NCBI RefSeq assembly: GCF_902652985.1
Contig: NC_047016.1
Location: 38,688,001-38,752,000 of the forward strand
DNA: 64,000 nt
Source of the DNA: Pecten maximus
Lineage: Eukaryota
Direction of reading: 5' to 3'
Shown: positions 1 through 64,000 of the stretch, one piece after another
Layout of the letters: each line of letters starts with the position of its first letter
Position numbering within the stretch: position 1 is the stretch's first letter
Made by a program: the position numbers and the translations under genes
The notes under the pieces: model-generated
What the model saw: the letters and a program-made list of their open reading frames with translations, nothing else
Database searches by the model: none
Told to the model about the DNA's origin: nothing

Positions 1-298
1 AGACATTTGATTGGCCGGATTTGAATTTATAAGGCATATACATTTATTTTCTTTTGACCTTGAAATGCAAATGGTAGTTGTGAATGATATTAATATCACA
101 CAAATATGGCATAAAAGGAGACACACTAATCTTTCCGATAGTTCCGAAAATTTTAAGAATAAATAGCGGTGATAAGTATGGTTAGTGGTTTGGTTAAGAT
201 AATGAAATAAGAACTCAAAATATCCATTTCTCATTTTTTAGATAGTGTTTTCTCAGAACATGCAAGTTTCCTTTTTGTGAATTTCCATGTCAATTTAC

Positions 299-430
299 AT
301 TAATCATTCTTGTTGGTCCCGATGGAAGCGCGCGAGGGGTCTGTAGGAAGAAACTGGAGTACCTAAAGAAAACCCATGTGGTCGGACAGGTAGCCCAAGT
401 GCGTTACCACTGTGGAACCCGACCACCCAA
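299..430 (-). mobile_element. Degraded SINE remnant (V-domain-like)
   Basis: GGAAGAAACTGGAGTACCTAAAGAAAACCC resembles the core of the intact SINE at 47379-47602 (GGAAAGCCAGAGTACCTGGAGAAAAACC). Confidence 0.45.
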
Positions 431-1184
431 ATGTATTTGCTATGAATTGTTAGGTTAGGATTTCAGGTCAGACGGTTGGCATTACAGTTGCAATGCTGTT
501 GGTCATGAGTCACTTTCTGATAGATCGTTCTATGACAATATAATATATGAATGAAATTGCATTGACTATGTGCAAGCTGCAAATTAAGGGTATGCGGGTA
601 TGATCTCATCTGAAACAACAGTGATGATTATTGTGGGTGATGGGTACATATATATATAGTAATCCGTATGATACTAAGGCTGTGCTGTGACAAGTCTCGC
701 TGTGAAGTTAGTGGATATTGTTGATTAAGATATCAATTTACATAAACTTGTTTATTTTAACACTCTCAGATGTTAGCGCTTTACGGAATCATGTGTGTTA
801 TAAACATGAAACTAAGTTGATCCTCATAATTATCAACTAGGATGACATATGCGAACGTTCCCAATTTGGCGTACTCGAATTTCCGCGCATTTCGGAATTA
901 TAACAGGGTACCCAGTGATGAAATTATTTTCGATGGAAATGGTATATAGATAGAAAGTCAATCATCGTAATGATTCCAGCGTAAAAATCACGAAAATAAG
1001 TTTATCGTCTTAATATGTATGTTTATAGTATCCGGGCCCTTTGTTATAAACATGTAGTTTATTTGGAATTGATATTTTGATAATACTGAGAAAAAAAGAG
1101 CGTTGACTGTCTTGAAGTTCACAAATGACGTCACACAGCACATGCATACTCTCTGTCTCTCAGGTAAAGATTCGAGGTGAGTGG

Positions 1185-1345
1185 TTCGAGAGCCTGAGAA
1201 AGGGGCCGGGCCGGGCTGTGCTGTCGAGACTGTGCCTTGAGCAAGACACTTTACCTTAATTGCTCTGGATTGCATGTGACGGGCCTCCCATATGTTGTTC
1301 AGTGAGGTAGTCACCAACTACTACAAGGAGAACCTGCCTCAAAAC
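1185..1345 (+). mobile_element. CORE-like SINE fragment
   Basis: TGTGCCTTGAGCAAGACACTTTACC resembles the CORE-SINE motif. Aligns by eye with 30895-31035 (GAGAAAGGGGC...TATGTTGTT..GTGAGGTA.TCACCA.CTAC..CAAGGAGA.CCTG.CTCAAAA). Confidence 0.5.
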
Positions 1346-2293
1346 GTATTTTCAGTCTGATGCCATCGTACTGTTGTAATGTCCAATAGTTACTGTTTGA
1401 TGAGATACAAATAAGTCTACAAATGGAAGGACTTTTACATATAATGTATCAGTCAGAATCAGATATCTTACATATTCGTTATTACGATATATACGTCGTA
1501 AATACGAGATAATTATCTCCATATTAAGGCTTACTACTAGCAAGTCGTTATCGTGACACGTTGTACTTATTTGTAATGAGGACATAAAATAATGCATGTG
1601 GCACTAACTTGCTTCCATAATAATGTTATCCTGATTGAAACAAACATTTCTATTGAAAAATCTCTATGACGTCAATTCATATATAGATGATTTGCGAAGT
1701 AATAAGAGACCTGGTTTTGTATAAAGATACATAACTCAAAAATAATTCACGTTAATCCGGATCTAATTGTTTTTTCATGGATTATTTTGTGTTGTGGATT
1801 TATCCTGCTGTGACAAACACAACTTCATGACAATGGGATCAACATCCGACTCTCAATAAGGATCATTCGTGCACAGAGGATTACTCCGCCAACAGGTGGT
1901 CAATACGACTGATTTCTATTTTGGACAAGTAATCCTTAATATGATATGAAACTCATAAAATGCTACCTCCAGAGAAAAAAAGATTTCCAATCGAACGTCA
2001 GACCTACGTTTGAGAACAGATTGTAAGAGTTATCACCCTGTGATCGCTGATACATATTGTATGTAGTCGGGGCCGTTTTGTTTTTGCGTTCCAAACGGAC
2101 GGACCAGTTGGACCGATGTTGTTCGTTAATGAAATAAAGACGGACCTCATGATTTTATATTGTTTTCAGACGAGCCTTGCCTGTATCAAAATTTGCAGGT
2201 CCGTCAAGGAATATGTTTGAAATATTACATTTAAAAACCGACGAACCGGATTGTCCGCATAAACGACCATGCCCCAGGTGTCGTGTTGGAAAA

Positions 2294-2410
2294 CGTGACG
2301 AAGTAATATATAGGGGAGATAACTCGTGACGAAATATTTAGGAGAGATAACTCGTGACGAAACATAAAGGGGAGATAATTCGTGACGAAAGATATTTGGG
2401 AGGTAACTCC
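2294..2410. repeat. Short tandem repeat, ~29-bp unit x4
   Basis: CGTGACGAA...GGAGATAACT repeated four times. Confidence 0.75.
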
Positions 2411-3299
2411 TAAGTCTAGGATGAAATATTATAACAATTTTATATCATTTCTTTGATCAATATGAACATGTTTATGCAAACATTTTGCTAAGAACAATCC
2501 GAAAATTACCAGGATATGAAGTCTGTTTTCATAGACTTCCAATGGATTTCAAATATCTATTCATTGTAACAGTGACCAATTTGACCCCCATGTGGTTGAT
2601 TGTAATTTCGTACAAGAGGTGATAGTTGTGAATAAGCGTAACGGACGCAGTTTCAGGAAAATTGGATGAGTTATGAAGTTGGTAGACCGAGGACCTTAAA
2701 AATCAATCTTCAGTAACAGTGACTTCATTTTTAACCTCCTGTGGTTGAAACGCGAACAAGTACAAGAGATGAAATTGTTGTGAGTAAGTGTATGAAGTTT
2801 TAGGAAAATCGGAATATTAATGACGCCGGAAAGCGAGAATGTCGACAATCTAATTATAGGAACGGTGACCTCATTTTGACTGCAGGTGGTTGAAGCGTTC
2901 GTTCGTGCAAGATAAGATAGTTGTGAGTAAGTGTATGAAATTTCTGGATAATTGGACAATTAATTAAGTCTGTAAAGTAAGGACGTCTTTGGAGCATATC
3001 CCTATATCAACTCCTCGACTCGTCGCGAGGATATTATAAAGCACTTGTGCATATTAGTAAGTAAAATACACAACCAAAAGGCAAAAGAGTATACCGACAT
3101 TCCAAAGTTAGTCGGAAATAAAGAAAAGGTCAACTGACCAAAGGTCTAGATCACTGAAACAAATGTCAATGTCAAATTTTGTATCGAGGAACATGTTATC
3201 ACATTATTTTAAAAAATGGTCAGAATTAAGCATCAAGTAAACTGACCAAATGAGAAGGCCACTGGGTAAGAGTTCAAGGTCAAGGACATTTTGTCATGA

Positions 3300-3957
3300 C
3301 ATTATAAAGATAATTTGGTTAAATATGGAAATAGAGGTTAATCGCTACTAGTCATGAACGACGAAATAGATTTTGATGAAATTTGGTATGGAGTATTATT
3401 GGGCAAAGGAGATCCGTTGTTGTACAAATGGGGGTGGGATTACCCTGGGGCTGGATGGGCGGGACCCGACGGAGAAATATAGGTAAATACTTCAATCGCT
3501 AATAATCTTGTATGACTGAATGAATTTCAATCAAATTTGTTGTAGAGTATAATTGGGTAAATAAGATCAGTGTTGCAGGAACGGAGGGTGTGGTTCCACT
3601 GGGGTCATAGGGGCGGTGCCTAATAGGAGAAATAGAGGCTTTATATCACTACCAGTCCTGAACGACTAAATGAATTTTGATTAATTTTAATCTGGAGCGT
3701 TAATTGGCACAGGATATCCAAAGCTGTATAAATGAATGTGACTACACAGGATCTAGTGCGGTGACACCGAATAGTGGAAAAAACTATTGTTTTAATCCTT
3801 CTCCTTTATGATTTACATGATTTGGTCCAGATTTGGGTTTAACCATTGTTGGGAGAAGTAACTCAAAAAGTAGGAAATATAATTTCAATGAGAATGTTTT
3901 GCCATGAAAACTGAGATATTCAGGTGAGCGATGCAGGCTCTCTGGGTCTCTTGTTTT
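3300..3957 (+). mobile_element. Degraded Helentron/HINE-type element
   Basis: Ends in GGTGAGCGATGCAGGCTCTCTGGGTCTCTTGTT, the reverse complement of the terminus at 41434 (AACAAGAGGCCCATGGGGCCTGTATCGCTCACC). Degenerate ~155-bp internal repeats. Confidence 0.6.
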
Positions 3958-6900
3958 GTTTTTTCAAAAAGTTTACAATCTAGTATCAATCATGCAAGTA
4001 TGGATTCAGTATACATGTACAGGCCAAAAAGATATTATAACACACGGTGAAAATGGTCAGAAAAACGGGAAATTTTAGAAATATTAATTACTTTAGTATA
4101 CCTCAATAATAATATCAAACTAACAAGATAACGGTATATTACGAAACAGGAACATGAAGTTTGTCTACCTTATAAAAATCTCTATATGTGTCTCTAACAT
4201 TATAGATAATACACAGGTTGTAAACTTGTTGTCTGAATAATCATGAAATGCCTAAATCATGTCTCTCTCTAGAAAGGAATCTGATAATATAGAAAGGGAA
4301 ATAACATATAAAGAGGTAGGAAACACTTTCAAAATAATGAAAAATAATAAAAGCTCAAGGTCAGATGTACTTACAATTGAATTATTTTAATGGGTTTTTA
4401 TTGGTGGCGGGGGGGTGGGGGGTGGGGGGGGGGGGGGGGGTGGAGGGGTGTTGTAGTCAGATCAATTTTGGGCCAACTTTCTATAACACAAATACAGGGA
4501 ATAACAGCTTGTATATCTAAAGTGGATAAGTGACCATATCAGAGTAATGAGAAATGCCAGGCCGTACTTATAACTTTCAATGACATAGCTCTTCTTGCAA
4601 ACTGTGGTTCTGAATATATTCAGGGTTGCGTAAATAGGTGAAAAATAAATTCTAGAGTTAATGTTACGTATTAAACACAAAGTATGATGATAGATTACTT
4701 CAGGAAACATATTGAAAGTTTGGTAATCATTTGGTTAAATGATAAAATCAAAATAGGAGGAAGATTCGGAAAGAAGTATGATAATAAGCATTTTTATTAT
4801 AAATTATATGGCAAAAGATGTTAAGGCAGGGTTGTTTTGCATATGTATAGAATGTATTCAAAAATGCAAAGTAAACATTTGTAACCAGTATCGGAGTCTT
4901 GTCTCTGTAGTTTAAGGTTTAAGTTCATCATATCATACAAACAAACATGAAATAATTAATTTCTAAATACCTATCAATTTACAATTTTTCTCACGGATAA
5001 AATGTTTTGCAATATCATAATCAAATAAGATATGCTACCATTTGGCACTAGAAAGTGAAATATTACCTTTGACAATACGGCTAACTTAGTGAAATTTTTT
5101 TAAAATGCCATTCTCTGTAACAACAAGCACTAAACTTAGGTGATTCCCGTATGGAGTAATTTATCATTCAACATTTAAGTAGTTACCTCCCCTCATTCGT
5201 GTATTATATATTTATAACATGGAAATGTCAAGAAGCACAAAACTGGTAGAAACTCTTTATAGATTATTAGAAGCTATTTTAATTTCATCTTCAGTAAAAA
5301 GATTTTTTCTCTCAGTAATCGAGTTGAAAGGAGATCGTCATTATCATGCTTACATAGCTCACTAAATACAAAAGGTATTGTCAACATAAAATACAATTGT
5401 ATGATTCAAAAATACATTGTTAATGAATGATAAGGATGAGAACGCTAAGCACACATTATTCATCTAAAAATGGGACTAACTAAGTTGTGATTACAATAAA
5501 TTATTAATCATTATTATTATCTCCCGCTTTTGACGGACAATAGTTAGCAGTGATGACCCCTTGATTAATGTTTGATGTTGTTTCCATTCAATAACTTCCA
5601 CAAATATTGTCTGTTATCATCAAACGTAGTAACATCGTCTCTTGATTTATGAAAAATATTTCCGAAAGTCTTCAAACTAAAGAACAGGATTAAATGTATT
5701 AAGGGTTCGGCAAAATTCATGATAGGGTTCGATTAAGGGCAGATGAGAGTAGAAAAGTCATGCAAAATCAGTTTACTTTGTCCCGCAGTACATACTCAAT
5801 AAAACATCTTATTTCTGCATAAGGCTTTCCTTTTTTCTACGAGTTTCCAGGAATACATTATGGCCCTACATTTTTTCTTTTCTCCATCGTAGAATCTAAA
5901 ATAGCCCTTCACAAAGCCAGTGGTATATATGCACGTCATCCCGCCAATTAACCCCGACTTATCCAACATTTCTTTTCTTTATTTTCTCAATCTCTTTCTT
6001 GATTCCTCTCTCTTATATACACAATACAATGTACACATTATTATAAAAAAAAAATACATTAATTACCTAAGAACTTTTTTTCTTACTTTCTTTCCTTCAG
6101 TGCGATTTCTTATCTTAACATTTAATTTCGTAATCAGAAGATAAACACGAATGTCGTCAATTATTTTAATACTTGATAATAATAGGTATGTGCGCGAACA
6201 ATACATATATTTTTTGTGGTGAAATTCCGTTTATTATGTTGGTACATTGAAATGTGTGTGTGGTTTTGACATGGCAAGAGTTATACTGTATATAGAGATG
6301 ATAAGTGTTTCAAGATAACCATATATAAATGTTATATGTGCTTTATGATTTGTCCGACACATGGTTGTGCTGCAGACAATAGAATATTAAAACATTATTT
6401 TTGATGTGTGTTTTATGTGCGTGTTGTTTGATATGCGTATGTTGGGGAAAATATTTGAATATTTGTATGTGTCTGGATTGTGTGGGTGGGTGAGGGTGTG
6501 GACTGATGAGCAAATGTCAATAACAATATATTGAAATGCTTTTTGATGTGTTTGGAGTATGTAGGTACTATTTGCATATGCATTGGATAGAAGGGTACAC
6601 AGCTTATTCTGAATGTTAACGAGGAATGTATAAAGGTTGTTTGCACAGATGTTGTGGCGTTTGAATAATATGCATATACTCATATGTCCTTTGTATAATC
6701 TAAATAGTCAATTATAAAAAAAATCGTAATATCATGATTTTTTAAATCCGAAAAAATACACCTTAAATACAATAAGACATATTTTCTATGTTTTTATTTC
6801 CTTTCCATCACATCTCTCACAACCATCCAGGATCATATCTATCGGTAATATGTTAATTCCGTGACATATATTTTGAAGGGTTACAGAGAGGCCGATATGT

Positions 6901-7138
6901 CGTCTATATTCCATAAAGAACTGATACAGATTTAAACCTGTCGCAATAAAAACAATTAGGTGACTGATATGAAAGTTTGGACTATAATGTTCTTTTTTAG
7001 TTAATCTATACCTTATATATAGAATATAAACTTGCGGTGAATATATGAATGCATATGTGACGTTATCAAATATGAATTTCAATATTGATTCTCAAATAAC
7101 GATTCCTGAATTTAGGTCTATGGTATTATAAAACTGCA

Positions 7139-8810
7139 AAGTGATATAGGGATGTGTAGAGTGATATAAGGATGTGTATAGTGATATAAGGATGTGTATA
7201 GTGATATAGGGATGTGTAGAGTGATATAGGGATGTGTAGAGTGATATAGGGATGTGTAGAGTGATATAGGGATGTGTATAGTGATATAAGGATGTGTAGA
7301 GTGATATAGGGATGTATAGAGTGATATAGGATGTATAGAGTGATATAAGGATGTGTATAGTGATATAAGGATGTGTATAGTGATATAAGGATGTGTATAG
7401 TGATATAGGGATGTGTAGAGTGATATAAGGATGTGTATAGTGATATAGGGATGTGTAGAGTGATATAAGGATGTGTATAGTGATATAAGGATGTGTAGAG
7501 TGATATAGGGATGTATAGAGTGATATAAGGATGTGTATAGTGATATAAGGATGTGTAGAGTGATATAAGGATGTGTATAGTGATATAAGGATGTGTATAG
7601 TGATATAAGGATGTGTATAGTGATATAAGGATGTGTAGAGTGATATAGGGATGTGTATAGTGATATAGGGATGTGTATAGTGATATAGGGATGTGTATAG
7701 TGATATACGAATGTATAGAGTGATATAGGGATGTGTAGAGTGATATAGGGATGGGTAGAGTGATATAGGGATGTATAGAATGATATAGGGATGCGAAGAG
7801 TGATATAGGGATATGTATAGTGATATAAGGATGTGTATAGTGATATAGGGACGTGTATAGTGATATAAGGATGTGTATAGTGATATAGGGATGTATAGAA
7901 TGATATAGGGATGCGAAGAGTGATATAGGGATATGTATAGTGATATAAGGATGTGTATAGTGATATAGGGATGTATAGAGTGATATAGGGATGTATAGAG
8001 TGATATAGGGATGTGTAGAGTGATATAGGGATGTGTATAGGGATATAGGGATGTGTATAGTGATATAAGGATGTGTAGAGTGATATAGGGATGTGTAGAG
8101 TGATATAAGGATGTGTAGAGTGATATAGGGATGTGTATAGTGATATAGAGATGTGTAGAGTGATATAGGGATGTGTAGAGTGATATAGGGATGTGTAGAG
8201 TGATATAGGGATGTGTAGAGTGATATAGGGATGTGTAGAGTGATATAGGGATGTGTAGAGTGATATAGGGATGCGAAGAGTGATATAGGGATATGTATAG
8301 TGATATAAGGATGTGTATAGTGATATAGGGATGTGTATAGTGATATAAGGATGTGTATAGTGATATAGGGATGTATAGAATGATATAGGGATGCGAAGAG
8401 TGATATAGGGATATGTATAGTGATATAAGGATGTGTATAGTGATATAGGGATGTATAGAGTGATATAGGGATGTGTAGAGTGATATAGGGATGTGTATAG
8501 GGATATAGGGATGTGTAGAGTGATATAGGGATGTGTAGAGTGATATAGGGATGTGTAGAGTGATATAGGGATGTGTATAGTGATATAAGGATGTGTAGAG
8601 TGATAAAGGGATGTGTAGAGTGATTTAGGGATGTGTTGAGTGATATTTGGATGTGTAGAGTGATATAAGGATGTGTAGAGTAATATAGGGATGTGTATAG
8701 TGATATAGGGATGTGTATAATGATATAGGGATGTGTAGAGTGATAAAGGGATGTGTAGAGTGATTAAGGGATGTGTAGTGATATAGGGATGTGTAGAGTG
8801 ATTTAGGGAT
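7139..8810. repeat. 20-bp minisatellite (AGTGATATA[A/G]GGATGT[G/A]TA[G/T]), ~83 copies
   Basis: Directly visible tandem array; it explains the spurious 580-aa minus-strand ORF. Confidence 0.97.
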
Positions 8811-9359
8811 GGTAGAAATATTCCAGGGGTAACGATCACGTGTGAAGAGATCGTATACATATAATCATCAAGGGAGGACTTATTTGTGGAATTTCATTAA
8901 ATCCCATCACATTACGAATAAACCGCGTTTTATTGATTTAATTGATTAAAGTAATCAAAAATTATTTTCTTCAAAGTTCGTCCTTTTTTCTTTCGTTTTA
9001 CATAAATACTTCGCCTATAATAACCACATTAGTGAAGAGAATTTTTAGACGTGAATTCAATAATGGACGCCTAATAAAGAAATATAAAATTCTATCATAT
9101 ATCTTTTGTTCAGCAAGCTCAATGATACTAGGGACCAAAGTTTGGTAATCTTAAAAGGAAGTCTGAAAATCAAAATGGGCCTTAACAAATGTTAAATATA
9201 GAAAGAGAGGGTTATCAAAGACTAAATGTTCAGTAGCAGATCATCACTGTCAGAATGTCAGCTGTGGAACGTTGAGCAATCGACGATCAGGGAATCCTCC
9301 TTTGATTCGGGTTATAATGATCACTTTTCCATCCCCGACATTCCAGGGGTTGCGCTTCT

Positions 9360-10683
9360 CTACTCTCGCCCGCGAGAGCGAGAACGAGAGCGAGTTTCAC
9401 GACCGGAGAGTGGTGATTGAGGGCGTGATTGAGCCTGGACACTCCTGGAGTTACGCTCATGACTGCTGTTTGGAGAGTGGCAGTGAGCATAATCCCTGGA
9501 GTATCGAGGACTAGGAAATATACTCCCATCTTCATTGCTCTTCTGTTTTCGTTCATTTAAGACATGGACATTTCCAAAGGAGCTAGCATTTCTAAAAGCT
9601 TTGATATCTTCGGGAAAAGAATGTTTCAATTGTCTCCGTTTCATTTTTGACATTCTATTTTCAATAAATGCCTTACTGTCTTTGCATTTTTTCTCTGTTC
9701 TCTTCATTTGGAGAAACAGTTCGGTGTCTGCGCTGTGGTCTCACGATTTCTCAAATATCTGTCTAGAATTTTTGACCACCTTTTGCTGTAAGTAACATTT
9801 TTCGGTGTCAGCGCTTATTTCAACCGCTGCACATGTGTACGCGTCAGACAGCTGTTTCAGAAAACGGTTGTGTAGAGCAATGATCTGATTCATTAGAGCG
9901 TCTTTCAGTTCTTTAGCAGATCTCTCAATGTTAAGCTTTTCCCTGTTCAATTGTGACAAGTTTTCCTCAAGAGATTTTGCCGCGTTCCCAATGTCTTTTT
10001 CACTCTGATTAAGATTATCGAATAGATCCCTAAACCTCTTTGTATTGCTTACATCCTTTGCTGCTTCGGAGAGTTCCAGGACAGTGTCACACTTACGATG
10101 GGATGCCGCTCCACAGATTGTACAGCATGGCTGGTCGTGGTCCACGCAATACAACTTGATCACTTCGTCAGCATGCTCGTTACACATTTCATTCGATGAA
10201 AGACACTTTAAATCTCGAAGAACGTCCTCAAGACCGATCAGTTTATGTTTTCTGGTAGCTTTCATTGCCCTATGTACCCTGTGTACACGGATCACAGTAA
10301 GCCTCAGAGCATTGTACACACCACTGTATTGCTGATACGTCTTTCTTCATTTCTCTACACGGGTCACATGATTTCTTTTGTCTCTCTATCATTGCTTTGT
10401 TAATCAATGATATAATAATGTGATTGCTGGGAAAAGTACTTGCCCATTCGGCTCTTTTGGCCCCTGTCGCATTATCCGGTAGGAGTGTCTCTGTGCGACA
10501 TATTGGACACATAAATACCACTCTTCTAGTGTTACCGTCTGTCTGTGTTACCTGTGCTTCTATCCATCCCTGTAGACAATGTTCACAAAATGTATGAAGA
10601 CATGGAAGAAACTTGGGTGATGTAAATGTCTGAAGGCAAATTGAGCACACTGTAAAATCATCAGGATCGCTGACTGTCGCCAT
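9360..10683 (-). pseudogene. TRIM E3 ligase (RING, B-box1, B-box2, coiled coil), intronless and disrupted
   Basis: RING CSICLQTFTSPKFLPCLHTFCEHC...CPIC; B-box1 CDPC...CVQCSEAYCDPC; B-box2 CNEH...YCVDHDQPCCTICGAASHRKC. One-base frameshift near 10281 (CDPCT/RVHRAMK). In-frame TGA at 9741-9743, after which the frame continues (DHSADTELFLQMKR...) to TAG at 9360. Confidence 0.85.
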
Positions 10684-11159
10684 CTCTCTTGTATTACTTC
10701 CTTTTCTACTTGTCAGTCATTCAGGCATGACAAATGGTTACCACAGTCAATATGGCTGCCGATCAAAAATGCTTTTTTTTTCTTATTTTTTTTCTCTATT
10801 ACTTAGTATTACTATTTTTTTTCAACTCAAAGTCATATGTGACGAGTAAACAAACCAAGAGTTTCGTTTAAAGAAAAAATAGACATCCCGAATTGAGAAC
10901 GAACATTATCGTTGTTTCAAAAACAAATGTTTTAAATGGATATATTTCTTAAAAAATAAATGATCAATAACACGCTAAGTATGTGGAGGAGACAACACAC
11001 GAATGAATATATATCGGTAAGCAAACTGGAGGGTCAAAGGTTAATTTTCTTTAAATAGCAACACTTAGTTTCTTTTTAATTTTGATATTACCCCTCCTAC
11101 ACGTTCATAAGGCGCCATCTTTGTAACCACAACCGTAAACTGATCGATGGTCAAAAAGA
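10684..11159. promoter_or_regulatory. Putative bidirectional promoter between the two TRIM genes
   Basis: About 480 bp between divergent ATGs (10683 minus, 11160 plus). YY1-like GCGCCATCTT near 11112 and AATATGGC near 10749. Confidence 0.45.
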
Positions 11160-14100
11160 ATGATGACACGACGGAAAAAACCAAGCCGATGGTAAGATAT
11201 ATCAGTTGAATGTGAATAAGCAAGTGCATGAAAATATATTTAAAGAAAAACGATAATAGGGTCGCTTAGCTGTTGACGTTATAGTTGAATCAAGGTATGT
11301 GGAGAATATATCTTATCAAAATCACTAGTTTTGTAATAACAATTACCTGACTATGGTTTAAACTAAAAACTGTCTATATGGTAAGGATTTGGCATAATTA
11401 ATATTGCATGATTTTATTATTTCAAGTTTGGTTATTTTGCAATTATAATACATAAGGTCTTGTATTAGGGACCAACCAACCAATTGTTTCCCATAGACTT
11501 TAGTGTTAACGTTTTGGAGTATTTCATTCAAATTCTTGAATTCAATATGACAATTATGGTTTATAACAAAAGTTTAGGGTCTGATATTACACCTAATCAA
11601 AAAAGTTGGGCCCTTCAGCTCAAATTTTCTCCAGGGTAAAAATGGGTGAATTTCGCAGTAAAAAATCTTAAATGTTTACCTGTTTATTATTATTACCTGA
11701 ACTTTGGGTGGGTGGGTGGGGGGGTGGGGGGGATCAACATTTCTTATTTATAGTTACCTATCAGGCTACAGATCTATTTTCTCACTTCATAACATACTGG
11801 ACAATCAGTGGCTGTCAGACATTTTATCCTTGGCTCAACTTTCTATACACAGGGGCTGTTTCAAAAATATATTTTTTCAATTGGTTAGTTGTTCCCTATT
11901 ACGGCTAGATACAACGTTGTACTATCTATATGTTGTGTAGTTTTGCCGTTTCAGGAATGTTTGCTCTTGTCAGCTATATTTGCATTGTATCATAAAATAT
12001 GGTCCTCTTGATGGCAATATAAACACGCTAACAATTTAGAACTATTTGCGGGCTGAAATGCGAGATAAAGTCCCGTCATATATTAGAGTAAATTAAAGAA
12101 CATTACACACTGCTGTTATACCTCACCAGAAGTCAGCCACAACTTAACTTGGTATCAACCAGTAATTCAGTGACACTTAATATCCAGTAGACTAACAAAA
12201 CATCAACTCACTACTTATTTTACTACAAGATCAACCTCTTGTTGACAAACAAATCCAGAAAACTCTAAATATAGACAAGACCCAGAAGGAAACATTATTT
12301 CCAGGATGCGACATCCAGATCACTTATATTCCGAGTCATAGGAAAGTGTCCAGTCCCTTTGTTTGTAATGAATAATCAATACTGGAAAAAGTCATATTTC
12401 CTTATAGCATTAAAATATATATATATATTTTTGCACTCAGAGTAAATAGCAGACTTTTTTCATTAGCAGAAAAGCAAATTATAAGATTACAAATGTATGT
12501 ATTTTCATTTGACGTTGCTCACAAGTTGGTTACACTCATGAAATACACAGAAAAACAGACAGACAGACACACACACACACACAAACAGACACACAGACAC
12601 ACAACAGACACACACACACACATAAATAACAGACAGACAAACTACTTTCACATTTATATATATATATATATATATATATGTAATTTTCTCTCATCACACA
12701 AGCTATATAATATCACTGAACTTCATTATATTGCAATGAACTAATGTGTTATAAGAAATATACGTGTAATTTATTTCGTGGTTTGGATCTTTCATATTAG
12801 TTCGTTGGTACAACCACACAACAATGATATATCAATGATACATACATCAATATTTTCATTCATCCGGTAAAAAAAGACTTTGAAATTTATATTATAAATG
12901 GCGTAGTGACAACGCATCTATCAGGAAATTGCACATTAGCATTTCGTTTTGAAAAATTATTTTCTCTATTTTTGTGTTTTTCGTTTTTGATAAATCAAAT
13001 GTTGATAGATGCTTATAGATGCAGAAATCATTATAAGTTTATTTCTTGTACAGATAAGATAAATGATTCCTGTCAAAACTAGCAGCGATTGTAACACTAG
13101 TAGATTAGTGTCATTAGTAAGACCAGTGCCAAAAGCTGATTTACGGTTTTCCAATGAGTAGGGAATTAACTGAAGATTAAACTATTGATGAGGTACATTT
13201 CAAACCGTCCTCGTTATTGTTTGATAAGTTTGATTCAACAAGACCAAACACATTTATAATTGTCAGTGGGTGAGCTGTTTTTATTCTCAAGAGGTATAAA
13301 TTTGTTGTCATGATTATGAATTGGAACATTTTATTTTCTAGGAAGGAAGCCAGCGTGGTGCTACAAGGAGTTGACACCATAACGTGCCATTTATGTAAGA
13401 AAACTTTCAACACACCGAAATGCCTTCCATGTCTTCACGCCTTCTGTGAATTATGTCTCTTTAAGTGGATCGTCTCTAAAGTTACAATACACGCCAGCAA
13501 ATCGTCTTTCAAATGTCCCACTTGTGGCATAGAAGCAGAGCCTCCTGTAGGATGGACCATTAACAATGTCACAAAATGGGCAAGTCTGTTTCCTGATGAT
13601 CATCTGATCCAGTCGTGTATTGACAGAGACAAGATACAAAAAATGTCAAAAATGTGTGATATATGCCAGGTGAACTCCAATCTTCGGAGAGCCGAGTATT
13701 GGTGCCGGCTATGCTGTGAGGGATATTGTTCTGCCTGCAAAGCCGTTCATGGGTCCATGAAGATTACCAAACGTCATGAAGTTGTCCCAGTGCATCATGT
13801 CTTAAAGAACCCATCTCTGATCAATCCACATGAACCCTGTAGGAAACATCCTGACGAATATATTCGCTTATTTTGCATTGACCATGACACACCGTGTTGT
13901 GCGCTATGTTCTATGGTAGATCACCGTAATTGTGACAACATTACTGATCTGTATGATGCCGCAAAGCACGTCAAGTCAAAACAGGAATATGAAAAACATA
14001 CAAAATTTCTTCGGAAATCTGTAAATGAAATTCAAACTTTTGAATCCCATATTGATAAAAACATTATGGAGCTTACAGAAAAGCGGGCGCAATTGGAAAA

Positions 14101-14554
14101 GTCGGCTGAAGCGTTTGTCGACAGAATATGTGAACGGATGAAAGGCCTCCTTAACGAGTATAAAACCAAGTTAGGCGACATTCACACAAAAGCAGTGGAA
14201 GAATTGACTGAAGGAAAAGAAGAAGCAACTGGGGAACATATCTTTCTAAGTAACGTTTTAAATCGCCTAGAATATAAATTCCTTTCAGATGAACAAGTTT
14301 TCCTCCACTTGAAAAGGGCAATGGCAAAGCACAGTGAAATTACCGAAAAGAGGCCAACCACTGAACAGAAGCGTGTATTTCGTAAAACTTTGAAACATGA
14401 CGAAAAACCAAGTGTGTATGATTTGATGAGGAAATGCTTGAATATTGACAGCCTTGGTGATGTAACTGTCGTTGATATGGACAATGATATGAACGTTAAG
14501 TCCAAGCTACCTTCAAGAACAAATGGATTATCGGCAGTCGACCTGACATTATAG
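11160..14554 (+). CDS. TRIM E3 ligase (RING, B-box1, B-box2, coiled coil), C-terminally truncated; predicted exons 11160-11191 and 13342-14554
   Basis: ORF 13310-14554 has RING CHLCKKTFNTPKCLPCLHAFCELC..CPTC, two B-boxes and a coiled coil. The phase-2 exon ATGATG...CGATG|GTAAG joins the acceptor TTTTCTAG|G in frame. Exon 1 is inferred. Confidence 0.85.
11457..11908. mobile_element. MITE-like element in the TRIM intron
   Basis: Imperfect inverted ends GTATTAGGGACCAACCAACCAATTG ... CAATTGGTTAGTTGTTCCCTATTAC. Confidence 0.5.
12545..12680. repeat. Compound microsatellite (GACA/CA, then TA)
   Basis: Directly visible. Confidence 0.9.
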
Positions 14555-15055
14555 TACAGAAAGCTGCATTTTGGTGGCCATGTTTCACGACAGAAAAATA
14601 TGTTCATAAAACAGCTGACTTCAGATGTAGAACTCGTACACAATCCTTTTGCAGTAGCCATCTTCGGTTTCGAGACCATGGTGACCTTTCCATAAACAAA
14701 GAGAGGTGTTGCGTTTGGAAGTCAGAAAAAGAAAAAATACACTAAAAACGTGTTATGGAATTGCTGCACTTCCTCACCTTGATTGTATTGTTTTAGTATG
14801 TGATAACAGCCTCGCGATCTTCGACGCCTATCAAAGGCATGGAAGTTGGTAAAATATCACTAGACACTGATGGATACCGTCACGTGACCGTTGACAGGGC
14901 TTCACGGGTCTTCGTCTCCAATCCAAATATACATTGCGTTGTGTGTTGATCTTAGAGTGATCATCACTTGTGCACGTTTATTGATTACCCTATGTGGTAC
15001 CTCTCCGAGTCCCTTGGGGAACGTGTGTGTGGCAGGATATTTCATGATGTCTCTG
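14555..15055 (+). pseudogene. Decayed NHL/beta-propeller C-terminal region of the plus-strand TRIM
   Basis: Past the TAG, broken frames give NPFAVAIFGFETMVTFP, KTCYGIAALPHLDCIVLVCD, HVTVDRASRVFVSNPNIHCV and PLGNVCVAGY, all resembling NHL-type blades. Confidence 0.6.
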
Positions 15056-15988
15056 AAAGGGGCATTTTTACAAGGGGGGGGGGGGGGGGGGGGCAAAACG
15101 TATGTCCTGGGGGACACCGGACATCCATCCCCCTTTTTCTACGGAGGACATTTTTGTATAGCCTTATAAATGAAACAAAATCTTGCATTATCACTTAATT
15201 ACTGAACCCCTCCTTTCGAAAATCCTAGCTCCGTGCCCGATCCAAAATGATTGCAATGAGGTATGGTACATATTGGCCTGTTTCGACCTAACGGTGACCG
15301 TTTTCAAAATAATAATAAGAAAATTCAAAAATGAGTTTTTGAATACATACCTTAAATCTATAACCAGAGACTATACAGATATATGTCTCTGCTATAACAT
15401 ATAAATATTCTTATTTGCGAAAAATGTGTTTGTTCATTATAATGGATATTTCATTAAATGATCTTAAAGATGCATCATCGAGCTAATTGCAACTTTCGAG
15501 GGAGGTTGTCCCGCATTCATATCAATTATTGACATAGCGGAAGACCAATTTTAACAATGTCTTATCTTATTGTATGTACCAAAAGACAACTAAAATCCTA
15601 TTCTTAAAAAGTGGTCCTTCGATGCGCTGGTATCGAAAAAGTGAAAAAAAGCAGTTGATAAAATATTTTAATTTAGCATTAACTAGACTGACTTTATTTG
15701 ATAACAGAAGCATCGCATTCCCATAAGCTTGTATAGCTCATATGGTAGAACCATCGCTTAGCAATCCAAAAGTTTGGAGTTCGAATCACAACGATGTAAC
15801 TTTTTCATATTTTATGTTTCTCAATATTATTAAATTTTTCTTTATCATATTTTTAAGATATTTGAAACATTAAAGGCATATCTGATACAAAATATATTTA
15901 GTATAAAAATGTTTAGTTAGAAAATTTTCACTTGGATAAAAAAGGAGCAAAATGATAACCGATTTACCCCATACTGCAGCTTGACAAC

Positions 15989-16157
15989 AGGCATACATGC
16001 ATGTCAATTTATCAGGGCGCTGTCCTGGACCCACTGGGGGCCGCCAAAATGGGGGCCTTTGCGGCCCCCAGACCCCTCGCCAAAAAAAAAATCCTATGGT
16101 GCTCGCATTATCACTAAATTACTGGACCCCCTTTCGAAAATCCTGCATACATGCCTG
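15989..16157. mobile_element. Small hAT-like MITE
   Basis: Inverted ends CAGGCATACATGCA ... TGCATACATGCCTG around a GC-rich core. Confidence 0.45.
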
Positions 16158-16829
16158 GTGATTCATGTTTTACTATAAATAATATATCCTGATTTGCGTA
16201 AATAACTTATTTTGTACTACATAAATTATCACAGGGATGTTGAAATGATGATTATTGGCGAACTTTGTGGAGATGCCATACGATTTGTATAATGCGTACA
16301 ATTTAAGGTAAAAAAAAAATCCCCCCCCCCCCCTTTTTTTTGACGACTTCCTACGCCACTGTGTGTAACTATACATCCTTCAGAACCAATCGTAATGTGT
16401 ATTTAGATAGGGATAGTGACGATATATAAATCTGTATATGACAACCTTTAATCAATATCCAAGTACTGTACTATGCATGGAAGTCAACACTTAACTTAAC
16501 AATAAGTATCCTGGTTCCAAGATGATCCAAAGCAAACTCAGTGCAAAGGCATTCAACTCTTATACAAAATTTAACTTCCGCGTCCATCTGCTTTTGTAGG
16601 GATATACGATAATAAATTATTCAGATACCCAAGCTATAGGATGCATGAGAGGCAAGTAAAAGAGATAGGGTTATATAGTTACAGGACTTGTATTTCATCT
16701 CTTTTCTTCTGTTGACATTTTCCCAAACAAATGGTAGAGCCCTGTAACGAGTGAGTGGATGATTGGATGAAGATGTGTGTAAGGATGGGAAGTCCCCACT
16801 GTTAAAATACTAAATAGAGTCACTTTCAA

Positions 16830-17299
16830 ACAAGTATGCTCTTAACCAAATTAGCACTAAATCATGTCAATGCTGCAGAAAAAATGTGAATTTCGTTTAC
16901 TAAATTCTCCCTATTGGGCCCCTCTCCTCAGTATCCAGTGGGGCCTGACTCACCACTATATAAAATTGAGTGTCCTTCATTAAAGGATGCTTCAGACCAC
17001 ATTTTGCAAAATACATTTACACCCAACAAAACAAAAAGTATTTTAAAAACTTGCCCTTCATGACCTCTACTGGGCCCTAATCCTCCCACAGGTTCAGCAT
17101 CATCATTTACACAAAACTGAGTACCGTCACTTAATAAGGAAGCTTTTGTTAGGACCAAATTTTGACGTATTCCCATCCTTTTCTAACTTTATCTTATTGG
17201 GCCCTGTCCCTAAGGTCCAAGGGGGCAGACTCACAATGACAGAGGGCCACATCATAACGGCAATAAGCTCAACAGTCCTTTGAACCAGACGAGCTAAAA
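16830..17299 (-). mobile_element. Degraded HINE-type element
   Basis: CCCTATTGGGCCCC units like the 41434-43829 array. Terminus ATAAGCTCAACAG...GAGCTAAAA. Confidence 0.5.
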
Positions 17300-18308
17300 T
17301 TGTGAACAGTGACAATAATATGCATCAGATTAAGTTCAGCAGTCCTTTGAAGCAGGCGAGCTTAAATTGCGAACAATGACAATGATATGCATTAGATTAA
17401 GTTATCTTTTTAAAAAATACCTCCGCAATGGCATGTATTGGAATTGAAAATCTCATTCATATTCATTCAATATTCTTCTTGAGAACTTGTGTTGGATACA
17501 AATTGTGTATATTGCTTACATAGCATCATTTTCCCCATTAACAGTTTTTAGCAATTTTTCACCTTAAATAGTTAGACATGTAGACACTGAAGGATCATTT
17601 TGACTTACAGTTTAAGACACGTTATCTTGCGATTTCTGTTAGGTTGAATATGCTTCCTCTTGTGATATCCATACATGTTATCATCGTAATAAGGTTCATT
17701 TCAAGATAAAATATTTGTCCCAATTTATGGTAGCAAAAAGCTTGTATGCTTGCTCAGAAATGAAACAATGACTTTGAAGGAAAATTGCCATCAGAACGAC
17801 GATACACTTCTGATATTCCTTACAAGAAAATCTTGTCGGTGTAGCACTCTCCTTTGCTCATTAAATACCATTACTTATTTTAACATTATGATACATTTAA
17901 TCTTAATGAAATGTTTATGTCCTCTACATATAGTATATCATAAGTCGATCAAAATAGGATGAATTCAAAATTTCATAGAAATTTTATTTAGCACATTTAA
18001 GTGCCACATATAATACATTTTGTATTTTTATTTAGCACATTGAAGTGCCACATATAATACATTTTGTAATATACAATGTACATGTCATAATTATTACTAT
18101 TTTACATTTACAACAGGATATCATATTTATTCTCAAACAATCCCCCTCACTTGATGCATAATTTCATCTCTGTAAACCACATTTTGGTTAATTGAAGATT
18201 CTGTGAAATTTAAGAAATGGCTTATTTGGGAACAGGAACTTATTTATGAATAAATATGGTAGATATAAATTCGACCAGTACTAATAAGATAAACATAAGT
18301 AGCATATA

Positions 18309-21300
18309 TTATCGTTTTCTGTTCTTGAGTCTTTTCATGTGTTTGTATGGTCCTGCTCCTTTCCGCTTGGCTTCCTGTATCTCAACATACTTTCTCTTGT
18401 TGTACCTGACAAGAAAAAGCAAACGATTCAGTATTCAACAAAATAAACAATGGAATATTTAGCCAAACTTTTTATAACTAATTTCAAACACATTATTACA
18501 TGCTTCAGATCAACTTTGATGTCATTCATATTGTTGAAATGACAGTGTAAATAATCATTATTCATTGTTTATCTGTTCGCTTGGATTATTTTAACACTTT
18601 ATACTGTATAAGCCATATGCAAAGTTAATTGAGAGACAGTCAGATAGAATTATATTCTTACGTTCTGAATTCTGCATCCGCTAATAATTCATCCACCATG
18701 GTGGACTTTCTCTGTTTCTTTGGAATCCTCGAATGGTAGAAATCTACCGGACTCTCGATAACTTTTCCAAACTGTAATTAGAATAAATCAAAACCATGTA
18801 TATACTACAATTCATCAATAGAGAAGTTAAAACTAACACAAATTTCTGAACACTTAAGCACATTTCATAAATGCATACAGTTAATTTCATCACAATAAAA
18901 GTCAAATGATGGCCATGTAAATAAAGCCAACTTTTACCATTGAAAAATTTTGAGACTGTAGACAGGAACTGCTAGACAGAAAGGCAGTAAATGGCAATAT
19001 CAACTACATTCAGGATCACGTTTCACCATGTCAATTCTTGTATTATTGAATAAACTCATCTTTGATGATTGATCATGATGTTGACTTTTTTGTGATAATT
19101 TTTGAAATTAGATTTTTATAAACATTAATTTATTTGAAATGGAATACTAAAACATGTTTTTGTCTTATTTTGTTGAGAAAATTTATGTAACAGATATGCA
19201 AATTGTGATGGAAATGTCTTGACAATGTTATTTTTCAATATGTCAGTAAAATATATCTCTTTATATACATGTATATCACAACAAAATAAAATCCTAAGGG
19301 GAAATTCTCCAATAACCAACGTCCCACAGAGTTCAAAAAGATGCTTTGTTTCATCACTTGGTTCCAGGAGGATCCATAGTAGATACAGAGGCCTCTTAAG
19401 CAATCCAGGTAAATAACAAAATAAAAAGAAGAGTGCCAACTCCTGAATCCAGGTATCTAAATGTTGTATTGAAAAGGAATGCTGGTTGCCGACATGTTTC
19501 GGCCTACTAGGTAGGCTGTCCTCAGGGTACAGCTTACATAGTACTACAGTGTTACATGATGTACAGGTAGTGGTAAGTGGAGACAATACAACAATTCATT
19601 CATAAGACTTTGAAGAAAATAATATTTGATCTTAGTCACATAAACAAATAATCATTTATTAAGAGACAATGTAAACACAAGTGTATATCTAACCTGAAAG
19701 AACTTTGGGAGAGCTTTAATATCATTATTCTTGTAAAATCTTTTTGGGTCAAGAGCTCGTCTCATCTGTAGAACAGTCAGATCATTCTTTGTCTCCTCTG
19801 TCATCTCCGGTGCCTTCATGTCGAACCAACCTTTTCCTTTAGTCATCTGTTTATCTTTCTGTGAAAGAAGTTCATCAAGAATTAAAGAGAATAAAATAAC
19901 TATATAGTGTCACTGATTAAAATTATGGTGTCACTGATCAAAATTAGAAATAAGATTTATCACATTACATAAAATCATTTCAATCAGATTTATCACATTA
20001 CACATGTACAAAAAATCATTTGAACTAGATGTAACAGAGCACAGGATTTATTTAAATTCAAATCACTGCCTACGCTAGGGATTGAACCCGTGACCTTTGG
20101 CTTACTAGTCTTACACTCACCGATCGAGCTGAAGAGAAGATCTCTCTAGCCGAGCAGTATATTATGGCTATCATTTACCAGGGTTACATATAGATTTATC
20201 TTATAAAAACATAAAACTATTTTAATTGATCTTGTACATATATGGAAAACTTGAATCTAGGACTTCAAAAATGTGACACCTTTTCTTAATTGTCTACTAA
20301 AATTAAAACAATTATTGGAGTTGACAAGTTGAAGAACACCTGTTTTCTACAATAAAGTTGCTGATTAATAGGAAATCCTACCTTCCTTTGTTTCTTGAGC
20401 TTTTGTAAACTTTCCTGATACGGTGGTAATGCATATTTCTTTTCTATATCTGGCTGCAGAACACTTTTTTTCATTATCTAAAAAGAAATAACACTTTTTT
20501 ATACATTGTAAAAGGGAATGAATGGTCCATTGAATAGCCATAACAGAAACAACATTACAAAACATTTACACAGACAAGTATACATGTTTCAGAACAATAT
20601 AGTTCTCGTTCATACTGACATTTACCAAGTACTCTTTTTTGTTTATTTTTTTTAAAGATTTTTTTTTTTGCCTTTTCCCAGTTTCTCATATCTCCACCTT
20701 TTAGTAATCTGTCTTTAACAACAACCCACAAAAAGAACTTGCATACTTCCATCCAGGCCAACAAGAGTGATTAATATAAGTTGAAATAAAACTTGTTTTG
20801 TAGTTGTAAAATAAATAAATTTAACATATAAATTTGTTTATAACACAGCACAAAAAGAACTAATGGATTCCAAAATGGCAGTGATCTATTGTAAATTGTA
20901 TATGTCTTTGATGCAATTTCTGGTCAGATACTCACTTCACTGTCTTTGTCTGATCCTTTTATTAAATTCTGAATGGTGGATTCCTTTGTCTGCTTTACTG
21001 TTGAATGTGTTGGTTTCTTTAAATAGGTATCATGTAGATTCACATTACTCTGTATTTTCGATGATAATGTAACCCTGAAATAAGATGGAAACGTTATAAA
21101 CAACCACCGATAAAGAATATTTGAAATATGTACAGTATTATTGAATATATTCCTTGAGGATTATTTCATTTCTTCATTTTTATACCTCAAAAATAAAACT
21201 ATTGAAGAAATTATTATTTAGTTATCCTTATCATTTTGCTGCAATATTGGCCGCAGAATCAATCAATATATCATTTTTACGCTAATTATATGGGTTTGTA

Positions 21301-24300
21301 AATATAATGTATTTTCTGATGAGGTACATGATAAATACGATTAGATTCTCCATAAACAATGTTTATCATTTTTGAAGTGTTCCAGAAACAAACAAACAAC
21401 AAGAGATCCCAGAGGGATCTTGGCACCCACCATTGAATGATCTTTAAAGGTTCCATGTCAGATTGATCTTTTCTCTACTTTTTCCTTCCTCTAAGTCTTA
21501 ATTACTAATCTGTGTAAATTCAGAAACAGCCCTCTAGTACTTTTCAAACAAGGGTAACCTATATATAAAATTTAAGATTTGGCGATAATGGCTGTCTGTT
21601 GTTTTCGGATTGGTCCCAAAATGCAACACCAGGGACCAAGGGGAACCTACATATGAAATTTCAGGAAGATCCCTTCAGTACCTTCTGTAAAATAGCGATA
21701 ACAAACTTCAATTGTCAAAATACAAGATGGCTGCCTGTCGGGCAGGTTGTTTTCTGACTGGTCTCAAAATCTTATATGCATAACTAGGCACAGAGGGCAA
21801 CCTACAAATGAAATTTCAGAAAGATCCCTTCATCAATTTCTGAGAAATAGCGATAACAAACTTCAATTGTCAAAATCCAAGATGGCTGCCTGTCGGCCAT
21901 GTTGTTTTCCGCCGATAGGTCTCAAAATGCAATATGCATAACTAGGCACCAAGGGGAACCTACATATGAAATTTGAGAAAGATCCCTTCAGTACTTTCTC
22001 AGAAATAGCAATAACAATCTTCAATTGTCAAAATCCAAGATGGCTGCCTGTCGGCCATGTTGTTTTCCGATTGGTCTCAAAATGCAATATGCATAACTAG
22101 GCACCAAGGGGAATCTACATATGAAATTTGAGAAAGATCCCTTCAGTACTTTCTCAGAAATAGCGATAACAAACTTCAATTATCAAAATCCAAGATGGCT
22201 GCCTGTCGGCCATGTTGTCTTCCGATTGGTCTCAACATGCAATATGCATAACTAAGTACCAAGGGGAGCCTACATATGAAATCTGAGAAAGATCCCTTCA
22301 GTACTTTCTCAGAAATAGCGATAACAAACTTCAATTATCAAAATCCAAGATGGCTGCCTGTCGGCCATGTTGTTTTCCGATTGGTCTTAAAATGCAATAT
22401 GCATAACAAGACACCAAGTGGAACCTACATATGAAATTTGAGAAAGATCCCTTCAGTACTTTCTGAAAAATAGCGATAACAAACTTCAACTATCAAAATC
22501 CAAGATGGCTGCTTGTCAGCCATGTTGTTTTCCGATTGGTCTCAAAATGCAATATGCATAACTAGGCACCAAGGGGAGCCTACATATGAAATTTCAGAAA
22601 GATCCCTTCAGTACTTTCTCAGAAATAGCGATAACAAACTTCAATTATCAAAATCCAAGATGGCTGCCTGTCGGCCATGTTGTTTTCTGATTGGTCTCAA
22701 AATGCAATATGCATAACTAAGCACCAAGTGGAACCTACATATGAAATTTGAGAAAGATCCCTTCAGTACTTTCTGAAAAATAGCGATAACAAACTTCAAT
22801 TATCAAAATCCAAGATGGCTGCCTGTCGGCCATGTTGTCTTTGGATTGGTCTCAAAATGCAATATGCATAACTAAGTACCAAGGGGAGCCTACATATGAA
22901 ATCTGAGAAAGATCCCTTCAGTACTTTCTCAGAAATAGCGATAACAAACTTCAATTATCAAAATCCAAGATGGCTGCCTGTCGGCCATGTTGTTTTCTGA
23001 TTGGTCTTAAAATGCAATATGCATAACTAGACACCAAGTGGAACCTACATATGAAATTTGAGAAAGATCCCTTCAGTACTTTCTGAAAAATAGCGATAAC
23101 AAACTTCAACTATCAAAATCCAAGATGGCTGCTTGTCAGCCATGTTGTTTTCCGATTGGTCTCAAAATGCAATATGCATAACTAAGCACCAAGGGGAGCC
23201 TACATATGAAATTTGAGAAAGATCCCTTCAGTACTTTCTCAGAAATAGCGATAACAAACTTCAATTATCAAAATCCAAGATGGATGCCTGTCTGCCATGT
23301 TGTTGTCCGATTGGTCTCAAAATGTAATATGCATAACTAGGCACCAAGGGGAACCCACATATGAAATTTGAGAAAGATCCCTTCAGTACTTTCGGAGGAT
23401 TAGCGATAACAAGAATTGTTTACGGACGGACGGACGGAGGGACGACGGACCACGGACGCAGGGCGATTTGAATAAAAACAACATAAGCAGCTCATATAGG
23501 CCTACAGTACGTGTTTGGCGGTTCCACCAGGAACGAAATATACTAACCATACTTCAAATGATAACTTAGCATAGTCGGTCCACCTAATGAGTGTCCTGTG
23601 GGGAATGAGTGTCCTGTGGGAGTTTTTTCACGCCCCGCAATTCGTTTAGTAATATTTTAAAATAATTTTTTCTGTATCATACAGATGAACGTCGAACCCA
23701 TTACCATGCCAAATTTGACTTGGATTGGACGTGTGCATATTATGCATTTTTTACGACAAAGTTACGGTGCAGCGCACATGCGAGTGTCCTGTGAGGTTTT
23801 TTCACGCCCCGCAATTCGTTAAGTGACATTTTCAAATAATTTTTTCTGTATCATACAGATGAACATCTAACCGATTAATTTGCCAAATTTGACTTTGATT
23901 GAACGAGTGCATATTATGCTAATGTACCGGCAAAGTTACGATGCATTACACATGTGAGCGTCCTGTGAGGAATGAGTGTCCTGTGAGAGTTTTTTCACGC
24001 CCCGCGATTCATTAAAAGACATTTTAAAATCATTTTTTCTCTAGCATACAGATGAACATAGAACATATTAGCATGCAAAATTTGACTATGATTGGACAAG
24101 GGCATATAATGCAAATATATGCAAATCTATCGGCGAAGTTACGGTGCACTACACACGTGAGTGTCCTGTGAGGAATGAGTGTCCTGTGAGAGATTTTACA
24201 CGCCCCGCAATTCGTTAAGTGATATTTTTAAATATTTTTTTCTGTTTCATACAGATGAACATCTAACCCATAACCATGCCAAATTTGACTTCGATTGGAC

Positions 24301-25562
24301 ATGTGCTTATGATGCATTTTTTACGACAAAGTTACGTGCTGATCGATTTGTTCGCACGCCCCATTACCGATGGTAATACACATGTACCACCCATGGAGTG
24401 TCCTGTGGCGCCGTGCCAACCTCGGGTACCTTGACGTGTTAGTGTCTTCAAATCATCCATATGAATCAAACCACTGCAAAGATATTTGTGATTGACAATG
24501 GTAACAGGCTCAATGTGCATTTGTATGATACAGAAAAAATAATTCTAAAATATCATTTAATGAGTTGCGGGGCATGCAAAAACAATCACAGGACACTCAT
24601 TCCTCACAGGACATTTGTATGTTTATGGCACCGTAACTTCGTGTTCGCCGGTACATTTGTATAGTATGCACTCGTTATATCACAGTCAAATTTTACATGT
24701 AAATAGGTTAGATATTCATGTAAATAGGTTAGATATTCATCTGTATGATACAGAAAAAATAATTCTAAAATATCATTTAATGAATTGCGGGGCGTGCAAA
24801 AACACTCACAGGACACTCATTCCTCACAGGTCACATTCCTCGCAGGACACTCACAGTTTTATGGCACCGTTACTTCGTCTTCGCCGTTACATTTGCATGT
24901 TATGCACCCGTCCAATCAAAGTCAAATTTTGCATGTTATTAGGTTTAATATTCATCTGTATGATACAGAAAAAATAATGTTGAAATATCGTTTAATGAAT
25001 TACGGGGCGTGCGAAAACCTCACAGGACACTCGCATGTGCACTGCACCGTAACTATGTCGTTAAAAATGCATAATATGCACACGTCCAATCAAAGTCAAA
25101 TTTCGCATGTTAATGGGTTCGATGTTCATCTGTATGATACAGAAAAAAATATTTAAAAATATCACTTAACGAATTGCGGGGCGTGAAAAACTCTCACAGG
25201 ACACTCATTAGGCACACCCAGCATAGTAACATGGACAACCTAAATGAATTTGTTAAATAGAGATCCAAATACTAAAATAATAATCTGTCGATATTTCAGC
25301 CAAGAAATTGCTATAAATATGCTACAAACTTGGATTGAATGTTTATAAAAGCATATTACCGGTTATTGCTAGCTCGGTCCATGCTGGTCCCTTTGCTAGT
25401 TTTCTTTACTGAATTGTCAGATTTTGTCTTGGTAACGTTACTTTTGATTTTGTCCAATGCTCTAACAACCAGATCTTCCATTTCGCTATCTGATGATTCT
25501 TCGATTTCATTATCTGATGATTCTTCGATTTCACTATCTGATGATTCTTCGGAAGATTCCAT
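18309..25562 (-). CDS. DNTTIP2: Deoxynucleotidyltransferase terminal-interacting protein 2 (Fcf2 pre-rRNA processing domain); coding exons approx. 25360-25562, 20936-21074, 20382-20477, 19694-19858, 18662-18771, 18309-18405
   Basis: Spliced translation contains TKGKGWFDMKAPEMTEETKNDLTVLQMRRALDPKRFYK..ALPKFFQFGKVIESPVDFYHSRIPKKQRKSTMVDELLADAEF, typical of Fcf2. GT-AG junctions are phase-consistent. Probable non-coding exon 1 with donor at 25775. Confidence 0.92.
20030..20188 (-). mobile_element. Solo-LTR-like element containing a tRNA-like segment
   Basis: TGTAAC...GTTACA ends. Minus strand reads AGCTCGATCGGTGAGTG...GGGTTCAATCCC (A/B-box-like). Confidence 0.55.
21398..23478 (-). mobile_element. 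Helentron/HINE-type non-autonomous element with a ~12 x 155-bp tandem array
   Basis: AACAAGAG terminus with short palindrome. CAAGATGGCT recurs at 22036, 22191, 22346 and 22501. (GGAC)n microsatellite near the other end. Lies in a DNTTIP2 intron. Confidence 0.8.
23583..25212. mobile_element. Foldback-type element, 1.63 kb, arms built of ~175-205-bp repeats in opposite orientation
   Basis: Starts CCTAATGAGTGTCCTGTG and ends CACAGGACACTCATTAGG. About four units per arm, ~170-bp centre, flanked by CA on both sides. Confidence 0.85.
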
Positions 25563-26369
25563 TACTAAAACACAAATATCAACAAACTAAATGATATAAC
25601 ACACGTGTTTCTTAACGTTTGATTACTTGGACCAAAGGACGTCGCGCATTTACTTCCCTAATATGAAAATATAGTTCTTGAATCCGATGGATTTCATATC
25701 ATCTGCAATGATTCTAGACTATACAAATAACGATCAGGTGTAGGTAATGATAATATCACGTGAAACGTTAGTTACCTTTATAAAAATAGTGGATAAATTT
25801 AGGTTTTCAGCGGAGTAATATATAAATACGAAAGATCAGGGCGCGACGAATTACCCAAATCTACCCAAATCTACCCAAATCCACCCAAATCTACCCAAAT
25901 CCACCCAAATCTACCTTAATCTACTATGTAAATCAAACAAAATCATACTTACAGCTGATAATTTGGGAACGTGAACTTGTTAAATCAATTTTTAGTGCAT
26001 CATTGTCGCGTAAAGCACCATGAATCGATATAATGTACACAAACACTCTAACTTCAGTAGCGGTTATCTCCCCTTATGCATATAATGTCAAGGAACAACA
26101 AAGACCTGGTTAATTTAAAGACAATTTATTACGTAGAATATTGATTATATAACAAGCAATTCGTGAAGTCGATGTATAAAAATAGTAGATTTCTACGAAA
26201 TAATTCTTAGACAAAAGTCTTCTATAATTCTAAGCAAAGCCTACATGTAAATATAAACGTCTGTTGAATGTTAAAAAATGTTAAAATCCAATTGTTACAT
26301 ACACATATAATTTTTTACCAACATTCATAAAATTACTATGTATTTAATCGGTACATTTCAATAATTTTT

Positions 26370-26555
26370 ATGAACAATACAGTCGTATCCAATGTGACAT
26401 CTCATAAACATCTTGGTGTATACTTGTCCTCTAGTTTTGACTTGGTTGACCACATTGAAACTTTCATACGTTTAGGTACACTGAGGAAACTGAAATATGT
26501 TCTTGATAGAAACTCTCTACAGACTCTATATATATCTTTCATTAGAATAAGCTGA
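26370..26555 (+). pseudogene. Fragment of a non-LTR (CR1/L2-like) reverse transcriptase C-terminal region
   Basis: VTSHKHLGVYLSS...LRKLKYVLDRNSLQTLYISFIR matches the post-RT motif typical of CR1/L2-clade ORF2. Confidence 0.65.
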
Positions 26556-26850
26556 TATTGTTTTGGATGCACTACCACAATAGCTTATATACGTATAAAA
26601 AGTAAATCTCATAATCTATTCCACATATATAAAAACCATGTTAGATACAAATACAATGCATATATATATATATATAAAAAACATACACGCTCTAAAATGT
26701 ACAAATACAATACTGTCATTGACAGTAGACATATTTCAGTTCTCACTTTAAGCAAAGTGCACCTGACGAGGTGACGAGTCTGAAATTGACTACTTATTTG
26801 TATTTACCACTAAAATGAAAAAAATGCAAAATTTATAAGTAATTAAAACA

Positions 26851-28165
26851 TATATAAGTAGACATTATAAAGACAGTTTCTACAAGATATGTATTCAGTG
26901 ACATTTACATTTAAAATATACGTTTTACGGGACACATATATAAGTAGACATTATAAAGACAGTTTCTACAAGATATGTATTTAGTGACATTTAGAGAAAA
27001 AAATATACGTTTTACGGGACACATATAAAGACAGTTTCTACAAGATATGTATTTACGGGACACATATACAAGTAGCCCGAGTTTTCTCTGGCCCTGTTAC
27101 CATGTCTGGTGTAGGGCCAGAGCGCACTACTATATGAAAACGTGGAATTATCCGACACCGTTTGGTGTCGCTAAGAATTTGGTGGATATACAATAAAATC
27201 GGGTGTGACATAACACCTACCTTACATATATGGATAAATGAGATATCTATTTACCCTGGAACACCCATTTAGTCCAATCTAGGTGGTTTATTCCGCCCGT
27301 ATAGACCCTCGCTTTACGCTAGTCAAAATTTCGTACTGCTGACCCGCCATTTTGTAAGTGACAGTACGACTAACCACCCGAATCGGAACGCAATGGACCG
27401 AAAAGACCACGTATCATTTATTGTGTTTTTCGTCTTACATTGTTTAAAATAAGAAAACTAAGCTTATTATTTCCCAAAACCTGTTATATCCAATTTAAAA
27501 ATTCATTATTTATGAATTATAAGCGGTAAAATATATAAAAATAAATGTTGTATTTTTTTTCTTTTCGCTCCATCGCGCACTGATTAGGGTAATTAGGCCG
27601 ACCGCGACCTACATGGTTAGCAATATGGCGCCGAGTCAAGTATGAAATTTTGGCTAGTGTACAACGAGGGTCTATACAGACGAAATAAAACACCTAAGTG
27701 GGACTAAAGGGGTGTTTTGGGGTAAATAGATATCTCATTTATCCATATATGTAAGGTAGGTGTTATGTCACACCCGATTTTATTGTATTTCACCAAATTC
27801 TTAGCGACACCAAACGGTGTCGGATAATTCCACGTTTTCATATAGTAGTGCGCTCTGGCCCTACACCAGACATGGTAACAGGGCCAGAGAAAACTCGGGC
27901 TAATATACAAGTAGACAATTTCAGTTATAAAGACAGTTTCTACAAGATATGTATTTAGTGACATTTACATTTAAAATATACGTTTTACGGGACACATATA
28001 TAAGTAGACAATTTCAGTTATAAAGACAGTTTCTACAAGATATGTATTTAGTGACATTTACATTTAAAATATACGTTTTACGGGACACATATATAAGTAG
28101 ACAATTTCAGTTATAAAGACAGTTTCTACAAGATATGTATTCAGTGACATTTACATTTAAAATAT
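26851..28165. repeat. 86-93-bp tandem repeat interrupted by a MITE
   Basis: GTAGACA...TATAAAGACAGTTTCTACAAGATATGTATT...ATACGTTTTACGGGACACA units at 26858, 26944, 27911, 28004 and 28097. Confidence 0.85.
27073..27902. mobile_element. 830-bp MITE with ~270-bp TIRs and 9-bp TSD, nested in the 4-kb element
   Basis: TAGCCCGAGTTTTCTCTGG ... CCAGAGAAAACTCGGGCTA; ATATACAAG at 27064-27072 and 27903-27911. Confidence 0.9.
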
Positions 28166-28587
28166 ACAGCGCATTACTCCAGAGAGCATTAGAATGCAAT
28201 GTCGACACGGCATTCATCCACATCGGAGGAAATGAAATAGCGGCAGATTCATCCCCCAAAGAGATCTTCAACAACATAGCTCAATTAATTGACCAGTTCA
28301 TCGCGTCTGGCATACGAAATGTATACATTGCAGAAATTCTGACGAGGGAGCCCAGCGCCAAGAAATGTCCAGGCCTCACAAAGATGTCATTTGACCGGCA
28401 ACGAAAAAGAATAAACCAACTTCTACAGAAGAAATATGGTAACAACTTCGTCACATTAAAAGACATAAAATACCCACAAGATTACCACACGGATAAAGTC
28501 CATCTCGCCACCACAGATACTCCAAACACCAATACGCGAATGAAGAAGTACGCATCTAGAATAAGAAGATTACTGGCCAGCTGCTGA
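28135..28587 (+). pseudogene. SGNH/GDSL hydrolase-like ORF, 5'-truncated
   Basis: AFIHIGGNEI (block III GxND-like), VYIAEILTR, INQLL and HTDKVHL (block V DxxH). The N-terminal GDS block is absent, and the ORF start lies in the tandem repeat. Confidence 0.7.
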
Positions 28588-28598
28588 AGACACCAAAC

Positions 28599-28664
28599 GG
28601 CCCTTTTCAGGGCCATCCAAAACGGTCCTTTTCAGGACCAACACAAATGGCCCTTATTAGGGCC
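28599..28664 (+). terminator. Three tandem histone-type 3' stem-loops
   Basis: GGCCCTTTTCAGGGCC (28599-28614), GGTCCTTTTCAGGACC (28624-28639) and GGCCCTTATTAGGGCC (28649-28664). Each has a 6-bp stem, a 4-nt loop and A-rich flanks; period is 25 nt. Confidence 0.85.
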
Positions 28665-29278
28665 AACAATATTTTTAAAAAAGTGCCAAGCACGCCTCGA
28701 ATTTACGCAAAATCTAGTGATATTTATTTTTACAACAAAACCTTTAACCAATTATTGAAAATTCCATTTGATTTCCTTTAGAAAAAAAATATATATTTAT
28801 TTCCGAAAATGAACTATATTATCGCAATTACATCCATATAAATATATTGTATAGGTTCAATAGTATTTAGTAAAGTTTTATAGGTTCCATAGTATTTAGT
28901 AAAGTTATATTATTATTATCCTCCAAAATGAAGAGCATGACATAATAACAAAACAATGTTCAAAACACATATATGTTACAGAAAATGCATGGCAATATGA
29001 TAATACACTTGGTAAACATAAATGGTATGATTATTAGTTTAAGTTTGAAAATGAGCAAAATTATAGATTATTTTGAAGAACTAGATTTGAATATGATGAT
29101 CATCGTACAGGTCAAGCATATACTTTATATGAGATATTGTATTGAACTGTTCTAGTATATCTGTTTCCAATGAATAAGCCATATAGCCTCCCAGTAAAAT
29201 GTGAACTAACATATATTCTGACAATTAATGCAAAAATGAAATAAATTAAATATCAGAAATAGATACGATTGCACACAT

Positions 29279-29373
29279 AAACAATTTTTTTCCAATATTC
29301 TTGGTTAGGAAACAATTTTTTTCCAATATTCTTGGTTAGGAAACAATTTTTTCAAATATTCTTGGTTAGGAAA
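29279..29373. repeat. ~31-bp tandem repeat x3
   Basis: AAACAATTTTTTTCCAATATTCTTGGTTAGG repeated. Confidence 0.85.
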
Positions 29374-30032
29374 TGTACCATCATCTAGTGACAGTTTTAA
29401 GAATACAAATAATTGATACTTTTTAACATATCTGGTATATAACCATTTTGAACACATTCATTTGTTTCATACAAAAAACATCTTAAAATAAAAATGTTAC
29501 TGGTTAAATTACTTCTTTTCATTCTACACAACCTACCTAGAAACAATAGTTTTTTTTATATCTATGTATGCTTCAATAGATGTCCATCCAAGTACGGAGG
29601 TCAAGATCTATAGGTTCAATAGTATTTAGTAAAGTTCTTAAAAGGGAGGTAACCCCTACTTAATTTTGATTCTTAAACCAATCGACAAAGACCGTACGTA
29701 ATAATTATTAAAAAATGTCAAAAACATCGTTTTGATACGTTATTGATGTAATATATATTGATTTGTGTGGAATATAATGGTAGATTTGGGTAGATTTGGG
29801 TAGATTTGGGTGGATTTGGGTAGATTTGGGTAGATTTGGGTAATTCGTCGTGCCGAAAGATCATGGGACATAACCCAATTAGCACTTCCTGTTTATTTTG
29901 GAAATGGCTCGATGGAGACGGAAAATAGACGTCGCTGTCAGATACACTAGAAGGTATATTTGTGCCGAATGAATGGGTCAGTGTTGCAAAACTTTATAAA
30001 TAACAGTTTTATGGTGATTGAATGACTCAAAT

Positions 30033-30605
30033 ATGAAATTAGGAACTGTTACGCCTCCTGTTTTCCTCCTTGTGTATCTGCTTCAAATACTAGTGACAGG
30101 AAGTAAGGCCACAACACTGCGATGTGAAACTCTGCTTCTTGGTCAGTACACATGCAGAGAACCTGAAATAGATATAGACACACAAAGTGCAAAGGGATGC
30201 AGAGAAAACAGAACGGTCCTTGTTCCGTGTATGCCAGCTGAAGAGATAAATTGTATCGGATTAGATGGACAAGCTATGACTTACAATGGAACAATTGTTG
30301 GATTCTTAAAAGAAATTCCTTGCAGATGGACCAATGGCTACTCTTTTGAGACCTCTTTGTTATTATCTATTTTTCTTGGAATGTTTGGGATCGACAGATT
30401 CTATCTCGGATATCCTGCTATTGGTTTACTAAAATTTTCAACACTTGGATTTTTCTTCCTTGGACAGCTTGTGGACATTATATTGATTGCTACACAAGTA
30501 GTTACTCCATCTGATGGATCAGACTATGTCATTGACTACTATGGGGCTGGTTTAACAAAGATTATCATGGACAAATTCACATTTGTTAAGCCCCCCGATT
30601 CTTAA
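30033..30605 (+). CDS. TM2D1: TM2 domain-containing protein 1, single coding exon
   Basis: Signal-peptide-like N-terminus from ATG 30033, Cys-rich ectodomain (LLLGQYTC..P.ID..TQ), then TM2 domain LLSIFLGMFGIDRFYLGYPAIGLLKFSTLG...PSDGSDYVIDYYG, characteristic of the TM2D1 subfamily. Confidence 0.92.
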   Translation: MKLGTVTPPVFLLVYLLQILVTGSKATTLRCETLLLGQYTCREPEIDIDTQSAKGCRENRTVLVPCMPAEEINCIGLDGQAMTYNGTIVGFLKEIPCRWTNGYSFETSLLLSIFLGMFGIDRFYLGYPAIGLLKFSTLGFFFLGQLVDIILIATQVVTPSDGSDYVIDYYGAGLTKIIMDKFTFVKPPDS

Positions 30606-30780
30606 GTTGAATGGAAATTCACAATTTCAACACTGCTCAGTTTAACTCCTAATGCATATCATTATTTTCTGGAAATCCAAAACAAATGATCATCTTAATG
30701 AATGATTTTGGCTTGATAGCAAGTCAATAGAAAGTTTGTAATAAATAGTTTCACATATCCATTTTTTGTTCTCATTTATG

Positions 30781-31071
30781 TGGGGCTGTGATCATACCTC
30801 AGAATGCCATCCACCTAGCTAACGTTAGATGAAGATCCAAGATGTGTGGTTCAATACTCCTAACGCCCATTTCTGCTTGTGTTTCTCAGAAAGTTGAGAA
30901 AGGGGCTAGTCTGTGTTGTCGTAGTTATGTCCTTGGGCAATATTTGCTCTAGATGGCACGCAACAGGTCTCTCGTATGTTGTTAGTGAGGTAATCACCAG
31001 CTACTGCAATTTGCAAGGAGACCCTGTCTCAAAATGACCATGCTTGTTCCTGGGTGATAAACTCAGCAAAC
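30781..31071 (+). mobile_element. Degraded CORE-like SINE
   Basis: GGGGC head, B-box-like GGTTCAA and TGTCCTTGGGCAA core; same family as 1185-1345. Confidence 0.5.
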
Positions 31072-31172
31072 ATGTATTATAGCTGGCATTAGCTGCTGAA
31101 TTTCTATAAATATTCTGAATATGCATTTCACCTTATGAAATATCTATACATTGTATAACAAGGAAGTCTTGT

Positions 31173-31548
31173 AACAAACATCAAAGATGGCCGCCTAACA
31201 GCCATTTTTTTCTGATCAAAAATCTCAATTCAAATCGCACTAGGCACCAAGGGAAACCTATATAGCTACACACAAAGATTTGAGGAATATCCCTGGCCCT
31301 CCATGGCCAGTACTTTTCCAGAAATAGTGATAAAAAACTTCAATTCTCAAAATCAAAGGCCATTTTGTTTTTCTGATCTAAAATCTATATTCAAATTGCA
31401 CAAATAGGGACCAAGGGGAACCTACACATGAAGTTTGAGGAATATCCCTCCAGTACTTTTCAAGAAATGGTAATAACAAGGATTGTTTATGGATGGATGG
31501 ACCACAGACACGGGGCAATTCACCATCTAATGATTATGGGCTAAAAAG
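31173..31548 (-). mobile_element. Degraded HINE of the 155-bp family (~2 units)
   Basis: AAGATGGCCGCC, GGCACCAAGGGAAACCTA and AGTACTTT are shared with 21398-23478; (GGAT)n, then GGGCTAAAAA. Confidence 0.65.
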
Positions 31549-33494
31549 ATTTTTCAAAAGAAGTTTAAATTTATATAGTTTAAATGTTCAATACTAGACA
31601 ATCACTTCTATCATAGATGATACACAAGTATGTACAACATAAATGGTCATTGCTTCATCAGTCATGTTTGCAGAATTTGTACAGTAGAACCTGTGTATAA
31701 AGGACACCTAAGGGACAAGGCAAACGTGTCATTTATAGAGAGGTGTCCTTATGTGTATTAGGTGAACTCTCACTGCTCAAGCATCTTCAAAGTCAAAGAT
31801 AATGGATACTATCAATAATTTAAGTTAGACCTTCATCAAAAGTGTTTCAAGGATATGAAATAATATACAAAATGCAACATCAAGTTTCTTGATATTTCCC
31901 CAAGGATTTATTACATGGTTAAATGCATAGTTCAGTAAAAATCATGACTGTATATGTGCAGTATGTACAGAATTTTGTATTACAATGAACAATCTCCAAT
32001 CTTATATTATGAATAACTTAACATATATTTTGGTTTATGTACACAACCATATCAACATGATATTCCTCTGTATGTACATGGTACTGTGATAATATATACA
32101 CGGTGCACTGTACATCAATAGCACAAACAGCATACAAACTGGCTTACCGACAGTTAATTAAGTACTGATGAAAGTTTAGCCAAACACACACTTTGAACAC
32201 ATTTACTCTATCACGCATATTTTGTGGCCGTGTACTTCTAATATTACAATAATTTTTATATCACAATTGTTTTTTTCTTCATAACAAATCAAGTTTATTT
32301 CTCCAATATTCACTTGAAAAAGACAAATTACCTGTTAAAGTAACTGCAGCATACCAGGTATGTTATTATTATTATTAACGAAAAATACTTTTAACTTGTT
32401 TAAAGTGTGGAGAAAAATAATCGAACAAGGGCATGTTTCAGGGGTAAGAAAATCTTGAAACCTTCGGGAAGAAACATGAGAATCCAAACTCAACAAAAGT
32501 TTGATTCTAGATTGTCACACTGTTACTTTCTTCTTTTGAGATTTCCCTGTCCATGGGATATGCCCTTCAGATACTTTTAAAACAACGTCTTATATTTTCA
32601 TGATTATGATATTCTGATAATTGCATTTGTATTCCTTAATGAAAGTCTTATTATGTCATTGATAAGCTTAAAGTAAGTGTAAAATAAGGGCGAAAACTGT
32701 TTTGTCAAAGTGAATATATAACAAGGATAAAATAACATGGAATGGCTGTACCTTGTACTAAGTTTGTCTAGACTTCATTTAAATCCATTTTTTGTTATTT
32801 TATTTAACAATAAATTGTTATCATTATTCGTGAGAAGAGTTTCACTGCAACGACAATAAAATATTTTTTTTGTACTGAGTAAATTTATTTTAATAACAAA
32901 TTTAAGTTAACTTTTAAAACGAGAAGTTGCAACACATATACATTGTACATGCATTGATAAACTCATTAAAATATTAAAGGGAGATAATTCATAGCACATA
33001 TCACAGGTATGCTGCATAACAGTATACATGCAAACAAATTCCTTGTGCTGTTTGGCAATATTTCCCCGATAAGCAAGACAGAGTGTCTATTATTTTCCAA
33101 GATCTTATCTATAAAATGATTATGCTATTGATAGGAAAATTGTAAAACACAAATATATTCCTGTTCCATGCAGTCACAACTTCAAACCATCTCAGCAGTA
33201 AAAAGTTAAAAACAAAAAAGAACATGGCCATGGGCAGCCAAAATCAAAGTTTGAAATAATCATTGAACATGTGATATGTTGAAACAAAGTTATGTATTAC
33301 ATTCTATATTAGGTGTAATATTTTTCTAATGCAGAATGTTGTATAACTATTAAATTATATATACAGACTGATGAAGGGTTCCATGTATATATTCGTTTTC
33401 CCCATGGCAAGTTTTCCTTTAAAAATCAAACATTCTACACAGTTTATTTTTACATATCACAGAAGGGATGGCCCTTTGTGTACTAATACATACA

Positions 33495-33638
33495 TCTAAC
33501 AGTGGTAAATACTAGCTGCTTCCTATTGATTTGTCAAGAATTTCTCTTGAACTAATTTGATGGAGTGTTAGTCTAGTATATTAGGGGTCTTGGGTTCGAT
33601 TCCAAGCAGAGTCATTAACGATAATGACTTGTGTTACA
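33495..33638 (+). mobile_element. Diverged copy of the tRNA-containing solo-LTR family
   Basis: Colinear with the reverse complement of 20030-20188 (TAAC..TGGTAAAT..TAGC, TTCTCTT, GAGTGT.AG.CTAGTA, GGGTTC.AT.CC, TGTTACA). Confidence 0.45.
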
Positions 33639-36454
33639 GATTTTTGGTCAGTGATTAAGCATATACACTGTTATGAATCAAATTATTTAATATACTGTAA
33701 ACAGCTTTACAGCTCTGTAATTCAATGTACATAAATTATTATTACAGTAAATATTTTTTGCCATACTTTCACCCTAATTATGAAAGTAATGTCATCAATT
33801 ACATGTGATGAAAATTACTATTATGACAGAAACTCAGATTCAGGCATGCCTACATATTCATCCCTTCGCCACTGGAGTATGAAACATTCAACATAGATCT
33901 GGATGACTAGAGCAACATAGATTAATAAAGTCTTGACAAATATGAATGAAAATAGTAACATGATCTGTGCTTTAGAACTAAATTAACATAACGTTAACAC
34001 TGTCACAAACAAAATATCCAGTGCTACTTATGATACCTATACAGTACATGTATTCCTATAAGTCTTTATATAATCTATAAGTAACAATTAAATCAAAACA
34101 GTTTTCCTTTTAGTAATTACAAAACTTGTCTTTTGCTTCTTGGAAATATATGTTATACCAATATCATGTACTTGGTATATTACCACTTTGTTCAAACTTT
34201 GAATTCTATGGTCATTAATCTGAAGATCTTGATGATAATCTTAATAGTTTGTTATAATGTTACAGTAGAGAGCATAAGACTACAAAATTCAATTCCATTT
34301 TACATGATAATCAGATTGTAAGATTACAGTGCGAAGTATTTTCCCCAGTAAGAACCAATAAATTACCCTTATCCTTGGTCTGTATATGTATCGCTATGGT
34401 TTCATATTCAAGAATTCTTGTCCACTGGAATGTGATAAGTTGAAATAATATTGTGTTACATTATTTCAAATAAGCTGCATTAATTTGAAATGATGTGTAA
34501 ATCATTTCTTCAATACATAAAGGTTTGTAACTGCCAGTAACTTTATTATTTGTCATACTGGTATAAAACTAGGGCACAGTAGCTGGATAAGGGAGAAATC
34601 TCCAATGAACTATATACATGTATCACTACATGGCACAAATAGATTGCAATGAAATATTGCATATTCAATATCCTGTGAGGCTGTAGGCCTGTTCATTTGT
34701 GCAGACAAACAAGTTCCTCTGTTTATACATGTAAATGTAATATTTCAAGCTATATATATGTCAGAACTTATCTGAAAGATTGAAACTAACAAAATCACCA
34801 AGGTCAGTCCTCATTTCATAAACAAACAACTCTGGTCCAACCAGTTCAACTCTATGGACCATGATAAAGAAAATGACCTGGTTTGAGCCCTTGCAGATTA
34901 ACAAGGTAATCACCGAACCAATACATATCAGTGCAGGAATGTCTACATTTTCATGAATTTTTTCTTCAATGAAGCATTAAACATGTTTGTTTTGCAAATA
35001 CATTTTGTGGCTGATCATGAATTCACAAAAAATTTAGAATATTTAATGATCCCTGTGTAAATGTTTTTAGCTATAAGCTAGGGCATTTTCAAGGCAGTTT
35101 ACATTTCACTATTTTCAGCCTTAGCAATGATGCTGAATTCATCCTGATAATGACATTCAATAATAGTACAGGGCGTTAAATTGTAGACTTATACAGTGAT
35201 TAGAAACCCACATGGGTGAAATAGAACAACCAGGACTACATATTTCATCTATATATGATCTGCACCAGTCTTTGTGGAGTTGACTTGAACACAGGTGAAA
35301 GTACAATGACTAATTCAAAAGAGCCTATTGCGTACATCATAATTGGCCTATATGTATGGTCTTTAATTTTGAAAATTCCACACTTATGTACATTGTACAG
35401 CTTAAATGGCCATGGAGAAATATAAATTATAAAATAAGAAAATTTCATTTCAAAGATAGCAAAAATGAAACTGATTACAAAGGAAAAATTTCATTTAAAA
35501 AAGATCTCTTACAGCACAACACCAGGACTGTTTATTTTACAATACAACACAAAGGCTGTAAGCTTTTCACCTATATATCAAGTATAATTTAAAGCACCAA
35601 AATTAGGTAGTAAAAAGCAGTACAGAGTTATGGGTCAGATATTCATTTTTTAATCACACATGATGTCTCGCTCATCTATCGATGAACAACATTACCTTGC
35701 AAACTACAACTGAAACCACTATCCTTGCAGAAAAGTTCAGACACCAAGGCTGATACTCTGCTCACAACAAAAATCACAGATTATCACAGAAAGGCATGTA
35801 ATGGTAGACAGGCAACATACACTGTAATGGGTTTGGTTCTTATTCCTCAAGTTTGTGTCGGACCCACTGGAATTATTTGGGGATATTTTTGCTTTGTTTT
35901 TTTTTTTTAATTTAAAAAAGTGACAGAAAATACAATGATATCTATTATAGTTTCCAAAGTTAGATTAAGGTTCTGTAAAGTAAATTCATATACATACTGA
36001 TAATGCTAAAAACCTTGAAAAGGTATTGGCATAAAAAAAAAACTGCTGGTTAGTATACTGTTGTTGGAATGGGTTATATCAAACCAATATTGCAAAATCC
36101 ACAATATCATAATTAATTTCTTGTAAAAGCTTGGCTTTTTGAAATTGTTAAATAACACGTCATGAAAATCTCTAAACCATATCACTTCATGTGTAACAAA
36201 TATGACAAATGACAATGTCTTTTTCATGTACTGATAGCAGTATCATTAACATTAATGAAAAATAATAGAAAGCTCCAGGTGAATGGCTTGTGGTCTACTT
36301 TGGAAGTTCTGTCTTTTCCATGTGGTAGAGAATAGTGCTGGTAAACACTACCTTTGTTGTTAGAGCTACACAAACAGCAGGTTGTTGTCGGATGGAATCC
36401 AAAATATAACAGACACATATATTACACCACTAGTGTACAAGTGTTACTGCTCTC

Positions 36455-36776
36455 TTTCTGCGAGGCATACGAGGGATCCACAGGAACACGAATCAACATT
36501 CTGTGAGGGATCCACAGGAGCACGTATCAACATTCTGTGAGGGATCCACAGGAGCACATATCAACATTCTGTGAGGGATCCACAGGAGCACGTATCAACA
36601 TTCTGTGAGGGATCCACAGGAGCACGTATCAACATTCTGCGAGGCATATGAAGGATCCATATGACCACCTGTCAAGTTTCCGTGAGGGATCCATAGGACC
36701 ACCTGTCAACTTTCCGTGAGGGATCCATTGGACCACATGTCAACTTTCTGCGAGGCATATGAGGGATCCACAGGAC
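36455..36776. repeat. 36-bp minisatellite downstream of GOLGA2
   Basis: GAGGGATCCACAGGAGCACGTATCAACATTCTGT units. Confidence 0.9.
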
Positions 36777-37173
36777 GAAAAACATTAAACCTCTAGTTGT
36801 ATATTCTATGATGCCAACCCTCTTACGAAGTATCTGAACGAGTTGGTGGTGGTACATAGTCCCAATGTCAGATAAATGTCTAGTCTCTGATGTTTTCTCC
36901 TCATTCACTAATGGCAACCCGTCCCACAGGGAGAGGTGTGTATGCCTTTCATTTCTTTGTTAGAAATCTCCTATCCTGTATTAGAGATGATACGCCCACT
37001 TTGTTGAGTCAGGCGTTTCCTCCAATCCAGAGAAGTGTACTCACACTGTCTATGCCAGTTTAAATAACTTGTGGCACACAGGCATGATAAGCACATTTTC
37101 TTACGATCAGCCAAACATGATTTTGACCACAAACCTTTAAAGGTGTTAGTAAGGTATCTTTCTACAATTTCAC

Positions 37174-40100
37174 TCATATAATCTGCACTTGTCCTTTACA
37201 GTATTTACACGGTAAGAAGTTGTGGTCTATATCATTTGGTCTGTCAACTAGTGTAGAGTGTCCAATTTCTGTTAGGAGATTAAGAATTTTATGGGCAGTC
37301 TGGCCCTCCTGAGGTGCCACATTATTATGGACATGGTTCTCTTCATGAGCAGGTTGTCCTTGGTGACGATGATGATGTTGATGGTGGTGGTGATGGAGAC
37401 TATGTTGTGTGGGTTCGTGTTCAGTTGGTGGCTCCATCATTTCTGACACTTCCTTGTTTCTTAAATTGTCCTGGCCCCCAACTATAGCCTCCACCTCACT
37501 CTCTGAGTCAGATTCCGAACTGGTATAGTCAGGCCAGTCCACTGAAGAAAGAAATATTTTTAGTTTACATTACGTCATATTTTTACCAATGAGCATTTGA
37601 TGTAGACACTATTTTTAAAGAGATATTGAATTTTCTAACACTTGTTATTTTATCAGAAACAGAAGACTATGTCAAGAAAACAAAACTGATGCAAATATAT
37701 TTTGTACTTTTGAAATAACATTTTTTTGAAAATTTCAAAATAAGCTGCTTCAAATGAAAGCAGGATGCAACGGGGCTGACAGACAAAGGTAACACTATAT
37801 GCCCCACCTATAATTGCATGGGCATAAAAATCCCAACCAGTTCTGCTTATATACAAGAATATGCTGACCCAACAAGGTAAAAAGTTTCTGGTTTTTACCT
37901 TCATTATTATCCAGCCCATTCACTAGAGGCTGCAGTGAGTTCTGGAGGTGTGGTTGTATTCTCGGCTCGTTGGAATGCATGGAAGTGTTTGTCTCTTCGT
38001 GATAGTTAGACAACATGTTCTTCTCTCCTAGTAACTGCATCACCAGCTGCTGCAGCTCTCCAAGTTTCTCCTACAAAGGGAAATAACTCATCAAAACCTC
38101 AAATATTCAGCTGTTAAGATTGTTTTAATTTTCATTTCTCCTCATTTAAAACTTTTTCAACTGTACAGAACATGACTGATGACAATATCGGTGAAGAATT
38201 TCTAAAGCTCCTCTATGATCTAGAGTATTAAAATCATAGAACCATTCAGTCCTAATGGGCAAGATTTCTAAATACGTGAAAGCAACCATAGGATTTACAA
38301 GGCAAAGGAAAGTTTACCTGTAACTGTTCTCTGTCTTTGGCAAGGTGGGCAATGTAGTCGTTTTTCTGAGATTCTCGTTGTTGTAATAAAGCACGCTGGT
38401 GATGATATAATGATATGTACTCTCCTACAAAACAAGGACAGAAAGTGTCAGATAAATCAATTACAGTTTGTACTCTCGATATACCAAACTTAACAAATAT
38501 ATTAACATGTGAAGAAGAATAGAAATAATAATTCTTTTAATTGTGACATCATAATCTGGTGTGATATTGTTTACACTATCAGAAGTTAAGTCCTAATGTT
38601 AATCCCTTTCAAAAATTTAATTTTCTCCTTTTCATGATGAATACCAGAATCTAATAATTTCAATTCACAGGGTATAACTCATGTTTTAGCTGTGATTAGC
38701 AACACCAGATGATGTATACTGATATTTCAGCAAGAACAAAGGAATATTCTTTATTTAGTTTCAGAAACATAATAATTTCCTTTCATTTGATTAATATGTT
38801 CTTTGATATTATTTCTCATCTCTGCTCATCTGTATTTCTCTAATATATCAAAACTTGTATAAATCATATGGATTCAAAATGTATTTACAGAGGCGATAGA
38901 GTACCTGTCGTACAGCATGTCACCAAACCTTATAAAAACTGAACTGATTATGCTATATGACCCTGTATATAATATGTTCCCCATTACAATACAGGACTAT
39001 ACCTATAGTATCAGCCATGACCCTGTATATAATATGTTCCCCATTACAATACAGGACTATACCTATAGTATCAGCCTCCCCCTCTAACTGTAGGACGATA
39101 TGCTCCAGTCTCTCAGCCTTGTCTGATAACTCGGCCTTGTCTCTCATCACACTGGTGTATTTGTCCTCTATCATCTGCATGGTCCTTCTCATCGTCTCGT
39201 ACTCCTGCAGACTCACCTTATCATTATCTATATGGAATGTGCCTGTAGAATAAGCAAGTAGTGATTCAATTCATGTTCCCTTTTCAGAACCAGTGCTAAT
39301 TTAAACATCTTATTTCACATGCAAATTATCAACAATAAATTGGATGTAGACAGTTACTACTATTACTATGGACAGCTTCAATGTAACAATGCTATTTAAA
39401 GACTGGACATAGGTTAGCCCAAAAGGTGAAGTAAAAATTGCATACCAGTACATTTGGGTTCTATACCTTACATCTGACAAAGATATTTCATTCTAGACGT
39501 GGCCCTGAGCATTTGATCCCCTTGCACAGAGCAATTATGTCAATAGTTTAATTACAAAAATCTCCTGCATATAAAAAGCGGTAATTAATGAAATAGTTTG
39601 CTAGACCTGTAAACCTGCCTCTTGGTTAGCTTTACAATTTTTTTTATACATAAGTAAGAAGACATGACAAAGTCAGCACAGAGAAACTACACAGTGTTAT
39701 TAGACATGTCAATGCTAGGATATCCCTGGATGATAGATACAGGTAGAACATACTTTTCTGTATGACCGCCTCCTCCAGGTCAGTGACTTTGACAGTAAGA
39801 CTGTCCGAAAGCTCTCGCTGATCTTTTAGATTCTGCATTAGTTGGCCCCTCTCCGACTCAAGTTGTTTGATCGCCGCAGTCAACGAGTCAATCTGCATAC
39901 GAAAGAGAAGATAATTGAAGGAAAATAGACATAATATCATAACAATAGTTCTTAATACTTTACACTCTGAAGTGAGGGATAATTTTATGTAACTGAAGTG
40001 AGGGATAATTTTATGTAAAATTTTATAGTAATATTCCAGACATTTGAAAGTCAAAACTGACCAATCAAACGATTTAAAGTGCTACCTACCACATCATCTC

Positions 40101-43100
40101 GTTTCTTCTCCTCCTCTGGGTCCAGACCTGGGTTGTTTTGATTATCTGAGGCCTTGATCAACATTGTACGTAGTTCACTGTTCTGGGTCTTTAGGGCATC
40201 AGTCATATCCTAAAGCATAGGTGTTGATACATGAAAATTTGTTACATGAAAATAAAATATTCATATCATTTTGAAAAGTATATTGATATTGCACACCCAA
40301 ATTAAAAGTTCATTTTTAACTGAAGTCTTCGTTTTCAGCATGCAGAAGTATTCTTAATAGGCTTTATTTATTCTTTATGACATATTGAGTCAACAACTCG
40401 TCTTACATATGGTCAAGTAATATAAAATGGACATTATTTACAACAAAATGTTGATGCTTTGGTGGTGTTAATTTAAGTTCAGACTGTCCTAGAGGATGCC
40501 AAGAAAGTGACCAGTGTAATGATTACAGGACGGCCAATCCAGAGCCTCTATACACGGTGTAATGCTCTTAGGAAGACATACTAAGTGACTATAGTGTGAT
40601 GCTTAGAGTTTGTACAGTTACAGTATCAGACTAGTGTGAATCTCAAATACTAACTTTAAGGGTAATATCTCTTAATTTTAATGTAGCCTAATTCAGAAAT
40701 GTATATGTACTTTATCAATTGTTAAATTGCCTAACAAGGTTAATTGGATGAAGTTAACGTTAAGTCTCCATGTTTACCTGAGAATTTTGCAGTTCCCGTT
40801 GGAGAGTCTCCACCAGCTGGGCCTGTGCCTCGTAGTGTCTCAATCTGTCATTGATCTGCTCCTGGTGGTACTGCTCTTTGGTCTCTTCATGTGTTGTCTG
40901 TTTCAGCTCGGACAGCTTCAAGTCCTTCTCTGACAACTGTTGAAAAGAATTCCAAATTCAATCCCATATTGTTCACATTAAAATTTTACAATTTTGCTGA
41001 CAGACAAAAGTTAGTGGTAGTATATTAAACCTACATAGAATTTTCATCACACGTTTTCGTAAAAACAATTTAATACATAAACAATGGGTTTTCAATATAT
41101 TTCAGAATCAACTTTAAGTTCAAGGTATAACAAGCATATTGGTCATTGTAAAAGTAATCATCTATCTTCCCCCACTGAAAATAGTAACAGTGACCTTGAC
41201 CCAAAAACCTTAAAACTCAAACTTGTCAAAGATATTATGGTCATTTATCATTATGTGAAGCTTGATAAAAACCTCCAAGGAATGAAGCCGCTAGAGTGCT
41301 GACAGACTTTGGCATAATCACATACATACAAGACAGACAGTGTGGAAATCTAGTCCCCCAGCTTCAACGGTAGGGAACTAGTAAGGGATCAAATCATGAC
41401 TATCTATAATCTTTCCCTTACATTTATACTCTAAACAAGAGGCCCATGGGGCCTGTATCGCTCACCTGGTTGGATTAGACCAAATGTTGAAATAATGTTC
41501 ATATTCAAGTTGTTTTATTTGTAAAATTCTAACAATGCTATATATGGTTATAGTGTGGGAATCCCAACTGCTTTAAAGATTAATGAAGTCCAGACTCTCT
41601 AAGGTCTGATAAGATATCTCTGACCAACTTGGGTTCAAATCCATTCATAACTTTATGACAAGTAGCGATTTAAAGGAATTACCTTAATTTCCCCTATTGG
41701 GCCCCGCCCCTTTGGCCCCTCGGGGGTCAGAGCCACCATTTATGCAAAATCTTTTCCCCCTTCCCCCAAGGATGTTTCTGACCAAATTGGGTTCAAATCC
41801 ATTCATAACTTTATGACTAGTAGAGATTTAGAGGAATTACCTCTATTTCCCATATCTGGCCCCGCCCCTTTGGCCCCTCGGGGGTCAGAATCACCATTTA
41901 TGCAAAATCTGTTCCCCTTCCCCCAAGGATGTTTCTGACCAAATTGGGTTCAAATCCATTCATAACTTTATGACAAGTAGTGATTTAAAGGAATTACCTC
42001 TATTACCCCTATTGGGCCCCGCCCCTTTGGCCCCTCGGGGGTCAGAGCCACCATTTATGCAAAATCTCTTCCCCTTCCCCAAGGATGTTTCTGACCAAAT
42101 TGGGTTGAAATCCATTCATAACTTTATGACAAGTAGCGATTTAAAGGAATTACCTTAATTTCCCCTATTGGGCCCCGCCCCTTTGGCCCCTCGGGAGTCA
42201 GAGCCACCATTTATGCAAAATCTTTTCCCCTTCCCCCAAGGAGGTTTCTGACCAAATTGGGTTCAAATCCATTCATAACTTTATGACTAGTAGCGATTTA
42301 AAGGAATTGCCTCTATTTCCCCTATTGGGCCCCGCCCCTTTGGCCCCTCGGGGGTCAGAGCCACCATTTATGCAAAATCTCTTCCCCTTCCCCCAAGGAT
42401 GTTTCTGACCAAATTGGGTTGAAATCCATTCATAACTTTATGACAAGTAGCGATTTAAAGGAATTACCTTAATTTCCCCTATTGGGCCCCGCCCCTTTGG
42501 CCCCTCGGGGGTCAGAGCCACCATTTATGCAAAATCTTTTCCCCTTCCCCCAAGGAGGTTTCTGACCAAATTGGGTTCAAATCCATTCATAACTTTATGA
42601 CAAGTAGAGATTTAGAGGAATTACCTCTATTTCCCATATTTGGCCCCGCCCCTTTGGGCCCTCGGGGGTCAGAATCACCATTTATGCAAAATCTTTTCCC
42701 CTTCCCCCAAGGATGTTTCTGACCAAATTGGGTTGAAATCCATTCATAACTTTATGACAAGTAGTGATTTAAAGGAATTACCTCTATTACCCCTATTGGG
42801 CCCCGCCCCTTTGGCCCCTCGGGGGTCAGAGCCACCATTTATGCAAAATCTCTTCCCCTTCCCCAAGGATGTTTCTGACCAAATTGGGTTGAAATCCATT
42901 CATAACTTTATGACAAGTAGCGATTTAAAGGAATTACCTTAATTTCCCCTATTGGGCCCCGCCCCTTTGGCCCCTCGGGAGTCAGAGCCACCATTTATGC
43001 AAAATCTTTTCCCCTTCCCCCAAGGAGGTTTCTGACCAAATTGGGTTCAAATCCATTCATAACTTTATGACTAGTAGCGATTTAAAGGAATTGCCTCTAT

Positions 43101-46100
43101 TTCCCCTATTGGGCCCCGCCCCTTTGGCCCCTCGGGGGTCAGAGCCACCATTTATGCAAAATCTCTTCCCCTTCCCCCAAGGATGTTTCTGACCAAATTG
43201 GGTTGAAATCCATTCATAACTTTATGACAAGTAGCGATTTAAAGGAATTACCTTAATTTCCCCTATTGGGCCCCGCCCCTTTGGCCCCTAGGGGGTCAGA
43301 GCCACCATTTATGCAAAATCTTTTCCCCTTCCCCCAAGGAGGTTTCTGACCAAATTGGGTTCAAATCCATTCATAACTTTATGACAAGTAGAGATTTAGA
43401 GGAATTACCTCTATTTCCCATATTTGGCCCCGCCCCTTTGGGCCCTCGGGGGTCAGAATCACCATTTATGCAAAATCTTTTCCCCTTCCCCCAAGGATGT
43501 TTCTGACCAAATTGGGTTGAAATCCATTCATAACTTTATGACAAGTAGCGATTTAAAGGAATTACCTCTACTTCCCCTATTGGGCCCCGCCCCTTTGGCC
43601 CCTCGGGGGTCAGAGCCACCATTTATGCAAAATCTGTTCCCATTCTGCCAAGGATGTTTCTGGCCAAATTTGGTCAAAATCCAATAAGAACTTTATGACT
43701 AGTAGCGATTTGAAGCAAATGTTGACGGACGGACGGACGGACGACGGACGACGGACGACGGACGGACGGACGACGGACGCTGCGCCATGGCATAAGCTCA
43801 CCGGACCTTCGGTCCAGGTGAGCTAAAAACATAAAGAGTGGGAATCCTTTATTTTACAGACAAGCATAAAGTTTCAAAAAAATTCAAATACATACAGCTT
43901 CTCTTAAATTCTTGAGTTCATCTTCCCGCTGACTGAGGCGACACAGGTGTTCTTGTGAGGAGTGTTGTTCTGACTGGACCTTTGTCATCAGCTCCATATT
44001 GTCATTGCTCTGTAGTGAAATTTAGAAATCTGTGTTCATTAATTTCCTACATTTTGGTTATAGAGTATCAATATCGCACATAGCAAGCGAACAATAGAGA
44101 CAATGGAGGGCAGTATCAGTGAACTCGAAAAGTGAGATATGGTAAGTTTATAGGGACATTACTACGATGTCCATATGATCACTGCAACTCTACAAATTTT
44201 TTTGGTTCAATTTTTCAGCACATTATTTTTCTACAGTTTGACGAATTGTAAAATCCACTATTAACTTATAAACAATACTTCAAGAAAATTGCAATTAGAT
44301 AAAGCATATGCCTATAATTAATATAATTTAACAGTGTATGTTCTGTAGCAAGCCACACACAAACTTTGACACAGAGCAAGAGGTGAACTGAAAAAGCCTT
44401 TTTAACATTTACTCATTATAGAAGTGCAACAGACTATTGTGGGCTTACCACCCGCTAAATACTGTCATAAAATATCTCAAATTCCCAAAATGTTCTACGG
44501 AAATAAATTTGTATACAAGAAGTTAATCACAGTACTGTTCTAACAACCATGAAGACACACTGACCAGCTTGACAAATCCATTCTGTAATTCAGCCAACTG
44601 GTTTTTGAGGTCTTTGTTCTGAGTGAGAGCTCGACTGAGGGCGGTTTTGTTGCTCTGTATGTTTTCCAACAGCTGGGCCTTATCACTGGCCTCCATTCCC
44701 ATATCGGACATCTCGGTCTCAAGAGTCAGTATCTGTGTCTCTCTCTCTTCCAAAAACCTACAATTTAAAAGTGCATGTGATATTTTAGAACAGATCAGAT
44801 TGAATGATATTAAAAGAAATAGATATTTTGTTTTTGAATCGCAGAAAATAGAAACATAAACACATACTAGAGGGTGATGTTGTAAAATATGAGAAAAGTC
44901 TTTAGAACAATGATGAGAGTAACAGTTTATCATCTTGTTTAGACAGTTTAAGAGATGTAAGCATAAAACTGTCCAAGAATTGAATAATGAAAGTGTAATT
45001 GAAGATATGTGACAATAAAAAAGTCTGTAGAATTTTTATAGTACTGTAATTATGACTTGATTTTGAACCTAGAGTATTGAAACACCACCCTGTACAAGAG
45101 ATGACATAATAAAACATGAAAACCATATATAAAGAAATTAAGCCTGCATAATAATGACATTAAAATTCCATTTTTAAAAAAAGTGACTATATGGCATAAC
45201 AATAATTATAGTCATTAGATCATATCTGACTATATCAACTATAAGTCCTACAGAGACAGTTACCGACTGAGCTGTGAGTTATCCCTGATCAGTGCCTCGT
45301 GCTGCTGTCTGAGGTCCTGATGCTGTTTTTGTAGTGAGTCCATCTCTTTCTCCTTCTCCAACACCTCGGTGCTGGATTGTTGCTGTTGGTGTTGTTCAGC
45401 ACTGACATCTTCTACAGTAGAAACAAGCATGTGAGTATCATGTCATTACTACTATTAACAGAGAGCTCGCAATATTCCCTACCTCTGCTTGATCTATGTT
45501 GACAGTCTGTTTACCCTATAGCAATGATGGTCTTGTCCTTCCAATGATCATACCCAAACTTGTTCAAGGCACTAGTTACAGTACGCAAAACATAATATCA
45601 TCTTTAACTGAGAAACACAGATATCTCTTTATGCCCATTCTCTCATTTGCCAGAGATTAATATAATGTGGCTTTATCAACAAAACATGAAGATTTGATTT
45701 ATCATGACTTTATAATGTGTTTGAGAGTAAAGAAATACTTAAAGTACCTAGTTGTTGTTGTAGTTGTAGAATATTGGCCTCTAGCTGATGTTGTTGTGTC
45801 ACCATAACTTCCCGTTCTTCTGTCAAACTTGTTACCTGTAATATAATAACCATCTAATATATATGTACAGTCAAAATGTATATCTGGAATATCACTTGTA
45901 TTCCACTATAGGTTTACTGGTACGTGCTAATCAAATTAAATATCAAGCGAAAAAATTAATACACATTTTAACAAAAAGTAAGAACACCATATTTCATATT
46001 AAAATTCAAATACATAAAAAATATTTCCAACACAAACTTGTTTTAGTAATTAAACAATAACTTTCAATCATCTTCTAATTTACCAGGGCTTTTTTCTCAC

Positions 46101-49100
46101 TGGTTTGGGAAAGGGCCTTTTTGTCTCATTTTGGGAAGAAAATTGTTGAACCGGGAAAGATTTTTTCAGGAGTAAATTGGAAATTTTGGGAATTTGGCTT
46201 AAATATGAAATGATATCAATCGGTAATAGGGAATTAATGGCCCCAAAAAGCCTCCAGAAAAAGCCCTGTTTACCTATCTATTACTGAATGCAATGGATCA
46301 AAATGACAAAACCATTCTCGCCGATAGTGATTTGTTCCCACCTGTTCTGTGAGTTGCTGGCTATGCTGTTGTAGCTGATCTATATAAGACTTGTACTGAT
46401 CTGCCACCTGGTCTCGCTCACCACAAGCCTTCTGGAATGCTTCAGAGTACTGTGGACACAATATCTACACATTAACACATGTGCATTATCAAAAAGTTCT
46501 CCACATGGAGACACATACTCTTGAAAATCTATTCCACACAATGTAAGTTTACACTTTATAGAATATTATTTTATTTTGGTCACTGCAATTGTGGCCATCA
46601 AAAACATGATTATTTGATTTCTTTGTTTTTGAGACTTCTGATGAGCAAATCAATAAAACAATTTCACAATGACTACTACCTCATTGGAGATGTCAAATTA
46701 TCATGTTGCCTACATGCACTACACAGTATCTGTTTCTAATTAAGCATCCTGTAATAAATGCATGCATTATGGCTTACAATTCTAAAATCCTAACAGATAA
46801 GAAAATATTGCCGTTACTGTATAAAACCTGTATAACAGAATGTCCCTGCCAGTCTGCCATGAACAACACTCACCTCCTGAACTTGAGAGGTCAGCAGTTC
46901 CTTATCCCGTTGCAGTTGACCCATGACCTCTAACGACTCCTGACTGTTGTCTCCCTGACTTGATAATTGCTGGGTGTATAATTCTGCCATTTCTAGGCGC
47001 TTTTTCAGATCTTCTACATTGCGTTCCATTTCTATAGATTCCGACGTCTATGAAGATACATAATATATAATTATCTTAAATGAAAATTGTTCATCTAGAA
47101 ATCTACCATAAAGTAAGCAACAGAAGGCACAATATCAATGTTGTGACTGAATCTTATTTCCATGAATGAATGAATGAACAAGTCAAGCCAATGGTTTTGT
47201 GTTCATAATTTCTCATGTGTTTTTATACAACTTATTTTTCCCTATATCTGAATTTTACAATATACATAATAGTTCACAATAGGTAATATGTAAAGGGTGT
47301 TTTATATGTATAACATACTGTATATATCTGGCAATAATCCCATGTCTGATAATAAACCCATTGCAGTACAGTAAAACTTTTGGTTTGTTTTTGTTTAACG
47401 TCCTATTAACAGCTAGGGTCATTTAAGGACGTGCCAGGTTTTGGAGGTGGAGGAAAGCCAGAGTACCTGGAGAAAAACCACCGGCCTGCAGTCAGTACCT
47501 GGCAACTGCCCCACGTAGGTTTCGAACCCGTAACCCAGAGGTGGAGGGCTAGTGATAAAGTGTCAGGACACCTTAACCACTCGGCCACCGCGGCCCCTTT
47601 AATACAGTAAAACTATTGCCGGTAACAATGCTATATCATTGTCCTGAAATAAGCCAATCTCTTACTTTGAGTAAAAATTTACTGGGCTTATTACAAGTTC
47701 AATACTTGTACAGTAAAATACCAAAACTTGTTACAAACCTTAGACTGTAATTTCTCTGCTAACTCAGAACACTGTTGTTTAAGATCCTCTTGTGCTTTAC
47801 TGAAAGAAAGAAAGGAAACATTTTGTAAATAATTAACCACCCTGACAAATAAATGCAAACAAACTATAATGTAGTTCATGACGACAGAAATAATTCCAAA
47901 TTTTTTTTTATAATCTCATCAAATAGCTAATAACTAGTTTTCTGTTTCCTCATCAAGGAATTTCAGACTGATAACTTTACAATCACGATAGATCAAGACA
48001 AATCTCAAGAATATTTAATAAATAATTTTGACTTACTTTGACTTGTACAATTCTATTTTTAACCGGTCAATATCTTTTGAAAAGTCTTTGCTGTTCTGAA
48101 AAAGAGAGTGAAGAAATATGTATTTATCTTTTTGATTTATTTGTTCATTTGGAGAAATATATCCTTTTCACTAATAGTTTTTATATCTGTACTTGCTAGA
48201 AGCAGTTAAATATTTCCATATGAGAAATATTTGTAACAAATAATGACTATTCTAAAACCTGACCCATAATTTGGAGTACATGCCATAGATAGAAAAAGTA
48301 TACTTTTTATTACTGATTTGTTGATATCTAAGTATATAAATGAGATATTTCTCAAGTTTATCAATCATCTCGCAATGCAGTACCTGTTCAAATTTTTGAC
48401 TAGAATTATTGGATGTTGATAAGTTTCTTTCTAGATCTGCCACTCGTTGTCGTGAAGCTTTTAATCTTCCACTGTATTCTTCGATCTCATCTGAAAATAT
48501 ATAAACCATACTTTCATCAGTTCATGTCTTCAACTTACCTTCTTACCAGTATATAATATAAACTCAGAACAAAATAAAAATCTTTCTTGAAATATCATAA
48601 CTTCAATTTTAGAAGACGAAGCAATGTCTTAGTTTTCTAAATTATATTTTAAACCTATCAAAGGTAAAATTTCTTATTTATGCTTGTTGTTCAATTCATA
48701 AACAAAACCTACTAAATCTCTGCTCTGCAATCTTCTGTGACTGATTCAGCTGAGATAGAAGTTCTGTTTTCTCAGCCACTAAAATCCCAATTGTTTGTAT
48801 ATGGACCTGTAAAAATAATGCAAATTGTTAAGATTTCATCGGAAATAGGTTAAAAACACATAACACTTTGTTTATCTTATCACCCAATTAAAACATTCTC
48901 TGTAAATAAATGCTGCAATATCTTATATTTTCAATTTACATTAAATTTAATCATTCAACAATATTACCTATTAAATATATAAAAGACAGTTCAACTTCAT
49001 TTAAATTTTGATAAACCTGCAGATATAGTCCTTGAACATTATTGCAAAGAATAATCTGAGAGTAACATAAGTTAAAAGATCTGTCCTTAATTAATAAATG

Positions 49101-52100
49101 AACAACTGTGGTCCGATTGGTCAAAATGTTATGGTTAATCAGATTACAACTAGACTTGTCTGAAACTAAACAATAATGGAGGACATGAAAACATGTAAAT
49201 TCTAATTAAAACTATACCTGTAACTGTTCTTTAAGTGGTCCTATTTCTTGGCGCTGTTTATCTTCAAACACCCCCCGATCTCGCTCAATTTGATCCTGGA
49301 GAGCTTTTGCATGCTCCCTCTGAAACAAAATAAAAAAGTAAGATATTTGTATCAACACCAGAAAATATGACTATCCACAAACAATATGTAATAATCAATA
49401 ATATACAGAACAATTAGGGAAAAATAATAGAATTTTCTGCCATAGATGTGGCTCTGATAGAAAAAAAAAGAACATTTAAATAGTAACTTACAGAAACAGT
49501 CCTTGTCTATGTATTAGGTTAGAGAGATGACAAAAGATTACCTATAGTATAATCATGTATAGGAAATGTTCAATATATGGATTCAATACACTTACCGTCT
49601 GTTGAACTTGGATATTCATTTGTTCATTTGCTTAATTCACAATACACTTACCGTCTGTTGAACTTGGATATTCATTTGTTCATTTGCTTAATTCACAATA
49701 CACTTACCGTCTGTTGAACTTGGATATTCAATTGTTCATTTGCTTCGTTCACAATACACTTACCGTCTGTTGAACTTGGATATTCAATTGTTCATTTGCT
49801 TCAGAGTGTTTTTCTAGCAAGGAGGCTAGCTCTCTGTTTCTCCTCTGAAAAAGAAAAAGGAAACAATCACTTTGGTAATAAGACATTGCAGTAACATTAT
49901 TAATGTCTCATATTTATCCTGTACTATTTATCCTGCAAATACAGGATGTATTATCACATAAACTCATAATCATCAACTTTGACTGAAAGCAGAGATGGCC
50001 AATTTTATTTCGTAATAAAATAGTTGAGAGATGTTTCAGATCTTACTTGAAAATGTTGAATATAGTTGTTGCTTCATTTAAAATTCACTAAGATGTTTCC
50101 ACTAATAATGGCACCACCAAATACAGCAATAGTTCTTATATTAAATCAAAGACAATTAGGTGAATTACTATCCCCCACTGGATGTGAAATATTATGCCAA
50201 GACTGCTGAGATGATAAAAGCAAAATTAATAAGATGAAACCCTACCCCAAATATGAAGTTGCAGTGACAAGTAAAAGAGATAGAGCATGGACAAAAGTAG
50301 CTTTGATGTAGGTCAAATGTCAAAATGTAGGTCAGAGTGACCTACTTTTGATACATGACACACCACCTCACCAAGGTAAACTCTTGAGCCAAGTTCAAAG
50401 TTTCAGTGTCAAGTAGTGTAGGAGAGAGAGCCAGGACAAGCTTTTTCTTTGATGTAGGTCAAATGTTAAAATGTAGGTCAGAGTGACCTTCTTTTAATAC
50501 ATGACACATCGCCTTACCTAGGTGATCCCATGCCTCAGGTATAAATTTCCAATGTCAAGCAATGTAGACAAGATAATGTGGGGGAGAAATGACAGACAGA
50601 CACATCGCACAACTATTATAGGTCCCTGGTGAGGGACTTAAAACTGTTATAGTACCCTTTATAATGGTAGTCCTGTACTCACCTCTAATTCTGCTATGTT
50701 AGCATTGTCTTCTTCTGTAGTATCAGTTGTATCCATCAAAGAGTTAGACTGAAGACAGAACAATTCTCACATTAATTGACAACACAAATATAAAACTCAA
50801 ATTACATCAATATGTCTTTTTGGAATATTTGCATTGTCACCTAGATGTCTGATACATTTACTAGTGTTGCTCATGGTATAAGATAATAATTTACACATGT
50901 GATAATCAAAATTAAATAGAAATTTACAAAAATTCTTTCAGTAGGAAATTATTGTCTGTTGTGGAAAAAATCATGTTGTACAGACATAATTTCAATGAAC
51001 CTCTGTCGAACAGTGGTTATGTATACATACATTAACTGTAATCTTTGCGACAAACAGAAATGTTATGAGCAGATTTGAATTTGCTCCTACTACTATGAAC
51101 TAACCTCTGATAGAAGGCCGTTAAGTTGTCGTGAGAGTTGTTGTAAACTTTCCCTTGATGCTGATGTCCTACATTAAGCAAAACAGATAAAATCACTCAT
51201 ACGTCACAACAGATATCATTGTCAGGAGATCAAATTAAGATGTCGGCAGAATGTTATTTTGTATAAAGTAAATGAAAATGTAATCTTATAAAACTTTATA
51301 CTAAACTCTATAAAGTAAATGAAAATGTAATCTTATAAAACTTTATACTAAACTCATATCACCTTGACACTAGCTTATGATATAATATTTTATTGTTTAT
51401 CATTCAGCTAACAACACATTTTTATTTATGTAATGTCTTCCTCTCATATAATGATATATACATTAACTTCAGCATATACTTTAGAATTTAGTAAAATATT
51501 TGAATGTAACAAAAAAATAAATTCAATCAAAAGAAAAAACATTCACACTGGAGAATGGTACAAAATGTTTTCATATTAGTACTGTACCAGAGTCAGGATT
51601 ACCGGTATGATTTTCCAGTAACACAATCAGAATGTCACACCTACATATCAGGTATCTTTTTTCCTGAATCTGTTTTCTATACATCTGGCATTAATTCAAT
51701 GTGACCCTTTGGGATGATGATGTTAGTGTAAGGACTTCAAACTAATGAACGATTAGAATTTCTGTCAGGTATCGATGAACACAAGCCATCCAGCATGCTT
51801 ACTAATTCAATCTTTTATATGGAAGCTTACAAGCAGGTAATTAATATCAAGGAAGACTATATAGCAGGTTTGAAATACAGTTCCATAAAAAGAGGAAAGA
51901 TATATATCACAGAAACTAGATGTTATGTCTTACATCAAACTGCCCAATAGATAAAATGTTTATTCCCTATAACATTTCCTCCAAATTAATATAAGTAAAT
52001 GATATATATGTAAACAAAATTTTTAACAAAAATGTTAGTAAAATATTGAAAACAAATGCTTAAGTTAGGACACTTTTTCTGTAAAAAAAAAAACTCAAAT

Positions 52101-55100
52101 AAACATTGAACTCAATACAGGACTGAATGCATTGTTTTTCGTTCTTCACTAAACATTTGTAGTCGATATATAAACGTAAAATTATTTTTTGTGCTAAATT
52201 CTTACAAATTGATGATTAAATAGAATATTTTCAAAATGTCATTATTTCATGTAATATATGATGATAATGACAAGAAGAAAATCCTTAATTATAAATAAAG
52301 AATTGGGGAACATGCAAATGTTTTGAAGACATTCATTTAATAGAAAAGGTGTGAGAAATTTGAATAAATACAACAGAGAATAAATCAGGTTATCGTTAGG
52401 GTTATACCTTTCCACACCAAACAGATGTGAGAGTAAACCACTGTGTTTGGCTTGCTGATTATGTCCTAAAGTTCTTATATTCCTATATCAACAAATACCA
52501 AGAAAATAATTTATAAAATATCAACAAAAATCTCCATCTACCTCGTTGTCTCCCCTTTTTCATTATAATGCAGTAGTTCTTATCATCATTACATGTACAA
52601 AGAACCTGTCGATAAATTTGAAGGGAAATAGTTGTATGGGGAAAAAAAGTTGTCACATGGAATAATCTTTCTGTAACTGTAAGCTGATAACAAGAAAGAG
52701 GTATAGCTACAAAAAACTTTATGTTTAAAACTACTTCAACTTTTGGATCATTGCAGATTAATTTTCTAATATGCTTTACCCTAAAAACCAACTCTTTAAT
52801 ATGCTATTGGCATAATAAAGAGTCCTTTTTTATACATTGCACTATTATTAAAAGTTTAAAAGTAGTCATACTCCAGTATACATGTAATGATGCCTGGGTT
52901 GCTACATTTTAGCCCTTACCTTTGATCAGGTTCAGTCTCCTGCGTTTCAGCAGTCAGCTGTTTGTTGTGAATGGAATCCGCAAAAACCTACAATTACAAT
53001 TTAAGGTTATCCATATATATATATAGTAAACCAGGGAATTGATAAATCAAAATTTGCACTTTACTTATCTACTATCAAAGTGATATTAATTTCTTTGATA
53101 TTAGCGCCTTTAGTTTAAATCCAATGCATATTTTGCTAGCTACAAGTGTTTCCGTCAGGAAATTAGATGGAGAATAAAATATCTAGAAAATAGTGTATCA
53201 GATATCATCAGATAACCATGGTTGATTGCACATGTTAAGTGAAGCATAGTGAAGAGCAATCAACTTTGAAACTAGAAGCTATTTTATAGAAGTTATTGGA
53301 TTATTAAACCAGCAGCTATAAATTTCAGCAATTAATACCTCTCATATTTTAATTTTAAATTCACAATTCAAATCAAAGTATATCTGAGTTTAACTTAATA
53401 CAATATTAACATACTGGCATGGTGTATTGGTATATAAGAGGCTCAATGGGCCTGAATGTGTATTTCAGTTTAACTAAACACAATATTTACATATCAGTGT
53501 ATTGGTAAATAAGAGGCTCAATGGGCCTGAATTGCTCACCTGCTTTTAGAGCAACTTTGAAGTTGATCTGTGTAATTTGGCAGATATTAACTTACATTGA
53601 TTACCACTTTATTAAATCATCAAAGTAGGCTAGCTCGGATTATCCATGTAAGTAAATTTTATCAGCCTCCATTCCAGCATACTATTGGCCCAATATCAGG
53701 TCTTAGGTTTCTCTTGGCTATCGGTTAATCATTGTTCAAAGATTTTAACAAACTTGGCAGCTCTTCACCCATCATGCTACAGACCCAATATCACCTCCCT
53801 GGGCCTCTTGGTTATTGAGAAGTTATTTCAATTATTTTAGCCTATTTGATCCCTGGGACCTTGAATGTGGGCCAAGGCCATTCTTCTGAACATATTTTGT
53901 AGCCCTTTAGCCCAGCATGCAACATGATCAATATCAGGTCTCTGTGCATCACGATTTTTGTGAAGTTGTTTAAAGGAAAAAGATAACACCTGATGGCCTG
54001 AAGGACACTGTATCACTACATAAGCTAACTTGCCCTTTGGGCAGGTGAGCTAATAACCGTCATCTTGTCATAGTTTCTTATGATTATAAATATAAGCTAA
54101 AAATGATATTGATTTCTTTTATATTAGCACCTTTAGTTCAAATCCAATGCATATTTTGCTAGCTACAAGTGTATCCCTCAGGAAATCAGATGGCGAATAG
54201 TGCAATCAACTGTGAAACCAGAAGCTATTTTAAAGTAGTGACTTTATTGGTAAACAGGATATGTTGGCTTATTAAACTAACAGCTATAAATTTCAGAAAT
54301 TCATTCTCTCTCATATTTTGATTTTAAATTCACAATTTAAATTTAAGTATATTTTAATTTAACTTGATACAATATTAACATATTGGTATATAACCCTCAT
54401 AAGTTTTAACTTGACTATGTCTACTACAACCAGTACAATAAAGTCTATTATAGTATACTATAAATGACAGTATAGACTAGTAAATTGTCAAATTTTCAAG
54501 GCAATCAATATATATACATATTGTTTATATTAGTTTACAAGTAGATGATTGATAATAAACTGATATACAGTAACAATGGACACAATCATCAATTGTTTTT
54601 TTAACATATGATGGATACAAATCAATTTGTATATTTACTCAAATATAGAACCTAAAGCTCTTACCTGGTCAGTATTGTTGTTGACAGGAACAGGTTCAAT
54701 GTGGTTTTCCTGAACTGAGTCAGCCTCAGCAGGAGAACCAGATTTAGATTTCTTGTCTGAAGATGGTTTATTAGAACTCTTGGAGTTGGCTGGTGAGTTT
54801 CTTCCTGTTTTTTGCTTGAATTGTTTTAGCTGAAAATAAAACAAACATTCAAAGAAAATTAAACATTTGTGGGAAAAGAAATCATTTTACTAGTTTAAAT
54901 CTAACACAAACATTGAATGGTGACTCAATATTATTTGATAATGATGGATATTTGCAAGTACCTATACTACCAAGCAACATATATCTATGGCAGCTGTGTG
55001 CTTTTCAAATACTATAATATTATTTCTAACACAACCACTGACTTTATAAACATATATAGAGATATGTATAGTTAAATTAATGCAGTTTACTTAGACCATG

Positions 55101-56172
55101 GCAGACTGGCTGTGATAGAGGAAGTTAAATTGATCATGAATAGAATGAATAGAGATGTGTATAATAAAATCAATACACAAGTATCAGAACTATTTATCTT
55201 ATATAAGCCTTGATCAAGTCAAAGCCTATACTTGAAGTGTTAGTCTTTAATTAATTTTATATCAGTAGCTGTATATCTTTTGTTGTTGAAATGTAAAAAA
55301 AAATGATGGTTAAGAATATAGATGTATCATGGTGTTACGGCAATGACCTGTTTTTTTTTTATTCAATTATTATGTTAAATACAATTTTTTACGCCAATAA
55401 ACTTTATACAAAATAAGCATACCAAAATAAAGTTATCAATCTTATATGGACTGTTATACATTATAATAAATGTATTATTACTTTGACATATTAACTTTCA
55501 TCTCACAACTAATACACAAATGCTGTTATTGTACTCTAGAAAATGGTATAGTACACCGCAGTGTACATGTTTAATTAATATTGCAATTATGATACAGAAA
55601 CCCTACAGTATTATTTTTTATGTACATTTTGTATGAATAGTGACAAATTTGGACACGGAGGTAATAAATGGGTACAGAGATGTATTGCCAAGTTACCAAA
55701 ACGTCTCACTCTGGTACACCCATCAACGGAACACATGTGTACACTCCAGTCCCCGTCACCATAATTTTGGGATTATGATTACCATATGACAGGGCACCAG
55801 TGTGGCCAGAAAATGACCACCAAATTTAAACATATGAAACAGGGATAGTTTGTTAAGAATCAATAACCATGCACATTATGAACGGCTAGAAATGTCTTCG
55901 TTGGTCGAAAGCATTTAGACACTGCCACAGCATCATTCCCGATCAATGCACCGGTGTTTCTCATGTGTCGGTGCCCCTGTCAGTGTCAACATTACACATA
56001 TTTCAGGAATGCCCTAAAGCAATATATTTTTGACAATCAAATCAACTACTTTCCGCATCTGCCAATTTAAATGGTTGGGTATTCACTTAAATTTAATCGA
56101 GTTTCACTGTTTAGAATGTCAAACCTTCTTTTTAGCTGCGGCTATTTTCTCTCGTTTCCCACTGTCTGCCAT
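37174..56172 (-). CDS. GOLGA2: Golgin subfamily A member 2 (GM130), ~22 coding exons; first 56125-56172, last 37174-37541
   Basis: MADSGKREKIAAAKKK|LKQFKQK N-terminus; SRESLQQLSRQLNGL; LKEQLQ|VHIQTIGILVAEKTEL; ALSRALTQNKDLKNQLAELQNGFVKL; LEHIVLQLEGEADTIG; C-terminal CKYCKGQVQII. GT-AG junctions are consistent where checked. Confidence 0.93.
38957..39076. repeat. Exact 60-bp tandem duplication spanning a GOLGA2 splice donor
   Basis: 38957-39016 equals 39017-39076. Confidence 0.95.
41128..41385 (-). mobile_element. Short HINE-like element
   Basis: AACAAG start, GTGACCTTGACC core, (GACA)n and terminal hairpin CTAGTCCCCC...GGGAACTAG. Confidence 0.5.
41434..43829 (-). mobile_element. Complete Helentron/HINE-type element with a ~13 x 157-bp array
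   Basis: AACAAGAGGCCCATGGGGCC..GCTCACC terminus; ~157-bp period; (GGAC/GAC)n; hairpin AGCTCACCGGACCTTCGGTCCAGGTGAGCT then AAAAA. Lies in a GOLGA2 intron. Confidence 0.88.
46084..46268. mobile_element. Small MITE
   Basis: CAGGGCTTTTTTCT ... AGAAAAAGCCCTG, flanked by TTTAC on both sides. Confidence 0.6.
47379..47602 (-). mobile_element. Intact tRNA-derived SINE with V-domain-like core
   Basis: Minus strand: A box TGGCCGAGTGG, B box GGTTCGAAACC, core GGTTTTTCTCCAGGTACTCTGGCTTTCCTCCAC and (AAAC)n tail. TACAGTAAAACT is duplicated at 47367-47378 and 47603-47614. Confidence 0.88.
49584..49802. repeat. 56-bp unit x4 spanning a GOLGA2 splice donor
   Basis: CTTACC (reverse complement of G|GTAAG) at 49591, 49647, 49703 and 49759. 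Confidence 0.95.
50150..50642 (-). mobile_element. HINE-like element with 2-3 ~150-bp units
   Basis: TTTGATGTAGGTCAAATG..AAAATGTAGGTCAGAGTGACCT repeated; (GACA)n; terminal GTCCC...GGGAC hairpin. Confidence 0.55.
53510..54055 (-). mobile_element. Degraded HINE-type element
   Basis: AAGAGGCTCAATGGGCCTGAATTGCTCACCTG at one end; hairpin AGCTAACTTGCCCTTTGGGCAGGTGAGCT at the other. Confidence 0.7.
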
Positions 56173-56456
56173 TTTCGAGCCATGGATGCGTGCGACTTTG
56201 ACACGCAAGCGGAAGTGAAGGCTCGGAATGAAATGTTATTTAGCTTTTATTTTCGTAAGAAATAAAAAGAAGTGTTGAGAATAATTAGCAAAAACATCAT
56301 TCAAACGAATACTTCCAAATGCATAAATACTTTGTACGAATTACGTACAAATTAAAAAGTATATTTTGTTGTGTTTCATTTTCGGAGCACCTCTTATCAA
56401 AGGGCTTCCGAGTTTTAAACCAATATGGCGCTAAAGTTGAAAACATTGTGAATGTG
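56173..56456. promoter_or_regulatory. Putative bidirectional promoter of GOLGA2/ANAPC5 with probable ANAPC5 non-coding exon 1
   Basis: ETS-like GCGGAAGTG at ~56209, YY1-like AATATGGCG at ~56422 and donor GTAAGT at 56457. A matching acceptor TTTTTAG at ~61463 lies just upstream of the ANAPC5 ATG. Confidence 0.55.
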
Positions 56457-56850
56457 GTAAGTGTAAAACTCATTTTATTAAGCCAGCAATGTAAATTCAT
56501 CAAACAAATAATTGGAATTCGAAAGACTTCTTAATGTGTGTTTTTTGTAGTCAAGTCAACATCATGAAAACATGATATCAAAATTCAAAACAGGATTTAC
56601 TAAAAACTTGCAAAAGAGACATCACAAGATAGAACATCTGAACTGTACTGTGGTTACAGTAGGTCTACTGTATATCAAAACTCATGTCTAGAATCAGAAA
56701 CATAAATTCGAACTTCCATATTTCTGTTGAAATCAAAATGGAAGAAATGAACAGAAACATTTTTTAATGAGTGGTATTTGCACTTGCAAAGCTGTTACTA
56801 AACAGAAGATGCATATATACACCCAGGTGCCCCGAGTCGTTTTATAAAAT

Positions 56851-57211
56851 TGTAACAGGAGAAGGAGATAATGTAGCAGCCAGACTGGGATTCGACACTC
56901 TGAACTCTAGAAGGACACACTTCCACGTGCACTGATCTACCTGGTCGCTGATGATTGACACCGTCCAGCACCGCTACATTCCTCCCTCCTTTTTTTCAAG
57001 TCTTTGCCCCTGAAGACCACAAGTTCGGATATCCCCTTGCTAAGCATACCCTCAATGCTTTAAACAAGGGTAGGTGTGCAAGCTCGCCAATTATGCAACA
57101 GCTAGGAGAAAGAGAAAATATAGCTGCCAGCTAGACCGGGATTCGAACCTGGGACCCTCTACCACTGAGCTACCTGGTTGCCGATGATCAACCCATTCCA
57201 GATTCGCAACA
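56851..57211 (-). mobile_element. Miniature LTR retroelement with tRNA-like LTRs
   Basis: Two related TG..CA repeats (56851-56978 and 57094-57211). On the minus strand: PBS-like TGGCGAGC at ~57082-57089 and polypurine tract at 56979-56996. AAAT flanks both ends. The LTR contains TAGCTCAGTGGTAGAG...GGTTCGAATCCC. Confidence 0.75.
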
Positions 57212-58052
57212 AAATAATAACATATATAGAAGAGTACATATATACTAATTGATATGTACTCTAATATGTTATTAATTTATAAAAACCGAGGCAGGCACCT
57301 GTGATCTACACATACAACATACACCCCCCTCATACACCATACTCATGTGCTATACCTGGCCACACTACTCCGACCGAATCAGTGTTAGTAATTTAAGGAG
57401 CTGCAGAGATATCTTCTGTGTTTTGCATTATTATTTTTGAGATGTAATGGCATACTGTACGTCGGGCATTTATTTGTTTAACTTTCCCACTCCAAAATGA
57501 TGTCATCACATACAATCTTGACCTTAGTTATAATTCCTAAATTCCTATTGAGATATATGTATATATATGGCACTGTTTTTACTTTATATTCAAGGATATT
57601 TTAGCAATAAAACAATCAGGTGATACCAACATAATGAATTTGTGATATACATGTATCACTAATTCAATGGCTCATGTACCATCAATTCATTATAGTGATA
57701 ACACCATATGAACGCTGAAGTCTTATGAAAAGCTGAAAATGATTATAATATTCAGTGTGGTGATCATGATAACCTAGCTATTCCAGGGCATCTAGTTGAC
57801 CCTTAATTGACTTTTAGCAATTTTAGAAGTCAAATCACTATTTCTGAGAAATCTGAATGGTCAAAACATATATCAAATAGACAAGTCCCTTCAAACCCAA
57901 GAGTCGGATCTCAATTTGGGCAGTCAAAATATACTCTCAAGGGTCTACTGGATGCCATGTATTCATTTAATATTACTATAATGAATTTGTGATATAGCTA
58001 TTGAAGTATTATGAATTGTGATATCACCAATTCGAAATGAATATATATATAG

Positions 58053-59061
58053 GTGCATCAGATATCATTACAATGGATTGTTGATATTATACAATTATAG
58101 CCTTTTGATGAGGTCGATGCATGGTTTTATTGACCGAAGAAAAATTATCGACCGAGGACGAAGTCCGAGGTTGATAATTTTTCTTCGGTCAATAAAACCA
58201 TGCATCGACCGAAATCTAAAGGCTATAACTGTTTTATTATTTTTCTTGGTTTTGTGTTCATCAAATAAACAATAAAACATTTCTTCAAATTTGAACATTT
58301 ATTTCTGTCACAACAAAAGAATTTTCATTTCTGAAAAATGTTATAATTGATGGTTATGTTTTGACAACTGTTGAATACTGGTACAGGAATCTGGGGCAAA
58401 TTTGCAACTGGCTTTGTATTGATGGAAAAGGAAGTTGATTGCTGAGAATTGGGGATATCTAGTAGTCTGATCATTTCATCTACACCATCATCATCTGATA
58501 ATAGATCTTTCATTAGTACATCAGACTGTGAATCTGATAGAGGCTGTATATTTGATACATCAATATCATCAATAGCAAGTAATTCACTGCGATTGGAGGA
58601 AGTTGAAACTGTTTTACTACATGTAGCTTGAGTTTTCTTACTTATAGTTTCTGACATCAGTTTTTTAGTGTTTTCACTGGTCTGGCCCGAATATGTTTTT
58701 AAAGATGACTCTGACCTGTGTCCGGTGACAGTCATAATGTTGTTAAAGATTCTGTCTTTTTCATCCACTGACAGAGAAGCAAACCTGTCAGCCATTTCGA
58801 CTCGTCTCGTCTGCGATTGTTTACAATCAAGATCACGCTAGACGCTTGACTGTTTATTTCAGTGCCCTTCTGAATCAAACGCTCAAATGACTAACATGCT
58901 CTGATGCTCTGCCGCGGTTTTTTTCCCGATCTATTTATAGATGGATCGGTCAATCAACTTTTTCAATCAACTTTTATCGGTCGATCACTGTTTTAAGGAT
59001 GGTCACGTGGGGTCTCAACGTCCAATGATATTGGCGCAAAAACTAACTAAAATAATAACAC
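58053..59061 (-). mobile_element. Internally deleted Crypton-like (tyrosine recombinase) element; ORF 58325-58795
   Basis: MADRFASLS N-terminus fused to IMTVTGHRSESSLKTY (YR box II His/Tyr) and FNSCQNITINY tail; 134-bp hairpin at 58095-58228; TATATAG at both flanks. Confidence 0.65.
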
Positions 59062-59288
59062 TATATATAGCTATTATGAATTGTGTTATCACTACAATGA
59101 ATATACTTGCATATCTTGATTCTGGACTTCATCTGTACATCCAAAAATGTCACTTATTGGTCATGTACGGAAGACTTATTTATACCACACAGTGTCTTGG
59201 TAGGAACTAAGAGGTGCAGACTAAGCAAAAATTGGTGGGTATGTATGGCATGCCAAAGTATAAAATAAAACATATACAAATGTACAGG

Positions 59289-59522
59289 TAATACTTAAGA
59301 GAAAAGTATTTGACCTTAAGGGCAGATCTTTTGACTTCAAGTATTTCACCTTTGCCATTATGTGATCATGACCCAATCATAGTTATTTGCGCTTAAGGTT
59401 AAAAGATTTGACTTTACATGAAATGAAATATTTCATATTTAAGGTCAAATCATAAAAGTAAAAAACACAAAATGACTAAAAGGTATTTGCCCTTAAGGTC
59501 AAATCTTTTCTCTCAAGTATTA
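59289..59522. mobile_element. TA-flanked MITE
   Basis: TAATACTTAAGAGAAAAGTATTTGACCTTAAGGGCA ... TGCCCTTAAGGTCAAATCTTTTCTCTCAAGTATTA. Confidence 0.7.
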
Positions 59523-60807
59523 TATGTATTAATTGACACTTTGCAATTGGCATGCCATATAGCTATATATAGGTATCCTATTTGGTAACTGGGTACAGAA
59601 TTCCTGTTTTTCTGTCTTTGGATAAACATGTGTTTTCTGAACTAACTTCATTTAAGTTTAACATCTAACATTGTTGCTGTATTATAACTCCTGCTGCTGA
59701 AAAAGTCAATGATGTAAAAAGCAATCTTTTAAAGTACGATGTACATAGTCTTACCTTTACACAGGAACACTCCAAGCCACATGAACATGTGAGGCAGCAG
59801 CAATGACTATAATAGTTTTGCACTTGTCATGATCAATCCCAGACTGCTTTAACTCTATAGTTTCCAAATCATTTTCATTTTTATGGATAAAACACTAGAA
59901 ATAATTGTGAGAAAATATAACTTGCACGAGTCTTTCAGCTTAAGCACAGTGATCATTTACAATCCTTATACACATGTATATGTAAAATTTAGAGTTTACT
60001 GTAGCCATCATATAGTGTATGTACGTAGGTATATATCCCCGACCTGAGATAAGATAAGATTTTAAGTGGTGTGTCTTCTGGTAACATTATCATATATATA
60101 CTTTAAAATACATGTGTGTGTCATAAACACTCATGTTTTTAACAAAATGATAATGTTTGTGTCCATGCATGCATTACTTGTGTACATGTACCGGGCCAGT
60201 ATATGAAATCATTTTATCTACATTGTACATACCTGGTATATATTGCCTGGAGACTCACGAAGAGCACTTTATAAGTTCACTGGGTCAGGACATTATCTAA
60301 CAGTTTCCATGCATGTCAGTTATACATATTGTGAATGTCATGGCACAATCAATTGTTGACATCACTATTATGATGTAATGATGGACATATATAGAAGAAA
60401 AGAAAATATATATAGTACTAATTAGTGATCAATACATACACCAAAGAACTTGAATTTAATTAACTTTCATATTTGATTCTGTGTGAATAATTATTTTACA
60501 TAAAGCATGGATTATATCATTTGAATGCAGTGTGTCTCCTGGGCTGGCTATTTTGGGAAATTGACTTCTGGTAGAAATTTGGATTTTTCTTTACAGCTAA
60601 ATTGTGGAATTAGGATTAAATGGGAAAGCTTTGGGGAATTTTGATGACAATTAGGAAATATAAATAAATATAAACAAACAACATACAAAAATGGGAATGG
60701 AGTCTTAATTCAGACCCAAATGTAGTAGTCAGGAAAACAATGGAATTTTTGTATTGTTATATAATATGAACTAAATTCACATTATAATAATCCACGTAAT
60801 TTCTTTG

Positions 60808-61298
60808 ATGGTGCACGTGGGCTATTCAAATTGCTCTTGACATAGATGTTTCGTCACATATCTGTCCATCTATCCTTAAACATTTCTTGTTTTCCCTATA
60901 TAGCTATTTCTTAGAAAGTCATTCATGGATTCTTCTCAAAATTCATTTCTAATTTCCCCCTGGTTCCTGGATGTGCTTGTTCTATTTTGAGACTGATTGG
61001 AAAACAAGATGGCTGACAGCTGGTGGCCATTTTGAATTTTGACAGCTGAAGTTTGTTAATGTTATTTCTCAGAAAGTTCTCCATGGATCTTTCTCAAATT
61101 TCACCTGTAGATTCCCCTGGTTCCTGGATGTGCTTGTTCTTTTTTGAGACTGATTGGAATACAAGGTGGCCGACAGCCAGTGGGCCATTTTTAATTTTGA
61201 CAGTTGAGGTTTGTTATCGCTATTTCTCAGAAAGTTCTTCATGGATCTTTCTCAGATTTTAATGGGAGTGCCACGATCCCTCTGGGAATCTCTTGTTT
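60808..61298 (+). mobile_element. HINE of the 155-bp family, opposite orientation
   Basis: Ends GATCCCTCTGGGAATCTCTTGTT, the reverse complement of the 21398 terminus; two ~155-bp units. Confidence 0.75.
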
Positions 61299-61527
61299 AA
61301 TTTTATACTTTAGATCGTGGGTATTCAACAATGTTTTTACATATGATGAATTATACGTATATATACATATGTATATAGTTTCAAATCTAAGTTATTGGCA
61401 TACAAACTTTGTATAAACATAATAAATACAATTAACCCCTTCTCTAAAATTTTCAATTTTTAGGTACAGCATCATCAGATATGAAGTGAACAGTAGTCAG
61501 ATGTAATCAAAGGGAAAACAACTGACG

Positions 61528-63472
61528 ATGGCAACGTCTAGTAAAACAGATTTATTTGTGTTTGGTGCCCATGGCCAGAAACCTTTACACGAACACGTAA
61601 CTCCTCACAAGGTGGCACTACTGGCTCTGATATTCGAGTACTGTGAAATGAAGAAAAGAGACACAACAGTGCCGATGGTCGGCATAGGTCATCAGTTACC
61701 AGGATACATGTATCAGAAATTCACCGAAACTGAGAAACGGGACTTCATGACCTCAATTTTGAAATTATTACAGGTAAACTAAAATGATTGATTAATTCGA
61801 AAATACTTTGTAGCAATTATATATAATTAGTAGTTTGTAATGCTTTTGTGATCATGATATTAGTTAAATTTAAAGTTCTATTTCTCAGATGTTTGTTTTC
61901 TGATAAAATATCTGCCAATTTTTAGCTGGCTCCAGTATCTGCTGTAAATACATAATATATGGATACGTTGTATATAATTCACCATTGAAAAAGTTAGAGA
62001 GAGATCTTTTACTGACCCAAAGAATTAGTTGTTTTTTTTTTTTTTTTTTTAATTGGGAAGACAACTAGGTCAGGCAATTAACTTTTCCAATTGGCGCCTA
62101 GATTTTATGACTTGGTAGCCAAATAGGCCACCTGGTAAAAATGTTCCCTTTGAGTCCTGATCTACATGTGTAAGTATTAATCTAACCAGGATTGTTTGCC
62201 TTATGAAAATAAGGAAGAGTTGAATTCCATTCAATTTATCATTGTTTTGCAGAGCCCAGATTTGTCATTAAAGGAGTTGCTAGAACAAGTACAGTCTATC
62301 CTACAGCCAACACTGTTGGATAACTTTACAGACAGGTGAGTCACAGTGTGAATTGTTTGATATATTTTTTGATTATTTTACATGTACATGTATGCTGAAG
62401 TTCAGCTGGTACCTTCTCATTTCTTTGTGAAATCTCCTATGTGTTAACATTTGCAAGTTTAATCCTAGGTGTGTCCGCAGATTTCAAATGAAAGCATTTT
62501 GTTCTAATGATTTTGATATTATTACAGTGCTTATCCTGTTAATAATTTTCTTACTATAAATGTATTTATGTAATTAAAGTATGTTCCTTTAGTTAATCCA
62601 TTCTTCAACTTTCATTTTAGATTGCGAGAATTCTACATGGAAGGTGTATTGCCATTTATGGACTTTTTTCAAGAATTACAGAGAATTTTACAACCCAGTG
62701 AATCCTTACCTGATCCCGTCATTGTTGGCAGCAGTGTACTAGGTTTGTATGGTACTTAGGTATGACAAATACTAAATAAAATTTGTATACTTTAACATCT
62801 GTAATGGAAAATTATTAAATATCGGGTAGCAAGTTCATGATCCCATGTATTACTAATATTTGTTCTGATGCTTATATTTGTCCCCATATGTAAATCAGAG
62901 CATGACAATTGTAAAGGGGAGGACTCGACTTTTGAAAGGGACTTCCCAAATGAAATGACACATTTTGTATTCTTTAATGCTCAAAATGGAAGATTATGAT
63001 ATACAATTAGCAATGATAGATTATCACAATGAGTTGGTAACTTCAAGAATGAAATATTGTAAGTTTAGAAGTAAAATTTGTTTTGATTGAAAATTATTGT
63101 ATGATATATTAGAATTAATAGCGAGTTTATGGGTATTGTTTTAATGGAAAATACATGAGATGTAGAAATACAAAATATGTAATGGCAAGTTAATGGGTAA
63201 AAGAATCTAGATTTTAGAGTAAAATATTTTTTTGTAGGTTTATTCCTTCGGAGGATGATACATGCTTTTGACAAGTTATCGTTCAGCCAGGTGACGAAGC
63301 TGTATACTCGATACAAAGATTACTATGAGGCTTTCAATACCCCTCTGGCTGCTGAGGAAAGTGATAACTTCGGCGGCTCCCTCATCGACTCCATCACTAG
63401 TCAATGTGGCCTTGGCAAGCTTACACGGAGTGGACTGGCTAAGTCATATGACCCCAGTAACCTTGGGGAAGG
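61528..63472 (+). CDS. ANAPC5: Anaphase-promoting complex subunit 5, 5' part (exons 61528-61773, 62253-62335, 62621-62742, 63238-63472; continues beyond the window)
   Basis: VTPHKVALLALI, LLQ|SPDLSL and SSVLGLFLRRMIHAFDKLSFSQVTKLY match the APC5 N-terminal domain; junctions are phase-consistent. Confidence 0.9.
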
Positions 63473-63532
63473 GTAAGAGTGAGAATGTTAGGGGAAGGTT
63501 ACAAGATCAGTAATTGACCTGAATGTGACTTT

Positions 63533-63964
63533 CAATCTAATTAAAATATAGATGCTCATTCTTACTACGATACATGAACATCTAACAACATTGCAAAAGG
63601 GTCACATTCTGGTGACCTTTGTTATCTCATTATTTCTCTTTCAGGTCGAATTATCAATTTTTTGATGTCATCAATCTCACCCATTCGTCACATCATGCAT
63701 CTGAAGCTAACCATTTCGGTATAGCATGTGTATATCTGTATGCTTCGTTGGACGAAATGACTTGAAACAGATTGACAGATTTTGCAAGCTGTGCACTCTA
63801 GTCATGCTATTTCGCACATACAAAGTTCAATTCCAAGATTCTGTAAGAAGTAATTTGATTGGTTAATCCAAAAGGTCACCCTGGCGTGACCACTTATGCG
63901 ATGTCGTTAGATGTTCATGTAATGTAGTGAGTGAGAATGAGCATCTAGATTTTAATTAGATTGC
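63533..63964. mobile_element. MITE with ~90-bp imperfect TIRs in an ANAPC5 intron
   Basis: CAATCTAATTAAAATATAGATGCTCATTCT...GGTGACCTTT versus AAAGGTCACC...AGAATGAGCATCTAGATTTTAATTAGATTG. Confidence 0.75.
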
Positions 63965-64000
63965 ATGACTTTATTCATGGAGGAAGATAAGTTCAGAGAC

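Follow-up and report, generated by a model that had tools for sequence, protein, structure and literature searches.

A histone-type 3'-end signal downstream of an SGNH hydrolase gene in Mutator-like transposons of scallops

Our analysis of a 64-kb stretch of scallop DNA, referred to as a whole as the window, revealed the remnant of a transposon-borne SGNH hydrolase gene that is followed by the complete 3'-end signal of the host's histone genes. The module has the layout stem-loop, 11-13 nt, AAAAAGTNCC, 5-8 nt, CNCTCGAA. Directly observed were how the locus is built, its location in a transposon, the match of the three boxes to those of host histone genes, and the persistence of these boxes over deep divergence and in more than one genus. 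It is probable that a transposon captured a histone 3'-flank long ago and now uses it to form poly(A)-independent mRNA 3'-ends by SLBP/U7-type processing. An earlier note on this DNA had proposed such processing for a mobile-element-associated gene, and this overall interpretation is supported at the sequence level, with cleavage, SLBP binding and U7 pairing as its presumed steps. The features of the locus are listed in Table 1.

Table 1. Features of the SGNH transposon and its 3'-module in the window
Feature	Position	Strand	Remarks
Left TSD copy GAAAGATCA, 9 bp	25830-25838	.	Identical 9-mer at 29855-29863
Mutator-like (Rehavkus-like) TIR transposon, non-autonomous, internally deleted	25839-29854	+	Carries SGNH remnant; ~4 kb
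Left TIR	25839-25936	+	Starts GGGCGCGACGAATTACCC, then 10-nt subterminal repeats (TACCCAAATC)n
Minisatellite, 86- and 93-nt units	26848-28167	.	Split by palindromic high-copy repeat 27073-27902
5'-truncated SGNH/GDSL hydrolase CDS	28158-28587	+	Retains block III (GGNE) and block V (DKVH); I and II lost
SL1 GGCCCTTTTCAGGGCC	28599-28614	+	GGCCCU UUUC AGGGCC; 5' flank CCAAAC, 3' flank AUCCA
SL2 GGTCCTTTTCAGGACC	28624-28639	+	GGUCCU UUUC AGGACC; compensatory C-G to U-A, stem pair 3
SL3 GGCCCTTATTAGGGCC	28649-28664	+	GGCCCU UAUU AGGGCC; hairpin at histone-like distance from downstream boxes
Purine box AAAAAAGTGCC	28677-28687	+	12 nt after SL3; candidate histone downstream element (putative U7-pairing site)
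Third conserved box GCCTCGAATTTACGCA	28694-28709	+	Counterpart of CNCTCGAA in host histone genes
Right TIR	29758-29854	-	Homology of five other copies stops at 29855
Right TSD copy GAAAGATCA	29855-29863	.	9/9 match to left copy

Downstream of the SGNH reading frame, three perfect hairpins with a 6-bp stem and a 4-nt loop follow each other at an exact period of 25 nt, the first beginning 11 nt past the TGA (28585-28587). Using one pattern covering all three for both the count and the shuffles, 3 matches were obtained in the 64-kb window versus 0.02 expected, and 3 or more matches occurred in 0 out of 100 shuffles. All three hairpins have G-C pairs at the stem base and U at loop positions 1 and 3. 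The number, spacing and distance from the stop codon given in the earlier note were confirmed (hairpins at 28599, 28624 and 28649), and so were the differences it described between the copies. These are a compensatory double change at stem pair 3 of the second copy and substitutions only at loop positions 2 and 4 in the third relative to the first. The purine run that it reported about 12 nt after the third hairpin was found at 12 nt and is not incidental, since it matches the box and spacing of host histone H3 and H2A/H2B-type genes.

The Rfam model Histone3 (RF00032) has a gathering score of 34 bits, and at this threshold there was no match in the whole window. In a permissive search of 501 nt, SL3 with its downstream sequence reached 31.7 bits (E 2.7e-07) and SL1 27.4 bits (E 1.1e-05), both just under gathering. 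Sister copies at C14:7208943 (35.3 bits) and C3603:8912 (40.0 bits) exceeded it, both with the stem-loop immediately 3' of an SGNH match. The check with this model suggested beforehand thus gave scores above gathering for sister copies and below it for the window. The window hairpins are preceded by AAAC or AAAT, whereas in the Rfam consensus AAA adjoins the GG. In the minimum-energy fold of the isolated RNA, SL1 pairs with SL3 around SL2 instead of three local hairpins being formed, because the stems are palindromic.

The same three boxes with the same spacing are carried by tandem histone clusters of the host (5.2 kb; genes assigned by PF00125). Pattern searches found GGCCCTTTTCAGGGCC in the histone genes, followed after 11-13 nt by AAAAAAGTTCC or AAAAAGTCCC and after another 5-6 nt by C[TA]CTCGAA. 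The purine box is AAAAAAGTTCC in H3, 11 nt past the stem-loop, and AAAAAGTCCC in the H2A/H2B-type genes, 13 nt past it, and CNCTCGAA is located 3' of the purine box in both gene classes. A 75-nt module of the SGNH copy L046 aligns with the histone 3'-flanks at 84% identity over 55 nt, and because of this alignment we regard the module as probably captured. The histone link is based on this alignment and on the pattern searches, not on BLAST with the window sequence; SL3 and its downstream stretch matched 13 places including the window itself, each of which is a copy of this module, and 0 out of the 13 were located in a histone cluster. As had been remarked earlier, no histone ORF is evident here: the PF00125 matches are all located outside the window, and the ORF upstream of the hairpins encodes an SGNH hydrolase. 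Captured histone 3'-UTR fragments unique to this locus had been named as a finding that would speak against the proposal. The module does align with histone 3'-flanks, but it is family-wide and ancient rather than locus-unique. The host genome encodes an SLBP gene, and a search of the genome with RF00066 found no U7 snRNA. The genome also contains dispersed stem-loops scoring 38.5 bits.

The mechanical ORF preceding the hairpins (28135-28587) starts with an ATG at 28135 inside the minisatellite and matches the GDSL-like family Lipase_GDSL_2 (E 9.6e-06). Its score of 26.7 bits and those of intact copies (31.1 and 32.6 bits) all lie just below the gathering threshold of 32.9 bits; homologues have precomputed PF13472 matches. 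Since homology to the intact copies begins only at 28158, the window ORF is devoid of blocks I and II, an internal deletion at this position having truncated it. Intact 181-aa SGNH copies with the catalytic blocks are present elsewhere in the genome. The window copy is a dead, deleted relic, as anticipated from its missing catalytic GDS block and the presumed existence of an intact gene elsewhere. Among 11 family members, S9, G34/G35, N64, D151 and H154 (blocks I, II, III and V) are invariant, and the family reads as an esterase under constraint. The AlphaFold model has an SGNH fold (pLDDT 87.1, pTM 0.85), and the top Foldseek matches were PAF-acetylhydrolase, TesA and GDSL-like esterases (E from 2e-06, probability 1.00).

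The TIRs of the surrounding element are 97 nt long and 90% complementary. In copy L019 homology begins exactly at 25839; this copy shares both termini and is flanked by a separate TSD with an 8/9 match. The right edge of the minisatellite is the deletion junction that removed the 5' part of the SGNH gene, and a longer copy (L064) contains 2.6 kb at the minisatellite region that are absent from the window. There is no MULE transposase in the window element. In at least 8 places of the genome, an SGNH gene has a MULE transposase match about 0.4-7 kb away; a 100%-identical sister copy on C3 adjoins such a match, and further ones are located near SGNH in L068 and in Pinctada (L071). L062 and L064 have PHD ORFs on the same strand as the transposase, and a PHD ORF was also found in L067. 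The description of the ORF as transposon-borne is borne out by the TIRs with a 9-bp TSD, the start of L019 at the left terminus and the MULE transposase beside relatives.

Several other assignments were rejected. A CR1-like LINE ORF1 does not agree with the TIRs and TSD and with the lack of ORF2/RT in the unit, and the RT-like pieces nearby are only short nested fragments (26370-26555 in the window; 2023-2292 in L029). A hydrolase ORF of a YR-retrotransposon (Ngaro/DIRS) was discarded because TIRs, TSD and MULE transposase were found. A YqaJ exonuclease ORF and its neighbour ORF in L064 are absent from other copies and were not counted as parts of the unit; they look like a nested insertion.

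Conservation of the module extends over considerable divergence of the encoded proteins, as the SGNH subfamilies that carry it share only 40-56% mutual identity. The hairpins start 11-26 nt past the stop codon on the sense strand in all these subfamilies. All three boxes are kept in five subfamilies with spacers equal in length and unrelated in sequence, the inter-box spacers and the stretch between stop codon and hairpin having diverged beyond recognition. In the Yesso scallop (assembly GCA_002113885.2), which represents a second scallop genus, the same module is located 3' of its SGNH gene, and a contig from a further species has the canonical GGCTCTTTTCAGAGCC, then AAGAAAGAACC. Two stem-loops with the same downstream boxes are also located at the end of a second ORF from a transposon (L025-L027), which is unrelated to the SGNH gene. 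When 14 hairpins representing 8 lineages are compared, 98.8% of the stem cells are paired, and double compensatory changes occur at two stem pairs; the hairpins behave in this comparison as a conserved RNA structure would. A HIRAN domain considered for the ORF of L025-L027 was rejected, with no Pfam match even at E 10.

In the protein tree, the rows with intact or decayed stem-loops form one clade (support 82/91), except for 1 row of unsettled placement. The earlier note had suggested checking whether stem-loops follow SGNH stop codons across molluscs. They do so in this one clade, including the second scallop genus, and not in the SGNH relatives from several other species, among them pearl oyster and bay scallop, where the module is missing. 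Several module-less distant relatives carry poly(A) hexamers instead. Copies with a stem-loop have no AATAAA/ATTAAA within about 200 nt of the stop codon, except L066, and a hexamer within about 105 nt was found in 4 copies without stem-loop and in 1 with a decayed stem-loop. Most subfamilies have a single hairpin; tandem hairpins number 2, 3 (window family) or at least 6 (L046), and this multiplication could be plain minisatellite growth.

The public runs consist of assembled contigs of depth 2-8 that carry neither RNA-end nor strand information, and several of the runs may be DNA. In the sole certain RNA run, thin contigs fall within the ORF (28218-28503), and the interval 28524-29867 has no contig. 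In better-covered runs, which may be DNA, one contig crosses the hairpins and reaches 28708.

From these data we infer a capture event, followed by cleavage involving SLBP and U7 and by coupling of expression to the cell cycle. The SGNH esterase would be a stand-alone accessory gene of diverse Mutator-like cut-and-paste transposons in scallops. The ancestor of one clade presumably gained a histone 3'-flank comprising stem-loop, spacer, purine-rich downstream element and CTCGAA box, and the element would have retained this flank as the 3'-end signal of its SGNH gene. SLBP would bind the hairpin or hairpins of the pre-mRNA, and the U7 snRNP machinery would cut a few nucleotides past whichever hairpin is closest to the purine box; for the window family the predicted site is at about 28668-28669. 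The predicted product is a non-polyadenylated mRNA that in the window family ends in three SLBP sites. Its expression may follow the regime of histone mRNAs and be high in S phase; oocytes and early embryos would store the transcripts, which would be degraded once replication stops. This is a plausible period of activity for a DNA transposon. We see about even chances for the broader reading that scallop Mutator-like transposons hijacked histone pre-mRNA processing. They would produce non-histone SLBP/U7-processed mRNAs, some with several SLBP sites, that are expressed in a replication-coupled or maternal manner, and their module would track the histone signals of the host over evolutionary time (GGCCCU with AAAAAGUNCC in scallops, GGCUCU with AAGAAAGA in another host).

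Alternatively, the module may be passive cargo, i.e. a histone 3'-flank captured in the manner of Pack-MULEs that has no function and resembles histone genes by origin only, or because gene conversion with the numerous histone copies refreshes it now and then. MULEs are known to take up pieces of host sequence (PMC6446971), the alignment with histone flanks and the many SGNH relatives without module would fit, and young copies decay freely, SL1 or SL2 being broken in L037, L039 and L055-L057. Repeated gene conversion from histone genes could also mimic conservation. However, functionless cargo would hardly keep its boxes while the spacers diverge, between proteins of such low identity and in two genera, or reside always on the sense strand at a short distance from the stop codon. 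The occurrence at the same position behind an unrelated ORF and the scarcity of poly(A) hexamers where the module is present also argue against it, and we regard this explanation as rather unlikely.

The periodic arrangement in L046, where the hairpin and a CTCGAATTACGCA box recur at least 6 times with a period of 43-46 nt some 200 nt ahead of the TIR, could instead point to an element acting at the DNA level. Hairpin and CGAATTAC-containing box could constitute a subterminal site for transposase binding or hairpin formation or a transcription stop that protects the terminus, with the histone likeness being secondary. Subterminal repeats are typical of these transposons, and the box has CGAATTAC in common with the TIR terminus GGGCGCGACGAATTACCC. 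Yet CNCTCGAA and the purine box are also found 3' of bona fide histone stem-loops outside transposons, the module of the window family is 1.2 kb away from the TIR, and its position and strand are fixed relative to the stop codon of the ORF rather than to the terminus, which makes a DNA-level role quite improbable. The tandem arrays in the window family and in L046, together with the retention of U1 and U3 in 3 out of 3 window loops, could also point to a sponge. Multi-hairpin transcripts, cleaved or not, would sequester SLBP and disturb the host's histone supply or its assembly of chromatin for the benefit of the transposon. This is very improbable given the single hairpin of most subfamilies, the low copy number and RNA signal, and the conservation of downstream boxes that a sponge would not need.

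Replication-dependent histone mRNAs are described, for example in PMC4604434, as the sole mRNAs of the cell whose 3'-end is a stem-loop and not poly(A). Our search of the open-access literature found no precedent for a transposon or a non-histone gene with a histone stem-loop. Because a complete host histone 3'-end signal is located 3' of a transposon SGNH gene, this SGNH family may be the first non-histone gene family that makes histone-style tail-less mRNAs. If true, it would be a natural exception to the histone-only rule, indicating that the SLBP/U7 pathway can be co-opted, and these transposon genes would be under-represented in RNA-seq data from poly(A)-selected libraries. The module would offer a ready test of which parts of the signal are sufficient on a foreign ORF, including the newly noticed CTCGAA box that is shared by the scallop histone genes. 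In relation to transposon biology, it suggests how expression could be restricted to S phase or else to oocytes and early embryos. In the annotation of bivalve genomes, stem-loop matches are not to be equated with histone genes.

Compared with the histone 3'-signal (RF00032 and HDE; SLBP/U7), the module shares the 6-bp stem with GG/CC base, the 4-nt loop with U1 and U3, the A-rich 5'- and AC-rich 3'-flank, and the purine box 11-13 nt downstream followed by the CTCGAA box, the whole starting within about 25 nt of a stop codon. In contrast, the upstream ORF in the window encodes an SGNH esterase within a DNA transposon, and hairpins of SGNH modules are often in tandem, which is no feature of histone genes. 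In addition, the scores of the window copies fall slightly short of the Rfam threshold, and processing is predicted here.

Small PAF-AH-like SGNH esterases are known from other mobile elements. ORF1 proteins of CR1/L2-like LINEs have esterase (SGNH) and PHD domains (PMC3905857, PMC4120745), and the fish texim SGNH genes are mobilised by Helitrons (PMC4021074), where no histone-type stem-loop is mentioned. The scallop elements resemble them in carrying such an esterase with a PHD finger nearby. Unlike in the LINEs, the esterase is a separate ORF of ~180 aa in a TIR transposon, with the PHD on the other strand and no RT in the unit.

MULEs with a second gene comprise maize MuDR with mudrA/mudrB, yeast Mutyl with mutB and Arabidopsis Hiun with vanB/vanC, and the Repbase group Rehavkus is characterized by a 9-bp TSD, a PHD finger and a minisatellite before the TIR (PMC6446971). 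The scallop elements share with these the long TIRs with subterminal repeats, the 9-bp TSD and internal minisatellites, and their presumably autonomous relatives encode a MULE transposase and a PHD-finger ORF on the strand opposite to the small second gene. Their likeness to Rehavkus refers to these traits. An SGNH hydrolase as second gene is listed for no MULE group in PMC6446971, and the second gene of the scallop elements differs further in having a histone-type 3'-module. As in Pack-MULEs, a host-derived fragment, the histone 3'-flank, is situated between MULE termini. Instead of a recent, decaying piece of coding sequence, however, this fragment is a long-conserved non-coding processing signal joined to a gene of the element.

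Three histone-type hairpins follow the stop codon of the window's SGNH/GDSL hydrolase ORF, and their length, their exact 25-nt spacing and their distance from the stop, as described in the earlier note, were confirmed by the sequence. The 25-nt period was also called by Tandem Repeats Finder. A degenerate pattern fitting all three hairpins matched these sites and no others in the 64 kb (0.02 matches expected from shuffles). Variation among the copies likewise agrees with that description: compared to hairpin 1, stem pair 3 of hairpin 2 is doubly changed (C-G to U-A), and in hairpin 3 the changes are confined to loop positions 2 and 4. The Rfam model Histone3 detected hairpin 3 with its downstream sequence (31.7 bits) and hairpin 1 (27.4 bits), but both scores are slightly below the gathering score of 34 bits, at which no hit passed in the whole window. 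As free RNA, the hairpin stretch folds strongly (z = -6.1). Hairpins 1 and 3 are predicted to pair mutually around hairpin 2, because the stems are palindromic.

Two boxes 3' of the hairpin are common to all subfamilies of the gene, with differing spacers. The first is of the purine type AAAAAGTNCC and lies 10-13 nt past the stem, the second, CNCTCGAA(T)TACGCA, another 5-8 nt downstream. A 75-nt module taken from L046, another SGNH copy, shares 84% identity across 55 nt with tandem histone clusters of the host, at sites about 100 nt past PF00125 matches. Host histone flanks were derived from pattern searches printing the matched letters. Their boxes match those of the window, and the purine run reported past the third hairpin is therefore identified as the host histone downstream box at host spacing. 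At the sequence level, the whole host signal is present on the transposon gene, which is more than a look-alike hairpin. SLBP is encoded in the host genome; a search of this genome with the Rfam model did not find U7 snRNA. In host histone genes, a C[TA]CTCGAA box is located 5-6 nt past the purine-rich downstream element (e.g. C1729:1476-1517 and C1729:4157-4200). This box, of which we know no description, may either extend the U7-pairing site or act as a signal in its own right.

Features of the window and of the host genome (G000)
Feature	Position	Strand	Description
ORF stop codon TGA	28585-28587	+	read from sequence
Hairpin 1	28599-28614	+	16 nt; begins 11 nt past TGA
Hairpin 2	28624-28639	+	16 nt
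Hairpin 3	28649-28664	+	16 nt
TIR element carrying the SGNH relic	25839-29854		4,016 bp; TIRs and target duplication
Window module			GGCCCTTATTAGGGCC-AACAATATTTTT-AAAAAAGTGCC-AAGCAC-GCCTCGAA
Host H3-type genes			GGCCCTTTTCAGGGCC-ACCAAAATTCC-AAAAAAGTTCC-ACTTG-CTCTCGAA; pattern search
Host H2A/H2B-type genes			GGCCCTTTTCAGGGCC-ACCCAAACTCCTC-AAAAAGTCCC-AATGAA-CACTCGAA; pattern search
38.5-bit Histone3 hits, G000	C3:29511705, C4:24020573, C14:11983858, C14:31338614, C19:22410930, C9:25120192, C14:24669479

The window ORF (28135-28587) matches GDSL-like lipases. Its homology to other copies starts no earlier than 28158, so its initial codons derive from a 93-nt minisatellite. L064, a longer copy with 2.6 kb at the window's junction position, encodes an intact 181-aa SGNH protein. 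Thus, the window copy is a relic with an intact gene elsewhere, as had been supposed. The Ser of G-S/D-S, the block II glycines, the block III Asn and the block V Asp-x-x-His are invariant in 11 family members, and the AlphaFold model of the protein (pLDDT 87) structurally matches PAF-acetylhydrolase, TesA and GDSL esterases. Hence, the enzyme family is real and constrained. Over 100 sites in the host genome match the protein, and the family is large (1,625 representative clusters, E up to 0.001). Its closest named proteins are from Mizuhopecten, Argopecten and Pinctada, and the assignment of the host to the scallops is based on them. LINE esterases have been proposed to act on lipids or at membranes (PMC3905857).

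In each fetched SGNH copy the stop codon was placed and the downstream sequence scanned. The window's own subfamily has three hairpins, a subfamily at 55% protein identity has one, and three subfamilies at 39-46% identity have one, one and at least three. Wherever present among subfamilies, hairpins begin 11-26 nt past the stop on the sense strand; in some copies they are recognisably decayed and in a few they are absent. Two SGNH-linked modules exceed the Rfam threshold (35.3 and 40.0 bits). When 14 hairpins representing eight lineages were compared, pairing was kept at 98.8% of stem positions, with a double change at each of stem pairs 3 and 4. A further perfect histone-type hairpin (L042, 168-195) lies about 1.3 kb upstream of an SGNH gene, and the ORF fragment before it ends in a block V-like DGVHL motif.

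The expectation that hairpins follow the stop codons of homologous genes held for the host subfamilies and for the Yesso scallop (GCA_002113885.2; hairpin 22 nt past the stop, purine run and CTCGAAAAACGCA), but the downstream scan found none 3' of SGNH relatives from Pinctada, Argopecten and several further species. A contig of one further species carries the canonical GGCTCTTTTCAGAGCC 21 nt past the SGNH stop, then AAGAAAGAACC, and a decayed version occurs on a contig adjoining a MULE transposase. In the protein tree, rows with intact or decayed hairpins form one clade (support 82/91), bar one unresolved row, with one hairpin loss inside it. In this small sample, the roughly 200 nt that follow the stop contain no AATAAA/ATTAAA in hairpin copies except L066, and a hexamer occurs within about 105 nt of the stop in four hairpin-less copies and one decayed-hairpin copy. 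Two hairpin-less Pinctada relatives adjoin a MULE-domain gene and a Transposase_21 gene, respectively. In the latter case (L073/L074, Pinctada imbricata, GCA_033119305.1), the neighbour is a divergently oriented 975-aa gene whose domain is Transposase_21 and not MULE, so that more than one superfamily of DNA transposons may share the esterase gene.

The module is not restricted to SGNH genes. Three dispersed copies (L025-L027, about 1499-1969, minus strand) contain a frameshifted, unclassified ORF unrelated to SGNH, without any Pfam match even at E 10. Two hairpins, then AAAAAGTAACC and CCCTCGAA, mark its end, which makes it a second transposon-like gene sharing the 3' module. Seven dispersed Histone3 hits, all of 38.5 bits, lie outside histone clusters; for five, a MULE transposase match is located at a distance of 1-7 kb.

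That the ORF is transposon-borne was substantiated by 97-nt TIRs, which consist of subterminal 10-nt repeats, by a 9-bp target duplication without mismatch (GAAAGATCA) and by a second element copy (L019), whose homology begins precisely at 25839 and whose own duplication is 8/9. The MULE transposase of L068, a related contig of another species, yielded 65 matches in the host genome. At least eight of these are located about 0.4-7 kb from SGNH genes, mostly on the opposite strand, and one adjoins the sister copy on C3, which is 100% identical to the window across ORF and hairpins. PHD-finger ORFs lie on the same strand as the transposase. Inside the minisatellite, a palindromic block (27073-27902) has 112-nt arms with 100% and 153-nt arms with 89% complementarity. 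Summed contig depth in public runs reaches about 19,800 at 27852-27935, which is thus part of a very high-copy, SINE- or MITE-like repeat. A 61-aa ORF (26370-26555), which by eye resembles the C-terminal part of non-LTR reverse transcriptases, recurs at the equivalent place in L064 (3539-3724) and was therefore nested in the transposon before the copies spread. Another mobile element has probably inserted in L064 at 869-3059, where a 127-aa ORF precedes a 335-aa ORF with YqaJ/viral alkaline exonuclease domains; both ORFs are absent from the window. About 160 nt past the right transposon end, a 195-aa ORF (30018-30605) begins that is TM2-domain-like by eye.

The simplest history is that a MULE once captured a histone 3' flank, which was joined to the esterase gene and then kept. 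We argue for function because the boxes have outlasted changes in the spacers, in the stretch between stop and hairpin and in over half of the protein residues, and because position and strand of the module relative to the stop codon are kept. Passive cargo renewed through gene conversion has lower odds. The same holds for a DNA-level role close to the terminus and for an SLBP sponge. Both touch on L046 (minus strand, about 1000-1350), where the first complete module is followed by a tandem array (period 43-46 nt) of six or more units, each a hairpin with CTCGAATTACGCA box. About 200 nt beyond this array the TIR of L046 starts, which has subterminal repeats of 11 nt and GGTAAATCGACGCGCC as terminus; its end lies about 570 nt past the stop of the SGNH gene.

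A complete, correctly spaced and host-matched signal would fit 3'-end formation of the histone type. The hairpin would be bound by SLBP and the purine box by U7 snRNP, and a cut a few nt past the stem would leave an RNA without poly(A) tail, which in the window family would bear all three hairpins. We infer that the pay-off would be replication-coupled or maternal expression. In the one certain RNA run, thin contigs are confined to the window ORF; better-covered public runs, one contig of which spans the hairpins, may be DNA.

Parts of the histone literature state that histone mRNAs are the sole mRNAs of this kind, and in the open-access literature searched we found no report of a transposon or other non-histone gene with histone stem-loop and downstream element. 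The novelty is the combination, as the processing machinery and the transposon superfamily are each already known. An SGNH second gene is absent from the list of the MULE survey PMC6446971, unlike in the scallop elements, which in their 9-bp target duplication, PHD finger and minisatellites resemble the Rehavkus group tabulated there.
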